In this document: piece after piece, positions 1 through 64,000 of the stretch
How the letters are laid out: each line of letters begins with the position of its first letter
Position numbering within the stretch: the first letter of the stretch is position 1
Assembly: GCA_965217115.1 (NCBI GenBank)
Contig: OZ244239.1
Span: 128,001 to 192,000, forward strand
Source: Bdellovibrionales bacterium
Lineage (GTDB): Bacteria; Bdellovibrionota; Bdellovibrionia; Bdellovibrionales; CAYMLA01
DNA: 64,000 bases
Direction of reading: 5' to 3'
Made by a program: the position numbers and the translations under genes
Notes under the pieces: generated by a model
What the model saw: the letters and a program-made list of their open reading frames with translations, nothing else
What the model was told of the DNA's origin: nothing
Database searches by the model: none

Positions 1-3000
1 CAGATAAGTTAGTCTTTTTGCCTAATTGCTTAGAGAATGTAGCTTCAGGGACTGCTTGATTAGATTTGTTAATAAAGGATGAAAATTCGACATTGACTCC
101 CAATTGTTTTTTGATTTCTTTACTAATAGGATTCTTAGTGAGAATAGATGAGCCCAATCGCCATGTTGATTGGACTGCTTGATTGCCAGAATCGATCTCT
201 TCATTTAACTTCTCTGATGTGATACCAAAGGCTAGAAGAGAGACAATATCCTCGTCAGATAATTCTGGGTTACTTTTAAGAGTAACGATAGGATCATTGA
301 GATAGCCTTGTACATCAAGATCAATGGTATAATCTTTTAAATGGGCATTGGCCTCTAAGGTAATATTAGGATTGATTTTCTTCTTTCTTTGGAAAGAGAG
401 AGTGCCATGAATAATATCAAATGGGATATCACGAAAGAGCAATTGACTATGGGGCTCTAATTGAAGATCACCTTGAAGTTGAGGATGTTGAAGACTTCCA
501 TAAACGTCTAACTGCCCCTTGATCTTTCCTTGTATTTCATCGGTCTTAACGACAACAGAATTAGGTATTTTTAGTTTGAGATTAAAAACAAGAGAAGATG
601 AGTCATTATTAAAAATTTTAGGTAGGAATTGATTCCGTTCAATGTAATTAGTTTTTTTGGCCGTGTTCATAAATTTTTGGGAAACTGAGCCATGGTTTAT
701 TTTATAATTACCGGATAATAGATAGGGAAACCATTGCCCTGTAAATTTAAGTTGACCAGTCCCAGTTGTTTTGATTCCTTTTGGTATTTCGATGTGGGTA
801 TTTTCGGTATGGATGTTGATATTAATGGGAATGTTTTTGTAACCGTTGAGATCAATATCTCCCTCTCCCCAGATCTGTCCACTATTAAGTTGAGATTTAA
901 GTGAATTTATAATAATTTTTTTTTGATTAAATAATAAATCTGCTCGAATTTCTTTAAATGTTTCAGTCAGAGTGTGTAGCTTGAGGTATCCTCCATCGAT
1001 AAAAGCAGAGCCAAAGACTCTAGGCTTCAATATGGGGCCTTTGGTGCTGAAGGACATAGATAAAGGCCCACCAATTTCATCAGTAAAGGGGAGAAAAATT
1101 TGCAGAAGATGCAAGTCTGTTTTTCCATTGAAGTTCACATGGAAATATTTTTCCGAAATATTTTTTCCAGTAATATTGAGGAAGCTCTCTTTACCCTTGA
1201 GGGAGAAATTTTCAATATCAATTTTACCTTTATTGAAGATAAATCGGATGGGTTTCGTGTGCGTAGCACTGAGGCGTCCTCGCTTGATGAAGACTTTATT
1301 AATAGTGACATCGCCAGATGAAGTCCAAAAGCCGCCAGACTTAGAAGAGAGTCTAAACTCTGATGTTAATTCCCCTTGGTACTCTTGATGGAGGGAGTGG
1401 GTATTAAAGAATGAGAGAAAACGAGTGTAATTCCAGCGGTTGGTATTAACGTTCAATAAGAAAGGTTGGCCTTTTAATAGAGGATAGCGAAAGCGGCCCT
1501 CAAGTGTATCGGCAAAGAGATTAAAATCTCCAGAGAACTCTTTATCATTGATATTCAAATTAAAATCTGAATCAGAAAACGTCTTATCATTGATAGTTAA
1601 AGATTTAATCTGCCCATAAGACTTGTATTTAGGTTGGGTGACATCACCAGTTAGTTGAGTTGTTGATAGTAGAGAGCCATTTATGTTTTGTCTTACCTGG
1701 CTAATAACATCTGAATCTTCTAAGAAAAAGGGATGTGAAATAATTTTTAGATCTATGGGGCCTCTGTGGTCTAGAGATCCGATAATTTTTATTCGAGAGT
1801 CTCTTTTTTTAAATTCTATATTTTGTACCTCTGAGACACCATTGAGCGCCTTGATATCGATGAGTGCTTGATCATAGGTCTCTATACCTATACTGCCTCG
1901 ATTTAGAACACCTTTCATTTGGTAAGAGAGTTTTTTTATATCTAGTGGTCCGTTGGCTGAAATTTTTCCATGACCTATGCCAAAGATACGAACTGGTATT
2001 GGTAAGATACGTTGTGTTAATTGTTGAATATCTTGAGCTTCTAAATAAGGGAAAGACAGTTGAGAATTAAAAATAGATGTAGATGTATTGAACTTGAAAA
2101 AACCATTGTACAATGTTTGGCCTTGTTTTCCTGAGATATTCTCTAAACTAAGGGACCCATCTCTATACCTTATATTTGTACCTATTTTACCTAAGAAATA
2201 ATTTTTAAGCCAAATATCTCGGCCTATTAAGTCGATGCTTGCGCGTCCCCACTTAAGGGTTCCTTGGGTTTTCCCTGTGATACGAGCAGAGCCTTTAAGA
2301 TTTAAGCCTGAAATATTTTGAATATCCGAGAATAGAAGGCGTGGAGATGCATACTTTATGGAAAACCCTTTATCGTAATCAATGGATCCAGAAGAAGTCC
2401 CTTTGCTCTCTTTTAGAGCAATATCCGCAGAATAGGTGACTTTTTGCAAAGAAATATTAACATCTCCTTCTGCCTGCAGTTGCTCAATATCAACAATATT
2501 AGGAGAAGAGGTAGAGACAGATTTTACAGAGAGATTCTTTGCAGTGATTTTAGCAGAACATTTTATTTGTAATCGAGGATAAACTTCACCTAGACATGGT
2601 ACTTGGCCATTTAAATTTGCTTTTACAAATGAATGACGAACTCCTAGAGAGGCCAAGAGCCGATTAAGCTCTATTTGCTTAATCTTTCCAAAAGTTGATA
2701 TTTGGTATTTAGAATCATTCATGTTGATAGTTGTATTTTCAAGAAGAAGATCTCCAGAAGAGTTTTTTATTTTGGTTTCTTTTAAAAAGATAGACTCATT
2801 GTTTAGGCTCCCTATGATGTCAACTTGGCCGAGTTCATAATGCTTAATGTATGCACTTTGAATTTTCCCATGAAATTTTGAGGTGAACTCTTTATAGGGA
2901 AGAGAGAGCTGTGCTGATAGATCAATGCGGCCTTTTAATTTCGCTATACTTGTCCCTTTAAATAGAAGCTGAACAAATGTTCGCAATTGAGACAGATCAA

Positions 3001-3787
3001 CAGAGGATTCAAGATTAAATTTGCCGTTAATATCCTTTAGAGGGAAGGGCAGCCCGTTTAATGTACCATTTAGATTAATATGATTATTTTTTGAATAGAG
3101 ATAGAATTTTTTTAGGGCCGTGCCTTTGCTAGAGAAATCTAGGGATAATTTAGAGCCAAAACTAAGCTGCTTGCCCTTTTTATGGGGTTTATATTGAAAA
3201 GACCGGGAAAAAAGATAGAGCCCTAATTTATTAGACCTTTTTTTGATAGTTAATACCGTGGAAGAACTCTTAAGTGATTTACCTTTATATGTACTATAAA
3301 ATTCACCGCCTTCAATGGTAAGAGTGTTAAAAGGGAGTGAGAGAGCTTGTTTCATATAACGATCTATTGTCTTTTTTGAGGAGTAAACATTCTCTGAGTG
3401 AGATTCATTTTTTAGTAAACCGTCTATCTTAATTTTAAGATTGGGTTCTTGAATGATAATACTTGAAATTCTGAGTTTAAACTGGAGAAGTGAAAAAATG
3501 TTAGGAGTGATGATCACAGAGTTAATGCTTGTAATATCAATTGAGTTTTTAATTTTCTCAGGGAGAGAGATATTGATACCGCTAATCTTTAAACCTAATG
3601 GAAAGATACTTAAAGAAGCCCTCTCAGCCAGGACATTAACTGATAGATAGCGTTTGCCGATGGAGCTAATTTTAGTGAGAGCTAAAGATTGAAGATAGGG
3701 CGTATAATGTGTAGTCGTAATTCCTATTAATGCAACGAGTGCGCTGGCAGAAATGATTTTTTTTAAATTATTTTTTAAAAAATTCAT
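1..3787 (-). CDS. tamB: Translocation/assembly module TamB (AsmA-like, DUF490 C-terminus); 3' end runs off the window; absent from the ORF track
   Basis: Both ends translated by hand and found in the same frame; the middle was not checked codon by codon. ATG at 3787 overlaps the upstream TGA (ATGA) and reads MNFLKNNLKKIISASALVALIGITT (membrane anchor). The left end reads DYTIDLDVQGYLNDPIVTLKSNPELSDEDIVSLLAFG, typical of the TamB C-terminal region. Confidence 0.8.
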   Translation of the reverse strand, partial: MNFLKNNLKKIISASALVALIGITTTHYTPYLQSLALTKISSIGKRYLSVNVLAERASLSIFPLGLKISGINISLPEKIKNSIDITSINSVIITPNIFSLLQFKLRISSIIIQEPNLKIKIDGLLKNESHSENVYSSKKTIDRYMKQALSLPFNTLTIEGGEFYSTYKGKSLKSSSTVLTIKKRSNKLGLYLFSRSFQYKPHKKGKQLSFGSKLSLDFSSKGTALKKFYLYSKNNHINLNGTLNGLPFPLKDINGKFNLESSVDLSQLRTFVQLLFKGTSIAKLKGRIDLSAQLSLPYKEFTSKFHGKIQSAYIKHYELGQVDIIGSLNNESIFLKETKIKNSSGDLLLENTTINMNDSKYQISTFGKIKQIELNRLLASLGVRHSFVKANLNGQVPCLGEVYPRLQIKCSAKITAKNLSVKSVSTSSPNIVDIEQLQAEGDVNISLQKVTYSADIALKESKGTSSGSIDYDKGFSIKYASPRLLFSDIQNISGLNLKGSARITGKTQGTLKWGRASIDLIGRDIWLKNYFLGKIGTNIRYRDGSLSLENISGKQGQTLYNGFFKFNTSTSIFNSQLSFPYLEAQDIQQLTQRILPIPVRIFGIGHGKISANGPLDIKKLSYQMKGVLNRGSIGIETYDQALIDIKALNGVSEVQNIEFKKRDSRIKIIGSLDHRGPIDLKIISHPFFLEDSDVISQVRQNINGSLLSTTQLTGDVTQPKYKSYGQIKSLTINDKTFSDSDFNLNINDKEFSGDFNLFADTLEGRFRYPLLKGQPFLLNVNTNRWNYTRFLSFFNTHSLHQEYQGELTSEFRLSSKSGGFWTSSGDVTINKVFIKRGRLSATHTKPIRFIFNKGKIDIENFSLKGKESFLNITGKNISEKYFHVNFNGKTDLHLLQIFLPFTDEIGGPLSMSFSTKGPILKPRVFGSAFIDGGYLKLHTLTETFKEIRADLLFNQKKIIINSLKSQLNSGQIWGEGDIDLNGYKNIPININIHTENTHIEIPKGIKTTGTGQLKFTGQWFPYLLSGNYKINHGSVSQKFMNTAKKTNYIERNQFLPKIFNNDSSSLVFNLKLKIPNSVVVKTDEIQGKIKGQLDVYGSLQHPQLQGDLQLEPHSQLLFRDIPFDIIHGTLSFQRKKKINPNITLEANAHLKDYTIDLDVQGYLNDPIVTLKSNPELSDEDIVSLLAFGITSEKLNEEIDSGNQAVQSTWRLGSSILTKNPISKEIKKQLGVNVEFSSFINKSNQAVPEATFSKQLGKKTNLS

Positions 3788-4869
3788 TTTGTCGGCCCAG
3801 ACAGTTTAAATAAGAGAGCTTGAGCATTTCTGTAATGTGGACGTAACTTCACAATTCCTCTGAGTATGGAAATGGCCTTTTCTTTTTGTCCTATACCTTC
3901 CATTGCCCTTGCCCGTCCGTAGCTGATAGCAAACATTGTATCAGGATTTTCAGAGTATTTCTCTTCTATTTTTTCTAAATGGGCTAGGGCATCAATCTCA
4001 CGGTGACAATCTAAGTAAAGCTCAAGAAGAAGCCAGTAGTAACTATGATTAGTTTTGAGATCATGATTGGGCATAAACTCCTCAAGCAGTTTTAAAGCCA
4101 TTTGAGAATCATCCATCTGCTGTAGCATGATGGCAAAATTTAATATTTGAGAGGTCAAATGAGCTTTATGCTTCTCCTTGTTTAGCTGTTCTTTCATTTG
4201 TATGAAGAGAGATTTGGCCATTTCGATATCTGTCTCTGTCTGGGTAGAGGAATCCCGTTCTATTTGTTTCCATTTAGCGGAGTGAACTTTTTCTCCGAGA
4301 ATTTTTCTCGCCCAACGTTCTTTATAAATGACATCTTCTTTAGAATTTTCTGTGTCCTTAGGGAAGAGACGTGCCCATTTTTTTAGAATAGCCTCTTCCT
4401 GTTCGAGTATTTGTTGAGTACGAGCGATGTCCAACTCTTCTCTGAGCAGTTGTTTTTTACTTTTGTATTGTAAATATCGGTCTTCTTCCTGTCTTTGACG
4501 AATGTCGATTAAATCGTCACAGAAGCTATCCAGTTCTTTTATCTGAGAGAGTGTTTCTATGGCCTTCCTCTCCTTTGCTCCTTTGACGAGTGCCCTTAAA
4601 AATTTTTCCTTATCATCATCAAGGCCTTCAGAGATGGCCATTGCCAGTTGTGGCCAAGGAACAGGGCGTTTTCTTCTTATGGCATAAACACCGTTAGACA
4701 GGAGAGTGGGAAAGAATCCGCAATTAAATAGGAATGATGCAACTTGAGTGACTTCCTGAGCTTCAAAATCACCTCTTTGCCATTGTTTAGTAAGAGCATC
4801 GGCAACAATGTAAGGGTCTCCCATTTCATGGAGTAATTGATGAATCTTCATTTCGATGGATTGTGACAA
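3784..4869 (-). CDS. Helical protein with C-terminal tetratricopeptide repeat, coupled to tamB
   Basis: C-terminal YGRARAMEGIGQKEKAISILRGIVKLRPHYRNA is TPR-like; GGAGG RBS upstream of TTG; 4-bp overlap with tamB. Confidence 0.7.
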   Translation of the reverse strand: MSQSIEMKIHQLLHEMGDPYIVADALTKQWQRGDFEAQEVTQVASFLFNCGFFPTLLSNGVYAIRRKRPVPWPQLAMAISEGLDDDKEKFLRALVKGAKERKAIETLSQIKELDSFCDDLIDIRQRQEEDRYLQYKSKKQLLREELDIARTQQILEQEEAILKKWARLFPKDTENSKEDVIYKERWARKILGEKVHSAKWKQIERDSSTQTETDIEMAKSLFIQMKEQLNKEKHKAHLTSQILNFAIMLQQMDDSQMALKLLEEFMPNHDLKTNHSYYWLLLELYLDCHREIDALAHLEKIEEKYSENPDTMFAISYGRARAMEGIGQKEKAISILRGIVKLRPHYRNAQALLFKLSGPTK

Positions 4870-5006
4870 TGCCCCTCCAGATGTCTTAACTTATTTTAAG
4901 CCTCTTTATGGAAAAAATGAAGGTTCTTTGAAAGCATTTTAAGGAGTTAGACCCTGTCTAATGCGGTGAGTCGCTCACATTGTAAGCCCTCCCATCAATC
5001 TGGAGT

Positions 5007-5374
5007 GGTTCTTTGTGATAAATAGTGGAACTGTTCCCAAGAGACCCATCTTGAGGGCTCTCTTTCTAAAACTATCCATGGATAACAGCGTTGTCATACA
5101 TGGAGGTCAGTCATAGAAAGAGATCCATTGACCCATTGATTGAATACGGCCTTTTTTTCTAGAGTCTCTCCCAAAAGAATCCAGTTCTTTTCGGCGAGTT
5201 TGGCTTGGCGACTTCCATTGCATTTCCTTGCAATGGAAGGTGACAAACGGATGTTTGAGCAAGAAAAGGGCTGGATTCTTTTGGGAGAGACTCTAGAAAA
5301 AAAACGGGTCATCAGAAAAAAACTGGCTCCACTATTGTTTGTCATAAAGAACTTATTGTTTGTCATAAAGAATC
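5007..5374 (+). mobile_element. MITE-like non-autonomous element, copy 1 (368 bp)
   Basis: Imperfect TIRs GGTTCTTTGTGATAAATAGTGGA and TCCACTATTGTTTGTCATAAAGAA(TC). Exact 8-bp direct repeat TCTGGAGT at 4999-5006 and 5375-5382. High identity to the copies at 13311 and 51785. Confidence 0.9.
5152..5303 (+). repeat. Long inverted repeat / hairpin inside the MITE
   Basis: 5152-5184 pairs perfectly (33 bp) with 5271-5303 and extends 8 bp inward with G-U pairs. Apical stem CTTCCATTGCA/TGCAATGGAAG at 5212-5239. Confidence 0.95.
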
Positions 5375-5529
5375 TCTGGAGTCTTGGGAAAGTGACAATT
5401 TGGGGCTGTCGAGGGTAGTTTCTTCAAAATAAATATCTGGAGAAGAAATGTCACGGTTTTGAACTGGTATTGAGACTGCATAGTATTGGGAGTTGGAACT
5501 ATTTCTAGAGAGTCTTTGGAGGAAAAACA

Positions 5530-6369
5530 ATGGGAGCTTTTGGTAGAGCGTTTATTCTGATATTGCTTCTTATGGGCTGTAGTCGTCAGGCACAGGAGAC
5601 TGAATTTAGTGATTTGTATTATCTTATTGATTTAAATAGATATGAGGAAGCAATGAGAAAAAATGACTCTCTGATCTCAAAGTATCCGGAGAATGAAGAC
5701 TTACGAGTCATAAAGGCATCTATCTATGCGTCTCAGGCCAAATTGTCCATATGGGATTTTAAGGAGTTTAGTCTGACCTATTCTGAAACAGAAGATATAC
5801 CTAAGACGGGCGAATCGTCTTCTTCGTTAAAGCTCCTTTTAGAAAGAGTTGAAAAGCTTGGTATTAATAGGAAAGACCTTGGAGCATTTAAAAAATTCAT
5901 CAAGGATCTGGAATTCATTGAAAGAGAAAAAAATAGGTTTAGCTCATTGCCTAAATTTTCTTATGATCAGCAAATATATTTAAATCAAGCCACCTCTTAC
6001 CTAAGAGGGGTGTCTCTAAAGAAGAAAGAAAATCGACTCTATCGCGTCATTTTAGAAATGCTAAATTTACGTTATGAATTATCTAACAAGCCTTATTTTA
6101 ATTCCAGCTACATCATGGAGATAAGATGTGTTGAGAAAATCAATATCGTGGCCGTGAACTTTGTCAGGGTTTTTGATCAATTATTAAGAATCATTGGTGA
6201 TTTACGTCAAATTACTCCCGGAAAAGAGAAGGACCTCTCCCACTTTAAGGGGGCGTTGGAAAAAGGCAAAGAGAGTATTAGCCAGTGGAAGAGGGAGATC
6301 ACTAGAGATGGGGGACTTTTGAAGCAGTTTTTTCTTGATAGTAACAAGTCTGGGAAGCGGTGCTTATAG
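5530..6369 (+). CDS. Putative lipoprotein with N-terminal TPR-like motif
   Basis: Lipobox LLMGC after a hydrophobic core; GGAGG RBS; YEEAMRKNDSLISKYPENEDLRVIKASIY is TPR-like. Confidence 0.65.
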   Translation: MGAFGRAFILILLLMGCSRQAQETEFSDLYYLIDLNRYEEAMRKNDSLISKYPENEDLRVIKASIYASQAKLSIWDFKEFSLTYSETEDIPKTGESSSSLKLLLERVEKLGINRKDLGAFKKFIKDLEFIEREKNRFSSLPKFSYDQQIYLNQATSYLRGVSLKKKENRLYRVILEMLNLRYELSNKPYFNSSYIMEIRCVEKINIVAVNFVRVFDQLLRIIGDLRQITPGKEKDLSHFKGALEKGKESISQWKREITRDGGLLKQFFLDSNKSGKRCL

Positions 6370-7397
6370 TGAGAATCCTATTACGATTATTTTTTATAAA
6401 TCTTCTCTGTGCCAATCAAATAATGGGGCAGGAGTTGATTAGTGAGATTCCAGGTCATTTACAAAAGCCTGCTTCCTCGCCCTGTGGATTATCTACGAAT
6501 TCCTTGTACTGGCTTCCCTGTAAGAGCTTTCTCTTAGGAGAGCCTCGCCAGACCCATGGGGGAATGAATTTACTTTTTGGCGGAGACATTAACTCCCTAC
6601 CTGCTCTCATTCGATTGACCGAAGGAAAGGCATCTCCCAGGGATATTCTTGATCTTATCGATGAAAAAGAGCGATACGATCTCTATACTGATGTGAGTTT
6701 TAGCTTGATAGGTACAAATTACGGGTTTTCTTTCACCCCCTATAGAGCGAGACTCTTCTCTAAAACAACGAATCTCGCATTGCCACGATTGATATTATTT
6801 TCTCTATTAGAGAGAGAGTTGAATTTGCAGACGGGCACCTATCTTTGGGGCGACTGGTATGGAGGGTTGGAGTTAAGACTCATTGAGACGAAAGTGCTTA
6901 GAGCAGATGTGCCTCTCTTAGGAGTGATTGTCAATGATGAGTTAGAAGAGAGACTCTCTACCGAGACTCAAAAAGGAATTTATTTTAATCCTAGTTTATT
7001 CTATGAATGGGAAAAAATCCAGGGGAAGCCTGGATTATTTTTAGAGGCACACGGACTGGGCTTTGTTAATAAACCTATTTCTGATTGGTCACGACCCATA
7101 GAGATCGTTGCGGGCGTGAAGGGGCAACTGACACTCTTCTCTGGTATACTAGACGTTTCTTTTCAGCACAGAGGTTATCCTCGGGGTGAAGATTACGTGG
7201 ATAGTTTTGACTTTGACTGGAGCTATAGTTACGGCGAGCTGGGCTTTTATGGCTCCCATGATAGGTATCGCTGGCAAGTAGGGGGAGATTGGCGCCGTGG
7301 ATTTTGGCAGACGGGTCTGAGTTTTTTAGAAGAGGACTTTGGGGGCTTCATAGGCCAGCGTCAGACTATTCTGTGGCGGTATGGAGTCTTTTTTTAA
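6360..7397 (+). CDS. Putative outer-membrane beta-barrel protein
   Basis: Signal-peptide-like N-terminus, alternating aromatic/Gly beta-strands, C-terminal ...LWRYGVFF (BAM-type terminal Phe); overlaps the upstream lipoprotein gene. Confidence 0.6.
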   Translation: MLIVRILLRLFFINLLCANQIMGQELISEIPGHLQKPASSPCGLSTNSLYWLPCKSFLLGEPRQTHGGMNLLFGGDINSLPALIRLTEGKASPRDILDLIDEKERYDLYTDVSFSLIGTNYGFSFTPYRARLFSKTTNLALPRLILFSLLERELNLQTGTYLWGDWYGGLELRLIETKVLRADVPLLGVIVNDELEERLSTETQKGIYFNPSLFYEWEKIQGKPGLFLEAHGLGFVNKPISDWSRPIEIVAGVKGQLTLFSGILDVSFQHRGYPRGEDYVDSFDFDWSYSYGELGFYGSHDRYRWQVGGDWRRGFWQTGLSFLEEDFGGFIGQRQTILWRYGVFF

Positions 7398-7465
7398 GAT
7401 TACTTAAGGTGCCTTGCTTAAAGCCGGAAATTAAGCAAGAATACTCTTCATAGTTTAGAAGGAGG

Positions 7466-8038
7466 GTGTGTATGCCTGTATTTTTCGTCAGTGTTATTAT
7501 CTTTGTTTTTGTAATTATCGGTTGTTCTTCAAACCCCCATAAAGCCCATAAAATTGATACAGGCCTCGATAATGATTCTGTTATTTCTGGTGACACGCGA
7601 TTAGGAGTGAAAGATGGAAACCTGATCGTGCAAAAAAGAGTAAAAATGAACGAAGAGCTGCGTAGTTTGCAAAATGAAGTCTACGGCTTAGAGGACCGCG
7701 TTTACGGTCATAGAAAATATGGCTCCCATGGTTTGTACGGAGCAGTGAAGAAATGTCGTGTGGAACAAATCGCGCCTGAGAATGGAGGTGACGGTAAGTT
7801 AAAATGGCAGGAACCCATTGATCGAATCACTGATAGAGAAGAGAAATTTAAAATTGGAGTGGATGAGAATAAAAAGATTTCGGGAGTTTCAGAGGAATAC
7901 TTAAAGAATCGCATTAAGCGGTTTAGAGGTTATCGTAAGACTCTTCAAAAGCGTGAAGATGAGTACCAGAGTAAATTAGATATCTGTAAAGCAGCTCTAA
8001 GAGCACAGAAATACAAATTAGAACATTCAACGGACTAG
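7466..8038 (+). CDS. Putative lipoprotein with coiled coil (start may be ATG 7472)
   Basis: Lipobox IIGC-SS; GGAGG RBS; long helical/coiled-coil segments. Confidence 0.7.
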   Translation: MCMPVFFVSVIIFVFVIIGCSSNPHKAHKIDTGLDNDSVISGDTRLGVKDGNLIVQKRVKMNEELRSLQNEVYGLEDRVYGHRKYGSHGLYGAVKKCRVEQIAPENGGDGKLKWQEPIDRITDREEKFKIGVDENKKISGVSEEYLKNRIKRFRGYRKTLQKREDEYQSKLDICKAALRAQKYKLEHSTD

Positions 8039-8057
8039 GTATAACAAGGCGGTTTCT

Positions 8058-9095
8058 TTGGTTTGGCTGCATGATTTAGATCCCTTTGCGATTCATATCT
8101 CAGGTGATTTTGGTATTCGTTGGTATGGCTTGGCTTACCTAATGGGTTTTTTCTCAGGTCATCTTCTCATTAAGTTCTTGGCTAAAAGGGGTCGATTAGA
8201 ATTAGAAGTTGAAAAGGCTTGGGATTTTGTCACCTACGTGGCGGTTGGAACCATGGTTGGTGGTCGCTTGGGATATGTGCTTTTTTACAGTCCGGCACTT
8301 CTGTGGGAGTTTTCATCACAGATTCCTTTTTGGGGAGTGTTGGGAGTGAACGAAGGTGGGATGTCTAGCCACGGTGGTATGTTGGGAGTTATGCTTGCGT
8401 GTTTTTTATTTGGTCGTAAATACAAGATATCTTTTAAGCACCTGTGTGATTTGACTATCTTAGGGGCGACCATTGGTATCTTCTTTGGTCGCATAGCTAA
8501 TTTTATCAATGGAGAATTAGTGGGACGGCCATCTTCAGAGGGCTTCCCTTTTGTTGTTAAATTTTCTCAAGATATATTGTCTTGGCCCTATAATAAGATG
8601 ACGGCTCTAGTAGACGTGGTTGATAAGGTGGGCGTGTCTTCCCAGCAGTGGACGGAATGGTTGAATGGTCGAGGTGTTGCTGGAGGCAATGCACGGCAAC
8701 GTATATATAATACACTGGGAAAGATTATTGAAGGTGTTCAGAATGGAAATGTGGAGTTAAAAGAAGCCCTGGCTCCCCATCTAGTGGGACGCTATCCATC
8801 ACAGTTGATTGCCAGTTTCTTAGAAGGTGGCTTGATTTTTATCCTATTGTTTTTTCTCTGGAAGAAACCTCGTAAACCAGGGATTATTGGAAGCTGCTTT
8901 GTTATTATCTACGCCGTTGTTCGCATTTTCAATGAGCAGTTTCGTATGCCAGACGCCCATCTTGGTTTCCAAGCACTGGGTATGACCAGAGGACAGTGGC
9001 TGAGTGTCGGAATGTTATTTATCGGTTTTGCCTTAATGTATATCTTTAACAAATCTGACGACAAGCCTTTGGGTGGCTGGGGAAAAGCGAATTAG
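8058..9095 (+). CDS. lgt: Prolipoprotein diacylglyceryl transferase
   Basis: Motifs IRWYG, GGRLGYVLFY, GGMSSHGG, GRIANFINGEL.GR, PSQL, R...E.FR.PD. Confidence 0.95.
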   Translation: MVWLHDLDPFAIHISGDFGIRWYGLAYLMGFFSGHLLIKFLAKRGRLELEVEKAWDFVTYVAVGTMVGGRLGYVLFYSPALLWEFSSQIPFWGVLGVNEGGMSSHGGMLGVMLACFLFGRKYKISFKHLCDLTILGATIGIFFGRIANFINGELVGRPSSEGFPFVVKFSQDILSWPYNKMTALVDVVDKVGVSSQQWTEWLNGRGVAGGNARQRIYNTLGKIIEGVQNGNVELKEALAPHLVGRYPSQLIASFLEGGLIFILLFFLWKKPRKPGIIGSCFVIIYAVVRIFNEQFRMPDAHLGFQALGMTRGQWLSVGMLFIGFALMYIFNKSDDKPLGGWGKAN

Positions 9096-9109
9096 GCTGT
9101 TCAGTTATT

Positions 9110-10354
9110 TTATTTGAAAAATGGGAGAAGATTCTCCCTTGCCATAGTTTGTTGTTCCCCTGAGCTGAGATCTTTAACTGTGATCTGATTTTGAGCCATT
9201 TCTTCCTCTCCAATAATTAATGCGTGGGAGGCTCCTATCCTATTGGCTCTTTTCATGCGCTTGGCCATATTACCGCTGTAGCTAAGATCACTAGGGATGT
9301 GAGCATGACGGAGTTCTTGGGTGATCTGAGTTGCAATATTTATGGCGTCGGGATTAACAGGAATAACGGCAATGGGAATTGTTTTAGGGACGTCTCTCTT
9401 TTGATCTTCAAGTAACAATGCCAGGCGTTCAAGGCCAGCTGCCCAGCCGACGGCGGGAGTGTCTTTGCCGCCCATTAGCTTTATCAATCCATCATAACGT
9501 CCTCCTGAGAGAATGGCATTTTGGGCTCCAAGGTGATCGGTTGTGAATTCAAAAACTGTGTGAGCATAGTAGTCCAATCCTCTAACTAAGCGGGGATTGA
9601 TTTCAAAAGAGACACCGTTGGATTGTAGACCCTCTTGCACTTGGTTAAAGAAGTCCATGGAGTCGGAGTTGAGATGATCGTGGAAAGAGGGGGCATCTGT
9701 GAGGATCTTTTTGTCATTCCCATCTTTTGAATCAAGAATTCTCAGTGGATTAGTCCTAAGCCTCTGTTGACTGTCGGAGGACAACTCTCTGGAGTATTTT
9801 TCTAAATATTGAACAAGTTGGTCTCTGTATTGTTCTCGGCTCTGGTGATCACCGATAGAATTGAGTTCGAGTTTTGAGAGATGGGAAAGTCCCAACTCTT
9901 TAAGAGTTTGCGCAGCCAGGCAGAGGACTTCAACGTCAGCCTGTGGAGAGGAGACTCCTAGGAGTTCGGCTCCAATCTGGTGAAATTGGCGTTGACGTCC
10001 TTTCTGGGGGCGTTCGTAACGGAACATGGGGCCGCTGTAGAAGAGTTTAAGTGGCGTGTGCTGGGCAAGTCCTTCGGAGATAAATGCCCGTGCTATTCCA
10101 GCGGTTCCCTCGGGGCGCAGGGTGAGGGATTCACCGCCTCGATCTTCAAAGGTGTACATTTCTTTACTGACAATGTCTGACTCACTTCCGAGGGTTCTTT
10201 CAAAAACCTGGGTGAATTCAAAAATAGGGGTTGAGATTCCATCAAATCCATAGACTGAGGCAATCTTGTGGGCAATATGGTCAATGTGTCGGAAGAGGCG
10301 TTGCTTATCAGGCAAGAGGTCGTGTGTTCCTCTGACTGGTTGCATAGATGCCAT
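9110..10354 (-). CDS. hisS: Histidine--tRNA ligase (start reassigned to ATG 10354)
   Basis: PVRGTHD, KEMYTF, LRPEGTA, FRYERPQKGRQRQFHQ, LVRGLDYY, GGRYDGL; GGAG RBS before ATG 10354. Confidence 0.97.
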   Translation of the reverse strand: MASMQPVRGTHDLLPDKQRLFRHIDHIAHKIASVYGFDGISTPIFEFTQVFERTLGSESDIVSKEMYTFEDRGGESLTLRPEGTAGIARAFISEGLAQHTPLKLFYSGPMFRYERPQKGRQRQFHQIGAELLGVSSPQADVEVLCLAAQTLKELGLSHLSKLELNSIGDHQSREQYRDQLVQYLEKYSRELSSDSQQRLRTNPLRILDSKDGNDKKILTDAPSFHDHLNSDSMDFFNQVQEGLQSNGVSFEINPRLVRGLDYYAHTVFEFTTDHLGAQNAILSGGRYDGLIKLMGGKDTPAVGWAAGLERLALLLEDQKRDVPKTIPIAVIPVNPDAINIATQITQELRHAHIPSDLSYSGNMAKRMKRANRIGASHALIIGEEEMAQNQITVKDLSSGEQQTMARENLLPFFK

Positions 10355-10527
10355 AGATTTATCTCCCAAATAATCGCCTGACTGTAATATGACGACGATG
10401 CTGTGAACTGTCAACTGACGACTTTTCCAGAGTCAATGATTGCCAGAATAGTGTTTGAGAGTTGATAAATACAAGGTATAAGTTCAGAAGAGAGATTTGG
10501 CGACTATGATGGATTAAAGGGTGGAGT

Positions 10528-11832
10528 GTGAGTGTATTAAATATTTTAGAACCTCTGTTGCTGGGCGTGGTGCTGGGGGCTTGTCTCTCTTATTATCTCC
10601 TACTTCGGAGGGGAAAGAGTGAGCTTAAAGTAACAAGTGCTAAACTCAATGAGTTAGAATCGTCGTTAAAAGTTAAAGCTAGCGAGTTGACGATGTTGGG
10701 CGAGCAGAAGAATATAACTGAAGAGAGATACGAATCCTCAGAGAGGAGGGTTCTTAATTTAGAAAAAGAAGTGTCTTCGGTGAATTCAGATAAAGAAAAC
10801 CTTCTCTCACAAGTAGAGAAACTAGAGTCCATAGAGAAATCCCTTGAAAATAAATTAGAGGCTTTGCTAATGAAGGTGTATGACCAATCCCATGAGCGAC
10901 TCACTAAGAGTTCTAAGGAGTTGTGGGGGCATATGATAAATCCCTTTAAGGGAGAGATTGATGAATTAAAAAAAACTGTCATTGAAAATTATGAAAAAGA
11001 GTCCAGGGAGTCGTTAAGTTTAAAGGCTCAAATTGAAAACATGAATGGAATTTATGAAAAGATGAATTCTTATACAGATTCTCTGACGAAGGCTCTAGAG
11101 GGAGACTCTAAGGTTCAAGGTGATTGGGGTGAAATGATACTTGAGAGAATTCTGGAGATGACTGGTTTGACTGAAGGTCGGGAGTATGTTCTCCAGGGCA
11201 AGGGTTTAGGTCTTAAAGATGATGATGGTACAATTCGCAAACCTGATGTGATTCTTCTTCTTCCGCAAGAGAGAAATTTAATTATAGACTCCAAGGTCTC
11301 TTTGGTGGGCTATAATAAGTTCTTTTCTGTTGAAGATGAGCAAGGAAGGAAGGAGGCTGGTGAAGGAATGCTGGAATCCATTCACAGGCATATAGATGAT
11401 CTTTCAAGGAAAGACTATGGGAGTTTATATAAACTAAATTCTCCAGATTATGTTTTGATGTTTGTGCCAAACGACGGAATGTTCGCTTTAGCAACGAGTT
11501 TGGATAGAGATATTTATAACAAGGCCATTAGCAAGGGTGTGAATTTGGTGAGCCCTTCTTTTTTAATACCGAGTTTAAGGTTGATTCAAAATATTTGGCA
11601 GAGAGAGAAACAGACCAAGAATGCCTTAAAAATCGCTGAGGAGGCGGGGCGACTTTACGATAAGTTTGTTTCTTTCCGTGATGATTTACAGAGAGTCAGA
11701 GAGGGTTTGGGACGCGCTGACACTGCAGTGGATGATGCCTTTAAGAAATTAGACACAGGCAATGGTTCTCTTGTTAAGAAGGCTTCACTTCTAAAAGAGT
11801 TGGGTGCTAAAACAAAAAAAGAGTTGATCTGA
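10528..11832 (+). CDS. rmuC: DNA recombination protein RmuC
   Basis: N-terminal TM helix and coiled coil; QGDWGEMILERILE, PDVILLLP, IIDSKVSL, PDYVLMFVP. Confidence 0.93.
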   Translation: MSVLNILEPLLLGVVLGACLSYYLLLRRGKSELKVTSAKLNELESSLKVKASELTMLGEQKNITEERYESSERRVLNLEKEVSSVNSDKENLLSQVEKLESIEKSLENKLEALLMKVYDQSHERLTKSSKELWGHMINPFKGEIDELKKTVIENYEKESRESLSLKAQIENMNGIYEKMNSYTDSLTKALEGDSKVQGDWGEMILERILEMTGLTEGREYVLQGKGLGLKDDDGTIRKPDVILLLPQERNLIIDSKVSLVGYNKFFSVEDEQGRKEAGEGMLESIHRHIDDLSRKDYGSLYKLNSPDYVLMFVPNDGMFALATSLDRDIYNKAISKGVNLVSPSFLIPSLRLIQNIWQREKQTKNALKIAEEAGRLYDKFVSFRDDLQRVREGLGRADTAVDDAFKKLDTGNGSLVKKASLLKELGAKTKKELI

Positions 11833-11868
11833 GCGATTCACAACCAATGGTGAATGCTCCAAAAAAAA

Positions 11869-11944
11869 TGGCGTTCCCTACGGGAGTCGAACCCGTGTCT
11901 TCACCGTGAAAGGGTGATGTCCTAGGCCTCTAGACGAAGGGAAC
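11869..11944 (-). tRNA. tRNA-Glu (TTC)
   Basis: Reverse complement GTTCCCTTCGTCTAGAGGCCTAGGACATCACCCTTTCACGGTGAAGACACGGGTTCGACTCCCGTAGGGAACGCCA folds as a cloverleaf; encoded CCA. Confidence 0.97.
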
Positions 11945-11951
11945 ACGATAA

Positions 11952-12027
11952 TGGTGGCTCGTCTTGGGCTCGAACCAAGGACCCTCTCCTTAAAAGGGAG
12001 ATGCTCTACCAACTGAGCTAACGAACC
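11952..12027 (-). tRNA. tRNA-Lys (TTT)
   Basis: Reverse complement GGTTCGTTAGCTCAGTTGGTAGAGCATCTCCCTTTTAAGGAGAGGGTCCTTGGTTCGAGCCCAAGACGAGCCACCA; cloverleaf with CCA. Confidence 0.97.
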
Positions 12028-12280
12028 AAGAAGCCATAGAATGTCGTTTAAGACATGAAATTTGTCAACACAGAAATAGGGCTTAATAACTCAGAAACTG
12101 GAAATACTGAAAAATTACGGGCACTTCCCCAGTTTTAGAAGAGTATTTTGGCCTCTTTTCGTGGGAGATCGGAGAAATTCGATTAAATTTTGAAAAATGG
12201 GATTAAAAGGTTACATTTTGATAGATATATGATATCCATTTGGACATTATAAACGCAAAAACAAAAGAAGGAATACGCTA

Positions 12281-12475
12281 ATGAGTACAGGTACAGTAAA
12301 ATTTTTTAATGCAGGCAAAGGTTTCGGTTTTATTACTCCAGATGACGGGAATGATCTCTTTTTTCATATCTCTGAAATCCAAGGACAGGAGCCACAAGAC
12401 GGTGACAAGGTTGAATTTGAAGTTGGTGAAGGACGTAAAGGGCCTTGTGCAGTTAATGTGAAAATTAAAAACTAA
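12281..12475 (+). CDS. Cold-shock protein (CspA family)
   Basis: GTVKFFN..KGFGFI (RNP1), DLFFHIS (RNP2), [10 protein letters not shown]. Confidence 0.96.
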
Positions 12476-12507
12476 ATATTTAGTATTTTCATAGGATATT
12501 CAATTCT

Positions 12508-12541
12508 AAAAGACGTTCCAAATAGGAGCGTCTTTTTTTTT
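12508..12541 (+). terminator. Intrinsic terminator after csp, possibly bidirectional with ung
   Basis: AAAAGACGTTCC-AAATA-GGAGCGTCTTTTTTTTT: stem-loop with T-tract and a preceding A-tract. Confidence 0.85.
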
Positions 12542-12575
12542 GCAAATTTTCTTCCCAGGTGTTGAGCAATAGATT

Positions 12576-13277
12576 TTAGAGACTTGGTAATTGCCAATCA
12601 ATGGGGGTGAGGTTTTTCCCGAGCAAATATTGATTGGTTTGGGAAAAATGTCGACATCCAAAAAAGCCTCTATGGGCTGACAATGGAGAGGGGTGGGGAG
12701 CTTTTAAAACAAAGTGCTTCTGGAGATCAATTTGCGCGCCCTTTTTTTGAGCATAATTCCCCCATAGGAGGAAGACAATATTCCGCTTCTTTTTATTAAG
12801 AATATCAATCGTGGCAGAAGTAAATCCTTCCCAGCCTTTGTTGTGGTGAGAACCCGCCTTTCGTGCTTCAACTGATAACGTCGCATTGAGTAAGAAAACT
12901 CCTTGCTCAGCCCAAGACTCTAAAAAACCGTGATTGGGCAGATCAAGTCCCAAATCTTGATTCATCTCCTTATAAATATTTTTTAGGGAAGGTGGGATAG
13001 AAACCCCTGGCCGCACTGAGAAAGAAAGTCCATGGGCTTGTCCCGGTCCATGATAGGGGTCCTGCCCGATGATCACGACCTTAACCCTATCAAGAGGAGT
13101 TCTGTTAAACGCAGCAAAAAACTCAGTGCTCTTGGGATAAATGATTTTCTTGCTCTTAGACTCTTGCCGTAAAAACTCTCTGAGTCCCTGCATATAAGGC
13201 TTGGAGAACTCATTAAGGAGTTCTCTCTTCCAACTTCCATGGATTTGTACAGAGCCTTGTTTCATCCTGTTGAACAT
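12576..13277 (-). CDS. ung: Uracil-DNA glycosylase, family 1
   Basis: GQDPYHGPGQAHGLSFSV, PPSLKNI, LLNATL, HPSPLSA. Confidence 0.97.
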   Translation of the reverse strand: MFNRMKQGSVQIHGSWKRELLNEFSKPYMQGLREFLRQESKSKKIIYPKSTEFFAAFNRTPLDRVKVVIIGQDPYHGPGQAHGLSFSVRPGVSIPPSLKNIYKEMNQDLGLDLPNHGFLESWAEQGVFLLNATLSVEARKAGSHHNKGWEGFTSATIDILNKKKRNIVFLLWGNYAQKKGAQIDLQKHFVLKAPHPSPLSAHRGFFGCRHFSQTNQYLLGKNLTPIDWQLPSL

Positions 13278-13310
13278 ATCTTAACAGAGCATTCTCTCAA
13301 AGAGATTATT

Positions 13311-13832
13311 GGTTCTTTGTGATAAATAGTGGAACTACTCCCAAGAGACTCATCTTGAGGGCTCTCTTTCTAAAATTATCCATGGATAACAGCGTTGTTA
13401 TAGATGGAGGTCAGCCATAGAAATAGAGGAAATCTGTCTAGTTAACGAAGCTCAGTTTTCTAAACCAACCCAGGTTTATTATTATTCGTTTTAAACTTTC
13501 GAGGGAATTTGTCCAGAATAAGTGACCTATTTCTAAACCAACACTTTGGCCTTCCCAGTCTTTTCAGTCTTTTGTACAACCCCCTTTGAAATTACACAAA
13601 AATCCATTGACTCATTGATTGAATAGGGCATTTTTTTCTAGAGTATCTCCCAAAAGAATCTAGTTCTTTTCGGCGAGTTTGGCTTGGCGACTTCCATTGC
13701 ATTTCTCTGCAATGGAAGGTGACAAACGGATGTTTGAGCAAGAAAAGGGCTGGATTCTTTTGGGAGATACTCTAGAAAAAAAACGGCTCATCAGAAAAAA
13801 ACCGGCTCCACTATTGTTTGTCATAAAGAATC
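13311..13832 (+). mobile_element. MITE-like element, copy 2 (522 bp, longest copy)
   Basis: Same TIRs as copy 1; exact 8-bp TSD AGATTATT at 13303-13310 and 13833-13840; contains internal segments missing from copies 1 and 3. Confidence 0.92.
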
Positions 13833-13981
13833 AGATTATTTGTTTTATTTGCTAATTTTTAGTCAATGTGCACTTGTTTGACAGTGTCTAATTTTGAGAT
13901 ATGGATTAATTACTTAGAATGATTAATAAAGTTTAAGGTGTGATTGTGTTTTTAGTGGCATAAATTTTGAAGTAATAGGTA

Positions 13982-14476
13982 GTGGGTAACGGGAGAAATA
14001 TGTCAATAGGCACGTATAGCAAAAAAAAAGGGTCTAATTTTTTAGAATTGGTGAATGGCACTGAGAGTGCACAACCATTGGAAAACGAGAAGACTTCAAC
14101 GGAGTTCCTTCGGCTCTTAGGTAAAAATATTATAGGAAAAGTAGTCAAAAGATCAAAGGAATTAAGAGAGAGAAAATGCGCTCGTAAGAACTGGAAAGTA
14201 GGCCTAAAGGTTTTTGACCGTGGAGGAAAGTTCTTGGCCCACGGGAGTACCCTGGATGTGAGTCTGCGTGGCATAGGAATTCTAATTGATAATGCTCAGA
14301 TTAGAGACAAATCTTTATTAGATGTGGTGATTCCTCTGGAAGGAGGAGAGTGCTTTGAAGCAATATGCCAAGTTACAGAAGCAAGGGACAAGGGCGACAA
14401 GCAGATATTGGGCTTGCGTATCTTAGAATTAACTCCACTGGGACATCGTTTCTTAGAACAAGCTTTAGCCTCATAA
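13982..14476 (+). CDS. PilZ-domain (c-di-GMP receptor) protein (start may be ATG 14000)
   Basis: RxxxR (ERKCAR) and DxSxxG (DVSLRG) motifs. Confidence 0.85.
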   Translation: MGNGRNMSIGTYSKKKGSNFLELVNGTESAQPLENEKTSTEFLRLLGKNIIGKVVKRSKELRERKCARKNWKVGLKVFDRGGKFLAHGSTLDVSLRGIGILIDNAQIRDKSLLDVVIPLEGGECFEAICQVTEARDKGDKQILGLRILELTPLGHRFLEQALAS

Positions 14477-14490
14477 TTGGCGACCATCGT

Positions 14491-16164
14491 TTATTTAATT
14501 TTGGCCCAAGTGTCTTTTAAAGTGACGGTTCTATTAAATAAGATCTCTCCCTTAGAAGCTTTGGGATCAGAGAAAAAATATCCTAAACGTTCAAATTGAT
14601 AATGATTATTCTCGGGACCATTTTTAAAGGAAGGGTCAAACTTCGCATGGGAGATGACTTTCAAGGACTCCGAATTGATAGAGGAAGTAAAATCCTTCTC
14701 TTTATCAGCGAGAGGGTTAGCTTCAGTAAACAAACGGTCGTACAAATGAACAGTTCCTTCGATGGCATGTAGAGCACTCACCCAATGAATAATACCTTTC
14801 GTTTTTTTCTGCCCTTCAGGAGTTTTTCCGCCGAAGGTCGCCTCGTCATAGGTGCAACGAAGTTCTGTGACCTTTCCATGGGAATCTTTTATAACTTCGT
14901 TACACTCAATGACATAGGCATAACGTAAACGCACTTTCCCCTTAGGCGATAGGCGAAAATATTTCTTAGGCGGGTCTTCCATAAAATCCTCCCGCTCTAT
15001 ATAAATCTCCCGTGAGAATGGAAAGATTCTACGGCCCATGTCTTCATTTTTTGGATGCTTTTTAGCAGAGATTTCTTTCTCTTCCCCTTCAGGATAATTA
15101 GTAATAACTACTCTTATAGGATCAAGAACAACCATTGTGCGCGGAGCATGCTCGTCTAAGTCTTCACGAATGGCATTTTCTAGAGTACTCATCTCAATAG
15201 AACTATCTTTTTTGGTGACACCAATCCGTTCACAGAAATGACGAATGGAACTAGGGGTGTACCCACGACGACGCATACCAGAGATGGTCGGCATTCTTGG
15301 GTCATCCCAACCAGAGACTATATTTTTTTGAACCATCTGGATAAGTTTACGTTTGCTCAAAACAGAGTACTCTAGGTTTAGGCGTGCAAATTCAATCTGT
15401 TGAGGGTGACATGAGTGCTCTGTCTTTTGAATAATCCAATCGTATAAAGGCCGGTGATCTTCAAATTCTAAAGTGCAGATTGAGTGTGTAATACCCTCGA
15501 TGGCATCAGAGAGGCAGTGGGTAAAATCATACATAGGATAAATACACCATTTGTCGCCAACCTGGGGATGGGGTGTCTTTTTAATGCGATAGATGACGGG
15601 ATCTCTCATATTTATATTGGGAGAAGCCATATCGATTTTTGCTCTAAGAACTAGGGTGCCATCATCAAATTCACCAGCCTTCATACGGGCAAAGAGGTCT
15701 TTATTTTCTTCAATAGATCTACAACGATCAGGACTGTTTACACCAGGTTGGGTCAGAGTCCCACGGTATTCACGCATTTTATCTGGAGCTAAAGAGCAGA
15801 CATAGGCGAGGTCTTTTTCTATGAGTCTAACAGCTAGATCATAGAGCTTATTAAAATAATCAGAGGAGTGGAAAAGTTTATCCTTCCAATCAAATCCTAA
15901 CCAACGGACATCCTCTTTTATGGATTCTACGTACTCTATGTCCTCTGCTTCAGGGTTGGTGTCATCAAATCTAAGATGGGTCACGCCGTTGAATTTTTTG
16001 GCTAAATCAAAATTCAGACAGATAGACTTAGCATGACCGATGTGTAAATAACCATTTGGTTCCGGTGGAAAACGGGTGATAATCTGCGTGTGTTTTCCTG
16101 TGGCTAGGTCCTTCTCAATAGTTTGTTGAATAAAGTTACTGTTACCAGCGTCAGAATGTTCCAT
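14491..16164 (-). CDS. glnS: Glutamine--tRNA ligase (start probably ATG 16164)
   Basis: [57 protein letters not shown]. Confidence 0.97.
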
Positions 16165-16271
16165 GACGATCCCATTTAAGTTGGATGTAGATAGAGACAA
16201 GTATAAATAGAGGACCTAGTAAAGTCACGAAAATTGACTCCTCCAGAGAATTTCAGAGGTATGATCTTTGC

Positions 16272-17312
16272 TTATTGAATTTGCTGGGAGAGCCAATCTC
16301 TAAAGTTATCTATCATAGGATGATCTCTTAATTCGACAAGCTCCTTGCGAACTTTATCCATAGCACTGGCTATACCGATCTCACTGTAGGGTTGCGATAC
16401 AAGAAACGCCTGAGTTTTAGCGATGAATTCAGGGTAGAGGCAATCGGAGAATATTTGAGCTTCCTCTATAGTCCCTCTGTGAGTGTTAAGATGAACTTCT
16501 ACATGTCCCCACTCAAAACGTTCTTCAATTTGATGATTGAAATCGGGGGTTTTGCCAAATCTCCAATCCCAGTGTTTAAGTTTTTCATAGTATTCATTTA
16601 AAGAGGGAATTGTTTTTAAGTATTGATGATCAAGAGTTTCTACTTCGCAGGAGTTTGCGTGAACGAAGCAAAATTCCTTGATAATCTCCTGGCTAATGAC
16701 CTCGTGATTAATCTCGGGATTAATTATATTGAGATTAACGACCCTTGCTTTGACTGATTTAAGCCCCTTTGATTCAAGTTTCTTTTTGTTAGGGTTCAGG
16801 TAATCAGAGAGCTTTTCTAAATTGGCATTAAGTAATAGAGTTCCATGGTGAAAGCAACGATCGGTGCCTTTTTTAAAAGCACTGCCAGAGAATTTCCTCT
16901 CTCCCTGATCGTCTCTAACAGTAAGATCATTTCTTCCTGAAGCGGAGGCATTGATATTGAATTTTTTAAGGGCATTGATGATAATTTGATTATTACGGCT
17001 TTGACTGTAATTATCCTTGCTTGACATAAAAGTGAAGTTAGTATTGCCGAGATCCTGAAACACGGCACCACCACCGCTTTGCCGGCGAGCTAAGTGAACC
17101 CCATCCTGCTTCATACGGTCTGTATTGCATTCCGCCCAGGGATTTTGAAATCTTCCAATAACCACTGTGTCTTCGTTTCTCCAGAGAAAGAGGGTGTGCA
17201 CATGGGGATTCATATCACGAAATATCCAATCTTCTGTAGCGAGATTGAAATAAGGGTCAAAAGTATTTGAAATAAAGATACGTATTTTTTTTGAAGTTTG
17301 AGACTTATTCAA
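16272..17312 (-). CDS. lplA: Lipoate--protein ligase A
   Basis: NLATED, RRQSGGGAVFQDLGN, GRND, KFSGSA, HHGTLL, WDWRFGKTP. Confidence 0.95.
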   Translation of the reverse strand: MNKSQTSKKIRIFISNTFDPYFNLATEDWIFRDMNPHVHTLFLWRNEDTVVIGRFQNPWAECNTDRMKQDGVHLARRQSGGGAVFQDLGNTNFTFMSSKDNYSQSRNNQIIINALKKFNINASASGRNDLTVRDDQGERKFSGSAFKKGTDRCFHHGTLLLNANLEKLSDYLNPNKKKLESKGLKSVKARVVNLNIINPEINHEVISQEIIKEFCFVHANSCEVETLDHQYLKTIPSLNEYYEKLKHWDWRFGKTPDFNHQIEERFEWGHVEVHLNTHRGTIEEAQIFSDCLYPEFIAKTQAFLVSQPYSEIGIASAMDKVRKELVELRDHPMIDNFRDWLSQQIQ

Positions 17313-17330
17313 AAGAAAATAAAATCCTTA

Positions 17331-18506
17331 TTACTTCAGGGGTTGCCCCAGCTCCACCATAAAGGCAAGACCTAGACGTACAAAATTCATGGCATGATCA
17401 AAATTGAGTTTACTTATATTATCATGGCCCGTATGGATTGAGCTATTATAAGTCCCCATTGTCGCTTCAAAAGGCAGCACCGCTGGATAGCCCTTGCGAT
17501 GCCAAGAAGCGTGATCAGAACAGGCATAGCCACAATCTATTTGGCCGAGATCATTCTCTTTAAGTCCTATAACGTTCACGGCTAGCTCTTTGGTGAATTT
17601 TGTCAATTCAGGACTTACATTGTCTTGGACAAAGTACATAGCCTTATCATTTTCTGGAGAACGATAGCCAATCATGTCTAATTGCATAACCCCTTCTAAG
17701 GTTCGCTCTTGACTGACAAATTCTTCAACGACCTTTCTAGAGCCAACAAGGCCCAGCTCTTCTGCCGCGTAGAAAACAAAATAGAGATCTCTCTTAAACT
17801 TCATCTTGGATGCGAGGATAGCGCGAAAAATCTCCATAACTCCAGCAGAGCCAGAACCATCGTCGTCTGCCCCTGGCTTGTTACGAGCAAAGGTATCCAT
17901 GTGAGCCCCAATCAAGACTCCAGGTAGGGAGCTATTTTGACCTTTCAGTTCAACAACAACAGAGTCTTGAGTGTATCTGGTACCAGTAGCTATGGTCTTT
18001 ATCTTTACATCTTCTGACCGCTGATGGAATTGGGCATAGCGCCTGGCCTCAGCAACAAACCACTGCATCGCTTTACGACCATGTTCTGTGCGTGCTGAAC
18101 GATCTGAAAAGCTTACTATTCCCTCTAAAATTTCTTTATAGATTTTTTTACTTGTCAGAGCCACAGCACTTCGGCTCTCTTGTAGGTTTTGGATCTTTCG
18201 AGGTTTAAATGGGGTTGTCCATTTTCGATTAAAAAACGTCTTCGTATCTTCACCCGTGATCTCAAAGAAGCCTCCACAACCAAACCCGTTCTTATGAAGG
18301 GCTGAAGCGAGTGATTCAACAGAGTCTAAGCTTAATTCAACTTGCAAGAAATCTCCCTTCTTCTGGGCTTTCTTAAAATCAAATCCAGCGGGTAATAAAT
18401 TTCTATGTTTCTCGGGGACTAAATACCGATGTGAAGACGATGCCCAGCTAGTTATGCTATTATTAACAATAAAGATCCCGCATAAAAGTAATAGCCGGTG
18501 AATCAT
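17331..18506 (-). CDS. Secreted M28 leucyl aminopeptidase
   Basis: Signal peptide; GAHMD, GADDDGSG, AEELGL.GS, QLDM, CGYACSDHASW, IHT..D. Confidence 0.9.
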   Translation of the reverse strand: MIHRLLLLCGIFIVNNSITSWASSSHRYLVPEKHRNLLPAGFDFKKAQKKGDFLQVELSLDSVESLASALHKNGFGCGGFFEITGEDTKTFFNRKWTTPFKPRKIQNLQESRSAVALTSKKIYKEILEGIVSFSDRSARTEHGRKAMQWFVAEARRYAQFHQRSEDVKIKTIATGTRYTQDSVVVELKGQNSSLPGVLIGAHMDTFARNKPGADDDGSGSAGVMEIFRAILASKMKFKRDLYFVFYAAEELGLVGSRKVVEEFVSQERTLEGVMQLDMIGYRSPENDKAMYFVQDNVSPELTKFTKELAVNVIGLKENDLGQIDCGYACSDHASWHRKGYPAVLPFEATMGTYNSSIHTGHDNISKLNFDHAMNFVRLGLAFMVELGQPLK

Positions 18507-18643
18507 TTTTCTCCCCCTGTAGGTTAAAACATCTCCAAAATATTCTAACTTAGGAAGCTGGGGTTAGTAATTAATAATCTTTTGAGTTCGGGGCCTTAGT
18601 CCGTGTAGTTGGTGATTATTTAAGTGGATTCTAAAGAAAACCC

Positions 18644-20506
18644 CTATGGCTGACCTCGCCATACAATTTTTTCTGGCTTCTGAGTATAGGGCATATCCTT
18701 GTTATTTGAATTAAGAAGCTTTATGTGTGTATTAGCCCAGCGGGTGAGCGCTTGAGCTTCAGTCTTATTTACAGGGGCACTCATTCCAAGCTGTTTAAAG
18801 TCCCTGAGGGGAACTGATGTTCGAATATCACGGAAACAGGATTTTCTATACTTGTTTTTGTAGGGATCAATGTCCTCACATGATAATGTTTTGTCTTGCT
18901 GCTTGCAGGGTTCGGAAATCTCAGACTCTGCGCAGTGGAAACCACTTTTACGCCAGACTTTTAGTTTCAGAGAGACATCATTGCTTCCATGTTTGATGGC
19001 CCAAGTGGAATCAAAGAAAGTATCACCCTTTCTAAGAGAAATAGACGAAAAGACATCTGCTATATCCATTTCCTGTATATTGTTATCTATAAGCGTAGGA
19101 CTGTGGGATAGAATAAAACTTCTATAGACCGATGAAAGTAAGCTTCGGGAATAATTAATGGACTGCCCACAGTGAGAGCCTTGCTTTAACTTTATAGCTT
19201 GTATGTAAGGACTAGGAGATACGCTGAGGGTGTCCTCTAACTTACTCATGTTGTCTTTATAAAGAACGATAGGATCATCTATTGATCCTATCACAAGTGT
19301 TGGGACTTTATTGAAAAGGTGATAATTTAAGTAATTATTAGCTCTCCAAAATTTCTCGTCACTGTTAATCATAGTTCCGGAAAAAGGCGGAAGGCTCCAT
19401 TCAGGACCCTTCGTTTTATAATAATGGAGAGCCGCTTTGGCTATGGTACTGGAGATTTTTTTTGAGTTAATTCTATCAGGATTTGGAATCAATTCTCTGA
19501 GTATAGGAATAAAAGGATAGGCGTTCTTGAGAACCTTTTTTGTTAGATGATAGAAGACATTACGGCGATATTTCGTATGAAAAGATGTATTGAAGGTTTG
19601 TTTTAGGTCCACGACTGGGCATATAGCAGTAATACTGTTAATCTTTGGATATTTTGACAATCGATGGGAGCTGTAAATACCAGAAAAAAGAGCGCCGTGA
19701 GAGCCGAGACTGGCTGCAAAGATATGGAAACTAGAAACTCTTCTAGAGAGAGCTGAGTTATTATTGATGAGCTTAGCTGTACGCAATAATTGCATGCCTT
19801 CATCAAATCCGCCTAGAGCCATAGCGTGATTATCACGATGGGAGTGACCACCTGTACTGTTCCCTAAAAGTAATACGTTAAATGGAGATTCGTCAAAAAG
19901 ATGCATGAGATACATTCTACCTACATGACTATCATCTGAGTTACAGAAGATACCACATCGTATGATAACCATCGGTCGGGGAGACAAATCCTTTTTTAAA
20001 GCTAAGAAACCCCTCATAATGAAGCCGTCTTCTAAGGTGAGCTTCACTGGTTTTATACGTGGATGATTCTTAAAATTATAATGTACGTTTACAGTTTTAT
20101 ACAGAGTTATCAATTTATGATGGGGAAGTTGAAATAATTTTGAATGGCATCTGTTGAAGAATTCTTTAATAACCCTGTTAGTAGGTATGTCCCTATTCTT
20201 CACAATGGCATTTTCGAGTGCGTCAGATGAACATTGAGGGGAATCTCTCCAAATTGAGTTACCATTAAAGATGATCGACCCTTTCTTAGCTGGTTGAGGG
20301 TCCCAAGGCTCAATTTTTTCTAAGAGAAATTTATTAAGAACGCTTTTTATGACATCCTCTCTGGTGTCTGTGCTATCGATTTCCCCATCCAATACTTCTA
20401 ATTGTCTTGTGCTTATATTTTCAAAAGGATCTCTCTCAAGAGACCATGCAGAGAAGCATGATAATAAGACCATAATAAAAGAGATTAATATCGTTGATTT
20501 GATCAA
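18644..20506 (-). CDS. Secreted alpha/beta-hydrolase-fold protein with Cys-rich extensions
   Basis: Signal peptide; nucleophile-elbow-like AASLG, DDPIV and GSHCG in canonical Ser-Asp-His order. Confidence 0.6.
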   Translation of the reverse strand: MIKSTILISFIMVLLSCFSAWSLERDPFENISTRQLEVLDGEIDSTDTREDVIKSVLNKFLLEKIEPWDPQPAKKGSIIFNGNSIWRDSPQCSSDALENAIVKNRDIPTNRVIKEFFNRCHSKLFQLPHHKLITLYKTVNVHYNFKNHPRIKPVKLTLEDGFIMRGFLALKKDLSPRPMVIIRCGIFCNSDDSHVGRMYLMHLFDESPFNVLLLGNSTGGHSHRDNHAMALGGFDEGMQLLRTAKLINNNSALSRRVSSFHIFAASLGSHGALFSGIYSSHRLSKYPKINSITAICPVVDLKQTFNTSFHTKYRRNVFYHLTKKVLKNAYPFIPILRELIPNPDRINSKKISSTIAKAALHYYKTKGPEWSLPPFSGTMINSDEKFWRANNYLNYHLFNKVPTLVIGSIDDPIVLYKDNMSKLEDTLSVSPSPYIQAIKLKQGSHCGQSINYSRSLLSSVYRSFILSHSPTLIDNNIQEMDIADVFSSISLRKGDTFFDSTWAIKHGSNDVSLKLKVWRKSGFHCAESEISEPCKQQDKTLSCEDIDPYKNKYRKSCFRDIRTSVPLRDFKQLGMSAPVNKTEAQALTRWANTHIKLLNSNNKDMPYTQKPEKIVWRGQP

Positions 20507-20661
20507 ATATTCCTCCTGATTAAGGCAACATTGTAGAATGTGTGAAATGACTCCGCAATGTAGCTGTTTAAAATCCTAAATAACTCTATGAAGAATTTCA
20601 CTCGAGTCTAGGAGGAAATCTGGGGAAATACATGACGCTGCGCTGTATTTTCCCTAGTAAA

Positions 20662-21849
20662 TCAGCGTTTGATCCCCTTAGGGTCTATAGCATCCTGCAG
20701 ACCATCTCCTAGAAAGTTAAAGCTAATAACCAGAATCAATATAAGCACCCCTGGGATAATAGCCAAATGCGGGGCTTGATGGATAAGCTCTTGGGAATTG
20801 GTCAGCATATTTCCCCAACTAGGTGTGGGTGGTTGAATCCCTAGGCCAAGGAAACTTAAGGCTGCTTCGGCCAAAATAGATTCACCGATATTAAGAGTGA
20901 CAGCAACAAGTAGAGGAGCGATCACGTTGGGAATTATGTGATGTAGAATAATAACTCTATCCTTAGCGCCAAGGGTCTTAGCTGCGAGAATAAACTCACG
21001 TTCTCGTAGGGATAAGATGCTGCCTCTAACAAGTCGTGCAACGACCATCCATGAAAATGCACAGAGAATAAAAACAAGCTTAACAATGCTTTGATTTTCC
21101 CCACCAATCAGAGCATTGAGAAAGGGGACCTTGTTTAAATCAATGGCTGCAAGGACAATAAAAACAGGAATAGTTGGTAGGGCTAAAAGAGCATCTGTGA
21201 TCCTCATGAGTAAAATATCAATCACTCCACCATAGAAACCAGCGATGCTTCCAATAATAAGACCAATAAATGCAGCGGCAAAAGCGACAAGAAGTCCAAC
21301 AGTGATCGAGACTCGCGTGGCATAGATAAGGCGAATAAGAATATCTCTGCCGAGTTCGTCAGTTCCTAAGATATGAAAAGTTGTAAACCCCTTAATAAGA
21401 GCAGAGAATTCTCTAGCAGCTGGGGTGTTGAGTTTCTCTAAATAGCTCAGCGCTTTCCTACTTGTGACGTTCTGTCCAAGATCATAGAGAACATCTATAG
21501 ACTCTTCATTGGCCTCTAAAGGTATGGAGACCCTTGATGAGATGAGCTCCTGTGCCAGGATATTGGCAAGTTCTTCATTTTGTTCAATGAATCCTTCAAT
21601 GGCAGCTTCTTTGGAATCATTGGAAAATTCAATGGTTGTAAGCGGTGGAGCGTAACGATGGAAAACATTCTGACGATTGGGGTCTAAATTAGTTACTTCA
21701 GAGATGGCTGGAGCTAACAGGGCAACAATAACGAAAGAGAGAATAAGAACTAAGCCAATAACAGCGAGGCGATGTTCAAAAAATTGTGCGAGAACAATTT
21801 TCCACATGGGCTTTGCTGCGTCTATTTTATTGATATTTTGATCAGACAT
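20662..21849 (-). CDS. dppC: Peptide ABC transporter permease (DppC/OppC family) with a large loop insertion
   Basis: HILGTDELGRD, EFILAAKTLGA (EAA), HIIPN, LSFLGLGIQPPTPSWG; start ATG 21849. Confidence 0.88.
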   Translation of the reverse strand: MSDQNINKIDAAKPMWKIVLAQFFEHRLAVIGLVLILSFVIVALLAPAISEVTNLDPNRQNVFHRYAPPLTTIEFSNDSKEAAIEGFIEQNEELANILAQELISSRVSIPLEANEESIDVLYDLGQNVTSRKALSYLEKLNTPAAREFSALIKGFTTFHILGTDELGRDILIRLIYATRVSITVGLLVAFAAAFIGLIIGSIAGFYGGVIDILLMRITDALLALPTIPVFIVLAAIDLNKVPFLNALIGGENQSIVKLVFILCAFSWMVVARLVRGSILSLREREFILAAKTLGAKDRVIILHHIIPNVIAPLLVAVTLNIGESILAEAALSFLGLGIQPPTPSWGNMLTNSQELIHQAPHLAIIPGVLILILVISFNFLGDGLQDAIDPKGIKR

Positions 21850-21861
21850 ATTTAAGTGCAC

Positions 21862-22830
21862 CTATTTGTAAGTAATTCGAGGGTCAGCGAAGCCATAGAG
21901 TATATCAGCAATGAGATTCATAAATAAAACCATGACAATGGAGATCATAAAAGAAACCATGGCCATGTTAAAATCACTGGCTATCACCGAATCAAAAACT
22001 AATTTTCCTACACCCTGATAGGCAAAAACAGTTTCAGTCAAGATAGCTCCTGAAAAGATAGAAGAGACACTCAGTGCCACAACAGTGATCAACGGCAGAA
22101 GAGCATTACGGAAGCCGTGTTGTGTAACTACGACCCAGTAGTCTAAGCCTTTGGAGAAAGCGGTACGAATGTAATCATTTCTCATGGCCTCCTGCATAGA
22201 ACTTCTTGTGAAACGAACATAACGTCCAATCTGCAATGTGGCTAAAGAGATTGTCGGCAAAATAAGATATTTAAGACGATCAATCAAGGTTTCCCAATCG
22301 TTCATTTGCGTATCCACCGTATTAGTTCCACCGGCTGGAAAGAGAGGTATCCACACGGCAAAGAAAATAATAAGCATAATAGCTAGTGCAAAAGAAGGGA
22401 TAGAAATACCTGCAAATGCTCCTAAGTTAATAAGATAATCTATCTTAGAACCACTTTTTAGAGCTGAGATGATTCCTAAAGGAATTGCGACAATAAGAGA
22501 GAGGGCCAAAGCTGCAATGGAAAGAAAGAAAGTATTGATTAACCTTGGCCCAATGATTTGAGTCACGGGAACCTTATAGGTTCTTGAATAACCCAAATCT
22601 CCTTGGGCTACATCTGAAATCCAATGCCAATAACGAACATAGGATGGCTGGTCTAAGCCATAGAGTTTTTTAAGACGGGCAATATCTTCTGTTGTGATTT
22701 TAGGGTTAGCGCTAATCATAATATCTACGGGGTCACCTGGCATCAATGTCATCAGATAGAAGACAAAATAAGACAGAATAAGAGTCACAACCAGTGTTTG
22801 TAAGAGACGCCTGATAATAAACGTAGACAT
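21862..22830 (-). CDS. dppB: Peptide ABC transporter permease (DppB/OppB family)
   Basis: PGDP, GDLGYS, DYIRTAFSKGL, RNALLP, ETVF...GVG, DPRI. Confidence 0.9.
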   Translation of the reverse strand: MSTFIIRRLLQTLVVTLILSYFVFYLMTLMPGDPVDIMISANPKITTEDIARLKKLYGLDQPSYVRYWHWISDVAQGDLGYSRTYKVPVTQIIGPRLINTFFLSIAALALSLIVAIPLGIISALKSGSKIDYLINLGAFAGISIPSFALAIMLIIFFAVWIPLFPAGGTNTVDTQMNDWETLIDRLKYLILPTISLATLQIGRYVRFTRSSMQEAMRNDYIRTAFSKGLDYWVVVTQHGFRNALLPLITVVALSVSSIFSGAILTETVFAYQGVGKLVFDSVIASDFNMAMVSFMISIVMVLFMNLIADILYGFADPRITYK

Positions 22831-22864
22831 AAATCAATACTCCCTAGTTATTCTTTATTCACGA

Positions 22865-24556
22865 TTAATTTAAAGTCCATTCCTCAACATGGTTAGTTGA
22901 TGAAAACTGATGCCCTGGTAACTTGTAATTTATTAAATTAGTCGGTGTTACTGAGACGTCAGATCGGTAGTAAAGAGGAATCACAGGAACTTCGTTTGTG
23001 TAATAATAAAGAATTTTATGCACGAGCTTGGTTCTCTTTGCTCCATCAAATTCCACATCTAAGTCATCAATGAGCTTATCGACGTTTTTATTCACCCAGC
23101 CAGGATAATTCTGTCCAGAGAAGCCATTGGATTTCCTAGAGATGCTTTTACTGTGCATATTAGAACGGGGATTATTCTCAGGAGAGCTAATCCAGGCGTA
23201 CATGGCCATAGCAGAAAATTTTCTTTTACGAGTGGTTTCACCAAAGTAGACACGAGCAGGTTGGTTTTTAATCTCTATATCAATACCAATGCTCTTCCAC
23301 TGATTTTGTAGGAAAGCTTCAACCAATTCGCGAACTTTATTACCAGCAGTGGTCATTAGGGTGAACTTTAATTTCTTCCCGTTTTTATACAGAAAGCCAT
23401 CCTTGTTTTTCTTCCAACCAGAGGCTTTAAGAAGTTTCTTTGCTTTGCGACGGCTGTATTTGTAGATAACAATCTTATCAGGATTATCTGTGTACCACGG
23501 GTCCATGGGCGCTACGTTATGGAGGGCTGGTTTTTGTCTGGCATCGAAGAGAGCTCTGGTTAGCTCTTTGCGATTAATAGCATAGACAAGTGCTTTGCGA
23601 ACATTGATGTCTTTTAATAATTCATTATCTAGATTAAGATCGATATGCTCATAAACTAAACTGTCTTTAAAATTAACATCGTATGGCAGTGAAGTGCCCT
23701 TTACTTTTTTCTCAAAGGCAAGGGCCTGATCAAAGCTCAGTCCAAGTACAGAGATCATATCTATCGTACCAGAACGAAGGTTTGCCTCCAAGGTGCTCGT
23801 GTTAGGGATCAATTTTAAAATAATTTTCTGTATTTTAGGTTTCTCACCATAAAAGTGCTTATTAGGCACAACGGTGACATGGCTTCCTAATTTGATTTCC
23901 TTAATGCGATAGGGACCGTTGTACAAGCCTGGATTAGTAGGATTCTTAGAGTAATTTGAATTTTTCTCATAGCCTTCTTTTTGATGGCCGTATTTATCAA
24001 AAGGGGCTTTCTCTAAATGCATGGGTAGAATATAGAAGGTTGCAATCCTATTAAAGTCCCATTTCGCTTTTTCATAGGAGAAGGTGCACTTCTTGGGGTT
24101 ATTAGAAGGCCATGTGATTTTTTCGATTTGGGAATACACTTCTTTCTCACCAATGGAGACATTGGAGCTTAGAGCCACTTTCCATGAGAACTTAATGTCA
24201 GCACAGGTGACATCTTTACCATCCCCCCATTTAGCGTCGGAGCGTATCTCCCAAAGAGCAGATATTTTTTTGTTTGGACTCTTACCGATAAATTTAGCTC
24301 GACCGTTTTTAAAAGTAGGAATGACCGTGGTTAGGTGAGGAGTCCATTCACCATTTTCATTGAGAGTGAGAAGGTTGCGTCCAACTATTTTGTATATGTA
24401 AGAAGTCGCTAGCATGGACATAATCAAAGGATTGAGATTTTCAAATTCTTGTGTCATTCCAATCTTAAGCACCTTGTTCGTTGGAGCAGAAAAAGAAGAG
24501 GGCAAGAAATTTAAGAAGACTGCTATTGTCATAAAAACTTGTAGAATACCTTTCAT
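22865..24556 (-). CDS. dppA: Peptide ABC transporter substrate-binding protein (family 5)
   Basis: Signal peptide; KWGDG..VT..DIKFSW, GPYRI, VRKAL..AINR, PVIPLYY. Confidence 0.88.
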   Translation of the reverse strand: MKGILQVFMTIAVFLNFLPSSFSAPTNKVLKIGMTQEFENLNPLIMSMLATSYIYKIVGRNLLTLNENGEWTPHLTTVIPTFKNGRAKFIGKSPNKKISALWEIRSDAKWGDGKDVTCADIKFSWKVALSSNVSIGEKEVYSQIEKITWPSNNPKKCTFSYEKAKWDFNRIATFYILPMHLEKAPFDKYGHQKEGYEKNSNYSKNPTNPGLYNGPYRIKEIKLGSHVTVVPNKHFYGEKPKIQKIILKLIPNTSTLEANLRSGTIDMISVLGLSFDQALAFEKKVKGTSLPYDVNFKDSLVYEHIDLNLDNELLKDINVRKALVYAINRKELTRALFDARQKPALHNVAPMDPWYTDNPDKIVIYKYSRRKAKKLLKASGWKKNKDGFLYKNGKKLKFTLMTTAGNKVRELVEAFLQNQWKSIGIDIEIKNQPARVYFGETTRKRKFSAMAMYAWISSPENNPRSNMHSKSISRKSNGFSGQNYPGWVNKNVDKLIDDLDVEFDGAKRTKLVHKILYYYTNEVPVIPLYYRSDVSVTPTNLINYKLPGHQFSSTNHVEEWTLN

Positions 24557-25539
24557 TTTAAAACTCCTTTATTTTGCCAGCACGCAACTTGGTGCTTTTG
24601 ATTATTTATAAGACCCATTAAAGGGGGTGCCTCTTTAGTGCATTGATCGGTTGTGTGTGGGCACCTAGGATGGAAGGCGCAACCGGAGGGAGGATTTATT
24701 GGACTGGGAACTTCTCCAGAGAGTGATTTCTTAATCTGCTTCTTGCCTTCTCCCACCTTTGGAATAGCGTTTAACAGAGCTTGGGTGTAGGGATGTTGGG
24801 GATTCTCAAAGAGTTCCTTTTTGTTAGAGACTTCAACGATTTTTCCCAAATACATCACAGCGATACGATCACAGATATGTTCGACGACGGAGAGATCATG
24901 GGAGATAAAAATGTAAGTTAAATCAAGTTTCTCCTGTAAGTCCATCATAAGATTAAGTATTTGTGCTTGAATAGAGACATCCAGGGCGCTGACGGGTTCA
25001 TCGGCAATGACCAGTTCTGGCTGCAGAGCAATCGTGCGAGCAATACTGATTCGCTGACGTTGTCCCCCTGAAAATTCATGGGGGTAGCGATTAAGTTGAG
25101 AGGGGTTTAAACCAACTTCTTGCAAAAGAGATTCTATTTTTTCGACTCGTTCAGAGTTTTTTAGAGAATAGTGAACTTTGTAGGGTTCCGAAAGAATCTG
25201 TGCAATGGTCATTCGTGGATCTAAAGAGGCAAACGGATCTTGAAAAATCATTTGTATCTCTCTGCGCTTTTCTCTAAGAGAGCGGCCTTTAAGATTGAGG
25301 AAATTCTCATTCTTAAAAGTGATCTTTCCTGCTGTTGGTTCGTAGAGGCGGATCAGCGTGCGGCCAAAAGTGGACTTGCCACAGCCACTTTCACCGACGA
25401 GGCCAAGGGTCTCTCCTTTATGAACAGTCAGAGATACACCATCAACAGCCTTAACATGAGCGACTGTCTTTGATAAGAGGCCTCTCTTAATAGGAAAGTG
25501 CTTTTTTATATTCTCTGCATGTAGAACGACTTGCTTCAT
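24553..25539 (-). CDS. dppF: Peptide ABC transporter ATPase
   Basis: GESGCGKST, FSGGQRQR, DEPVSALD, C-terminal GCAFHPRC. Confidence 0.9.
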   Translation of the reverse strand: MKQVVLHAENIKKHFPIKRGLLSKTVAHVKAVDGVSLTVHKGETLGLVGESGCGKSTFGRTLIRLYEPTAGKITFKNENFLNLKGRSLREKRREIQMIFQDPFASLDPRMTIAQILSEPYKVHYSLKNSERVEKIESLLQEVGLNPSQLNRYPHEFSGGQRQRISIARTIALQPELVIADEPVSALDVSIQAQILNLMMDLQEKLDLTYIFISHDLSVVEHICDRIAVMYLGKIVEVSNKKELFENPQHPYTQALLNAIPKVGEGKKQIKKSLSGEVPSPINPPSGCAFHPRCPHTTDQCTKEAPPLMGLINNQKHQVACWQNKGVLK

Positions 25540-25554
25540 TGTATTAGTATCCTA

Positions 25555-26520
25555 TTAACCGTATTGATTGTGGCAAGCGACAGAGTGTTGAAGTGATATC
25601 TTCTCCATGGCCGGTAATTGGAGACATTCTTCGCTGACCCGTTCACAACGATTTTGAAAGGCGCACCCCTGGGGAAGCTCAAAAGGAGAGGGGACACTTC
25701 CTTCTATTGTTGGTAGACGTGTCAGCTTACGACCAATTTGTGGAATAGAATTAATAAGAGCTCTGGTATACGGGTGCCTGGGATTAGAGAAGAGTTCATC
25801 TGTGGGTACAATTTCACAGGGACGTCCTGCGTACATAACTATCACGCGATCAGAAACTTCTGAAATAACACCAAGGTCATGGGTGATAAATTGCACGGTC
25901 ATATTAAGTTTTTTTTGTAATGCTTGAATAATTTCAAGAATCTGGGCTTGAATTGTAACATCTAGAGCCGTTGTTGGTTCATCGGCAATAAGAAAATCAG
26001 GTTTACAACTGAGGGCCATGGCAATCATGGCTCTCTGTCTCATACCACCACTGAGTTGATGGGGGTAAGAGTGGTAACGTTCTTCTGGGGCAGGAATACC
26101 GACCATGTCGAGCATCTCGACAGCTCTTTTCTTAGACTCCTCTTGGTTAACCTCCATATGTTTCATGATCTGTTCATCCATTTGATGACCAACGGTGAGA
26201 ACGGGGTTAAGAGCAGTCATGGGTTCTTGAAAGATCATGGCTATTTTATGTCCTCGGAGTTTTTGCATCTGCTTTTCACTAGTTTGGACAAGATCCTGTC
26301 CCTGGAAAATAATTTTACCTTGAGAGATGTGACCAGGTTTTTCAAGCAAGCCCATAATAGAGTAGGAAGTGACTGATTTTCCGCAGCCACTTTCACCAAC
26401 AATACCCAGGGTCTCCCCCCTGTAAATATCATAGGATAAATCATTAACAGCCTTAACGGGTCCTCGTTTTGTTGGAAAGGTTGTGATGAGATTTTGAACT
26501 GAAAGTAAAACTTCTGGCAC
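25555..26520 (-). CDS. dppD: Peptide ABC transporter ATPase (start GTG 26520)
   Basis: GESGCGKS, LSGGMRQR, DEPTTALDVTIQAQI; GAGG RBS upstream of GTG. Confidence 0.9.
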   Translation of the reverse strand: MPEVLLSVQNLITTFPTKRGPVKAVNDLSYDIYRGETLGIVGESGCGKSVTSYSIMGLLEKPGHISQGKIIFQGQDLVQTSEKQMQKLRGHKIAMIFQEPMTALNPVLTVGHQMDEQIMKHMEVNQEESKKRAVEMLDMVGIPAPEERYHSYPHQLSGGMRQRAMIAMALSCKPDFLIADEPTTALDVTIQAQILEIIQALQKKLNMTVQFITHDLGVISEVSDRVIVMYAGRPCEIVPTDELFSNPRHPYTRALINSIPQIGRKLTRLPTIEGSVPSPFELPQGCAFQNRCERVSEECLQLPAMEKISLQHSVACHNQYG

Positions 26521-26764
26521 CAAATAACCTCTAGTAAAAACAACAAGATAGCCTACAGGACTATGCCACAAGCTCCCTGTGGGGGAAAGAAAAAACGGGG
26601 GGATTTTTTTTTAGACAGTGATTAACACAAAGCGCAATGGTTGAGTTCAGAGCGAAGCCAACACCGGCATCTTAAACTACTTCTCTATTCTTTAGCCCGC
26701 GTATCCCTTTGGTTGCACCCCTTCTCTGCGGGCAACCCATCAAGCCAAATCTGCTATTTATTTC

Positions 26765-27784
26765 TCAGCCCAGAGGTTTTTGTGAAAGAAAGGAGAGAAG
26801 CTTTTGTCCAGCGTCGGCAAGAGCTTGGCCGATGATTTTAGAGAGCTTGTCGCCAAGGTTCTTCTCAGGGCTGTATTTAATAGAATAGATGTTACAATCT
26901 TGGCTTTTTCCGAGAAGATAGTCATCACTGGTTTGTATTTTATCGACGAGCTTAAGATCGAGGGCTTGGCTACCGTACCAGTACTCCCCAGTGGAAATTT
27001 TTTGAATATCAGTCTTGGGTCTGAGGCGATGAACATGGGTCTTAAAAAGTTGATGTGTCTCTTCTAACTGTTCAATAAATTTTTTACGACCTTCTTCAGT
27101 GTTTTCTCCAAGCATGGTCATGGTGCGCTTGTATTCTCCTGCAGTGAGAATCTCTACATCGACGTGGTTTTTCTTTAGAAGCTTGTGGATATTAGGGATC
27201 TGCGCAACAACTCCAACGCTGCCAACAATGGCAAAAGGAGCACTGAGAATCTGTTCAGCCACACACGCCATCATATAACCTCCGCTGGCGGCAATTTTAT
27301 CGACACAGGCAGTGATTGGGATATTCTTTTCTCGCAGACGTTCTAACTGTGAGGCTGCTAAACCGTAGCCATGGACAACTCCACCAGGGCTCTCTATGTT
27401 TACAACCACCTCATCTTGTGGAGAGGCAACGGTGAGAATAGCAGTGATCTCTTCCCGGAGGGAGTCTGTAGCTGAAGCTTTCATATCTCCCTCAAAATCA
27501 AGAACAAAAACTCTGGGTTTCTCTGATTGTGAGGACTTCTTTTTCTTCCCATCTTTTTTCTGTTTTTTCTTCTCTGTTTTTTGCTCTTTTTTAGTGAGCA
27601 ACTTATTTTTCATGGCCTTCTTAATAGAGTTTAATTTTTCATTGAGATGATCAATTTTTAAGTCAGCTTTTTGTTTGTTCTTGGCAATAAGAGAGAAGAA
27701 AAAGCCCATAATTATGAGAATAGCAATAACGATGAGGATAACTTGAGCCGAAAACATGCCGAGTTGTTGTAACCATTGAATCAT
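26765..27784 (-). CDS. sohB: Inner-membrane S49 peptidase SohB
   Basis: N-terminal TM helix; SPGGVVHGYGLAASQL, VDKIAASGGYMMAC, AGEYKRT. Confidence 0.93.
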   Translation of the reverse strand: MIQWLQQLGMFSAQVILIVIAILIIMGFFFSLIAKNKQKADLKIDHLNEKLNSIKKAMKNKLLTKKEQKTEKKKQKKDGKKKKSSQSEKPRVFVLDFEGDMKASATDSLREEITAILTVASPQDEVVVNIESPGGVVHGYGLAASQLERLREKNIPITACVDKIAASGGYMMACVAEQILSAPFAIVGSVGVVAQIPNIHKLLKKNHVDVEILTAGEYKRTMTMLGENTEEGRKKFIEQLEETHQLFKTHVHRLRPKTDIQKISTGEYWYGSQALDLKLVDKIQTSDDYLLGKSQDCNIYSIKYSPEKNLGDKLSKIIGQALADAGQKLLSFLSQKPLG

Positions 27785-27941
27785 TTATCTCCACCTTTAC
27801 TGTCTGTTTGAGAAGTGTTTAGTATGGGGTTTTAACCTAAGTTCTGCTGTCTGGTCGAGTGTTTTTGGTCTAGGATTGATAATTGCTGCGGTGAATCTCT
27901 TAAAATCTAGGTTATAATACGACTAGAAGTAAATTTATTCT

Positions 27942-28457
27942 GTGAGGTCATATATTATGACAAAGAGATTTCCTTTAGTAATGATATTCCCCTTGGTGAT
28001 AGGCTTTTATGTTCAAGTCGTAGCCAAGTCTTCAGAGGCCACTCATTCAAAATGGCAAGAAGAAGTGACTAGTTTATTACATCGCTCTAATCTCAGAGTG
28101 AAGGCTTATTATAAGAAGAAGCAAGATGACTTACTTTACAACGAGAGGAGGTTACGCGGAGCTGGAAGCCTAAAAGAGAAGAGAGAGAAAGAGAATGTCA
28201 GAAGAGAGGAGGGTCGTAAAAAATATGCTTCTGAACAAGAGGGCAAGTCTTGGCAGAAACTAAAACTTGATGGGCAGAGACACTCCGATTATCTTTTATC
28301 TGTGGAAATAGAGAAAAAACGAAGGTACGCTTTGCAGGAAGAATATGCAGAGAGAAAAAAATATGTGTCCTCTACTTTAAAGGAAAGAAATAAAATTATT
28401 CCTTCTGGTGATGAATTTAATCTAAATTCCAATTGGAGTTCTAAAGCTGCTGAATGA
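27942..28457 (+). CDS. Hypothetical exported charged coiled-coil protein
   Basis: N-terminal hydrophobic segment followed by K/E/R-rich helices. Confidence 0.55.
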   Translation: MRSYIMTKRFPLVMIFPLVIGFYVQVVAKSSEATHSKWQEEVTSLLHRSNLRVKAYYKKKQDDLLYNERRLRGAGSLKEKREKENVRREEGRKKYASEQEGKSWQKLKLDGQRHSDYLLSVEIEKKRRYALQEEYAERKKYVSSTLKERNKIIPSGDEFNLNSNWSSKAAE

Positions 28458-28537
28458 TGACTTCGATACCCCTATAAAATATTGAAAAGCTGTCTTATCA
28501 AGTGCATTCAACTTAAATAATTAGGGGATGATTTTAG

Positions 28538-29386
28538 TTATTTTTTTTGGTCTAATGTCTTTTTCGTAGGAGATTCATTTAAAAATTGATTGAGGCTAAG
28601 GCCTGTGAATTTCTTAATACCAGAGAACAGATGCCAGAGTATAAATATCATAGCGATAAACGAAGGTAGCATTATCACAATAATACTTTGCCACTGCATA
28701 TCAGCAATTTGTTTATTAAGTATAATCTCCCGGGCTTGCTGTTCTAAGCTAAGGTCAATATCGATGAATATTTTTCTGGCAAGATAGTAGTTAAGGACCG
28801 CACTGAGGAAAAAGGAGGCTGAAAGAAAGAAGGTGGAAAACTTCAAGTGTTCCTTGAAGTCTTCCGTCGAATTTTTCTCTTTAATCTTCTCTTGAATAAG
28901 GTCTAAATTCATTACCACTGGATTAAAGATAAGCACCTGAATAAAAGGTTTTTTCGTGTAGGCAGAAATAAATATGAAAACACCAATGAAAGAGGGAAAA
29001 GCCGCCTCTTTAACGGCAAACCAAATACCCTGAAGTCCAAGAACGACTAGGCCTCCAGTGAAGAGAATATTTAAAAAACCAAGGACTGATATGAAATTAC
29101 GCTTTTTTAGTTTAAAAAAATCGTAAAGCCCATAACCTAAAGGGAGGCTTAGAGCTATAATCAGGGCAATTAGAGGGCCCTCTGAGCCGAGGCGAGTGGA
29201 GAGTTTATCTAGAATAATAACAGGCAAAAGAATATTAATGAGGATGTTTAGAAAGACCCCCTGGGCTTTTTCAGTAGAGTCCTTCTGTGGAGCTTTTGAA
29301 AGGGTTTTTTGAGAGATTTCTGATTGTACAATATTAGGATCATCATTCATGGGCATCATGATGAGACTCGATGGAGGCGTTGTCAA
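28538..29386 (-). CDS. VC0807-family (IspZ-like) membrane protein; start uncertain
   Basis: NILINILLPVIILDKLS, ALSLPLGYG, WFAVKEAAFP, SFFLSAVLNY.LA. Confidence 0.75.
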   Translation of the reverse strand: MTTPPSSLIMMPMNDDPNIVQSEISQKTLSKAPQKDSTEKAQGVFLNILINILLPVIILDKLSTRLGSEGPLIALIIALSLPLGYGLYDFFKLKKRNFISVLGFLNILFTGGLVVLGLQGIWFAVKEAAFPSFIGVFIFISAYTKKPFIQVLIFNPVVMNLDLIQEKIKEKNSTEDFKEHLKFSTFFLSASFFLSAVLNYYLARKIFIDIDLSLEQQAREIILNKQIADMQWQSIIVIMLPSFIAMIFILWHLFSGIKKFTGLSLNQFLNESPTKKTLDQKK

Positions 29387-29413
29387 TGGGGGGTGAATTA
29401 AATTGCTAAGATT

Positions 29414-30688
29414 TTAGATTTTGGAAACTCGACGCAATAGAACTAAGCCAATGATGAAAAGAACTATTAATGACAAAATAGAGAGACGTTCATTACCAGT
29501 GATAGCAGCAACCCAGCCCACTAATAAGGGGCCAAATATGGCCGATGTTTTTCCTACCATATTAAAGAAACCAAAATATTCTCCCGTTTGTTTTGCAGGA
29601 ACAAAGGACGCCATATAAGAGCGACTCAGAGATTGAACACCACCTTGGACGACCCCGATAATCATGGCCATAGCTATGAATTCTGTGACAGAGGACATAA
29701 AAAAAGCCCAGATTGTGACGATCGCGTAAACAATAATACAGGTGTAGAGACCCAGTACGGGGCCTTTCTTTTCAGCAAATTTTCCAAATAAAATAGCTGA
29801 GGGAAAACCAATGAACTGCGTGAGTAGGAGAGCCATAACTAGATTTTTTGTGTCAAAACCAAGGGCCTTACCGTAGTTAACGGACATTTTCATAACTGTA
29901 TAAACACCATCAATATAGAAAAAATAGGCAATAAGTAAGTAGAAGAGTTTCTTCTGTTGTGAGCGAATTTCTTTAGCCGTTTTAGTGAGACGACTAAAGG
30001 CTTTAACAACGCCCTGGAACAAACTCGGAGAGCCCTGTTCCTCCTGTGGCTCTTCAACAAAGAGAAGAATTGGGATAGAAAACACAGCCCACCATACAGC
30101 GACGGAAAGAAAAGCCCATAAAACAGCTTCCTCTGTGGATGTAGCACCAATCCATTGAGGATTTTCAATGAGTAGACTGTGAAAAGCCAAAAGAAGACCA
30201 CCACTGAGATAGCCCAGCCCAAAACCAAATCCTGAGACGAGATCAATCTTATTTTTAGGGGCAACAGAGGGGAGAAGAGAATCGTAAAAGATATTGGCTC
30301 CAAGAAAACCGATATGTGAGAGAATAAAGGCGGCAAGAGCGATCTCCCACTGTCCCACTTGCACAAAGTAAAGGTACCCCGTAGATGTAATACCAAAGAA
30401 TGCAAAGAAAGAGAGGAGGCGTTTTTTAGCATTAAGCTGATCGGCAATAGCACCTAGAATTGGCGCCAGAAAAACAAGACAGAGACTAGCGATGCTGTTT
30501 CCTAGGCCTAAGTAATAGGTGATATCTGTGGATGAGAGACCTGAGTCTTTTGCCCAGAACTCTCTAAAGAATATGGGGAAAAAGATAACAAGGACACTGG
30601 TTGCGTAGGTCGAATTGGCCCAATCATAGAGGGCCCAAGAAAAAATAGGGCGTGATCGGAGTGAAAAATCTTTTTGTTCTGTTCCCAT
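29414..30688 (-). CDS. MFS transporter, UMF1/Atg22 family
   Basis: SWALYDWANS, PILGAIAD, FYDSLLP, GGVQSLSRS, EYFGFF..GK.SAIFGP. Confidence 0.88.
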   Translation of the reverse strand: MGTEQKDFSLRSRPIFSWALYDWANSTYATSVLVIFFPIFFREFWAKDSGLSSTDITYYLGLGNSIASLCLVFLAPILGAIADQLNAKKRLLSFFAFFGITSTGYLYFVQVGQWEIALAAFILSHIGFLGANIFYDSLLPSVAPKNKIDLVSGFGFGLGYLSGGLLLAFHSLLIENPQWIGATSTEEAVLWAFLSVAVWWAVFSIPILLFVEEPQEEQGSPSLFQGVVKAFSRLTKTAKEIRSQQKKLFYLLIAYFFYIDGVYTVMKMSVNYGKALGFDTKNLVMALLLTQFIGFPSAILFGKFAEKKGPVLGLYTCIIVYAIVTIWAFFMSSVTEFIAMAMIIGVVQGGVQSLSRSYMASFVPAKQTGEYFGFFNMVGKTSAIFGPLLVGWVAAITGNERLSILSLIVLFIIGLVLLRRVSKI

Positions 30689-30875
30689 GGGCCTACTGTG
30701 AATGGTGATCTAGAAAAATGCAAGTTTTATGGCTGTATTCTTTTAATAACGAGCACGGGGCAGGTAATATCCATGACTGACATAGACATTATATATTTAA
30801 ATGTTCTCTATGGAGCAGAATTCCTGTAGGATGATGCTCGTGACTCGATGGAAAATCAATTCTTAGGAGGAATAT

Positions 30876-33314
30876 TTGGAGTACATACAGGGCCTCTTCT
30901 TTAATAGTGATTACTATTTTCATTATGGCTGTGAAATCATTTTAGCGATATTGATAGCGACATTGATAGCGGGATATATCGGAGCACCGTTTTATATTTG
31001 GACATTGATCTTGGGAATCACTTTATTGAGTGTGGGGGCGCCTTTTTGGGCCCTGATTATTTTTCTTTTAATAGCCATTGTTTTTAATATTAAACCTTTA
31101 CGTGCAGTTTTAGTTTCATCTAGCTTGTTGAAGGTGATGAAAAAAATTGTTCCTCGAATTTCTGACACGGAGAGAATTGCATTGGATGCAGGTGCCGTTT
31201 GGGTGGAGGCGGAATTGTTTTCAGGCCATCCAAATTTCCCTAAAATGCTATCTGAGCCCTATGGTCAACTGACTGAAGAAGAGAGAGATTTTCTTGAAGG
31301 ACCTGTTAATAAGCTCTGTGGAATGGTGAATGATTGGGAACTCTGGCAAAAAAAAGAAATTCCGCAACAGGTTTGGGATTACATGAGAAATGAGAAATTC
31401 TTTGGTATGATTATTCCCAAAGAATACGGAGGTTTGGGATTCTCAGCAATGTGTCACAGTGAGGTGATTCAGACACTGGCTTCTCGAAGTGCAGCGACCT
31501 GTATTACGGTGATGGTTCCTAATTCACTGGGCCCTGCAGAGCTATTAAGCCACTATGGGACTGATAAGCAAAAAAAGCATTGGCTTCCCCGTTTAGCGAC
31601 AGGAGAAGAAATGCCCTGCTTTGCTCTTACAGAGCCTGAGGCCGGTAGTGACGCTGGTTCTATGCAATCCTATGGAATTGTTTTTAGAGACGACGATGGT
31701 GAATTAAAGATTCGTCTGTATTGGGAAAAACGTTATATCACATTGGCGGCGGTTGCCACTGTCCTGGGAATGGCCTTTCGTTTACGCGATCCAGATAATT
31801 TATTAGGTCAGGGTGAAGAGAGGGGAATTACTTGTGCGTTGATTTCTGCAGAAGCAGAAGGTGTTGTCTTAGGTCGTCGCCATGATCCGCTGGGTGTCCC
31901 CTTTTATAATTGCCCCACAAAAGGGGATGGTGTTGTTATTTCAGTGAACGATATCATTGGCGGTGTCGAAATGGCTGGCCAGGGTTGGATGATGTTAATG
32001 GAGTCTTTAGCAGCTGGTCGTGGAATATCATTACCCAGTCAGAGTACAGGTTCACTGAAATTAGCAACTCGTGTGACGAGTAATTACGGAGTGATTCGCC
32101 GACAGTTTGGTCTCTCTATCGGGAAATTTGAAGGGATTGAAGAGCCTATGGCTCGTATTGCAGGCTTTAATTATATGCTGGATGCTATGCGATGTTTTAC
32201 CTGTGGCGCTATTGATAAAGGAGTTAAGCCACCTGTCATCACCGCTATTGCAAAATTGAATTCCACAGAGATATTTCGTCGATGTATCAATGATGCCCTG
32301 GATATCGTTGGTGGAGCAGGTATCTCCTTAGGGCGGCGTAACTTATTGGGCCATAGTTACATAGCAGCCCCCATTGGTATTACGGTTGAGGGTGCTAATA
32401 TTCTTACTCGAACATTGATTATTTTTGGGCAAGGTGCTTTGCGTGCCCATCCCTATGCCTATCAAGAGGTCTCAGCGATTGAAAAAGGTGATTTAAAAGC
32501 TTTTGATAGAGCCTTTTGGGGGCATGTTGGTCATGTGATTAAAAATAGTTTTCGTTCAGTGATTTTGAGTTTAACCCGTGGCTGTATAGCAAGGAGTCCT
32601 GTGAGTGGAGAGCTTGCCCGGTATTATCGTAAGTTGGCCTGGGCTTCGGCATCTTTTGCTATTATGAGTGATATCGCAATGGGGTCTCTGGGAGGAGCCT
32701 TAAAGCTAAAAGAAAAATTAACGGGGCGTTTTGCTGATATTTTATCCCACATGTACATGGGATTTGCCACTTTAAAAAGATATGAAGAAGAGGGACAACG
32801 TAAAGAGGATCTCCCTTTTGTTCATTACACTCTTCAATACAACTTCTCTGAAATACAAAAAAGTTTTGAAGGGGTTTTTGAGAATCTCTCTGTCCCTGGG
32901 CTGACTTGGTTGTTTCGAGGGCCCATCCTTTTTTGGGCAAGATTGAATCGTTTTTCCTCTCTGCCTTCAGATAAGTTGAGTCACAAGATAGCTTCTATAG
33001 TGCAAAAGGACAGTGATCAACGGGATCATATGACCAAAGGACTTTATCTACCGAAAGACCCTGAGGAAGCTATGGGCCGATTGGAAAAAGCGTTTAAATT
33101 AATTCATAAAACAGCGGCCACAGAGAAAAAAGTGAAAAAAGCCATTCGTTCTAAACAGCTGCCTAAAACCAAGCGCATTGGAGATATTTTAGATGAGGCC
33201 AAGAACAAATCAATAGTGACAGACCAAGAGTACAATGATCTTAAGGAAGTGATTGCTATTCGTAGGGACGCTATTGAGGTGGATAGTTATACACTTGAGG
33301 AGTATTTGAATTGA
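30876..33314 (+). CDS. fadE: Acyl-CoA dehydrogenase FadE (long form)
   Basis: VMVPNSLGPAELL, CFALTEPEAGSDA, GRGISLP, R.QFGLSIGKFEG, ITVEGANILTR; GGAGG RBS before TTG. Confidence 0.93.
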   Translation: MEYIQGLFFNSDYYFHYGCEIILAILIATLIAGYIGAPFYIWTLILGITLLSVGAPFWALIIFLLIAIVFNIKPLRAVLVSSSLLKVMKKIVPRISDTERIALDAGAVWVEAELFSGHPNFPKMLSEPYGQLTEEERDFLEGPVNKLCGMVNDWELWQKKEIPQQVWDYMRNEKFFGMIIPKEYGGLGFSAMCHSEVIQTLASRSAATCITVMVPNSLGPAELLSHYGTDKQKKHWLPRLATGEEMPCFALTEPEAGSDAGSMQSYGIVFRDDDGELKIRLYWEKRYITLAAVATVLGMAFRLRDPDNLLGQGEERGITCALISAEAEGVVLGRRHDPLGVPFYNCPTKGDGVVISVNDIIGGVEMAGQGWMMLMESLAAGRGISLPSQSTGSLKLATRVTSNYGVIRRQFGLSIGKFEGIEEPMARIAGFNYMLDAMRCFTCGAIDKGVKPPVITAIAKLNSTEIFRRCINDALDIVGGAGISLGRRNLLGHSYIAAPIGITVEGANILTRTLIIFGQGALRAHPYAYQEVSAIEKGDLKAFDRAFWGHVGHVIKNSFRSVILSLTRGCIARSPVSGELARYYRKLAWASASFAIMSDIAMGSLGGALKLKEKLTGRFADILSHMYMGFATLKRYEEEGQRKEDLPFVHYTLQYNFSEIQKSFEGVFENLSVPGLTWLFRGPILFWARLNRFSSLPSDKLSHKIASIVQKDSDQRDHMTKGLYLPKDPEEAMGRLEKAFKLIHKTAATEKKVKKAIRSKQLPKTKRIGDILDEAKNKSIVTDQEYNDLKEVIAIRRDAIEVDSYTLEEYLN

Positions 33315-33317
33315 CCT

Positions 33318-33412
33318 GGTCAGTAGAATTTTGCTCAGTAGAATTTTGCTCAGCAGGATTTTGATCAGTAGGATTTTAATCAGTGAAAAATCTTGGTCAG
33401 TAGAATCTTGGA
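33318..33412. repeat. Degenerate 15-bp tandem repeat (~6 units, consensus TCAGTAGAATTTTGC) between convergent fadE and ferredoxin genes
   Basis: ggtcagtagaatttt gctcagtagaatttt gctcagcaggatttt gatcagtaggatttt aatcagtgaaaaatctt ggtcagtagaatctt. Confidence 0.85.
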
Positions 33413-33438
33413 CAAGTGAGAATCAGGATTTAAGAGAT

Positions 33439-33726
33439 TCATTCGTTTTCAAAACACAGAGTAAGATTTGCTGTTTGTGGGTGTGCTTGGCAGGAGAGAA
33501 CCTCTCCTGAAGCGACCTCCTCTTGCGACAGGGCGTCATGGATGTCCATCGTGACTTCTCCCTGTTCAATTTTACACTGGCAAGCGTTGCAGGAGCCTGA
33601 CATACAGGAGTAGGGCAGGTCTACGTCCTGTCTCAAGGCAGCCTCTAAGACAGTTTCATCAGGTTTAACTTCTATCTCATGTGTTTCGCCATAAATTTTG
33701 ACGATGACTTTTAGAATCTCATCCAT
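33439..33726 (-). CDS. 2Fe-2S ferredoxin (plant-type)
   Basis: PYSCMSGSCNAC ... LSCQ motif. Confidence 0.92.
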   Translation of the reverse strand: MDEILKVIVKIYGETHEIEVKPDETVLEAALRQDVDLPYSCMSGSCNACQCKIEQGEVTMDIHDALSQEEVASGEVLSCQAHPQTANLTLCFENE

Positions 33727-33837
33727 GGAATTTCTCCTATGGGCACGATTATAGTAGAGAAGAAAGAAAAGTCAAGACGGGGCTTTTTTATAAAAATTAA
33801 AGACATTTTCTTTAATGGAAGTCTATAATGATAAGCT

Positions 33838-36006
33838 ATGTTAGATCATCGCATGAAGCTGCACTTAAGTGAGTCTCTAGAATATTTTAAAGAATTCTTT
33901 GTTGGGATTTTTAAAATAAATCTCATCTTATTATTTTTCTTCACGCTAGTTAGAGGGTGCTTTTTCCTCTCCTATGCACAATGGGATCAACTTAAGAATT
34001 ACGGCCTAGATGTTATCCATGCTTTTCTTTTAGGGATTCGTTTTGACCTTGTGGTTGTGGCCTATGCCAATGCATTGCCATTTTTGGTATTACTCTTTTT
34101 GCCATTTTTTGCAAATAACTCTCTATGGAAAAAATTTCGAAATGGGTTAATCCTCTATTACATTTCTATTGTGATATTCTATGGTTTTATTGCAGGAGTG
34201 GATTATGGTTATTACAGTTATTTTCAAGATCATTTAAATATTATTCTTTTTGGTTTTTTGGATGATGATACGTTGGCCCTAGTTAAGACATTCTGGCAGA
34301 ATTACCCAGTGGTCTTTTTAATCTTAGGATATGGGATTTTTGTATATTCCTTCTCTAAATTGATAGCAAATATTTTTTCACACATAAACTTAGAGGTGAA
34401 CTACTGTTTGCCCCGTAAGAGATCTGGGTTATGGAAGAAGGCTTTGCTATTGCCGTTAGTCTTTAGCGTCAACTCTCTTGTTGCCCGTGGGACTTTAGCT
34501 CTGTTTCCATTAACGGTCAGTGACGCGACTATATCGACCAATGGTTTTGTTAATAAACTAAGTATAAATGGGGTTATGAGTTTCTATAATGCAGTTAAAG
34601 AGAGGCGGAAGCAAAATCATTTTAGCGTGAGCAATATCGAGGCCTTTGGTTATAGTGATGATATTCGGAGAGCATTTCGAGACTATTTAGGTAGAGAGGA
34701 ATTCAAAGTTAAATTCGAGGGAGAGTCATTCAATAAGAGCGATCTCCTATCGTCTTTATTAAGGACAACAACTCAGAAAAAAAGCATGGCTGAGTCTCCA
34801 GTTCATGTGATTGTTATAGTGATGGAGAGTTTTGGTAGTTACTGGTTGAATTTCCATGACTCAAAAACTTTTGATCTCTTAGGGGATTTAGAGAAACATT
34901 TCAAAGAAGATCTCCTATTTACAAATTTCCTCTCTAGTCATGTAGGAACTTTGGGGTCATTAACATCCTTGGTTTCAGGTTTACCACGCCGACCTTATGG
35001 GGCCTTTCTCCCAGAGAGTGAATTTGTTGATATTCCACTACAGACGGCAACGGCTAAACCATTTAAAGAAAAGGGCTACCATCGCCTTTTTGTCTATGGT
35101 GGCAATATCGGTTGGAGGAACATTAATAAATTCCTACCTAAACAGGATTTCGAAACTATTGAAGGTGATAGGGTTATAAAAGAATTTCTAGCAAAAGATG
35201 ATCGTAATTTAGAAAAGGAAGATGCATGGGGCGTCTACGATGAGTTCTTTTTTAAATATCTCTACAAACGGTTAGAAAAGGCAGATAGGCCTATGTTTAT
35301 TATGGCTTTGAGCACAACAAACCACCCTCCCTATGCATTGCCTGAACATTATCATCGACCGGAGCAAAGAATACCAGAAAAATTAATGAAGCGTTTGATT
35401 GTTAACAAGGATTTAGTGAAAGGTCGTTTTCAGTCCTATCGTTATAGCAATCATTTTTTAGGAAAATTCATCAGCTCTATTAAGAATTCTCCTCTAGGAG
35501 AAAAAACGATCATTGCCGTGACTGGAGACCATGGATTTAATATCATTAATTTTTCTGATGAGGAGTTACTTGAAAAGTATGGTGTTCCTCTCTATCTGTA
35601 TATTCCACCCTCGTTACGTCCTGAAAACGTTAATACTCGTGTTTTTGGTTCCCATAAAGATATTGCACCCACGTTATTTAATTTAGCCCTGTCTGAGCAA
35701 GATTATTTCAGTGTGGGAAGTGATCTTTTAAATAAAGATGATGAACACTTCTCCGTGAATGCGAACTTTGTGACTTTGAATCAATTAGGTGGTGTAAAAT
35801 TATCCAATAATTCTCAAATATCTCTCTATAGTCGAAATGGGAAAACGCTACAGAGAATAGATCCTAATTTGACCACAGCGGAATCAAAAGAGCAGGTTTT
35901 AGAATTGGAAGAATTAGCTAAAAAATATCGAGCTATCATGAGTGTAACAGATCGTGTTCTTTGGGAAGAGAGGCGAAAATACGGAAAAACAATAAGAAAA
36001 AAATAA
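33838..36006 (+). CDS. LTA-synthase-family / sulfatase-like membrane phosphoglycerol transferase
   Basis: N-terminal TM helices with GIRFD; VIVMESF, WGVYD, TTNHPPY, TGDHG, DIAPT. Confidence 0.85.
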   Translation: MLDHRMKLHLSESLEYFKEFFVGIFKINLILLFFFTLVRGCFFLSYAQWDQLKNYGLDVIHAFLLGIRFDLVVVAYANALPFLVLLFLPFFANNSLWKKFRNGLILYYISIVIFYGFIAGVDYGYYSYFQDHLNIILFGFLDDDTLALVKTFWQNYPVVFLILGYGIFVYSFSKLIANIFSHINLEVNYCLPRKRSGLWKKALLLPLVFSVNSLVARGTLALFPLTVSDATISTNGFVNKLSINGVMSFYNAVKERRKQNHFSVSNIEAFGYSDDIRRAFRDYLGREEFKVKFEGESFNKSDLLSSLLRTTTQKKSMAESPVHVIVIVMESFGSYWLNFHDSKTFDLLGDLEKHFKEDLLFTNFLSSHVGTLGSLTSLVSGLPRRPYGAFLPESEFVDIPLQTATAKPFKEKGYHRLFVYGGNIGWRNINKFLPKQDFETIEGDRVIKEFLAKDDRNLEKEDAWGVYDEFFFKYLYKRLEKADRPMFIMALSTTNHPPYALPEHYHRPEQRIPEKLMKRLIVNKDLVKGRFQSYRYSNHFLGKFISSIKNSPLGEKTIIAVTGDHGFNIINFSDEELLEKYGVPLYLYIPPSLRPENVNTRVFGSHKDIAPTLFNLALSEQDYFSVGSDLLNKDDEHFSVNANFVTLNQLGGVKLSNNSQISLYSRNGKTLQRIDPNLTTAESKEQVLELEELAKKYRAIMSVTDRVLWEERRKYGKTIRKK

Positions 36007-36016
36007 GGGGGTTAAT

Positions 36017-36532
36017 GTGGGATTTTGGGGAAAGCTACTTGGAAGTAATAAATCTGGAGAAGGGGAGTCAGAAAAACACACTGGCACTATAGAGGAAATG
36101 TCAGCTATTTTAGATGATATGGATAGCATTGAAGCCCAGAAACTAGCGGGGTTAGCCTACTTGATGGCACGTGTGGCCCATAGTGATTTGGATATAGATA
36201 CTGAAGAGTTAAAAAAAATTGCTGAGATCGTTAAAGAATTTACTGATTTGTCAGATGAAAAAACAGAGAAATTGGTTCAGTTAGCCAGGAGACGTAACGA
36301 GCTTTTAGGAACGGAGGGTTTTGTGATTTCCCGTCATTTACGGAAAATTTCCAGTGGAGAGGAATTAACGAAAGTATTACACTGCCTCTTCGCTGTGGCT
36401 GGGGCCGATGACTCTATTAGTGCCGAAGAGGAAGCATCTCTACGGCAAATATCCAGTGAATTGGGATTTAGCTCTAATCAGTTTGTAATGATTCGTTCTA
36501 AATACAGAGACAAACGTGATGTCCTTAAATAA
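36017..36532 (+). CDS. TerB-family (tellurite resistance-like) protein
   Basis: Two TerB-like motifs: ARVAHSDLDI..EE and AVAGADDSIS.EE. Confidence 0.8.
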   Translation: MGFWGKLLGSNKSGEGESEKHTGTIEEMSAILDDMDSIEAQKLAGLAYLMARVAHSDLDIDTEELKKIAEIVKEFTDLSDEKTEKLVQLARRRNELLGTEGFVISRHLRKISSGEELTKVLHCLFAVAGADDSISAEEEASLRQISSELGFSSNQFVMIRSKYRDKRDVLK

Positions 36533-36537
36533 GGGCA

Positions 36538-37167
36538 CTAAGCTTTTCTGAGTGCATAGTACTCGGTAAAGAGACCGGCATCAAATGGAAACGGGATATG
36601 CTCAATATTTGCCAGTGCCTTTATCTCTCCTGTTTCCAGACCTCCAACAGTGTCTCTTGTTAAGTAGTCTGGTACTTCCAAGCGTTGATTTTGAGCTGCT
36701 TGCATATAAACTTGGTTTTCATAGGCTTTAGGTATGAGTGTAACTTTGTCACCTATTTTGAGGACGGCAGATCCGATATCACATTTCTTACCATTGACAA
36801 GAACCTTACCGTGACTCACAAGTTGACGGGCGGCTGCGATACTTGAAGCAAAGCAAAGACGAAAAACAATATTATCTAAGCGTCTCTCTAGGCGACTAAT
36901 TAATGTTTCAACCCAATTATTCTGTGCTGAACCCTGTTTAGAATCGCGAATAAAACGGCGGAGCTGTTTTTCTCTAATACCGTAGTGGAACATCACTTTT
37001 TGTTTTTCTTCTAAGTGAAGAGCATACTCTGAATATTTACGTCTCTTATTTCCGTGTTCTCCAGGTGGGTAAGGTTTACGAGCTAGCGCACCAGGTTTGC
37101 CTAGACCGGGAAGTTCAGTATTGAGACGACGCTGAATTTTAAAACGAGTTTTTTCTGATTTAGCCAT
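36538..37167 (-). CDS. rpsD: 30S ribosomal protein S4, stand-alone form lacking the Zn-ribbon cysteines
   Basis: YPPGEHG, SEY..LEEKQK, YGIREKQL, LERRLDNIVFR, ARQLVSHG, EYY. Confidence 0.95.
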   Translation of the reverse strand: MAKSEKTRFKIQRRLNTELPGLGKPGALARKPYPPGEHGNKRRKYSEYALHLEEKQKVMFHYGIREKQLRRFIRDSKQGSAQNNWVETLISRLERRLDNIVFRLCFASSIAAARQLVSHGKVLVNGKKCDIGSAVLKIGDKVTLIPKAYENQVYMQAAQNQRLEVPDYLTRDTVGGLETGEIKALANIEHIPFPFDAGLFTEYYALRKA

Positions 37168-37364
37168 GTTTTCTCCTTCTTGTTAATCACCCTGATCGAT
37201 CTAGTGGCTGAACAACATCATTAAGCCTTGATAGCCTTGATGCTCTTACTTCTCCAGTGTCAGGACTGATGTGAAAATGCTCTAGAGCTTCCTTACACCA
37301 GTAGACCCGTCATTAAGGCTTTTTACCTCTATTTAGGGTCGTAATTCCCAAATTATTTTGGGCA
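37168..37364 (-). ncRNA. Candidate structured 5' leader of rpsD
   Basis: Five consecutive stems whose mismatches resolve as G-U only on the mRNA strand (see finding). Confidence 0.55.
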
Positions 37365-37370
37365 GTGAGG

Positions 37371-37399
37371 AGACTAGTCCTATATTTACTCAATATCAA
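37371..37399 (-). promoter_or_regulatory. Putative sigma70 promoter for rpsD
   Basis: Minus strand reads TTGATA-N17-TAGTCT. Confidence 0.55.
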
Positions 37400-37405
37400 G
37401 TTTAT

Positions 37406-37855
37406 TTAGATATTAATGACGACCGTAGCTGCAATGACTAATAGGGCAGCAATGATTTTCTGGCTAGAGATGCCTGTATTCTCAATAAAGAAATCCCATA
37501 AAAGGCTCGTGATCATTTGGGCACAGACCACGGCAATAAAAACCTTGAGTGCTCCCATAGACTCAATAGAGATGGGTAATCCGAAGACAATAACAAAGCC
37601 AAAAACACCAGGGAGGATGTACCACCACCTAAGCTCTTGCCCCCTGTGAGTTTCATGGAGAAATTCTGGCAAAATCCCCCCGTGAAATCTGGCAATATAG
37701 AAATAGAGAGCCGTGCAAATGAAAAATACAATTCCATTAAAGAACAAAACCTCAGAGATTGCCCAATCACGAGCTATTTGCTTATTAAAAGTACCCTGCA
37801 TAACTGTGGCGATACCCACAGCCAGAGGGAATAAGAGTAACCAAGAGCTTTGCAT
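37406..37855 (-). CDS. DMT-superfamily small transporter (YdcZ/DUF606-like)
   Basis: Five TM helices; QG..N, WWYILPG.FG, Q...SL..D. Confidence 0.75.
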   Translation of the reverse strand: MQSSWLLLFPLAVGIATVMQGTFNKQIARDWAISEVLFFNGIVFFICTALYFYIARFHGGILPEFLHETHRGQELRWWYILPGVFGFVIVFGLPISIESMGALKVFIAVVCAQMITSLLWDFFIENTGISSQKIIAALLVIAATVVINI

Positions 37856-37893
37856 GTCCCCAAGCTACAGAGTTTTATGGAGAAATGCAAAGA

Positions 37894-39141
37894 CTATGGT
37901 TTTGATTGTAAATAAGTCATTCCGAGGGCTAGGCTCACAGTAGCATACACTATGAGTAACAAATAGACAGAAGCTCTATAACCAATGTTGTCCGCCATGG
38001 TGCCTATGGGGAAACTCATGAGAGGACCGAGGCTTGTAAAACCCATGGCAATGAGTGAACTTATTCGACCCCGAAAACTCTCTCTAACAGTCATGTGTAT
38101 AGAAAGGGTGAGAGAGGCAAAACAGAGGTAAGAAAAAAGCCCCATAAAAAACAAGACAATAGTCGTTAGCATTTTTGAATCTAAACTCACTAAGGCGCTT
38201 AGTGATATAATGAGTAAGGGGATAGAAAAAATAAGATTTCGGTAGGGTTTTTTAGGCTGCGCAAAAGTCATAATAAAAGCTCCAACCATTGAGCCCGCGG
38301 CGGGGCTAGCAAAGAGTAGACCAAATCCTCCTGCGTCTAGCTGGAATTTTTTCTTCAAGTAGGTTCTCAAAATAACGACTGAGATCGGTATTATAATAAG
38401 AACTGTTGCTAAGAGCTGTAGCATAAAGAAGCGGATTTGATGGTCTGCACGAAAATAATTCCTGAGATTCCTTAATAATTTTCGTAAATTCATCTGTGTT
38501 TTTGGTTTTCTCTGTATCACGTCGGGCATGAGAGTCAGACGATAGAGCAGCAAGGCGATAATAAAATAAGATATAGCATCAAAGAAAAAAACAGAGGAGG
38601 GGCCCCATGTCGCAAGAAAAATTCCAGCCACGAGTGGCCCAAGCATTCGCGCTGAATGGAAACCAACTGAATGGAGAGTGATGGCTTGCTGGAAATGCTT
38701 TCTCTTAACCAAACGGGCAATAATTTTAGCGTTGAGGGGGAGATCAAAACAGAGAAGAGTTCCCTCCAGAGCAGCGTACATGATTAAAAACCACAATTGA
38801 ATTTGTGTGAGTTCTAGAGTCAGGGCTAGAGAGAAAGCAAGAAGAGAGAAGAAGATTTTTGTAATAACAATCACTTTTTGAACTTGTACACGATCTGCAA
38901 GCGCCCCTCCGTAGAAGTACAAGAAAAGTCCAGGCAGTGCGCCAGCCATCATAACAAAGCCCAAAGTTCCCGCTTTGCCCATCATTTCAATAACAATCCA
39001 TGAACGTGCCAAATCAGAGGCCCAGTTTCCTATGAGTGACCAGGTTTGAGCGCCATAAAAAATATTAAAATTCCGATAACGAAAGGGGCTAAAGCGTGTC
39101 AGAGAGAATCTTTGTAGGGACTTGCTAGGGATTTGAGGCAT
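37894..39141 (-). CDS. MFS transporter (DHA3/MFS_3-like)
   Basis: FRYRNF....AQ..S.IG.W, GGALADR, ARMLGP..AG, RGRI; about 12 TM helices. Confidence 0.85.
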   Translation of the reverse strand: MPQIPSKSLQRFSLTRFSPFRYRNFNIFYGAQTWSLIGNWASDLARSWIVIEMMGKAGTLGFVMMAGALPGLFLYFYGGALADRVQVQKVIVITKIFFSLLAFSLALTLELTQIQLWFLIMYAALEGTLLCFDLPLNAKIIARLVKRKHFQQAITLHSVGFHSARMLGPLVAGIFLATWGPSSVFFFDAISYFIIALLLYRLTLMPDVIQRKPKTQMNLRKLLRNLRNYFRADHQIRFFMLQLLATVLIIIPISVVILRTYLKKKFQLDAGGFGLLFASPAAGSMVGAFIMTFAQPKKPYRNLIFSIPLLIISLSALVSLDSKMLTTIVLFFMGLFSYLCFASLTLSIHMTVRESFRGRISSLIAMGFTSLGPLMSFPIGTMADNIGYRASVYLLLIVYATVSLALGMTYLQSKP

Positions 39142-39325
39142 TGTGGCATTATGGAGGGGTTTTTGGTAGAAAACAATAAATAACTATTTTAATCATTCAG
39201 GCGATTTTTTAATTTTTTTAATTCTATTGAGTGACTTGTATCGCTCTTATTCGTTGTTTTTGCTTATTGATAGGGTTAATCTGTTGTTCATAAAGATGAC
39301 TGACACTTAAATAGAAGGCGAGAAA

Positions 39326-40822
39326 ATGTCTGAATTCATAATTGACGCTGATAAAGAAAACCCACTTAGAACTGAAAAAAGACGGAAGTTAACCGATATG
39401 CGTGAGGCGGGGATAGATCCCTATCCCTACTCCTATGAGAGATCTGGAAAAGCCCATGACTTTGTTGGTAAGTACTTAAGCCTGTCTGAGGGAGAGGCAG
39501 ATTTAGAGGGGGTGGTTTACCACTTTGCCGGGCGTCTGATGACGAAGAGACCTATGGGTAAGGCGGCTTTTTTTAATATTCAGGACGAGAGTGGGCGCTT
39601 GCAGGGATACTTGAAGAAGGACGAGCTAAGTGACGAAGATAAAAAGGTTTTTGAGCTTATTGATATTGGTGATATCGTTGGAATTTCGGGAACGTTTTTT
39701 AAAACCAAAAAAGGAGAGGTGAGTTTACGTTGCAAGACTTTTTCTATTTTGTGTAAGACGTTGGAGCCTCTGCCTGAAAAATTCCACGGTCTAACGGATG
39801 TGGAGACAAAGTACCGTTATCGTCATTTAGATCTTATAATGAATCCAGATTCTCGCCAGATCTTTGCAACTCGATCTCGTATCATTGGCGAAGTCCGTCG
39901 TTTTCTCGATAGTCGAGGTTTTATGGAGGTTGAGACTCCTGTGTTGCAACCTATCTATGGAGGGGCTGCAGCGATGCCATTTTCAACTCAGCATCGAGCT
40001 TTAGATATAAAACTTTTTATGAAGATCAGTCCTGAGTTGTACTTAAAACGTTTAGTTGTCGGTGGATTTGAAAAAGTTTATGAGATTGCTAAGAATTTTC
40101 GCAATGAGGGAATTGACCGCACCCATAACCCTGAGTTTACGATGCTTGAGTGGTATGAAGCCTATACGGATTACAATTATCAGATGACACAGTTTGAAGA
40201 GTTGATTGCACACTTAGCTAAGACAATCACTGGTGATACTAAGATAGACTACCAGGGACAGGAGATTAATTTCAAAGCACCGTGGCGACGGTTGACGGTG
40301 ATGGACGGAATTCGTGAATATGCAGGTGTTGATCCCGATGGACTCTCTGATGAACAGCTATTTACTAAGTGTCGGGAACTCAATGCTGATATAGACAAGC
40401 CTAAGGAGCGGGGCGAGATGTTGATGGAGCTGTTTGAATTATCGGCTGAGGAACATCTTATTCAACCGACATTTGTGATAGATCATCCCATAGAAATATC
40501 ACCTTTGACAAAAAGCCATAGAGACAAACCTGGTTTTGTGGAGCGTTTCGAACCTTTTGTGGCAGGTATGGAAATAGGGAATTCCTACTCTGAGTTAAAT
40601 GATCCAGAAGATCAACGGCAGAGGTTACGTGATCAAGAGTCAAAGAGAGTCATTGATAAGGAGGCACAGCCGATGGATGAAAATTTTCTTCATGCCATTG
40701 ATGTGGGAATGCCTCCGACAGGTGGTGTGGGGATTGGTATTGAAAGAATCGTGATGCTCTTAACCAATCAGGCGAGTATTCGTGACATTCTATTGTTTCC
40801 AACGATGAAACATAAATCTTAG
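39326..40822 (+). CDS. lysS: Lysine--tRNA ligase (class II)
   Basis: PLPEKFHGL, GFMEVETP, FRNEGID.THNPEFT, GMPPTGG.GIG.ER. Confidence 0.97.
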   Translation: MSEFIIDADKENPLRTEKRRKLTDMREAGIDPYPYSYERSGKAHDFVGKYLSLSEGEADLEGVVYHFAGRLMTKRPMGKAAFFNIQDESGRLQGYLKKDELSDEDKKVFELIDIGDIVGISGTFFKTKKGEVSLRCKTFSILCKTLEPLPEKFHGLTDVETKYRYRHLDLIMNPDSRQIFATRSRIIGEVRRFLDSRGFMEVETPVLQPIYGGAAAMPFSTQHRALDIKLFMKISPELYLKRLVVGGFEKVYEIAKNFRNEGIDRTHNPEFTMLEWYEAYTDYNYQMTQFEELIAHLAKTITGDTKIDYQGQEINFKAPWRRLTVMDGIREYAGVDPDGLSDEQLFTKCRELNADIDKPKERGEMLMELFELSAEEHLIQPTFVIDHPIEISPLTKSHRDKPGFVERFEPFVAGMEIGNSYSELNDPEDQRQRLRDQESKRVIDKEAQPMDENFLHAIDVGMPPTGGVGIGIERIVMLLTNQASIRDILLFPTMKHKS

Positions 40823-40844
40823 CTTAATGATGGGAATATTTTTT

Positions 40845-43800
40845 TTACCAAGATGTGAGATACTCTAACCAATCATTGAATTTCCAATCATCCTTGTTTT
40901 CTTGGTTAAGCAGACTTTCAGGATCAATCTCAGTCTCCATACTGATATTCTCAGAGTCAAAAACCTCTCCAGGCAAAAGAGTATAAAAACCAGGTGTGCT
41001 AGGTAGGTGGCCTGCATAGGCGAGGGCTAAACGCTCAACGGGGTAAAATCCTAACGGGTACTGATCCTTTTGATCATCTAAATTTGGCTTTCTCCACGAA
41101 CGGGTGCTTGATTCCCAGATCACTCTAGTACCATCCATCTGTTTAATAAAATTCGTAAAAGTTGACAAGCCACGTACAGATAAGAGCCACGGATGATTTA
41201 TTAGATTAGAAAAATCAAGAATATTTCCTTCTGTAAAATGCTGGGTGGTGTAGTAGTAGGTCTCTCTAAAATACTTTGGCGGATCATCTTGAGAAGGTTC
41301 AATAACATCTCCCGAACAGAGCATAAGCCCCCGAGTGAGATGATCAAATATCTCCTGTTCAGAATATTGATTATTAATGAGATGCTTCATCTCAAGTGAT
41401 CTCCTCCTTATAATTCCTGGGTCCCAGGTAATTGACTCAGGATTTAGCTTGATGGTGATACAAGACTCGTATTTTTGAAAGCCTAAAAGGATTTGCTTCA
41501 TTTCTGTTGAAAGATAAATACCTGTACCAGAGGCTGCATTTGAGTTTCTTGACTTATAATTGCTACGCACAGTACTTGCTGAAAATCCTATACCAGAGAG
41601 AAGTTGCGAAAAAACACCCTTTATCCATTTAAGGGGACTGAAGTAGGCTGCTACACTGTTTGACTTGCTGTCCCCTGCATCTTCGCTAGTTCGAGTATTT
41701 ACATTAAAGTTCAGAGCTAAGCCAGCGGACTCAATGACTTTGCTGGTCTTATGCACTTTGAGCTTTCTATCGATAATAAAAGGGAAAGGAATGTGTTCTT
41801 TAGTCAGAGGAGTGTCCCTGGAAAATTTCTTATGAAGTAGGTTATCCCAATCAACGATGTGGTTATCAAGACCCTCAAGTAGATTAACCCCGCAATGTTT
41901 AATCAAACTGCTCGAAAATGATGTCTCTTCTCCTTTAAGATGCTGACTTCTCATAAGGAGGTCATTATCATGAACATCAAAAAGACGTACTCCTTTAGAG
42001 TTAGGGTAATTGATAATTTTTTTAAAGAAGAGCTGACACATCTTGATAACTAGAATGGGCGACATGGTTCCTTTCTCAAACAACCGATTAATATCTTCTT
42101 GAGTCACTTTTGCATTAGGTTTAGTACCATAATTATCTCTAGTTAATGGTGAGCGGTTTAACTCTTTTATAAGTCCATCAAGGCCGTTATTATCTATAAA
42201 AACCTTATTATTCTCTCTCTGTATTTCAGGAGTAAAGTCTTTTGTAAATGACTCTGGAGATGGCTCTTCTGATAATTGTATGACCTCTAAATTATTGTTC
42301 TTGATGAAATGATTAAAACTCGATTGCCTTGTCATACTCTTCAGATATTGCTTCTCCATTCTTAGCCACCGTGAAATGAGCTTTTCAACAGTCATATCTT
42401 TAAAAGAATCGTCTATCTCAGCTAAGGATTTATCATCTAAAGAGTAAAGCCTCTTTACTGGCATTTGCACAGCTTTAGTAGAAGAGAACTGTAACGATGC
42501 AAGCTGATTGCAATCAGGAGTTTCACAAACTGAAGACGAGAGATCATCTGTCGGCCTCATTGCTGCCGAAGAGTAATTGGACAGCATAACAAGTGGTCCC
42601 ATGAATGTTCGAGTCTTTAAACCTGAATCCTTATCAAGAAGAGCATTGTAGTTATACTTCGTATATTTCTTTAGATCCTCTATAGAGAAATTTTTTGAAA
42701 CTCTCTCATGGGGATTGAGGTTTTCCCCTATCATATTGACTTTATCTAGATCAATAGTCTCTAGTTGTATGAGAAGAAACGTCCTCAAACGAATTAAACG
42801 CATATCACGAACAGTGAATACAATAGGGGTTATGATGAGTCCATTTCTAACTGTGACGAGTTTTTGTATGGGGCTAATAAAATCCCTCACTTGTCCGTCG
42901 ACTCCAAAGTAGGATTTTTTGGCTGCAACCCTTAATAAATAGACACCATCTTTAAGTGGTTCGCTGGTATTAGCTCCATTGATTAAGGTATCACGAATAA
43001 CATAGGGACGTATTTGTAGCTGAAAGGGCTTGTGAAATTCAAGGCTGAGGAAATTGTCGACAGAGTATGTAAAGAAATCAAATGTCTCTAGGTTATAATT
43101 GGCGATAATTAAACGAGCAGGTAATGCATTTTCTGAGCGTTTTTCCATTTCCCTGAGACGCTCCTCACTATTGATCCTTTTATCTTGCCCAAATTCCCAC
43201 CCTCGAGTCCAAGGGTTGATGTAAAAACTGAACTCCCGTTTAAAGCCCGACTTATGCTCCAAAATAAATCTTTTCTTGATATACCTCTCTGGAGAGTAGT
43301 ACTTATGTTGTATGGTGCCTGTCCAAGCTAAATAACCTTTTCCAAGTGATTCTTTAGTTGTAGAAACATCCGATGAAGGGAAATCAGCATCATCTGGCTC
43401 CCCCTTCATTCTAATGGTGAAGTCTTCTTTCTCAATATAATGTCCATGAAAACCATCGAAGACCCTTGTTTCGACAGAGAAATCAACCATTCTCTTTGTT
43501 GCCGTCTGCCAGCGAATTCCTTTAAATTTTATTATAAGAGTTTCTAAATCAAATGCACTTGCAGAGGGGGCCCCTTTAATATCAGCGATATTAGGAATTT
43601 TATCCAGGTAATCTCTTTGGAAAGAAAAGTTTTTCTTTAGAAAATCGTTCTTAGGGAAAATAGTTCCAGGGGTTATTTTATGTGCACTCCCTAGATCAAA
43701 AACACCTTCAAATCTCTTAATATGATTCTGGTTATTAATTGGCACTAACCGCAGAGCAAGCTCTAAATCTCCAGTCTTATAGAGACCGGGGATATCAACA

Positions 43801-45734
43801 TCTATACCGGCAATCAGTTGAGAGTTTTTAATAGAGACATGGGTCTGTTTAGGGTCTTTTATTTTTGATAAAATTTGTCGTATTTCTTTTTTATCTTTGC
43901 CATAACGAACAGACACAATATAGGGAATCAGCTTAAATTCTCCAGAAGTAAGAACTTTAGGGTCAAGAGGATTCCCAAAGTGATCGAATAAAATAATTTT
44001 CGGTTGTAGAGTTAAGTTAATTCTTATGTTGAGGCCCTTGTTAGACTTATGAGTTTGAGATATCCGAGTGTGGACACTAGGCAAGTGTAGATAACCATAG
44101 TTTTCTGTACGGGTTCCCATTAGATAACTTAAAGCCTCTTCTTCAGAGACAAGAAGTTTTTTCGGAATTTTAGGAGCTTTTGATGTTGTCTGCTCAATAA
44201 ACTCTGGTGAATTTATTTTGTGATCTTTATTCCAAGGATTAATGATAAATTTAATATTACGGGTCCCATAGTGTCTTTTTACACCTGTTATCTTCCGTTG
44301 GATAAGAATATTAGCGGCCTGGGAGATACTGTCATAGGCAAAGCTCTCCTTCCATGAAACACAGCCATCGTCTCCTGTGTTAGCTTTTCGGTGTTCTTTA
44401 CCAATTCTTATAAAGAAGGTTTGTCCTGGCTTCACGATACTGTTATTGAGATTGCTTTTAAGACAAGCGGTAACAGTGTAATCCCTAGCTTGGGTGAAAC
44501 GCCACTTCTTATCGACTTTCGTGCGTATAGAGGAGCCTGATAATTTATGAACAAAGAAAGAGACAGGAGTCGTGAGGGAATAAATATTATCTGGCAAATC
44601 TCCAGCACTCTTCTCATTGACCTTAAACAAAAATGGGATGTATTTTTTTTGTAAACTAAATTTTTGACCGACATTATGCATGTTTTTTTGGAGGAGACCT
44701 GTCTGGGTTTTAAATATGTCCTTTGTCTTTCCCATGCGGTAGATCCCCTCTAAACGAGTTAGACCAGGGGGGGCATTTCTGGGCACAAGGCGTAGAGCCA
44801 ATTCTAGGAATCCATCATGGGCTTGATATTGCAATGTTGTGAGTAAATTAACATCTAATTGGCCATTGACAATAACGGCTTTTTTCTTTGGTACTGAACG
44901 GGTGAGCGGTGTCCGAACGTACTTACCATTTTCGATTGTAACAGCAATAACTTGTGCCCACACGTCAAAGGAACCTTTTTTAAGCTTGTATGCATAGGAG
45001 GCTCCGTAAATGTCGGTTAACGCAATAGATGGCTTTATAGAGAGTTGTAATTCCGTGCTGACACCATTTTTTGAGCGCCCCAATTCGACTCCTGTATAGG
45101 ATAACTTAGGAGCCCATATAAAACGGGTTTTAAGTTTGCCCTGTTTACTCAGTCCTTTGAGGGCATTGTTCACAGCCCCTTTCTCCATAACAAGTGAGCC
45201 TTCAGGGATAGCGCTGGGCTTATTGGGGTCGTCTCTGAGATCCACAAATTCTGGAGTCTTAGAGCCTCTGTCTTGAGTCCATGGATTAAAGGCGATCTTA
45301 AATGGTCTCTGCCCTTTAAGAGTTCCAGTGGATTGAATGTATCCTTTCAGAAAAACGTGCTGGGAATCAGCTAAAAAGTTATAGGGTATGTATTGAGTCC
45401 AACTCAAACAACCGTCCGCATCAGTTTCTGCGCGGGTAGAAACATCTCCGACCTTGATGACAAACGGATGGCCTGGAAGCTTATTATTAGTGATATTCTC
45501 TCTGATACAGGTAGATAGGGCGTATTTTTTTGCCTGGGGAATATCCCAGCCTTTTACGATATTTGTTTTGGCAACCGGACCATCTTTTTCAATTTTAGTG
45601 ATGTAGAAAGAAGCCGCGTTCTCTTCTCTCTTAAGATTCTTATCAGGATCGTGTGGTGTTGGCTGAACACATCCGATAAGTGAGAAGATAGAAATCGGTA
45701 ATATAAACTTTGAGAGGAGACTAAAGCTTTTCAT
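40845..45734 (-). CDS. Very large putative lipoprotein (~1630 aa) with ~350-aa internal repeats (start reassigned to ATG 45734)
   Basis: MKSFSLLSKFILPISIFSLIGC lipoprotein signal; duplicated GC(L/V)SW, NPW, PEF and LELALRLVP motifs; overlaps the upstream barrel gene. Confidence 0.75.
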   Translation of the reverse strand: MKSFSLLSKFILPISIFSLIGCVQPTPHDPDKNLKREENAASFYITKIEKDGPVAKTNIVKGWDIPQAKKYALSTCIRENITNNKLPGHPFVIKVGDVSTRAETDADGCLSWTQYIPYNFLADSQHVFLKGYIQSTGTLKGQRPFKIAFNPWTQDRGSKTPEFVDLRDDPNKPSAIPEGSLVMEKGAVNNALKGLSKQGKLKTRFIWAPKLSYTGVELGRSKNGVSTELQLSIKPSIALTDIYGASYAYKLKKGSFDVWAQVIAVTIENGKYVRTPLTRSVPKKKAVIVNGQLDVNLLTTLQYQAHDGFLELALRLVPRNAPPGLTRLEGIYRMGKTKDIFKTQTGLLQKNMHNVGQKFSLQKKYIPFLFKVNEKSAGDLPDNIYSLTTPVSFFVHKLSGSSIRTKVDKKWRFTQARDYTVTACLKSNLNNSIVKPGQTFFIRIGKEHRKANTGDDGCVSWKESFAYDSISQAANILIQRKITGVKRHYGTRNIKFIINPWNKDHKINSPEFIEQTTSKAPKIPKKLLVSEEEALSYLMGTRTENYGYLHLPSVHTRISQTHKSNKGLNIRINLTLQPKIILFDHFGNPLDPKVLTSGEFKLIPYIVSVRYGKDKKEIRQILSKIKDPKQTHVSIKNSQLIAGIDVDIPGLYKTGDLELALRLVPINNQNHIKRFEGVFDLGSAHKITPGTIFPKNDFLKKNFSFQRDYLDKIPNIADIKGAPSASAFDLETLIIKFKGIRWQTATKRMVDFSVETRVFDGFHGHYIEKEDFTIRMKGEPDDADFPSSDVSTTKESLGKGYLAWTGTIQHKYYSPERYIKKRFILEHKSGFKREFSFYINPWTRGWEFGQDKRINSEERLREMEKRSENALPARLIIANYNLETFDFFTYSVDNFLSLEFHKPFQLQIRPYVIRDTLINGANTSEPLKDGVYLLRVAAKKSYFGVDGQVRDFISPIQKLVTVRNGLIITPIVFTVRDMRLIRLRTFLLIQLETIDLDKVNMIGENLNPHERVSKNFSIEDLKKYTKYNYNALLDKDSGLKTRTFMGPLVMLSNYSSAAMRPTDDLSSSVCETPDCNQLASLQFSSTKAVQMPVKRLYSLDDKSLAEIDDSFKDMTVEKLISRWLRMEKQYLKSMTRQSSFNHFIKNNNLEVIQLSEEPSPESFTKDFTPEIQRENNKVFIDNNGLDGLIKELNRSPLTRDNYGTKPNAKVTQEDINRLFEKGTMSPILVIKMCQLFFKKIINYPNSKGVRLFDVHDNDLLMRSQHLKGEETSFSSSLIKHCGVNLLEGLDNHIVDWDNLLHKKFSRDTPLTKEHIPFPFIIDRKLKVHKTSKVIESAGLALNFNVNTRTSEDAGDSKSNSVAAYFSPLKWIKGVFSQLLSGIGFSASTVRSNYKSRNSNAASGTGIYLSTEMKQILLGFQKYESCITIKLNPESITWDPGIIRRRSLEMKHLINNQYSEQEIFDHLTRGLMLCSGDVIEPSQDDPPKYFRETYYYTTQHFTEGNILDFSNLINHPWLLSVRGLSTFTNFIKQMDGTRVIWESSTRSWRKPNLDDQKDQYPLGFYPVERLALAYAGHLPSTPGFYTLLPGEVFDSENISMETEIDPESLLNQENKDDWKFNDWLEYLTSW

Positions 45735-46869
45735 ATAAAGTCTCCAAGTTAATAAAGTAATGGGATTGGGCCTCTTGAATATTTGATGGATTGATAAGTC
45801 CGCTCTTGCTGTAACCACCGGCAACTTTAAAGTCGTAATTATTGAGTTGTAACCCTAAAGCGACAGAATAGCCGTTGCGATTATTATGACCGTGACTAGA
45901 ACTGTTGTAAAACCCAGGGGAGGTGTCTGACTCATTAAAGAAAGAGCTGACCATTAAAGAGTACACCTGTGATTTTCCATTGAATTTGATTTCTGTGAAG
46001 ATCTCCCGTCCCAAGCGATAGGATGTGGGTGCCTTTTGATTTTCAAGAATATAGCCACCAATTTTTAATTTGAGACTTCGAGTGAGATTGGCACGAAGAT
46101 ATCCGCCGTAGAGAAGTCCATCAAATTTATAGATAAAGTAATTTCGTGGTGAATTTGGACCAATAAAATTAATAGAATTTCCGTAAATAGAACTCTGCTC
46201 TATAACAGTATTAGGTAATTGCGAGAACTTATAATGAGTTAGAAATCCTTGTGCAACGATTCTAGAAGTGATCTTGGCTCCAATGATGAGGCTCTCTGTA
46301 TAAAAAGTAGGTGTGGGCTCCTTAGTAACGGCCTTTGTTGAGAGCGTTGATGAAGAAGGTATCGCCTGCTGTAATCTGAGTTCGGCAAAGAGAGATGGAG
46401 TCTTCCATTTCAATCTCTCTACGAGAGCTGGGAAAGCTTTGGAGCTGACAAGAAGGGGGCTATTGAGATGTTTCTGATTAATAGCTCCTGATCTCATGGA
46501 AAAAAATTTAAAGGGAGCCCATGACAAATAGGCCTCAGAGAGGGAAATTGAATTTGATGGTTTAAAATCCCCAAAATGGGATTGAACACGGCCTGTCCCT
46601 AAATTGGCTGACACCTCTGTTTTAGTATATAGAGAGGGGGTCAGTTGATAACTTATAAGGCCTTTGATGGCAGATTGAGCAATTTGTGATGACTCAGTAG
46701 GACTGTCATAGGAGCTCCCTCCAAAGGAGAGCTTCCACTGTGCTTGATACCGTTGTTCTTTTTCTACAGAGAGGTTGCTCAGAGGATCATTGGCCCATAA
46801 ATCGGCGAGACAAGTCAGAGAACTTGCTAAGATCAAAGCCAATTTAAGAAACTGCCTGTTTTCCATCAT
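45721..46869 (-). CDS. Putative outer-membrane beta-barrel / porin-like protein
   Basis: Signal peptide (…LWA-ND); amphipathic beta-strands, e.g. LSEAYLSW..F..RSG. Confidence 0.6.
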   Translation of the reverse strand: MMENRQFLKLALILASSLTCLADLWANDPLSNLSVEKEQRYQAQWKLSFGGSSYDSPTESSQIAQSAIKGLISYQLTPSLYTKTEVSANLGTGRVQSHFGDFKPSNSISLSEAYLSWAPFKFFSMRSGAINQKHLNSPLLVSSKAFPALVERLKWKTPSLFAELRLQQAIPSSSTLSTKAVTKEPTPTFYTESLIIGAKITSRIVAQGFLTHYKFSQLPNTVIEQSSIYGNSINFIGPNSPRNYFIYKFDGLLYGGYLRANLTRSLKLKIGGYILENQKAPTSYRLGREIFTEIKFNGKSQVYSLMVSSFFNESDTSPGFYNSSSHGHNNRNGYSVALGLQLNNYDFKVAGGYSKSGLINPSNIQEAQSHYFINLETLYEKL

Positions 46870-47132
46870 TTCCCCATTTTTAGTGAAAGTGTTAGTTAAC
46901 CAATGTCATTCAAGAATTATGCTTGGAGAGATCTGCTCTAAGTGCTTGTTTAGAGAGTTAAAAAGCACGTTGCAGGCTGTATAAACTATGGATAAGTGAC
47001 AAAAAAAGTCCCTCCAGAAAATCGGCTCAAGGGCCTTTATGCGTTGCAGCTAGAATCTAAATTGCTTTGCAATTCATCTTTGCTGGTGGAACTCTTTTTA
47101 GTAGCTCTTAATTTTCATGGAGGAAATAAGGC

Positions 47133-47972
47133 ATGCTGAAGGCGTCGCTATTTTTATGGTTGGGTTTAATTAATTTCAATTTATACGCTTTCCCAGAAGC
47201 TCCCCACGATGCCTTAGAGATACTAGCTCCAGAATCAAATGGGGATGATTATGATTTTGAGGGTATCGTCAAACTATCTAATTGCAGTGGCTCTGTTATT
47301 CACTTTAAAGGACAGCCCCTGAGCGCGAAGGCCCTTGTCTTGACCAATGGTCACTGCTTGGGGAGACCTTTTGTGAGGCCGGGAGCATTCATTCTTAATA
47401 AAAAAAGCCAACGCCCAATGAAAGTTGCCGATAGTAATAGAACCTTTCATCCTATAAGAGCCCAGAAAATTATCTATGGGACGATGACCACGACAGACGC
47501 CGCTATTTATGAGATTCAGAGAACTTATAGAGAGCTTCAAGAACTGGGCATTAGACCTTTTGAATTAAATGATAGGCGTCCTGAGATAAGAACTGCCATC
47601 AACATTATCTCAGGTTATTGGGAGAGAGGATACCACTGCAAGATAGACGATTTTGTTTATCTTCTCAGGGAAGAAGAGTGGTCTTTTTCTGATTCCATTC
47701 GCTACACTAGCCAGGGCTGTAAGACCATTGGTGGGACAAGTGGGGCTCCCATTATTATGGATGGCACAAGAACAGTCATAGGTGTGAACAATACGGGTAA
47801 TCAATCTGGGCGACGATGCACTACGAATAATCCATGCGAGGTTGATAGAAGTGGAAGAGTGACTGTAAGAAGAGGCGCGTCCTATGGTCAACAAACTTAT
47901 TTGTTCTATGGTTGCCTAAATTCAGATTATGAAATAGATCTTAACCTTCCTACCTGTCAACTTCCCAAGTAA
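47133..47972 (+). CDS. Secreted trypsin-like (S1) serine protease
   Basis: CSG, LTNGHC, TDAAIY, GGTSGAP catalytic motifs; signal peptide. Confidence 0.9.
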   Translation: MLKASLFLWLGLINFNLYAFPEAPHDALEILAPESNGDDYDFEGIVKLSNCSGSVIHFKGQPLSAKALVLTNGHCLGRPFVRPGAFILNKKSQRPMKVADSNRTFHPIRAQKIIYGTMTTTDAAIYEIQRTYRELQELGIRPFELNDRRPEIRTAINIISGYWERGYHCKIDDFVYLLREEEWSFSDSIRYTSQGCKTIGGTSGAPIIMDGTRTVIGVNNTGNQSGRRCTTNNPCEVDRSGRVTVRRGASYGQQTYLFYGCLNSDYEIDLNLPTCQLPK

Positions 47973-47989
47973 GAGATTAAAGGAAGTAA

Positions 47990-49477
47990 ATGCTTTCAGA
48001 GCGTCGTTCTAAAATCGTTGTCACCATTGGACCTGCAACGAGTCATCGTGAGAATTTAAAGAGAGCCATTCAGTCGGGAATGAATGTCGTTCGATTGAAT
48101 TTTAGTCATGGGACCCATGCAGACCATTTATCTGTCATTGTGAATATTCGAGAGTTATCCCATGAGCTAAAGGCACCAGTTGCTATCTTACAGGATTTAC
48201 AAGGTCCTAAGATCCGTGTTGGAAAATTTAAAAATGGTTTCATTCAACTTGAAAAAGGCCAGGAAGTCTGTGTCACGGTTCGTGATGTGGAAGGCAAGGA
48301 CGGTTTAATTCCCAGTGATTTTAAAAAATTACCCGAATCTTGTCAAATTGGGACAAAGATTTTATTAGATGATGGCTTACTCGAATTGATGGTTAAGGAC
48401 GTCAAGGGAGAGGATATCATCTGCAAAGTGATCTTTGGTGGAGTTTTAAAAGATCGTAAGGGAATGAATATCCCCGGTGCTTCTCTGTCTGTGGATTGTC
48501 TGACTCCAAAGGATTTGGAAGATCTCGAATTTGGAATGAAGAATGGTGTCGATCATGTTGCTCTAAGTTTTGTTCGTCAGGGACAGGATATACGTCAATT
48601 GCGAGAGATCTTAAATAAGAATGATTGTAATGCTAGGATTGTTGCAAAGATAGAGATGTTAGAAGCACTGGATAATCTTGATGAGATTGTGAATTTAAGT
48701 GATGCAGTGATGGTGGCTCGGGGGGACTTAGCCGTCGAAGTGGGGCAGGCTCGGTTGCCACAATTACAGAAAGAGATCATTCGTGTCGCAAATAAGCAGG
48801 GGAAACCTGTTATAACAGCAACTCAGATGTTAGATAGTATGGTGGAAAACCCCCGTCCTACGCGGGCAGAGATAACTGATGTGGCCAATGCAGTCTTAGA
48901 TGGGTCCGATGCTCTGATGCTTTCAGCCGAGTCGGCAAGTGGAAAGTATCCTTTTAAATGTATTCAAACCATGCATGAAATTATCCTGGAAGTTGAGAAA
49001 AACGGATGTAGTTACTACAACATTGACTTAGAGGATAGTTTTCTCAGTGTCCCTGCCTCCATCGGGGCCAGTGCCTGTTTGAGCGCACTAAAATTGGATG
49101 CAACGGCGATTGTCTCTTTAACGACAACAGGAAAGACGGCGAGGATCATTTCTGGATTTCGTCCCAAGGCTCGAGTCATTGCCATAACCCATCATATTAA
49201 GACTCTCAATAGCTTAGAGTTAACTTGGGGTATTCAGACAATTTTAATCAAGAGTTATGATACGATGGACGACGCTATTTCACAGATCGAAGGGGCTCTC
49301 CTAAAAAATGGTATTGTTAAAACAGGTGATCGTATCCTGTTAACACTTGGTTTACCCGTAAAAAAAGGTTCAAAGACAAATACGATGAAAATGTGCCTTA
49401 TTGATCGTGAAGATATTCAACAGTTGCCTGTAGAGGAGTTACCCCTTCGTTGTCGCCCTGAATCTTTTGTTAATTAA
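47990..49477 (+). CDS. pyk: Pyruvate kinase
   Basis: RLNFSHG, DLQGPKIR, AKIE, MVARGDL.VE, TATQMLDSM, PTRAE. Confidence 0.97.
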   Translation: MLSERRSKIVVTIGPATSHRENLKRAIQSGMNVVRLNFSHGTHADHLSVIVNIRELSHELKAPVAILQDLQGPKIRVGKFKNGFIQLEKGQEVCVTVRDVEGKDGLIPSDFKKLPESCQIGTKILLDDGLLELMVKDVKGEDIICKVIFGGVLKDRKGMNIPGASLSVDCLTPKDLEDLEFGMKNGVDHVALSFVRQGQDIRQLREILNKNDCNARIVAKIEMLEALDNLDEIVNLSDAVMVARGDLAVEVGQARLPQLQKEIIRVANKQGKPVITATQMLDSMVENPRPTRAEITDVANAVLDGSDALMLSAESASGKYPFKCIQTMHEIILEVEKNGCSYYNIDLEDSFLSVPASIGASACLSALKLDATAIVSLTTTGKTARIISGFRPKARVIAITHHIKTLNSLELTWGIQTILIKSYDTMDDAISQIEGALLKNGIVKTGDRILLTLGLPVKKGSKTNTMKMCLIDREDIQQLPVEELPLRCRPESFVN

Positions 49478-49557
49478 GCATCATCATTTAAATTATGCTG
49501 TGAAGCCCCATAAAAAAAAATCTGTACTTTGCTGTTAGCTTCAGTAGACTTAATAGT

Positions 49558-50112
49558 GTGGATAGAGCGGTGGGGTTAACAGATTATTTTCATAATGTTT
49601 TAGGTGTACAAAGTATTTTGTGCCCTGATGTGAAACCACCTCAGGCTCAACCTAGTAACCAGTTTGAACTATGGAAGGAAGAAGCGAGGGGAGCTGTCTA
49701 CGGCCAGGTTCTTTTCTTTCATCTAAAGAAAAAGTCAGAAGAGAGCCTTTTCTCAAAAGCTCCATACAGTTTATTAAAGAAAATGATTCAAGCGATGAAA
49801 ATACCAGAAGACCAGTGGAGAGTGTTAGAGATCACTCCTGAAAGCCTTCTAGACAAGAGCGGAATGAATTCTTGCCGGAGTTATCTTCTCACTTCAGGTT
49901 TTCCGATCATTGTGATTCTGGGGGTTGAGGGTTACGAGGCATTGTTCGCTGAAGAACCTAGTGGCTCTCAAGGCCGAGGAAATTGGTTTGAAATGGAAGG
50001 TATTAAACTTATGCCCACCCATTCCCCTTTATTTTTGTTAGAGAATCCTTTAAATAAAGGCGATACGTGGACTGATCTGAAAAAAATCATGGGAGAACTC
50101 AAAATTTGTTAA
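49558..50112 (+). CDS. Degenerate uracil-DNA-glycosylase family 4-like protein
   Basis: LLKKMIQAM, IIVILG, RGNW, MPTHSP.FLL.NP..K..TW.DLK match the family-4 C-terminal half; GE(A/G)PG and the Fe-S Cys pattern are absent. Confidence 0.55.
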   Translation: MDRAVGLTDYFHNVLGVQSILCPDVKPPQAQPSNQFELWKEEARGAVYGQVLFFHLKKKSEESLFSKAPYSLLKKMIQAMKIPEDQWRVLEITPESLLDKSGMNSCRSYLLTSGFPIIVILGVEGYEALFAEEPSGSQGRGNWFEMEGIKLMPTHSPLFLLENPLNKGDTWTDLKKIMGELKIC

Positions 50113-51389
50113 AAAGACACCTTTGTATAATCATCATCTTTGTTCTTAATATTTTTTTAGTAGATGCTCTTGCCTACCCAGGTAGTCATCCTCAGAGAGT
50201 AAAAATTAAATTAGGGGATTGGAGCACTTCAGAACCCTTTATTGGCAATCAGATCTTTATAAAGACAACTGGTTCTGAGTGGAAAAAAATAAAGTCCCAC
50301 CATAGAATTACTTGTCAGAAGGGTCGTCATTCTAAAACCCAGTGGACTTTAAAGACTCCAAGCAATAAATCTACGGGCAGTTTAAGTGGCCCTCGTTTGT
50401 TCATAAAAGGTAGGAAGCTTAAAGCCAAAGGCTTGGTTCTGCCAGATGAGTTCTCTCTCTCATGTGCAGATAAAAAGATCGATGTCATTTTCTCCCTTCC
50501 TTTTAATGATTACGTTTTAGGGGTTTTATTATCAGAGCTCCCGTCATCTTGGCCTTTGGAATCCTTGAAGGCGCAGGCTGTGGCCATTCGCTCCTACACC
50601 CGTGCAGTGATCAGAGAGCGGCAACGGCAGAGTTTTCATCTTAGAGCCTCAGTGATGGACCAGGTTTATAAGGTCAATATACATAAAGAAGCGCCTCAAC
50701 ATGTGTATAAGAAATTTAAACAAGCGGTGGATGAAACACAGGATTTGTTCTTGGTAGAGAATAAGAGAGTCTTAAAATCTTTTTATCATTCAGATTGCGG
50801 GGGACAGACAACCTCATCTTATGAGGTCTGGGGAGAAAAACAGGACTCTGGAGGGGTCAAGGATATTCATTGCCCTCTAAATCCTGGTGCCCAATGGAAG
50901 ATCGCGCTGAGCAAGAGAGATGTACAATTGAAGTTACGAGAGCACTTTAACTTGGGCTCTTTGATCACTTTAGATTCTCTTCGAGTGATTCGCCGTGATC
51001 TAAGTGGCCGAGTTAAGACCTTTGGAGTTGAATTTGATTTCGGCATTTCCCGTCAGTTATCAGGTCAGAAGTTGCGCTCACTCATTGGATTCCAAGAAAT
51101 ACGCAGCACTCTGTTGGAAATCGAGCAGAGAGGTGCCAATTATCATTTTAAGGGTTCAGGCTTTGGTCATGGCGTAGGCTTATGTCAGTGGGGGAGTCGA
51201 AAATTAGCGGAACAGGGTTGGAGGTTTACAAAGATCTTGGACCATTATTACAGTGGAGCCAAACTCATGGGAAGGCGGGCCTTCATTCCTCTATTAAGTG
51301 GCGGCGGTACTAAGAAACCTACATTAAGAGAGCAACACGCGCACAATAAAGAAGCCAACAGCGCAAAAACACATAAAGTTAAGTACTGA
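50106..51389 (+). CDS. SpoIID/LytB-domain lytic transglycosylase
   Basis: YV.GV..SE.P.SW..E.LKAQAVA.RSY, DQVY, YHSDCGG, G.GHGVGLCQWG. Confidence 0.9.
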   Translation: MLKRHLCIIIIFVLNIFLVDALAYPGSHPQRVKIKLGDWSTSEPFIGNQIFIKTTGSEWKKIKSHHRITCQKGRHSKTQWTLKTPSNKSTGSLSGPRLFIKGRKLKAKGLVLPDEFSLSCADKKIDVIFSLPFNDYVLGVLLSELPSSWPLESLKAQAVAIRSYTRAVIRERQRQSFHLRASVMDQVYKVNIHKEAPQHVYKKFKQAVDETQDLFLVENKRVLKSFYHSDCGGQTTSSYEVWGEKQDSGGVKDIHCPLNPGAQWKIALSKRDVQLKLREHFNLGSLITLDSLRVIRRDLSGRVKTFGVEFDFGISRQLSGQKLRSLIGFQEIRSTLLEIEQRGANYHFKGSGFGHGVGLCQWGSRKLAEQGWRFTKILDHYYSGAKLMGRRAFIPLLSGGGTKKPTLREQHAHNKEANSAKTHKVKY

Positions 51390-51416
51390 AAATATCATAA
51401 ACCCAAACCCCTCCAT
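51324..51416 (-). CDS. Candidate small hydrophobic membrane peptide (30 aa, or 24 aa from the second Met)
   Basis: MEGFGFMIFSVLNFMCFCAVGFFIVRVLLS*; single TM helix; antisense to the tail of the SpoIID gene. Confidence 0.35.
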   Translation of the reverse strand: MEGFGFMIFSVLNFMCFCAVGFFIVRVLLS

Positions 51417-51563
51417 ATAAATCTCGTTCCATTCTATCCCACCATTCTATCGACCCATTCTATCAACAGTGCCTTCTGATTGTAAGGCAAAAGCACAGGA
51501 GGTCCAGAGATTGGGCCGTATTCATGACCATTGTCTTACTCCCCCCATCATTTCCCAAACAGC

Positions 51564-51639
51564 CATTTAGGAACTCATTTAGGAACTCATTTAGGAACTC
51601 ATTTAGGAACTCATTTAGGAACTCATTTAGGAACTCATT
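51564..51639. repeat. Perfect 12-bp tandem repeat (CATTTAGGAACT)x6 plus CATT
   Basis: Counted directly; ends about 45 bp upstream of tRNA-Val. Confidence 0.95.
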
Positions 51640-51683
51640 GACCTTTTGTGAAGGAGAACTTAGATTCTTCTTAAATCTTGCAT

Positions 51684-51759
51684 GATCCCTTGGCGCAGTT
51701 GGTAGCGCGTCACCTTGACATGGTGAAGGTCACTGGTTCGAATCCAGTAGGGATCACCA
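51684..51759 (+). tRNA. tRNA-Val (GAC)
   Basis: GATCCCTTGGCGCAGTTGGTAGCGCGTCACCTTGACATGGTGAAGGTCACTGGTTCGAATCCAGTAGGGATCACCA. Confidence 0.97.
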
Positions 51760-51784
51760 TTCATTCCTTGGCTCTTCTCCATTA

Positions 51785-52084
51785 AGTGGGGCAAGTTTTT
51801 TTCTGATGAGCCGTTTTCTTTCTAGAGTCTCTCCCAAAAGAATCCAGCCCTTTTCTTGCTCAAACATCCGTTTGTCACCTCCCATTGCAGAAAAATGCAA
51901 TGGAAGTCGCCAAGCCAAACTCGCCGAAAAGAACTGGATTCTTTTGGGAGAGACTCTAGAAAAAAATGCTATATTCAATCAATGGGTCAATGGATCTCTA
52001 GTGTAATATCAAAGGGAATTGTACAAAAGAGAGCCCTCAAGATGAGTCTCTTGGGAACAGTTCCACTACTTATCACAAAGAACC
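51785..52084 (-). mobile_element. MITE-like element, copy 3 (inverted, one TIR truncated)
   Basis: Ends ...TATCACAAAGAACC (reverse complement of the left TIR) at 52084; full hairpin present; outer ~20 bp of the other TIR and a matching TSD not found. Confidence 0.85.
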
Positions 52085-52252
52085 AGTTAAATGGGTAAAA
52101 ATTTGACGAAAATGGTCACTGTCAATTTATTAGACAGAGTATTTTGTTTAAGACTTAAGTTAATTGCCATATGAATTAGGCATCTATTTTGCTCTATAAA
52201 ATTACTGTATAGTCTAGATGACTTATAATTTTATAACAATAGGATCGTATTT

Positions 52253-52777
52253 ATGAAAAATCTAATAATTTTATTTGTGGGTTTATTACTAAATAATTTC
52301 TCCACTAGTTACGCACTTACTAAGACATACACCTTTAATGACGACAGTAACAGGCAGTTTAAATTCCAAGTAAGCGACACAGAAATAAAGATACCAGCGT
52401 ATAGCGTAAAGGCGGATGCTCATTCCCTTAACAATTATAAGATCGAAAAGGGAAAAACTGTTATTTGGTCTCAATATACTATGGAGGTAATACCACGTAC
52501 GGTGGGAACAAGAACAAGTGTTGATAGTCTAACGAATTGTCTAACCGTACATTCCAAAGGTGTCCTATTCATTCCTAGTCGTCATACGGTCGGTACAGAA
52601 AGAGCTATTGAATTTTGTGATGATAAAATAAAACTGCATTATGAAGATTACACATTAAATAGAGACACCGGAGAAAACCTAACGGGAACACGTTATATAG
52701 CTCCTGTAAAAATCGTAAAAGTGCCTGATTTGGAAAGAGGTTCACTTGAGTATATCTTAGGGTTTTTAGGTATTTAA
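52253..52777 (+). CDS. Hypothetical secreted protein
   Basis: Signal peptide MKNLIILFVGLLL...SYA; beta-rich; no recognised domain. Confidence 0.7.
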   Translation: MKNLIILFVGLLLNNFSTSYALTKTYTFNDDSNRQFKFQVSDTEIKIPAYSVKADAHSLNNYKIEKGKTVIWSQYTMEVIPRTVGTRTSVDSLTNCLTVHSKGVLFIPSRHTVGTERAIEFCDDKIKLHYEDYTLNRDTGENLTGTRYIAPVKIVKVPDLERGSLEYILGFLGI

Positions 52778-52920
52778 ATATCAGCCTGCGTATATGAGGT
52801 CTTTTATGGACCCATAACGCCCCCTGTTTTCCACTGAATTAGATATTTCTGAGCCATTATCAATGGTTCAACGGGCTTAGAACTACGGGCGCCATTCGCC
52901 TTTAGGTTCTAGGTTTTTTT

Positions 52921-53604
52921 TTAACAGTGTTTGTCCATGCGATTTTGTAGGTCTGTAACAACCTCTTTGCGAAAACCTGAAGGATTTCCGCTCGCCTTGT
53001 CTCCCTTGTATTCAGCGATATCTAATTCTTCAAAAGAGATCTTAATTTTCTTAAAAATACGGGGGATTCTCTGCCCTGGGCTTTGAACGTGGTGAAGTCC
53101 TCCACTGTACCCGATAAGCATTTTTCCGTTATCTAGTCTGGACAATATCTCAGCGACGCCCCCTTTTATGTTCATGAGTTTGCCGTGTTTATCTAAACCA
53201 TCAGCCCTCTTCATGCGACCTTCTGGGAAAATCACTGCAATAGAATTTCCTTGTATCTGATTAATGAACCGTTCCCATGTGTCATCTCGTTTTCGGGTTA
53301 TAGGAATACAGTTTGGAAATAAGTATTTATATAACTTTCCCACCAGAGGACGGTTCATCGTTACATCAGCCACGGGAATAACTATCCGCTCAATAGCTCT
53401 CCACAATCTGATATTAGGCACTGCTGAAATAAAAAGAGGCTCAAAGAGGCTTGTATGATTTAAAATCACCACTAAGCGAAGTTCTTCCCAATGAATATCC
53501 TCTTTGGGCGTGAGCCATTTTGCCTCGGTGTAGTATAAAAGGCGACTCACAATTTTGATCATAAAAACAAAAAAAGCACTTAATAATTTTATAGCTGGAT
53601 TCAT
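52921..53604 (-). CDS. PlsC-like lysophospholipid acyltransferase
   Basis: NHTSLFEP (HX4E variant of HX4D), I.R, IFPEGR. Confidence 0.8.
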   Translation of the reverse strand: MNPAIKLLSAFFVFMIKIVSRLLYYTEAKWLTPKEDIHWEELRLVVILNHTSLFEPLFISAVPNIRLWRAIERIVIPVADVTMNRPLVGKLYKYLFPNCIPITRKRDDTWERFINQIQGNSIAVIFPEGRMKRADGLDKHGKLMNIKGGVAEILSRLDNGKMLIGYSGGLHHVQSPGQRIPRIFKKIKISFEELDIAEYKGDKASGNPSGFRKEVVTDLQNRMDKHC

Positions 53605-53781
53605 GATGACAATGTATTCTAAATTTGGATATTTTTCTATCTGGAAGAGGGCTTTTTCTTGAGATACTGTAATAACTTAAGAAACTCTTGTAAAAATTTC
53701 AGTGACCCCTAAATATACAGAAATAAAAATGGACTTAGTGTGCTATTATACACTCTTATTATCTTTTATGGAGGAAGTCCC

Positions 53782-54228
53782 ATGGGTCTCACATCACACT
53801 CTCGATTCAAGCATGATATTGTTCAAGTCTTTCAAGATGGTGATTGCATCTTTAAGGAAGGTGATAATGGGAAAGACCTCTTTATCATTCAAAGGGGAGC
53901 TGTTAAAGCCTTTAAAAAAATAAACAATGAACAAGTTGAAATAGCTGCATTCGAGCGGGGTGATTTTTTCGGTGATATTGGTTTACTCCAAGATATTCCT
54001 CGATATGCCTCTGCCTACGCTAAAGGAGAGGTGCAGCTGCTCATTCTTGGCCCAGCGGGATTTCTATTAAAAATTCGTCGGGATCCCACCTTTGCCTTTG
54101 AAATGCTCCAACAATTAACCCATAGAGTGAAGGTCTCTAACGATCGCCTCTTAGAGTTAGTTAATAAATTTGATTTGCCAAAAGATGATTTGCAAAAAAT
54201 CCTTTTTAATTTAGACGGTAAACCGTGA
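53782..54228 (+). CDS. Stand-alone cyclic-nucleotide-binding domain protein
   Basis: IFKEGD.G..LFII..G.V, GDFFGDIGLL...PRYASA; no HTH; GGAGG RBS at 53770-53774 before ATG 53782. Confidence 0.88.
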   Translation: MGLTSHSRFKHDIVQVFQDGDCIFKEGDNGKDLFIIQRGAVKAFKKINNEQVEIAAFERGDFFGDIGLLQDIPRYASAYAKGEVQLLILGPAGFLLKIRRDPTFAFEMLQQLTHRVKVSNDRLLELVNKFDLPKDDLQKILFNLDGKP

Positions 54229-54950
54229 TTACAAATATCTACTCTGAGAAAATGGTTATTATTTCAGATATGCATGTGGGAAATCCATTTTCAACTGCAC
54301 ATAATAGGGTCATCTCTTTTATCAAGTGGGCCTCAGAAAATGATTACGATATTTGCATAAACGGAGATGGTCTTGAAATTGCTCAAGCCAGTTTCTTAAA
54401 GATAGCTGTTGAAGTTCCAAAAATCCTCCTTGCAATCAGTGAAGTTATTAAGTCAGGTAACAAAATTTATTATATTATTGGTAATCATGATATTGTCTTA
54501 GAACACTTTCTCGAAAACTGGGGAGCCATAAAAGTATCTCCTTTTCTAAATGTGACATCTGGTGATAAGAGAATACGTGTTGAGCATGGCCATATTTATG
54601 ATCCTTTCTTCATTAAGCATCCAATGCTTTACGAAGTGAGCACCCAAATAGGGGGAGTGTTTCTGAGATGCTGGCCCCGTTTTTATCGTTTTTGGATTTT
54701 ATTTGAGAGACTCAAATCACGTATCCGCAGTCGAAAGACTGGCATTATTGGAGAGCATCCAAGTTTTGCTGAAGCTGCCGAAGAGATCAGCATGAGGGGG
54801 TTTGATTCCGTGATTTTTGGACACACTCATCATCCAGGTGAGAGGAAACTAAAATCAGGTGCCATGTATTACAACACTGGCTCTTGGATGAGACAGAGCC
54901 AGTATATCACCATTGAGAGTGGCCATCTAAATCTATCCGAATTTACTTAA
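54225..54950 (+). CDS. Calcineurin-like metallophosphoesterase (LpxH/YbbF-like)
   Basis: ISDMH, NGD, GNHD, EHGH, FGHTH, NTGSW; GTGA overlap with the upstream gene. Confidence 0.85.
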   Translation: MITNIYSEKMVIISDMHVGNPFSTAHNRVISFIKWASENDYDICINGDGLEIAQASFLKIAVEVPKILLAISEVIKSGNKIYYIIGNHDIVLEHFLENWGAIKVSPFLNVTSGDKRIRVEHGHIYDPFFIKHPMLYEVSTQIGGVFLRCWPRFYRFWILFERLKSRIRSRKTGIIGEHPSFAEAAEEISMRGFDSVIFGHTHHPGERKLKSGAMYYNTGSWMRQSQYITIESGHLNLSEFT

Positions 54951-54954
54951 ATAG

Positions 54955-56613
54955 CTATTCCTCTTTTAAGGCTCGCCGTAAAACCTTACCCACATTTGTC
55001 TTTGGTAAATCATCGCGAAATTCAATGTGTTTTGGAACCTTGTAGCCCGTAAAGTTCTCGCGACAAAAAGCCTTTAACTCATCTTTAGTTAAAGAGGCAT
55101 CTTTTTTAACAACAAAGATTTTAACGGCTTCTCCTGACTTCTCATCAGACACACCAATCGCCGCAACTTCTAGAACCTTTTCATGATTTGCAACAACATC
55201 CTCAATTTCATTGGGAAAGACGTTAAAACCTGAAACCAAGATCATATCTTTCTTGCGATCGACAATACGGGTGAAACCGTCTTCCTCAACAATGGCAATA
55301 TCTCCGGTATATAACCATCCATCTATGATTGTTTTGGCTGTTTCATCATCCCTCTGCCAGTAACCTCTCATCACTTGAGGGCCTTTCACGCACAGTTCCC
55401 CACGCTCACCAAAACCGAGCTCATTGCCATCGTCATCGATAATCTTAACATCTGTACTAGGAAGCGCATATCCGATATAACTGTCCCTTTGACCACCACC
55501 AACAGGGTTACAGTGGGTGACAGGGGAGGCTTCTGTCAGCCCAAACCCTTGGGTGGCAGGTGTTCCAGTCACTTCATTCCACTGTTTTGCGACGGAGCTT
55601 TGCAGGGCCATGCCACCAGCCACAGTCAACTTCAAGCTTTTCTTTAAGTCTAGTTTTGCAAAATCTGGATGCTTAAGTAATGCATTAAATAAAGTGTTCA
55701 CTCCCGTCATAACTGTAAAAGGGTATTTACCCATGTCTTTAATGAAAGATTTAAAATCCCTGGGGTTAGTTATTAAAATATTACGGGCACCAAAGGAGAA
55801 AAAGCTAAAGCAATTCACCGTTAAGGAGAATATATGGTACAGGGGCAGGGGAGTGATAATAGTGTCTTCTCCCTCATCTAAAGATCCCCGCATCCAAGAC
55901 GAGATCTGTTCAATATTTGAGAGCATGTTTTCATGGGTGAGCACAGCCCCCTTGGAGACACCTGTTGTTCCCCCCGTGTATTGTAAAAACGCAATATCAT
56001 CCAAGTTTGTTTCCACGGGGACAAAACTCTTACCAGCACCAACGACGAGGGTTTTCCAAAACGGGATGCTATCCTTAATATCAAAGGCGGGAACCATTTT
56101 TTTGACGTACTTCACAACAGAATTGATGAGTAATCTCTTCGGCAGAGGCAACATATCAGCAACTTCAGTGACAATCACTTTCTCTACGGGTGTCTTATCC
56201 AGAACTCCCTGTAAGACACGGGCGCAACCAGCGTAAACAAGTATCGCTTTAGCCCCTGAATCTTTGAGCTGATGTTCCAGCTCACGGGCTGTGTAAAGGG
56301 GGTTCACATTGACAATAATAAGACCGGCCTTTAAGGCAGCAAATAAGGCAATGGGATATTGTAATACGTTTGGCATTTGAATAGCAAAACGATCTCCTTT
56401 CTTGAGATTCAGATGATTCTGAAGATAGGATGCAAAGTCATTAGAGAGTTGATCAATTTCAGAATAGGTGAGGTCACAACCAAAATTAGTATAAGCCAAC
56501 TGGTCTGAAAAATTCACGGCACTTTTTTGTATTAACTCGCTTAAGGAGTTATATTTTAAAGAGATCCCATGGGGAATTCCTTCGGGGTAATTCTTAAGCC
56601 AAACCTTGTCCAT
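54955..56613 (-). CDS. fadD: Long-chain-fatty-acid--CoA ligase
   Basis: QYTGGTTGVSKG, GFGLTEASP, GWLYTGD, DRKKDMILVSGFNV, LPKTNVGK. Confidence 0.95.
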   Translation of the reverse strand: MDKVWLKNYPEGIPHGISLKYNSLSELIQKSAVNFSDQLAYTNFGCDLTYSEIDQLSNDFASYLQNHLNLKKGDRFAIQMPNVLQYPIALFAALKAGLIIVNVNPLYTARELEHQLKDSGAKAILVYAGCARVLQGVLDKTPVEKVIVTEVADMLPLPKRLLINSVVKYVKKMVPAFDIKDSIPFWKTLVVGAGKSFVPVETNLDDIAFLQYTGGTTGVSKGAVLTHENMLSNIEQISSWMRGSLDEGEDTIITPLPLYHIFSLTVNCFSFFSFGARNILITNPRDFKSFIKDMGKYPFTVMTGVNTLFNALLKHPDFAKLDLKKSLKLTVAGGMALQSSVAKQWNEVTGTPATQGFGLTEASPVTHCNPVGGGQRDSYIGYALPSTDVKIIDDDGNELGFGERGELCVKGPQVMRGYWQRDDETAKTIIDGWLYTGDIAIVEEDGFTRIVDRKKDMILVSGFNVFPNEIEDVVANHEKVLEVAAIGVSDEKSGEAVKIFVVKKDASLTKDELKAFCRENFTGYKVPKHIEFRDDLPKTNVGKVLRRALKEE

Positions 56614-56816
56614 TTTCTTCCTTCTTTCTTTCTAGATTAAAAGATATTTAGGTTAAAAGATATTTTCGATAATTATAGGGAGTTTTTCTACAGATAGTAG
56701 GTTTTTTTTGCAGGGCTACAAAAGAGCTGGTTCCCACCATCTCTTAATGTAACATAATATTACTTATCAGATATTAATCCCTTTAAATGATTTCCTATCC
56801 CCGGCAGCCTTCCCAT

Positions 56817-56844
56817 AAAAAAAGCCTCCCTTAACCAGGAGGCT
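56817..56844 (-). terminator. Intrinsic terminator of the 56891-58069 gene
   Basis: Minus strand AGCCTCC-TGGTTAAG-GGAGGCT followed by a T-tract. Confidence 0.8.
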
Positions 56845-56890
56845 CTTAACACATTTAACACATGGGTCTGTCTCCCATCTCTGCCAAAGT

Positions 56891-58069
56891 TTAAAGGCCC
56901 TTTTCCTTCAGTAAAAAATCTCCCAAGTCTCTGCCTTTCTTCTTCGTTCCAACGTCTTTCTGAGTGAGATTATCGGCAATGTCACTAGCTAGCTCTGATT
57001 CACTCCGTTTAGCAAAGGTATTGAAGATATTCATAGCATACCTGCCAATCGCACCTATAGACATTACGGCACTGACAGGGTTCCATTTAAAGCCCTTGGT
57101 TTCAACAATTTTTCCCGATGCCCCAAAAACCTTGGCCACCGTAAAAAAGGCATAGTCAGGCATCATATCAGAGAGCTTCATGCCCCTACTATTACCGCCA
57201 GTGACGCTGTCCATATCGTACAAGACACCCAATTTATAATTATTAGGACCTTTGATTAGTTTTGGAATCCTTCCAAATAAGCCGCTCAGTCCAGGAGCTA
57301 GCTTTTGGACAGCAGTCTTAATATAAGTAAGATTGCTTATGGAAACACTTGTGGCAAGACCTGTAAAATCATCAGGCTTCACCATCTTATCCTTTAGATC
57401 CCAAATCAATCCCACTCCTAAACGTGATGTTCGACCAGGGCTGGCCATCTGAACTTCAAAATTAGCTGCATCACCATGGGGCCAGAAAATAACATTCCAA
57501 AGAGCGTCCCGTTTTTCTTCAAGAACTTCCCCTGTTCTAACACTGATTGTTTGCGCAATGACAGGTGTCATAATAATTCCGAAGCTAACCGAGCCTAGGC
57601 TTAAATATCTAAGCTTAGGGGCTGCTTCTTTACCCTTGTTCTTGCCCATTAATTTTGTTGCAAAGAAAATCATATAGGACTTCGGCAGCAGATCATTCAT
57701 CGATATTTCTCCACCAATCTGATCTCTTCTCTTTTTATATTCCGAATTGACTCCTTTAATTAAAGACTCCAGCGTCTCGTAAATCCTGTTACGCTTCGCA
57801 ATGAAATTATCCTCATTTTTATCGTTGAACATCTTATCAGTCACTTGACCACTCTGTCTTAACTTATTAAGCTCCCTCAGTAATAGAGCTGTGCCTTTCT
57901 GGGCCATTTGTTGGGCAATCTCCTCAGAGCTGGTTATCTCTGTCCTAGGCTGATAAGATATAATAGTCTTTTCATCATCCCCCATTTGAAGAAGATTAGC
58001 ACCACTCACCATTGGCAGTGAAAGAACAAAAATAACAGCACTTAATCGTAAACCTCTATTGAAACACAT
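56891..58069 (-). CDS. Hypothetical secreted protein
   Basis: Signal peptide, AGGAG RBS, downstream terminator; no recognised domain. Confidence 0.7.
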   Translation of the reverse strand: MCFNRGLRLSAVIFVLSLPMVSGANLLQMGDDEKTIISYQPRTEITSSEEIAQQMAQKGTALLLRELNKLRQSGQVTDKMFNDKNEDNFIAKRNRIYETLESLIKGVNSEYKKRRDQIGGEISMNDLLPKSYMIFFATKLMGKNKGKEAAPKLRYLSLGSVSFGIIMTPVIAQTISVRTGEVLEEKRDALWNVIFWPHGDAANFEVQMASPGRTSRLGVGLIWDLKDKMVKPDDFTGLATSVSISNLTYIKTAVQKLAPGLSGLFGRIPKLIKGPNNYKLGVLYDMDSVTGGNSRGMKLSDMMPDYAFFTVAKVFGASGKIVETKGFKWNPVSAVMSIGAIGRYAMNIFNTFAKRSESELASDIADNLTQKDVGTKKKGRDLGDFLLKEKGL

Positions 58070-58225
58070 TAGAAACTCCTTAAAAGTTAAAATTAATTCT
58101 TAATTCGTGGGAGAAGAGTTAGCACTTTTTCTACGACAGAGGTACTTCTCAATTTCTCTTTATAAATTTTATAATCCCAAGGCCTCAGGCTAGATGTTTC
58201 CGCTGTCTTAGTGTATAATCTCTGA

Positions 58226-59026
58226 ATGGAAAATCCTAAACGAAAGATGTTTCTATGTATTTTTTTCATTATCACCTTTGCTGGAAATCTCAGTGCAGAT
58301 ATCCCTTGCTCTCCAAGTGAGGAATCTAAGGGAGATTTGATTAAAAAAGTGGCGTACTATACTGATAATGATCGGGTGGTCATTCGTTTCCTACAGAGAG
58401 AGAGCTTCTTTAATTTTGAAATGTGTCTGGGTTCAGATGGCTCTGATTTCCAAGTTGAGAATTTTGACCAGTTTTCGGTCCATGAGTGCAAGCTTCTAAG
58501 CCCTAAATGGGTTTCACTCTCATTTATTGATACCCTTGAATTCAAAGCTCTCTTTCTAAAGAGCTTAGAAGAAAAAGTCGAGGGGGCCAAAGAAATGGCG
58601 AAGATAGTCAATAAAGCCATCTCCTACGCACGTGTATTAGATTCCTTAGCTTTAATGCCGCTTATTTTAACGGAGTCTGCCCTCGTCTATTTGTCTTACA
58701 AGGTTCCTAATATGTTTCCTAGTCGCCTTTCAAAAAAAATCATCCGCCACGCAGCCTGGCTCATTCTCATTTATGTGGTGTACGATATTTATCAGGGCAG
58801 TCAAATTAAAGAAGAGGTGGTGACGGCCCCAGACCATCGAGCTATTTCACTTGAGAGGTTCATTCAAGAACAGAATAAAACAACAAAGGCCCTCAGTCCT
58901 CAGATGCTCAGCACTGAAGCCAACAAGTTGATTTATCTTCTTGAAGAGTCCCTCACAGAAACTCTTGCTCAGTTAGAGAGTGCTGCATCACAGAGATGTG
59001 GTGCCCTTGCTGCTACATCCAATTAA
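58226..59026 (+). CDS. Hypothetical exported protein with hydrophobic helical hairpin
   Basis: Signal peptide; two hydrophobic helices in the C-terminal half. Confidence 0.65.
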   Translation: MENPKRKMFLCIFFIITFAGNLSADIPCSPSEESKGDLIKKVAYYTDNDRVVIRFLQRESFFNFEMCLGSDGSDFQVENFDQFSVHECKLLSPKWVSLSFIDTLEFKALFLKSLEEKVEGAKEMAKIVNKAISYARVLDSLALMPLILTESALVYLSYKVPNMFPSRLSKKIIRHAAWLILIYVVYDIYQGSQIKEEVVTAPDHRAISLERFIQEQNKTTKALSPQMLSTEANKLIYLLEESLTETLAQLESAASQRCGALAATSN

Positions 59027-59084
59027 TGGTAACACTTAAAAAAAACCATGTGAAATGGAACTAACTCATTTTTAGGAGCTCGTT

Positions 59085-59684
59085 ATGGTGAATATTCAGT
59101 GGACCAAGATAGATGACGATAGAATGAAATTCTCTTTGGAGCAGCAAATTAGCTCCAGGGAAGTTCACTACTCCTCAGCACAGAAGGCCAACGTCTCCCC
59201 TATTGCAACGAAAATATTTGGTTTCCCTTGGACCGAATCAATAACCGTGGGAAGTCAATTCGTTACAATCCAAAAACAAAACTGGGTGGAGTGGGATACC
59301 TTAGCCGAACCACTGGCCCAATTAATAAAAGAACACATTCTGACTTATGTTGAATCTTCAAAGAATGGAGAAATTGAGGAAAACCCCGAATTAACTATAA
59401 ATAAAGAGGCGGTTCAATTAAAATCCCCTGAGGCTCAAAAAATTCAACGGCTTATTGAGGAGAGGATTAACCCTGCTGTGGCCGATCACGGAGGTTTTGT
59501 GTCTCTGGTGGATTATAAGGACGAGAATGTGTATGTTAAGCTTGGAGGAGGCTGCCAAGGTTGCTCAATGTCCCAGGCAACTCTAAAAGAAGGCATCGCA
59601 ACTTCTATTATGGAGGCATTTCCTCAAGTCAAAGAAGTGATTGATGTCACTGACCACAGCCAAGGGGAAACACCTTTTTACTGA
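59085..59684 (+). CDS. Nfu/NifU-family Fe-S carrier
   Basis: N-terminal Nfu scaffold-like domain; INPAVADHGG, LGGGCQGC, DVTDH..G..PFY. Confidence 0.9.
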   Translation: MVNIQWTKIDDDRMKFSLEQQISSREVHYSSAQKANVSPIATKIFGFPWTESITVGSQFVTIQKQNWVEWDTLAEPLAQLIKEHILTYVESSKNGEIEENPELTINKEAVQLKSPEAQKIQRLIEERINPAVADHGGFVSLVDYKDENVYVKLGGGCQGCSMSQATLKEGIATSIMEAFPQVKEVIDVTDHSQGETPFY

Positions 59685-59698
59685 TTTGTATTTCCTTT

Positions 59699-60250
59699 CT
59701 AACGGGTCACCTTGTATCTATTAATGCTCTTATATCTGATCCCCATTAAATCTGCCACTGGAACAGGTTCATAGCACATCTCATGTATCCCCCCTGAAAT
59801 AACTCCCATCCGAACAGGGGTATCTACATGGGGGGAACCAGGAGTTCCAGTTCTTTTATAAACGACAACTCCATGCTCATTTCCAAAGTCACAGTAATCA
59901 TCACCCAGTTGAATAGGAGCAAAGTAATAGTGCTCATTTCCTAGTTTAAAAACTAAGACCTGTGCATTATTGTCAAAGGTAATACCCTCACACTTTGATT
60001 CCCAAGAATCACCACTCCAAAAACTGGAAAAGGGACCATTGGAGTAATCCGTCTCAAAAGTTTTAACTCGGCTTATGCAGTCACTGGACAGAGAAACGGC
60101 TTGACGGAAAAGCTTCTTAGCCTCCTGTGTTTCATCCACCTTCTCAATGGATTTTAAGTCGCTTGAAACATTGTCATAAAAGCTCTTCGAAGAAGCCTGA
60201 GAACTAAAAGGCATTAAAAATAAGATGGGCATCATAAATAGTTTTTTCAT
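59699..60250 (-). CDS. Hypothetical secreted protein
   Basis: Signal peptide (…SQA-SS); four Cys residues. Confidence 0.7.
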   Translation of the reverse strand: MKKLFMMPILFLMPFSSQASSKSFYDNVSSDLKSIEKVDETQEAKKLFRQAVSLSSDCISRVKTFETDYSNGPFSSFWSGDSWESKCEGITFDNNAQVLVFKLGNEHYYFAPIQLGDDYCDFGNEHGVVVYKRTGTPGSPHVDTPVRMGVISGGIHEMCYEPVPVADLMGIRYKSINRYKVTR

Positions 60251-60618
60251 ATCGTCCTTCCCGTGGGTTTGTTTTTGGATCTCATACTAGATTTTTGAAT
60301 AACTGTACATCCATTCAAGGGAAAAACCTGAAAATAGAGGGCCAGTGTATTTTTTTTAAATGGGAGGCTGTGAGATTTACGGGAGGCCCCTCTTAGCTGC
60401 ACCGCATTTTCCTGTTATTTATCACTATAATCACCATCGTCTCTAGCTTGTTATCCATTCAGAACCACCACAGATACTATGGGATTAAAGGGATAAGTTT
60501 GACTTTAGTAAATTTTATAATGTATAAACAACAGGAGCTTTTGACTTAGAGACTCTGCCCATATGCAGAGAACCAGTCAGGCATAGTGTTGTAACCTTCT
60601 CTATCATGGAGTAATGCT

Positions 60619-61341
60619 GTGATTGTTTCAGGTATAGTCCTGCTTATCCTTATCATTCTTTTTTATCTAGATTTTCGCTTGCCTGCCTATAAGCGCGCAT
60701 TGTTTATGAAAAAATATAGAAATCGTAATATCGCCTATGGAATAACTTCTATCTTGGTCGTATCGACACTACAGATAATAAATCAGTATCTAGACGGAGT
60801 CATCCCAAGACTTTCTCCCCTCAGTGACTACTTCTTATTGGATTTAGTAATTTGCTTTTTACTTGCAGAGTTAATTAACTGGGTCGCACATTATATAAAG
60901 CACAAGAGTAACTTTTTTTGGAAATTTCATTTTCAACACCATATTAGCCCTAACTACACTGTATTACTAACGACCCACACTCATTTCCTAGATGTTCTTC
61001 TCATTGGTTCTTTGACGAGCGTTCTATTACAACTCATTGGCGCTTCAGAGCTGAGTATTGGTATTTATTTAAAGTTTTATTTAGTATTTAATATTTATCA
61101 ACACACTAATCGGCCTTTATCTTTAGGCTTCTTAGATAGATTTATTATCTCCCCCGCCTATCACAAATTACACCACGCCAAAGACGGTGATTGTAATTAT
61201 GGCTCTACTTTAACTGTATGGGATGTAATTTTTAATAAAGCACGCTGGCCTAAAGCAACAGATGAAGATTATGAAACGGGTATCGTTAGGGATCAAGAAC
61301 CATTTTCTTATGTTAAAGAGATGCTTTATTTTTTAAAGTAG
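60619..61341 (+). CDS. Sterol desaturase / fatty-acid hydroxylase family protein
   Basis: His boxes HYIKH, HFQHH, YQH, HKLHH; NYG....WD.IF. Confidence 0.9.
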   Translation: MIVSGIVLLILIILFYLDFRLPAYKRALFMKKYRNRNIAYGITSILVVSTLQIINQYLDGVIPRLSPLSDYFLLDLVICFLLAELINWVAHYIKHKSNFFWKFHFQHHISPNYTVLLTTHTHFLDVLLIGSLTSVLLQLIGASELSIGIYLKFYLVFNIYQHTNRPLSLGFLDRFIISPAYHKLHHAKDGDCNYGSTLTVWDVIFNKARWPKATDEDYETGIVRDQEPFSYVKEMLYFLK

Positions 61342-61403
61342 GATCAATTAATTGACCCTGAGCATGGGATACTCTCCCCATTCCTTTCAAATCAGGAGAT
61401 AAA

Positions 61404-62558
61404 ATTCCAAGTTTAATTAAATTTAATGACTTTCTAAAAAAATACCCATCTATCAAGATAGCCACTCCAGAAGATAATGAGCGTCTCTTAGCTTTTTGTA
61501 GCACAAAGGATATGAGCAAAAAAGATTTAGCTATAGGCTTTGATAGGGGAAGAGACTATTTCGGTTTTTTAAAGTTCCATTCAGAAAAAACATTAGTCTT
61601 ATATATAGAGAGAGATAATAATATTCTGGGAATGGGTGCATTCATTTTTAGAGACGGCAGAATAAACTCAGAACAAGTCTCTCTTGGTTATTCTGGAGAT
61701 CTTCGAGTAAAATTTGATAGAAGGGCTGCCGTTTTATGGAGAAGGTTTTATTCAGATTTCTTAAAAAATATCCATAGGTTTGAAGAGTATAGTCATTGCA
61801 AGTATTTTTTAACTGCAATTATGAATGGTAATAATAAAGCTACACAGGCGTTAGTGAACAATGCTAGATCTTCTTACTCCTATGAACATCAAGCTGATTT
61901 TAATATGGTCAATATTTTCTTAAAAAAGCCATTTAAGAGAAGACAAAATACAGAAATGAAAGCTTTAAGAGCCAGAGATGAAGATAAAGACTTAATTATG
62001 AACTTTTTAGAGAGGGAGCATAAAAAGAAAAAATTTGGTTTCTGTTTTAACTCTAATTATAATGAATTAGAATATAGACTGAAGAACTGGGAAGGTTTCT
62101 CTATGGAAGACTTCGTAATAGTTAAAAAGAACAATCTTATCGTAGGAGTCACAGCCCCATGGTCCCCTAGCCCGCATAAAAAAATAATTCTAAAAGAGCT
62201 TAATTTCTTTCAACGGAATTTAATTAGATTTTTGGCCCTTTTTATTAATATTCCTAGAGAAGGGGAAGAGTTTTTAGTCCAGTATTTAACATTGTTAACT
62301 ATAGAAAACGATCTGCCTGTAGAGGAGAAAAAGAAGGCCTTAAATCTAATGGTCACCGATGTTTCGGAGAGAGCCGAGCATAAGAAGTATCACGCCCTCT
62401 GCTATTTAGATTTCTGCACGGAAGCACCCCTAGTTTCTGGTTTGAATGACTTTTTTCTATCGAAGATAAAATTTAATTTATACCAAGCTTCTGATAAGGA
62501 CTTCATTGCTGGTTCTGATAAAAACAAGAACATAGCCTTTGAAATAGCTTTAGCGTAA
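61404..62558 (+). CDS. Tandem GNAT-like acyltransferase; probable non-canonical ATT start at 61404 (track start 61512)
   Basis: Upstream in-frame IKIATPEDNERLL, GYSGDLRV, second lobe LRARDEDKDLI; AGGAG 5 nt before the ATT. Confidence 0.6.
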   Translation: MPSLIKFNDFLKKYPSIKIATPEDNERLLAFCSTKDMSKKDLAIGFDRGRDYFGFLKFHSEKTLVLYIERDNNILGMGAFIFRDGRINSEQVSLGYSGDLRVKFDRRAAVLWRRFYSDFLKNIHRFEEYSHCKYFLTAIMNGNNKATQALVNNARSSYSYEHQADFNMVNIFLKKPFKRRQNTEMKALRARDEDKDLIMNFLEREHKKKKFGFCFNSNYNELEYRLKNWEGFSMEDFVIVKKNNLIVGVTAPWSPSPHKKIILKELNFFQRNLIRFLALFINIPREGEEFLVQYLTLLTIENDLPVEEKKKALNLMVTDVSERAEHKKYHALCYLDFCTEAPLVSGLNDFFLSKIKFNLYQASDKDFIAGSDKNKNIAFEIALA

Positions 62559-62769
62559 GATGTCTCTGGCGAGTCCCCCCCTCTTTGTAGAATTTGAAAT
62601 GCCGCATCAATTGAATCTTCTAGAGGCTCAAGCACAGGAGGGGCCCAGTATTCAAGTAAATTTAGACGTTGACCAAAATCTTCGATTAAAATAAATTACC
62701 CCCAGAAATGGCGTTAAAAATCATGGGGATTTGATAAAATATCTAATGATGCTGAGGGGAAGCCATAGA

Positions 62770-63777
62770 ATGACCACGACCACCTTTAATAAGGATTTCT
62801 GGTATGTTGCTCTAAGAGAGCGGGATCTAAAGAAAAAGCCTAAAGCTATTAAAATATTAGGTGTTAACCTTGTTCTCTATAGATTAGGTACTCAGATATA
62901 TGCCTTAGAAGACCTATGCCCCCATAAAAAGGCCCCTCTCTCATTAGGGAAAGTTAAAAATAATAGGCTCACCTGTGCCTATCATGGGTGGGAATTCAAT
63001 CACGTCGGCGAGTTGGTTAATATTCCAAGTCAGGAAAGGGTTTTTAAATGTAAGATAAAAAACTATCAAGTTGAGGTTCGTTCTGATCTCATCTGGATTT
63101 TTATGAATCCTAACATAACCCCAGTGGCAAACCAGAATGCTTTTGAAGTTAAGAAGGGCTATTCTTCAAATATTTTTGTGAATAAAATACGTGCATCATC
63201 AAAATTAATCCTAGAGAACGCATTTGATTGTACTCACACCTCACATTTACATGATGGCCTGTTTCGTTTGAGTAGAACTTTAAATAAAGTTAAGAGTAAA
63301 ATCCTAACAACTCCAAAGGGAATTAGTGTAGAAACCTTTGAAACCAAAAATATTAAATCTCTTTCAATGTTTCTTTTAGGGACAGGAGAAATGAAGCATA
63401 TTGATGCTTATCATGCTCCCTCTACTGTAAGGGTCGATTATTGGAAAGGCTTGTTTCATAATGTAACTGTATTACACACAACACCTATTGATGAAAATGA
63501 AACTATGGCTTTTACTCGGATGGATATAAAAGCTCCTCTAGGGCTTTCAGTTCTGTTAAACTTTTTTTTAAAAGTTCTCGTCTCCATAGTTATTAAACAA
63601 GATAAAAAAATTCTTGAGGCTCAGGCAAAATGCATTCGAGAAGATGGACTGATGAATTTTATCAGTGTTGAAGGAGACTTAGCATCAAATGTTTTCTTAA
63701 AAAAATATGATGAGATTCATCAGAAAAAGAAGAGTCGTCGTACTGAGCTTTCTAGAGAAGCTCAATTTTATATGTAG
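62770..63777 (+). CDS. Rieske non-heme iron oxygenase (VanA/KshA-like)
   Basis: CPHK.APLS.G and CAYHGW (Rieske site); ENAFDCTHTSHLH and QD (mononuclear Fe site); start ATG 62770 or TTG 62731. Confidence 0.92.
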   Translation: MTTTTFNKDFWYVALRERDLKKKPKAIKILGVNLVLYRLGTQIYALEDLCPHKKAPLSLGKVKNNRLTCAYHGWEFNHVGELVNIPSQERVFKCKIKNYQVEVRSDLIWIFMNPNITPVANQNAFEVKKGYSSNIFVNKIRASSKLILENAFDCTHTSHLHDGLFRLSRTLNKVKSKILTTPKGISVETFETKNIKSLSMFLLGTGEMKHIDAYHAPSTVRVDYWKGLFHNVTVLHTTPIDENETMAFTRMDIKAPLGLSVLLNFFLKVLVSIVIKQDKKILEAQAKCIREDGLMNFISVEGDLASNVFLKKYDEIHQKKKSRRTELSREAQFYM

Positions 63778-63805
63778 ATAGAGAGAAAAAAAGGGGGGGT
63801 AAAGC

Positions 63806-64000
63806 ATGAGTCAATCCAAAATGGTCGTTGCTGTATTCAAAGAAAATCAATTATCTGATGAGTTAAAAGAGCAGATGTGGCAGTTATATGTGGAGAACTA
63901 CAACGATGTGACTCGCCAAGAATTTGAAAAAGACTTAAAAAAGAAAAATAAGCTCTTCATTGGTTGTGATAAACATACAAAAGAATTCGCTGGGTTTAGC
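63806..64000 (+). CDS. Partial hypothetical protein (GNAT-like N-terminus), runs off the window
   Basis: Manual translation MSQSKMVVAVFKENQLSDELKEQMWQLYVENYNDVTRQEFEKDLKKKNKLFIGCDKHTKEFAGFS, no stop codon. Confidence 0.75.
   Translation, partial: MSQSKMVVAVFKENQLSDELKEQMWQLYVENYNDVTRQEFEKDLKKKNKLFIGCDKHTKEFAGFS

Follow-up and report, generated by a model that had tools for sequence, protein, structure and literature searches.

A 64,000-nt stretch of the genome of a Bdellovibrionales bacterium (contig OZ244239.1, positions 128,001–192,000; hereafter, the window) carries three copies of a MITE, and a long hairpin lies inside each of them. The first of these hairpins, at 5152–5303, raises the question of whether a transposon is here distributing a structured RNA, a folded DNA site, or a palindrome without function. 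The original prediction, made from the window sequence, proposed a candidate mobile structured RNA under selection as a folded single strand.

The carrier is a transposase-less, ISL3-like MITE with inverted ends, 8-bp target duplications, and many near-identical copies. Copy 1 (5007–5374, + strand) begins with a left inverted end, GGTTCTTTGTGATAAATAGTGG, at position 5007 and closes with a right end that is tandemly duplicated (22 nt, 5353–5374); counting this duplicated end, it is flanked by a perfect 8-bp target duplication, TCTGGAGT, at 4999–5006 and 5375–5382. Copy 2 (13311–13832, + strand) is a long form of 522 nt with a hairpin at 13631–13782 and the target duplication AGATTATT at 13303–13310 and 13833–13840. 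Copy 3 (51785–52085, − strand; hairpin at 51815–51966) lacks its right end, which would lie beside a tRNA gene (51684–51756). Across the 2.17-Mb genome (one contig, 39.6% G+C), the family comprises 41 loci of about 210–520 bp that are 84%–100% identical, and MITE-type hairpins number 34 full-length and 8 partial. Three length forms occur, namely one of 346 nt, one of 413–521 nt with extra sequence after position 118, and a short form that passes directly from position 44 to position 113 (four short-form loci have a second, partial hairpin after the first); all three retain both the ends and the hairpin. The ends are imperfect inverted repeats beginning GGTTCTTTGTGA, a pattern found 58 times in the genome vs 0 times for the reversed control, and begin GGTTCTTTG, or GGCTCTTTG in one copy. 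Both ends were located by script at 25 of the 36 MITE loci examined (11 of 36 lacked an end recognizable by pattern). Among the 25, the 8-bp target duplication was perfect at 10 loci and had one mismatch at 4 more, while it differed at 2–7 of 8 positions at the remaining 10 loci with both ends. Crude open reading frame (ORF) calls place the copies between co-directional genes (+ sense in 5, − sense in 13), convergent genes (10), or divergent genes (6).

ORFs inside the MITE are palindrome artefacts only and include no transposase gene. An autonomous parent element pairing the hairpin with a protein gene, for which the original prediction had suggested looking, did not emerge from transposase profiles, a scan for the ends, or a split hairpin locus. 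The ISL3 transposase profile (PF01610) had 0 matches in this genome, which likewise has no transposases of the IS256, IS4/5, IS200, or IS110 families, and its one rve gene lies far from any MITE end. When 185,579 species genomes were scanned for exact occurrences of the inverted ends, there were two matches, both within ORFs of unrelated MAGs and close to the number expected by chance. DNA searches with the whole MITE matched 0 of 40 relatives and returned only chance-level fragments of 20–50 nt from 400 genomes of the phylum, and an exact core 30-mer had 0 matches in species genomes and 0 in metagenome contigs. The split hairpin locus was discarded as a parent element: the 1.75 kb between its halves encodes two small secreted proteins and no transposase. 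The idea that the hairpin is itself a nested MITE was also set aside, as no duplication flanks the hairpin and no copy of the outer element lacks it.

The hairpin itself was borne out by folding with both RNA and DNA parameters. The RNA minimum free energy (MFE) of 5152–5303 on the + strand is −93.9 kcal/mol, compared with −39.8 ± 4.1 for shuffled sequences (z −13.1; 0 of 200 as good), and that of the − strand is −80.7 kcal/mol (z −15.5); with DNA parameters, the values are −57.6 (+) vs −52.5 (−). Folds and an alignment of 34 copies place a closing stem of this 152-nt + strand hairpin at 5153–5192 paired with 5263–5302, around an inner module at 5193–5262, and 98.9% of cells in the alignment are paired. 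All of the anatomy originally described can be seen: 40–41 pairs form the closing stem, the inner region is asymmetric and non-palindromic, the apical stem measures 11 bp, and the mini-hairpin CAAAC-GGAT-GTTTG is present. On the + strand, the 5′ side of the inner module holds a conserved loop motif, GCGAGTTTGGCTTGG (5194–5208), which is nearly invariant among MITE copies and is common to a family of hairpins outside the MITE (GCGAGTTCGG[A/C]TTGG). It is followed by the apical stem-loop (5212–5239; 11 bp plus a 6-nt loop), whose sequence is unlike the apical stems of the non-MITE family although its pairing is kept, and by a 3′ conserved loop motif, CAAACGGATGTTTGAGC (5244–5260), which is again common to the non-MITE family (CAAACG[A/C]ATGTCTGAGC). 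The G/A-variable base in the 3′ motif is the same position that varies in the non-MITE family. A 25-nt bubble probe matched the window three times (5239, +; 13718, +; 51855, −), with 0 matches expected. By sequence reading, a T run stands 5′ of the hairpin and an A run 3′ of it, so the hairpin is not a canonical intrinsic terminator, and no terminator-like or promoter-like sites were called in or beside it. A sigma-54-like reading of the core (TGGC...TTGCA) was dropped because the spacing, judged by eye against the consensus, is one base too long.

The three window copies differ exactly as the original prediction had listed, and its statement that the bubble is identical holds for these three. 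Genome-wide, 2 of 30 bubble columns vary (hairpin positions 42–71), compared with 33 of the 122 other hairpin columns (Fisher P = 0.016). The further claim that all stem changes keep pairing on one strand fails among the 34 full-length copies. Based on the MFE structure, 12 pairs (28 cells) become G-U on the + strand through one-sided changes, 8 pairs (12 cells) become A-C there (equivalent to G-U on the − strand), and 4 pairs (8 cells) become transversion mismatches. With 12 G-U pairs against 8 A-C pairs, the stem changes therefore show no strand bias, and disruptive changes are nearly as common in the 34 copies as wobble-preserving ones, which is the outcome that the prediction had itself named as speaking against it. 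Compensated changes were found at 4 pairs (12 cells); the cell count was reached by 0 of 500 shuffles and the pair count by 48 of 500, and slid controls gave 0–3 cells. When 37 distinct variants were each counted once, their folding cost equaled that of random substitutions on the two strands (P = 0.74 and 0.92). A copy-level simulation had seemed to favor the + strand (−88.3 observed vs −85.7 simulated, 0 of 60), but this preference was rejected, as it disappeared once each variant was counted once and was driven by a few widely shared variants. In a post hoc split, on which we do not lean, shared variants preferred the + over the − strand (P = 0.007) and private variants trended in the opposite direction. 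The MITE copies alone do not show strand-specific selection.

The inner module is found well beyond the MITE. The bubble, which the original prediction proposed comparing with genomic targets, mainly matches other hairpins of the same family, plus scattered single sites: outside the MITE, the bubble 14-mers had 33 and 21 matches vs 3 and 8 for reversed controls, mostly clustered. A pattern of the two motifs spaced 15–90 nt apart occurs at 95 places in this genome, 40 of MITE type and 55 of the other kind, and the bubble motifs GCGAGTTYGG.TTGG and CAAACG.ATGTYTGA also flank at least 64 non-MITE hairpins. These hairpins are long and imperfect, with a fixed asymmetric loop plus a bulged base, and share a plan in which a closing stem of 13–41 pairs and cluster-specific sequence is followed by GCGAGTTCGG[A/C]TTGG, an apical stem of non-MITE sequence, and then CCAAACG[A/C]ATGTCTGAGC. 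By alignment reading, the loop motifs of MITE and non-MITE hairpins agree at 13 of 15 positions in each, while at least 19 closing-stem subfamilies occur among the hairpins of this genome.

To capture the family, a covariance model (R1) was built from 23 non-MITE representatives, with no MITE copy in the training set. R1 nonetheless recognized all three window MITE hairpins over its full length (model positions 1–123 of 123; 58.1–58.7 bits, E values of 4.5e-12 to 6.3e-12): copy 1 at 5162–5291 on the + strand (58.2 bits, E = 5.7e-12), copy 2 at 13641–13770 (58.1 bits), and copy 3 at 51827–51956 (58.7 bits). No match was obtained on the opposite strand of these hairpins at E values up to 1. Within the genome, where 150 of 938 candidates were scored, R1 had at least 64 matches of at least 89 bits, as well as weaker opposite-strand echoes and some MITE copies. 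The MITE hairpin is a copy of an older, lineage-specific hairpin module and is not peculiar to the MITE. This module consists of a long closing stem, a fixed asymmetric loop (2–3 nt facing 6–7 nt), two short helices, and an apical stem. A search for homology between MITE flanks and the flanks of non-MITE hairpins gave scores of 28 and 30, within the shuffled range (null maxima 44 and 34), and that candidate was rejected.

Covariation across the family is extensive. In an alignment of 25 sequences (the 23 non-MITE hairpins and 2 MITE copies), for which RNAalifold returned 45 pairs, compensatory changes were present in 31 of the 45 pairs (shuffled 19.7 ± 2.2), 94.0% of cells were paired (79.1% shuffled), 172 cells had changed on both sides (42.6 shuffled), and the covariation score was 0.478 (0.190 shuffled). 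On every measure, 0 of 500 shuffles reached the observed value, and slid controls gave at most 47 cells and at most 0.141. In this genome, all 28 closing-stem pairs vary on both sides, whereas the two short loop-side helices never do. These inner helices do covary in other genera (TTGG/CCAA to CAAG/CTTG or CAAGG/CCTG), where the unpaired 5′ GAG and the 3′ TGTCYGAG are fixed. R1 matched 6 of 60 other genomes among the relatives, belonging to six different families of the order (G007, 24 matches; G005, 10; G011, 8; G020, 6; G021 and G016, 1 each). In a phylum sample, it matched 4 of 150 other genomes, all of the same order, with no match in the families shown outside it; one of these (G142) was an additional positive, bringing the total to seven distinct other genomes, although stricter filters were used in searches of other genomes and weak matches may be lost. 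Hence, the predicted selection on a folded single strand finds no backing in the MITE copies, either in their 37 distinct variants or in their orientation toward neighboring genes, which does not favor the + strand, but the covariation at 31 of 45 pairs and the fixed loop support it at the level of the family. The family is order-wide, combines a fixed asymmetric loop with covarying stems, and is undescribed as far as literature searches show: those on hairpin or palindromic repeats of Bacteriovorax and Halobacteriovorax and on Bdellovibrio MITEs turned up no account of these elements, and one on ISL3 MITEs with hairpins returned plant papers only. No described RNA family, integrase, or transposase accounts for the module.

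We next compared the two strands and the gene context. Of 61 distinct hairpins in this genome, 51 fold better as the + strand (mean difference −6.4 kcal/mol; 214 G-U pairs vs 98), as do 9 of 11 hairpins from other genomes. In closing stems only, subfamily means of 19.2 for G-U vs 13.4 for A-C (9 vs 5 subfamilies, P = 0.42) show no significant G-U excess, so the strand asymmetry resides mostly in the conserved core, where it may be a single inherited feature. In this genome, the 5′ neighbor is a co-oriented gene for 53 of the 64 hairpins, and the 3′ neighbor is a convergent gene for 43 of 64, often with its stop codon 0–35 nt away. Counted by cluster, 15 of 26 stand between convergent genes, and co-directional contexts are split 3 vs 6. 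All 11 hairpins from other genomes adjoin a gene end on at least one side: 5 begin no more than 52 nt from the end of a co-oriented gene, 6 stop no more than 38 nt from the end of a convergent gene, and three of them fill the whole convergent gap. As the hairpins of other genomes abut co-oriented and convergent gene ends about equally, the module marks gene ends, and its context picks no strand.

The same asymmetric loop is thus kept while the stems around it are rewritten, in about 100 copies in one genome and in several families of one order, a pattern that would mark a site read in its folded form by some factor. The hairpin module of this order is older than the MITE, with stems that diverge from locus to locus yet stay paired and a loop that stays fixed. 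In this genome, one such module stands between ISL3-like inverted ends, and the element so formed has multiplied to about 40 copies with 8-bp duplications, its matching transposase no longer being present in the genome. We propose that a protein reading the folded strand recognizes the fixed loop and that the module may act in cis within transcripts at gene 3′ ends, which it would stabilize, process, or stop. The MITE copies would be passengers, young and still foldable, present in both orientations, and decaying at random. A cis-acting role at gene 3′ ends appears the most likely one given that the modules lie immediately beyond gene ends and often occupy convergent gaps, and we assign a probability of roughly 0.45 to the candidate reading of a protein-recognized cis element in transcripts at gene ends. 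Hairpin repeats dispersed in bacterial genomes are usually dismissed as selfish palindromes; here, a transposon that carries the module suggests a route by which a functional hairpin could be spread through a genome, and R1 offers a handle for finding the partner protein and for annotating such hairpins in related genomes.

Several other readings compete with this one. The hairpin could be a selfish DNA palindrome without function, whose paired changes in the MITE are by-products of template-switch self-correction and gene conversion among young copies. Several features of the MITE copies speak for this reading: they are highly alike (93%–100%), their unique variants disturb folding on either strand as much as random ones do, and every compensated pair is also found half-converted, on either arm. 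Moreover, the commonest variant, A to G at hairpin position 86, occurs in each of the three length forms, suggesting conversion or recurrence, and nucleotide diversity (pi) in the hairpin (0.037; about 0.10 in the immediate flanks) resembles the values for the left end (0.025) and segment 45–112 (0.040). However, the same loop accompanies different, still paired stems in at least 19 subfamilies here and in seven other genomes of several families, and a loop kept across diverged stems indicates old divergence under constraint, not youth. The selfish reading could be true of the MITE copies only, with the module still having a function; overall, we consider this reading rather unlikely. A stand-alone RNA gene is also unlikely. 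As a regulatory or guide RNA expressed from the MITE, the hairpin could be a 6S-like promoter mimic, a bridge or guide RNA, or an RNase III-processed small RNA (sRNA), in keeping with the stem-bubble-stem layout, a + strand that folds 13 kcal/mol better than the − strand, and a fixed loop that allows tandem G-A/A-G pairs next to a 4-nt bulge, reminiscent of a kink-turn. Against this stand the absence of any promoter- or terminator-like site in or beside the hairpin and its occurrence in about 100 copies in both orientations. Only three tRNAs passed the Rfam thresholds in the window, the hairpin region drawing sub-threshold plant miRNA-precursor models that amount to generic long-hairpin matches, and five loci of the non-MITE family had no Rfam match. 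The bubble 14-mers pointed to nothing beyond other family hairpins and scattered single matches, and this genome encodes no IS110-type recombinase (PF01548, 0 matches) and no L7Ae-family protein. The suggestions of a 6S RNA, a bridge or guide RNA, or a stand-alone sRNA thus gained no support from Rfam, the bubble 14-mers, or PF01548, and we regard such an RNA expressed from the MITE as highly improbable.

The remaining alternative places the function in DNA. Perfect stems of 28–41 bp are unusual for functional bacterial RNAs and typical of DNA palindromes and folded-DNA recombination sites, and the module could be a single-stranded or cruciform DNA hairpin for a recombinase, like integron attC or Xer hairpin sites, at which gene modules are inserted, duplicated, and lost and whose sites the MITE spreads. 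We consider this possible, though on the unlikely side. The attC sites are imperfect hairpins of 57–141 nt that are active as a folded single DNA strand; they contain extrahelical bases and spacers that do not pair, and they occur in co-oriented arrays following gene cassettes. The hairpins here are likewise imperfect and long; their asymmetric loop is fixed, one base is bulged, and one of the two strands is favored. Non-MITE hairpins form co-oriented arrays, in about 13 clusters (MITE copies form none), either with periods of 168–274 nt or with one to three unrelated accessory genes between them. These genes encode leucine-rich repeat (LRR), ankyrin, and FG-GAP repeat proteins, a LysR regulator, a methyltransferase, and orphans. 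At genome positions 2002820–2004772, two partial MITE-type hairpins bracket 1.75 kb with two small secreted-protein genes. Such arrays and hairpin-separated islands of accessory genes suggest DNA-level events and count against the transcript reading. On the other side, the integron integrase is absent (best TIGR02249 match 64.4 bits vs a cut-off of 265), and recombinases are few (three tyrosine recombinases, one truncated resolvase, one rve gene, none of IS110 type), with none beside an array. The attC consensus is RYYYAAC at the 5′ base of the hairpin and GTTRRRY at the 3′ base, whereas the boxes here (GTTYGGC before GCCRAAC on both strands) run in the reverse order and lie inside the hairpin, within the long closing stem, where covariation supports a different register; conservation is central, not basal, the stems are far longer than those of attC sites, and most matches in other genomes are single hairpins at ordinary gene ends. 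A more specific version, in which the fixed loop docks an enzyme acting on the folded single strand, the arrays are integron-like cassettes without an integron integrase, and the MITE seeds new sites, appears doubtful.

For the preferred reading, a protein-recognized cis element at gene ends, the hairpins of REP/BIME, ERIC, and Correia elements provide models. REPs are 20–40 nt long, are tied to RAYT (Y1) transposases, and, as REP/BIME, have a role in stabilizing upstream mRNA; the hairpins here measure 83–150 nt, and the Y1 transposase profile (PF01797) had 0 matches in this genome. Correia elements duplicate TA at their targets, compared with 8 bp for the MITE here. The bcr1-type repeats of the Bacillus cereus group are MITE-like elements of about 155 bp whose predicted RNA fold is conserved and whose copies show compensatory changes; the organism is unrelated, and the sequence is not known to be related. 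REP/BIME are described as multi-copy extragenic palindromes at gene ends that are often arrayed and act as binding sites for host proteins (PMC2817692). The Correia elements (CREE/NEMIS) of Neisseria are described as transposase-less, intergenic, and co-transcribed, with inverted repeats and a length of about 100–150 bp; RNase III binds or cleaves their RNA hairpin, and the elements can bind IHF and create promoters (PMC2649163). The MITE here resembles them as a small transposase-less element with inverted repeats. However, the Correia hairpin is made of the element's own terminal repeats, whereas the module here is internal, separate from the terminal repeats, and also found outside the MITE and in other genera.

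A close match for the carrier is an ISL3-mobilized MITE of Microcystis aeruginosa PCC 7806, described as having ends that begin GGCTCTTCG, 8-nt direct repeats, and about 30 copies, as folding into a stem-loop, and as being transcribed through when inside a gene (PMC11448079). ISL3 elements themselves have ends starting GGCTCTTCG and 8-nt repeats according to the same account. The MITE here has similar ends (GGTTCTTTG, or GGCTCTTTG in one copy) and 8-bp duplications. In contrast, the Microcystis genome has cognate ISL3 transposases (PMC11448079), whereas PF01610 finds none here, and the Microcystis MITE is not reported to contain a separately conserved module. A kink-turn is described as a 3-nt bulge followed by tandem G-A and A-G pairs (PMC5435971). 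In the fixed loop here, tandem G-A/A-G pairs are possible and invariant (5′ C-GA-G, 3′ U-GUYY-GA-G), next to a bulge of 4 nt, not 3.

Among the copies of the transposase-less MITE, a long form was found in ten loci, with inserts of 66–174 nt. The long-form copy in the window, for example, carries approximately 165 nt of additional sequence (13428-13592) between element positions 118 and 114. We also detected a second short repeat at two places in the bacterium's own genome (C1:1971320-1971390 and 2041717-2041790), which has only the 25-nt left end in common with the MITE. Beyond this end, the sequence is unrelated to the MITE, approximately 70 nt is common to both places, and no right end was seen at either.

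One locus in the same genome (L013, positions 821-2773; C1:2002820-2004772) comprises 1.75 kb enclosed by two partial MITE-type hairpins, covering hairpin positions 1-130 and 81-152, respectively. The enclosed sequence encodes two small genes (160 and 155 aa) with signal-peptide-like starts, and the sequence flanking one hairpin half on its outer side recurs in inverted orientation directly outside the other. Elsewhere, a 136-aa open frame contains a resolvase-family match (C1:1448809-1449039) that extends only over profile positions 1-76 of 145 and is probably a remnant. Within the window, the truncated MITE copy 3 adjoins a tRNA gene (51684-51756), just past which are approximately six tandem repeats of the 12-nt unit GAGTTCCTAAAT (51575-51655, minus strand).

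Hairpins of the non-MITE family, which have the same fixed inner loop and other stems, were often located close to gene ends. Genome-wide, on the 3' side of these hairpins, the stop codon of an opposite-strand gene was 0–35 nt from the end of the last hairpin in 21 out of 26 clusters. Flank motifs recurred upstream (CTGTTCCCAGTC) and downstream (TTTGCCCAAATC) of these hairpins in their own genome, and showed no recurrence around hairpins in the other genomes. Three hairpins at C1:427494-430382 (locus L068), each 148–149 nt long, hold an extra 32-nt hairpin within the apical loop, hence this loop tolerates large insertions in the non-MITE family. Five further hairpins form a head-to-tail run at C1:351545-352342 (loci L062 and L093, outside the window), with a period of approximately 168 nt and nothing separating the units. 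Similar bare arrays were found at C1:117953-118449 (period approximately 187) and C1:716896-717838 (period approximately 273).
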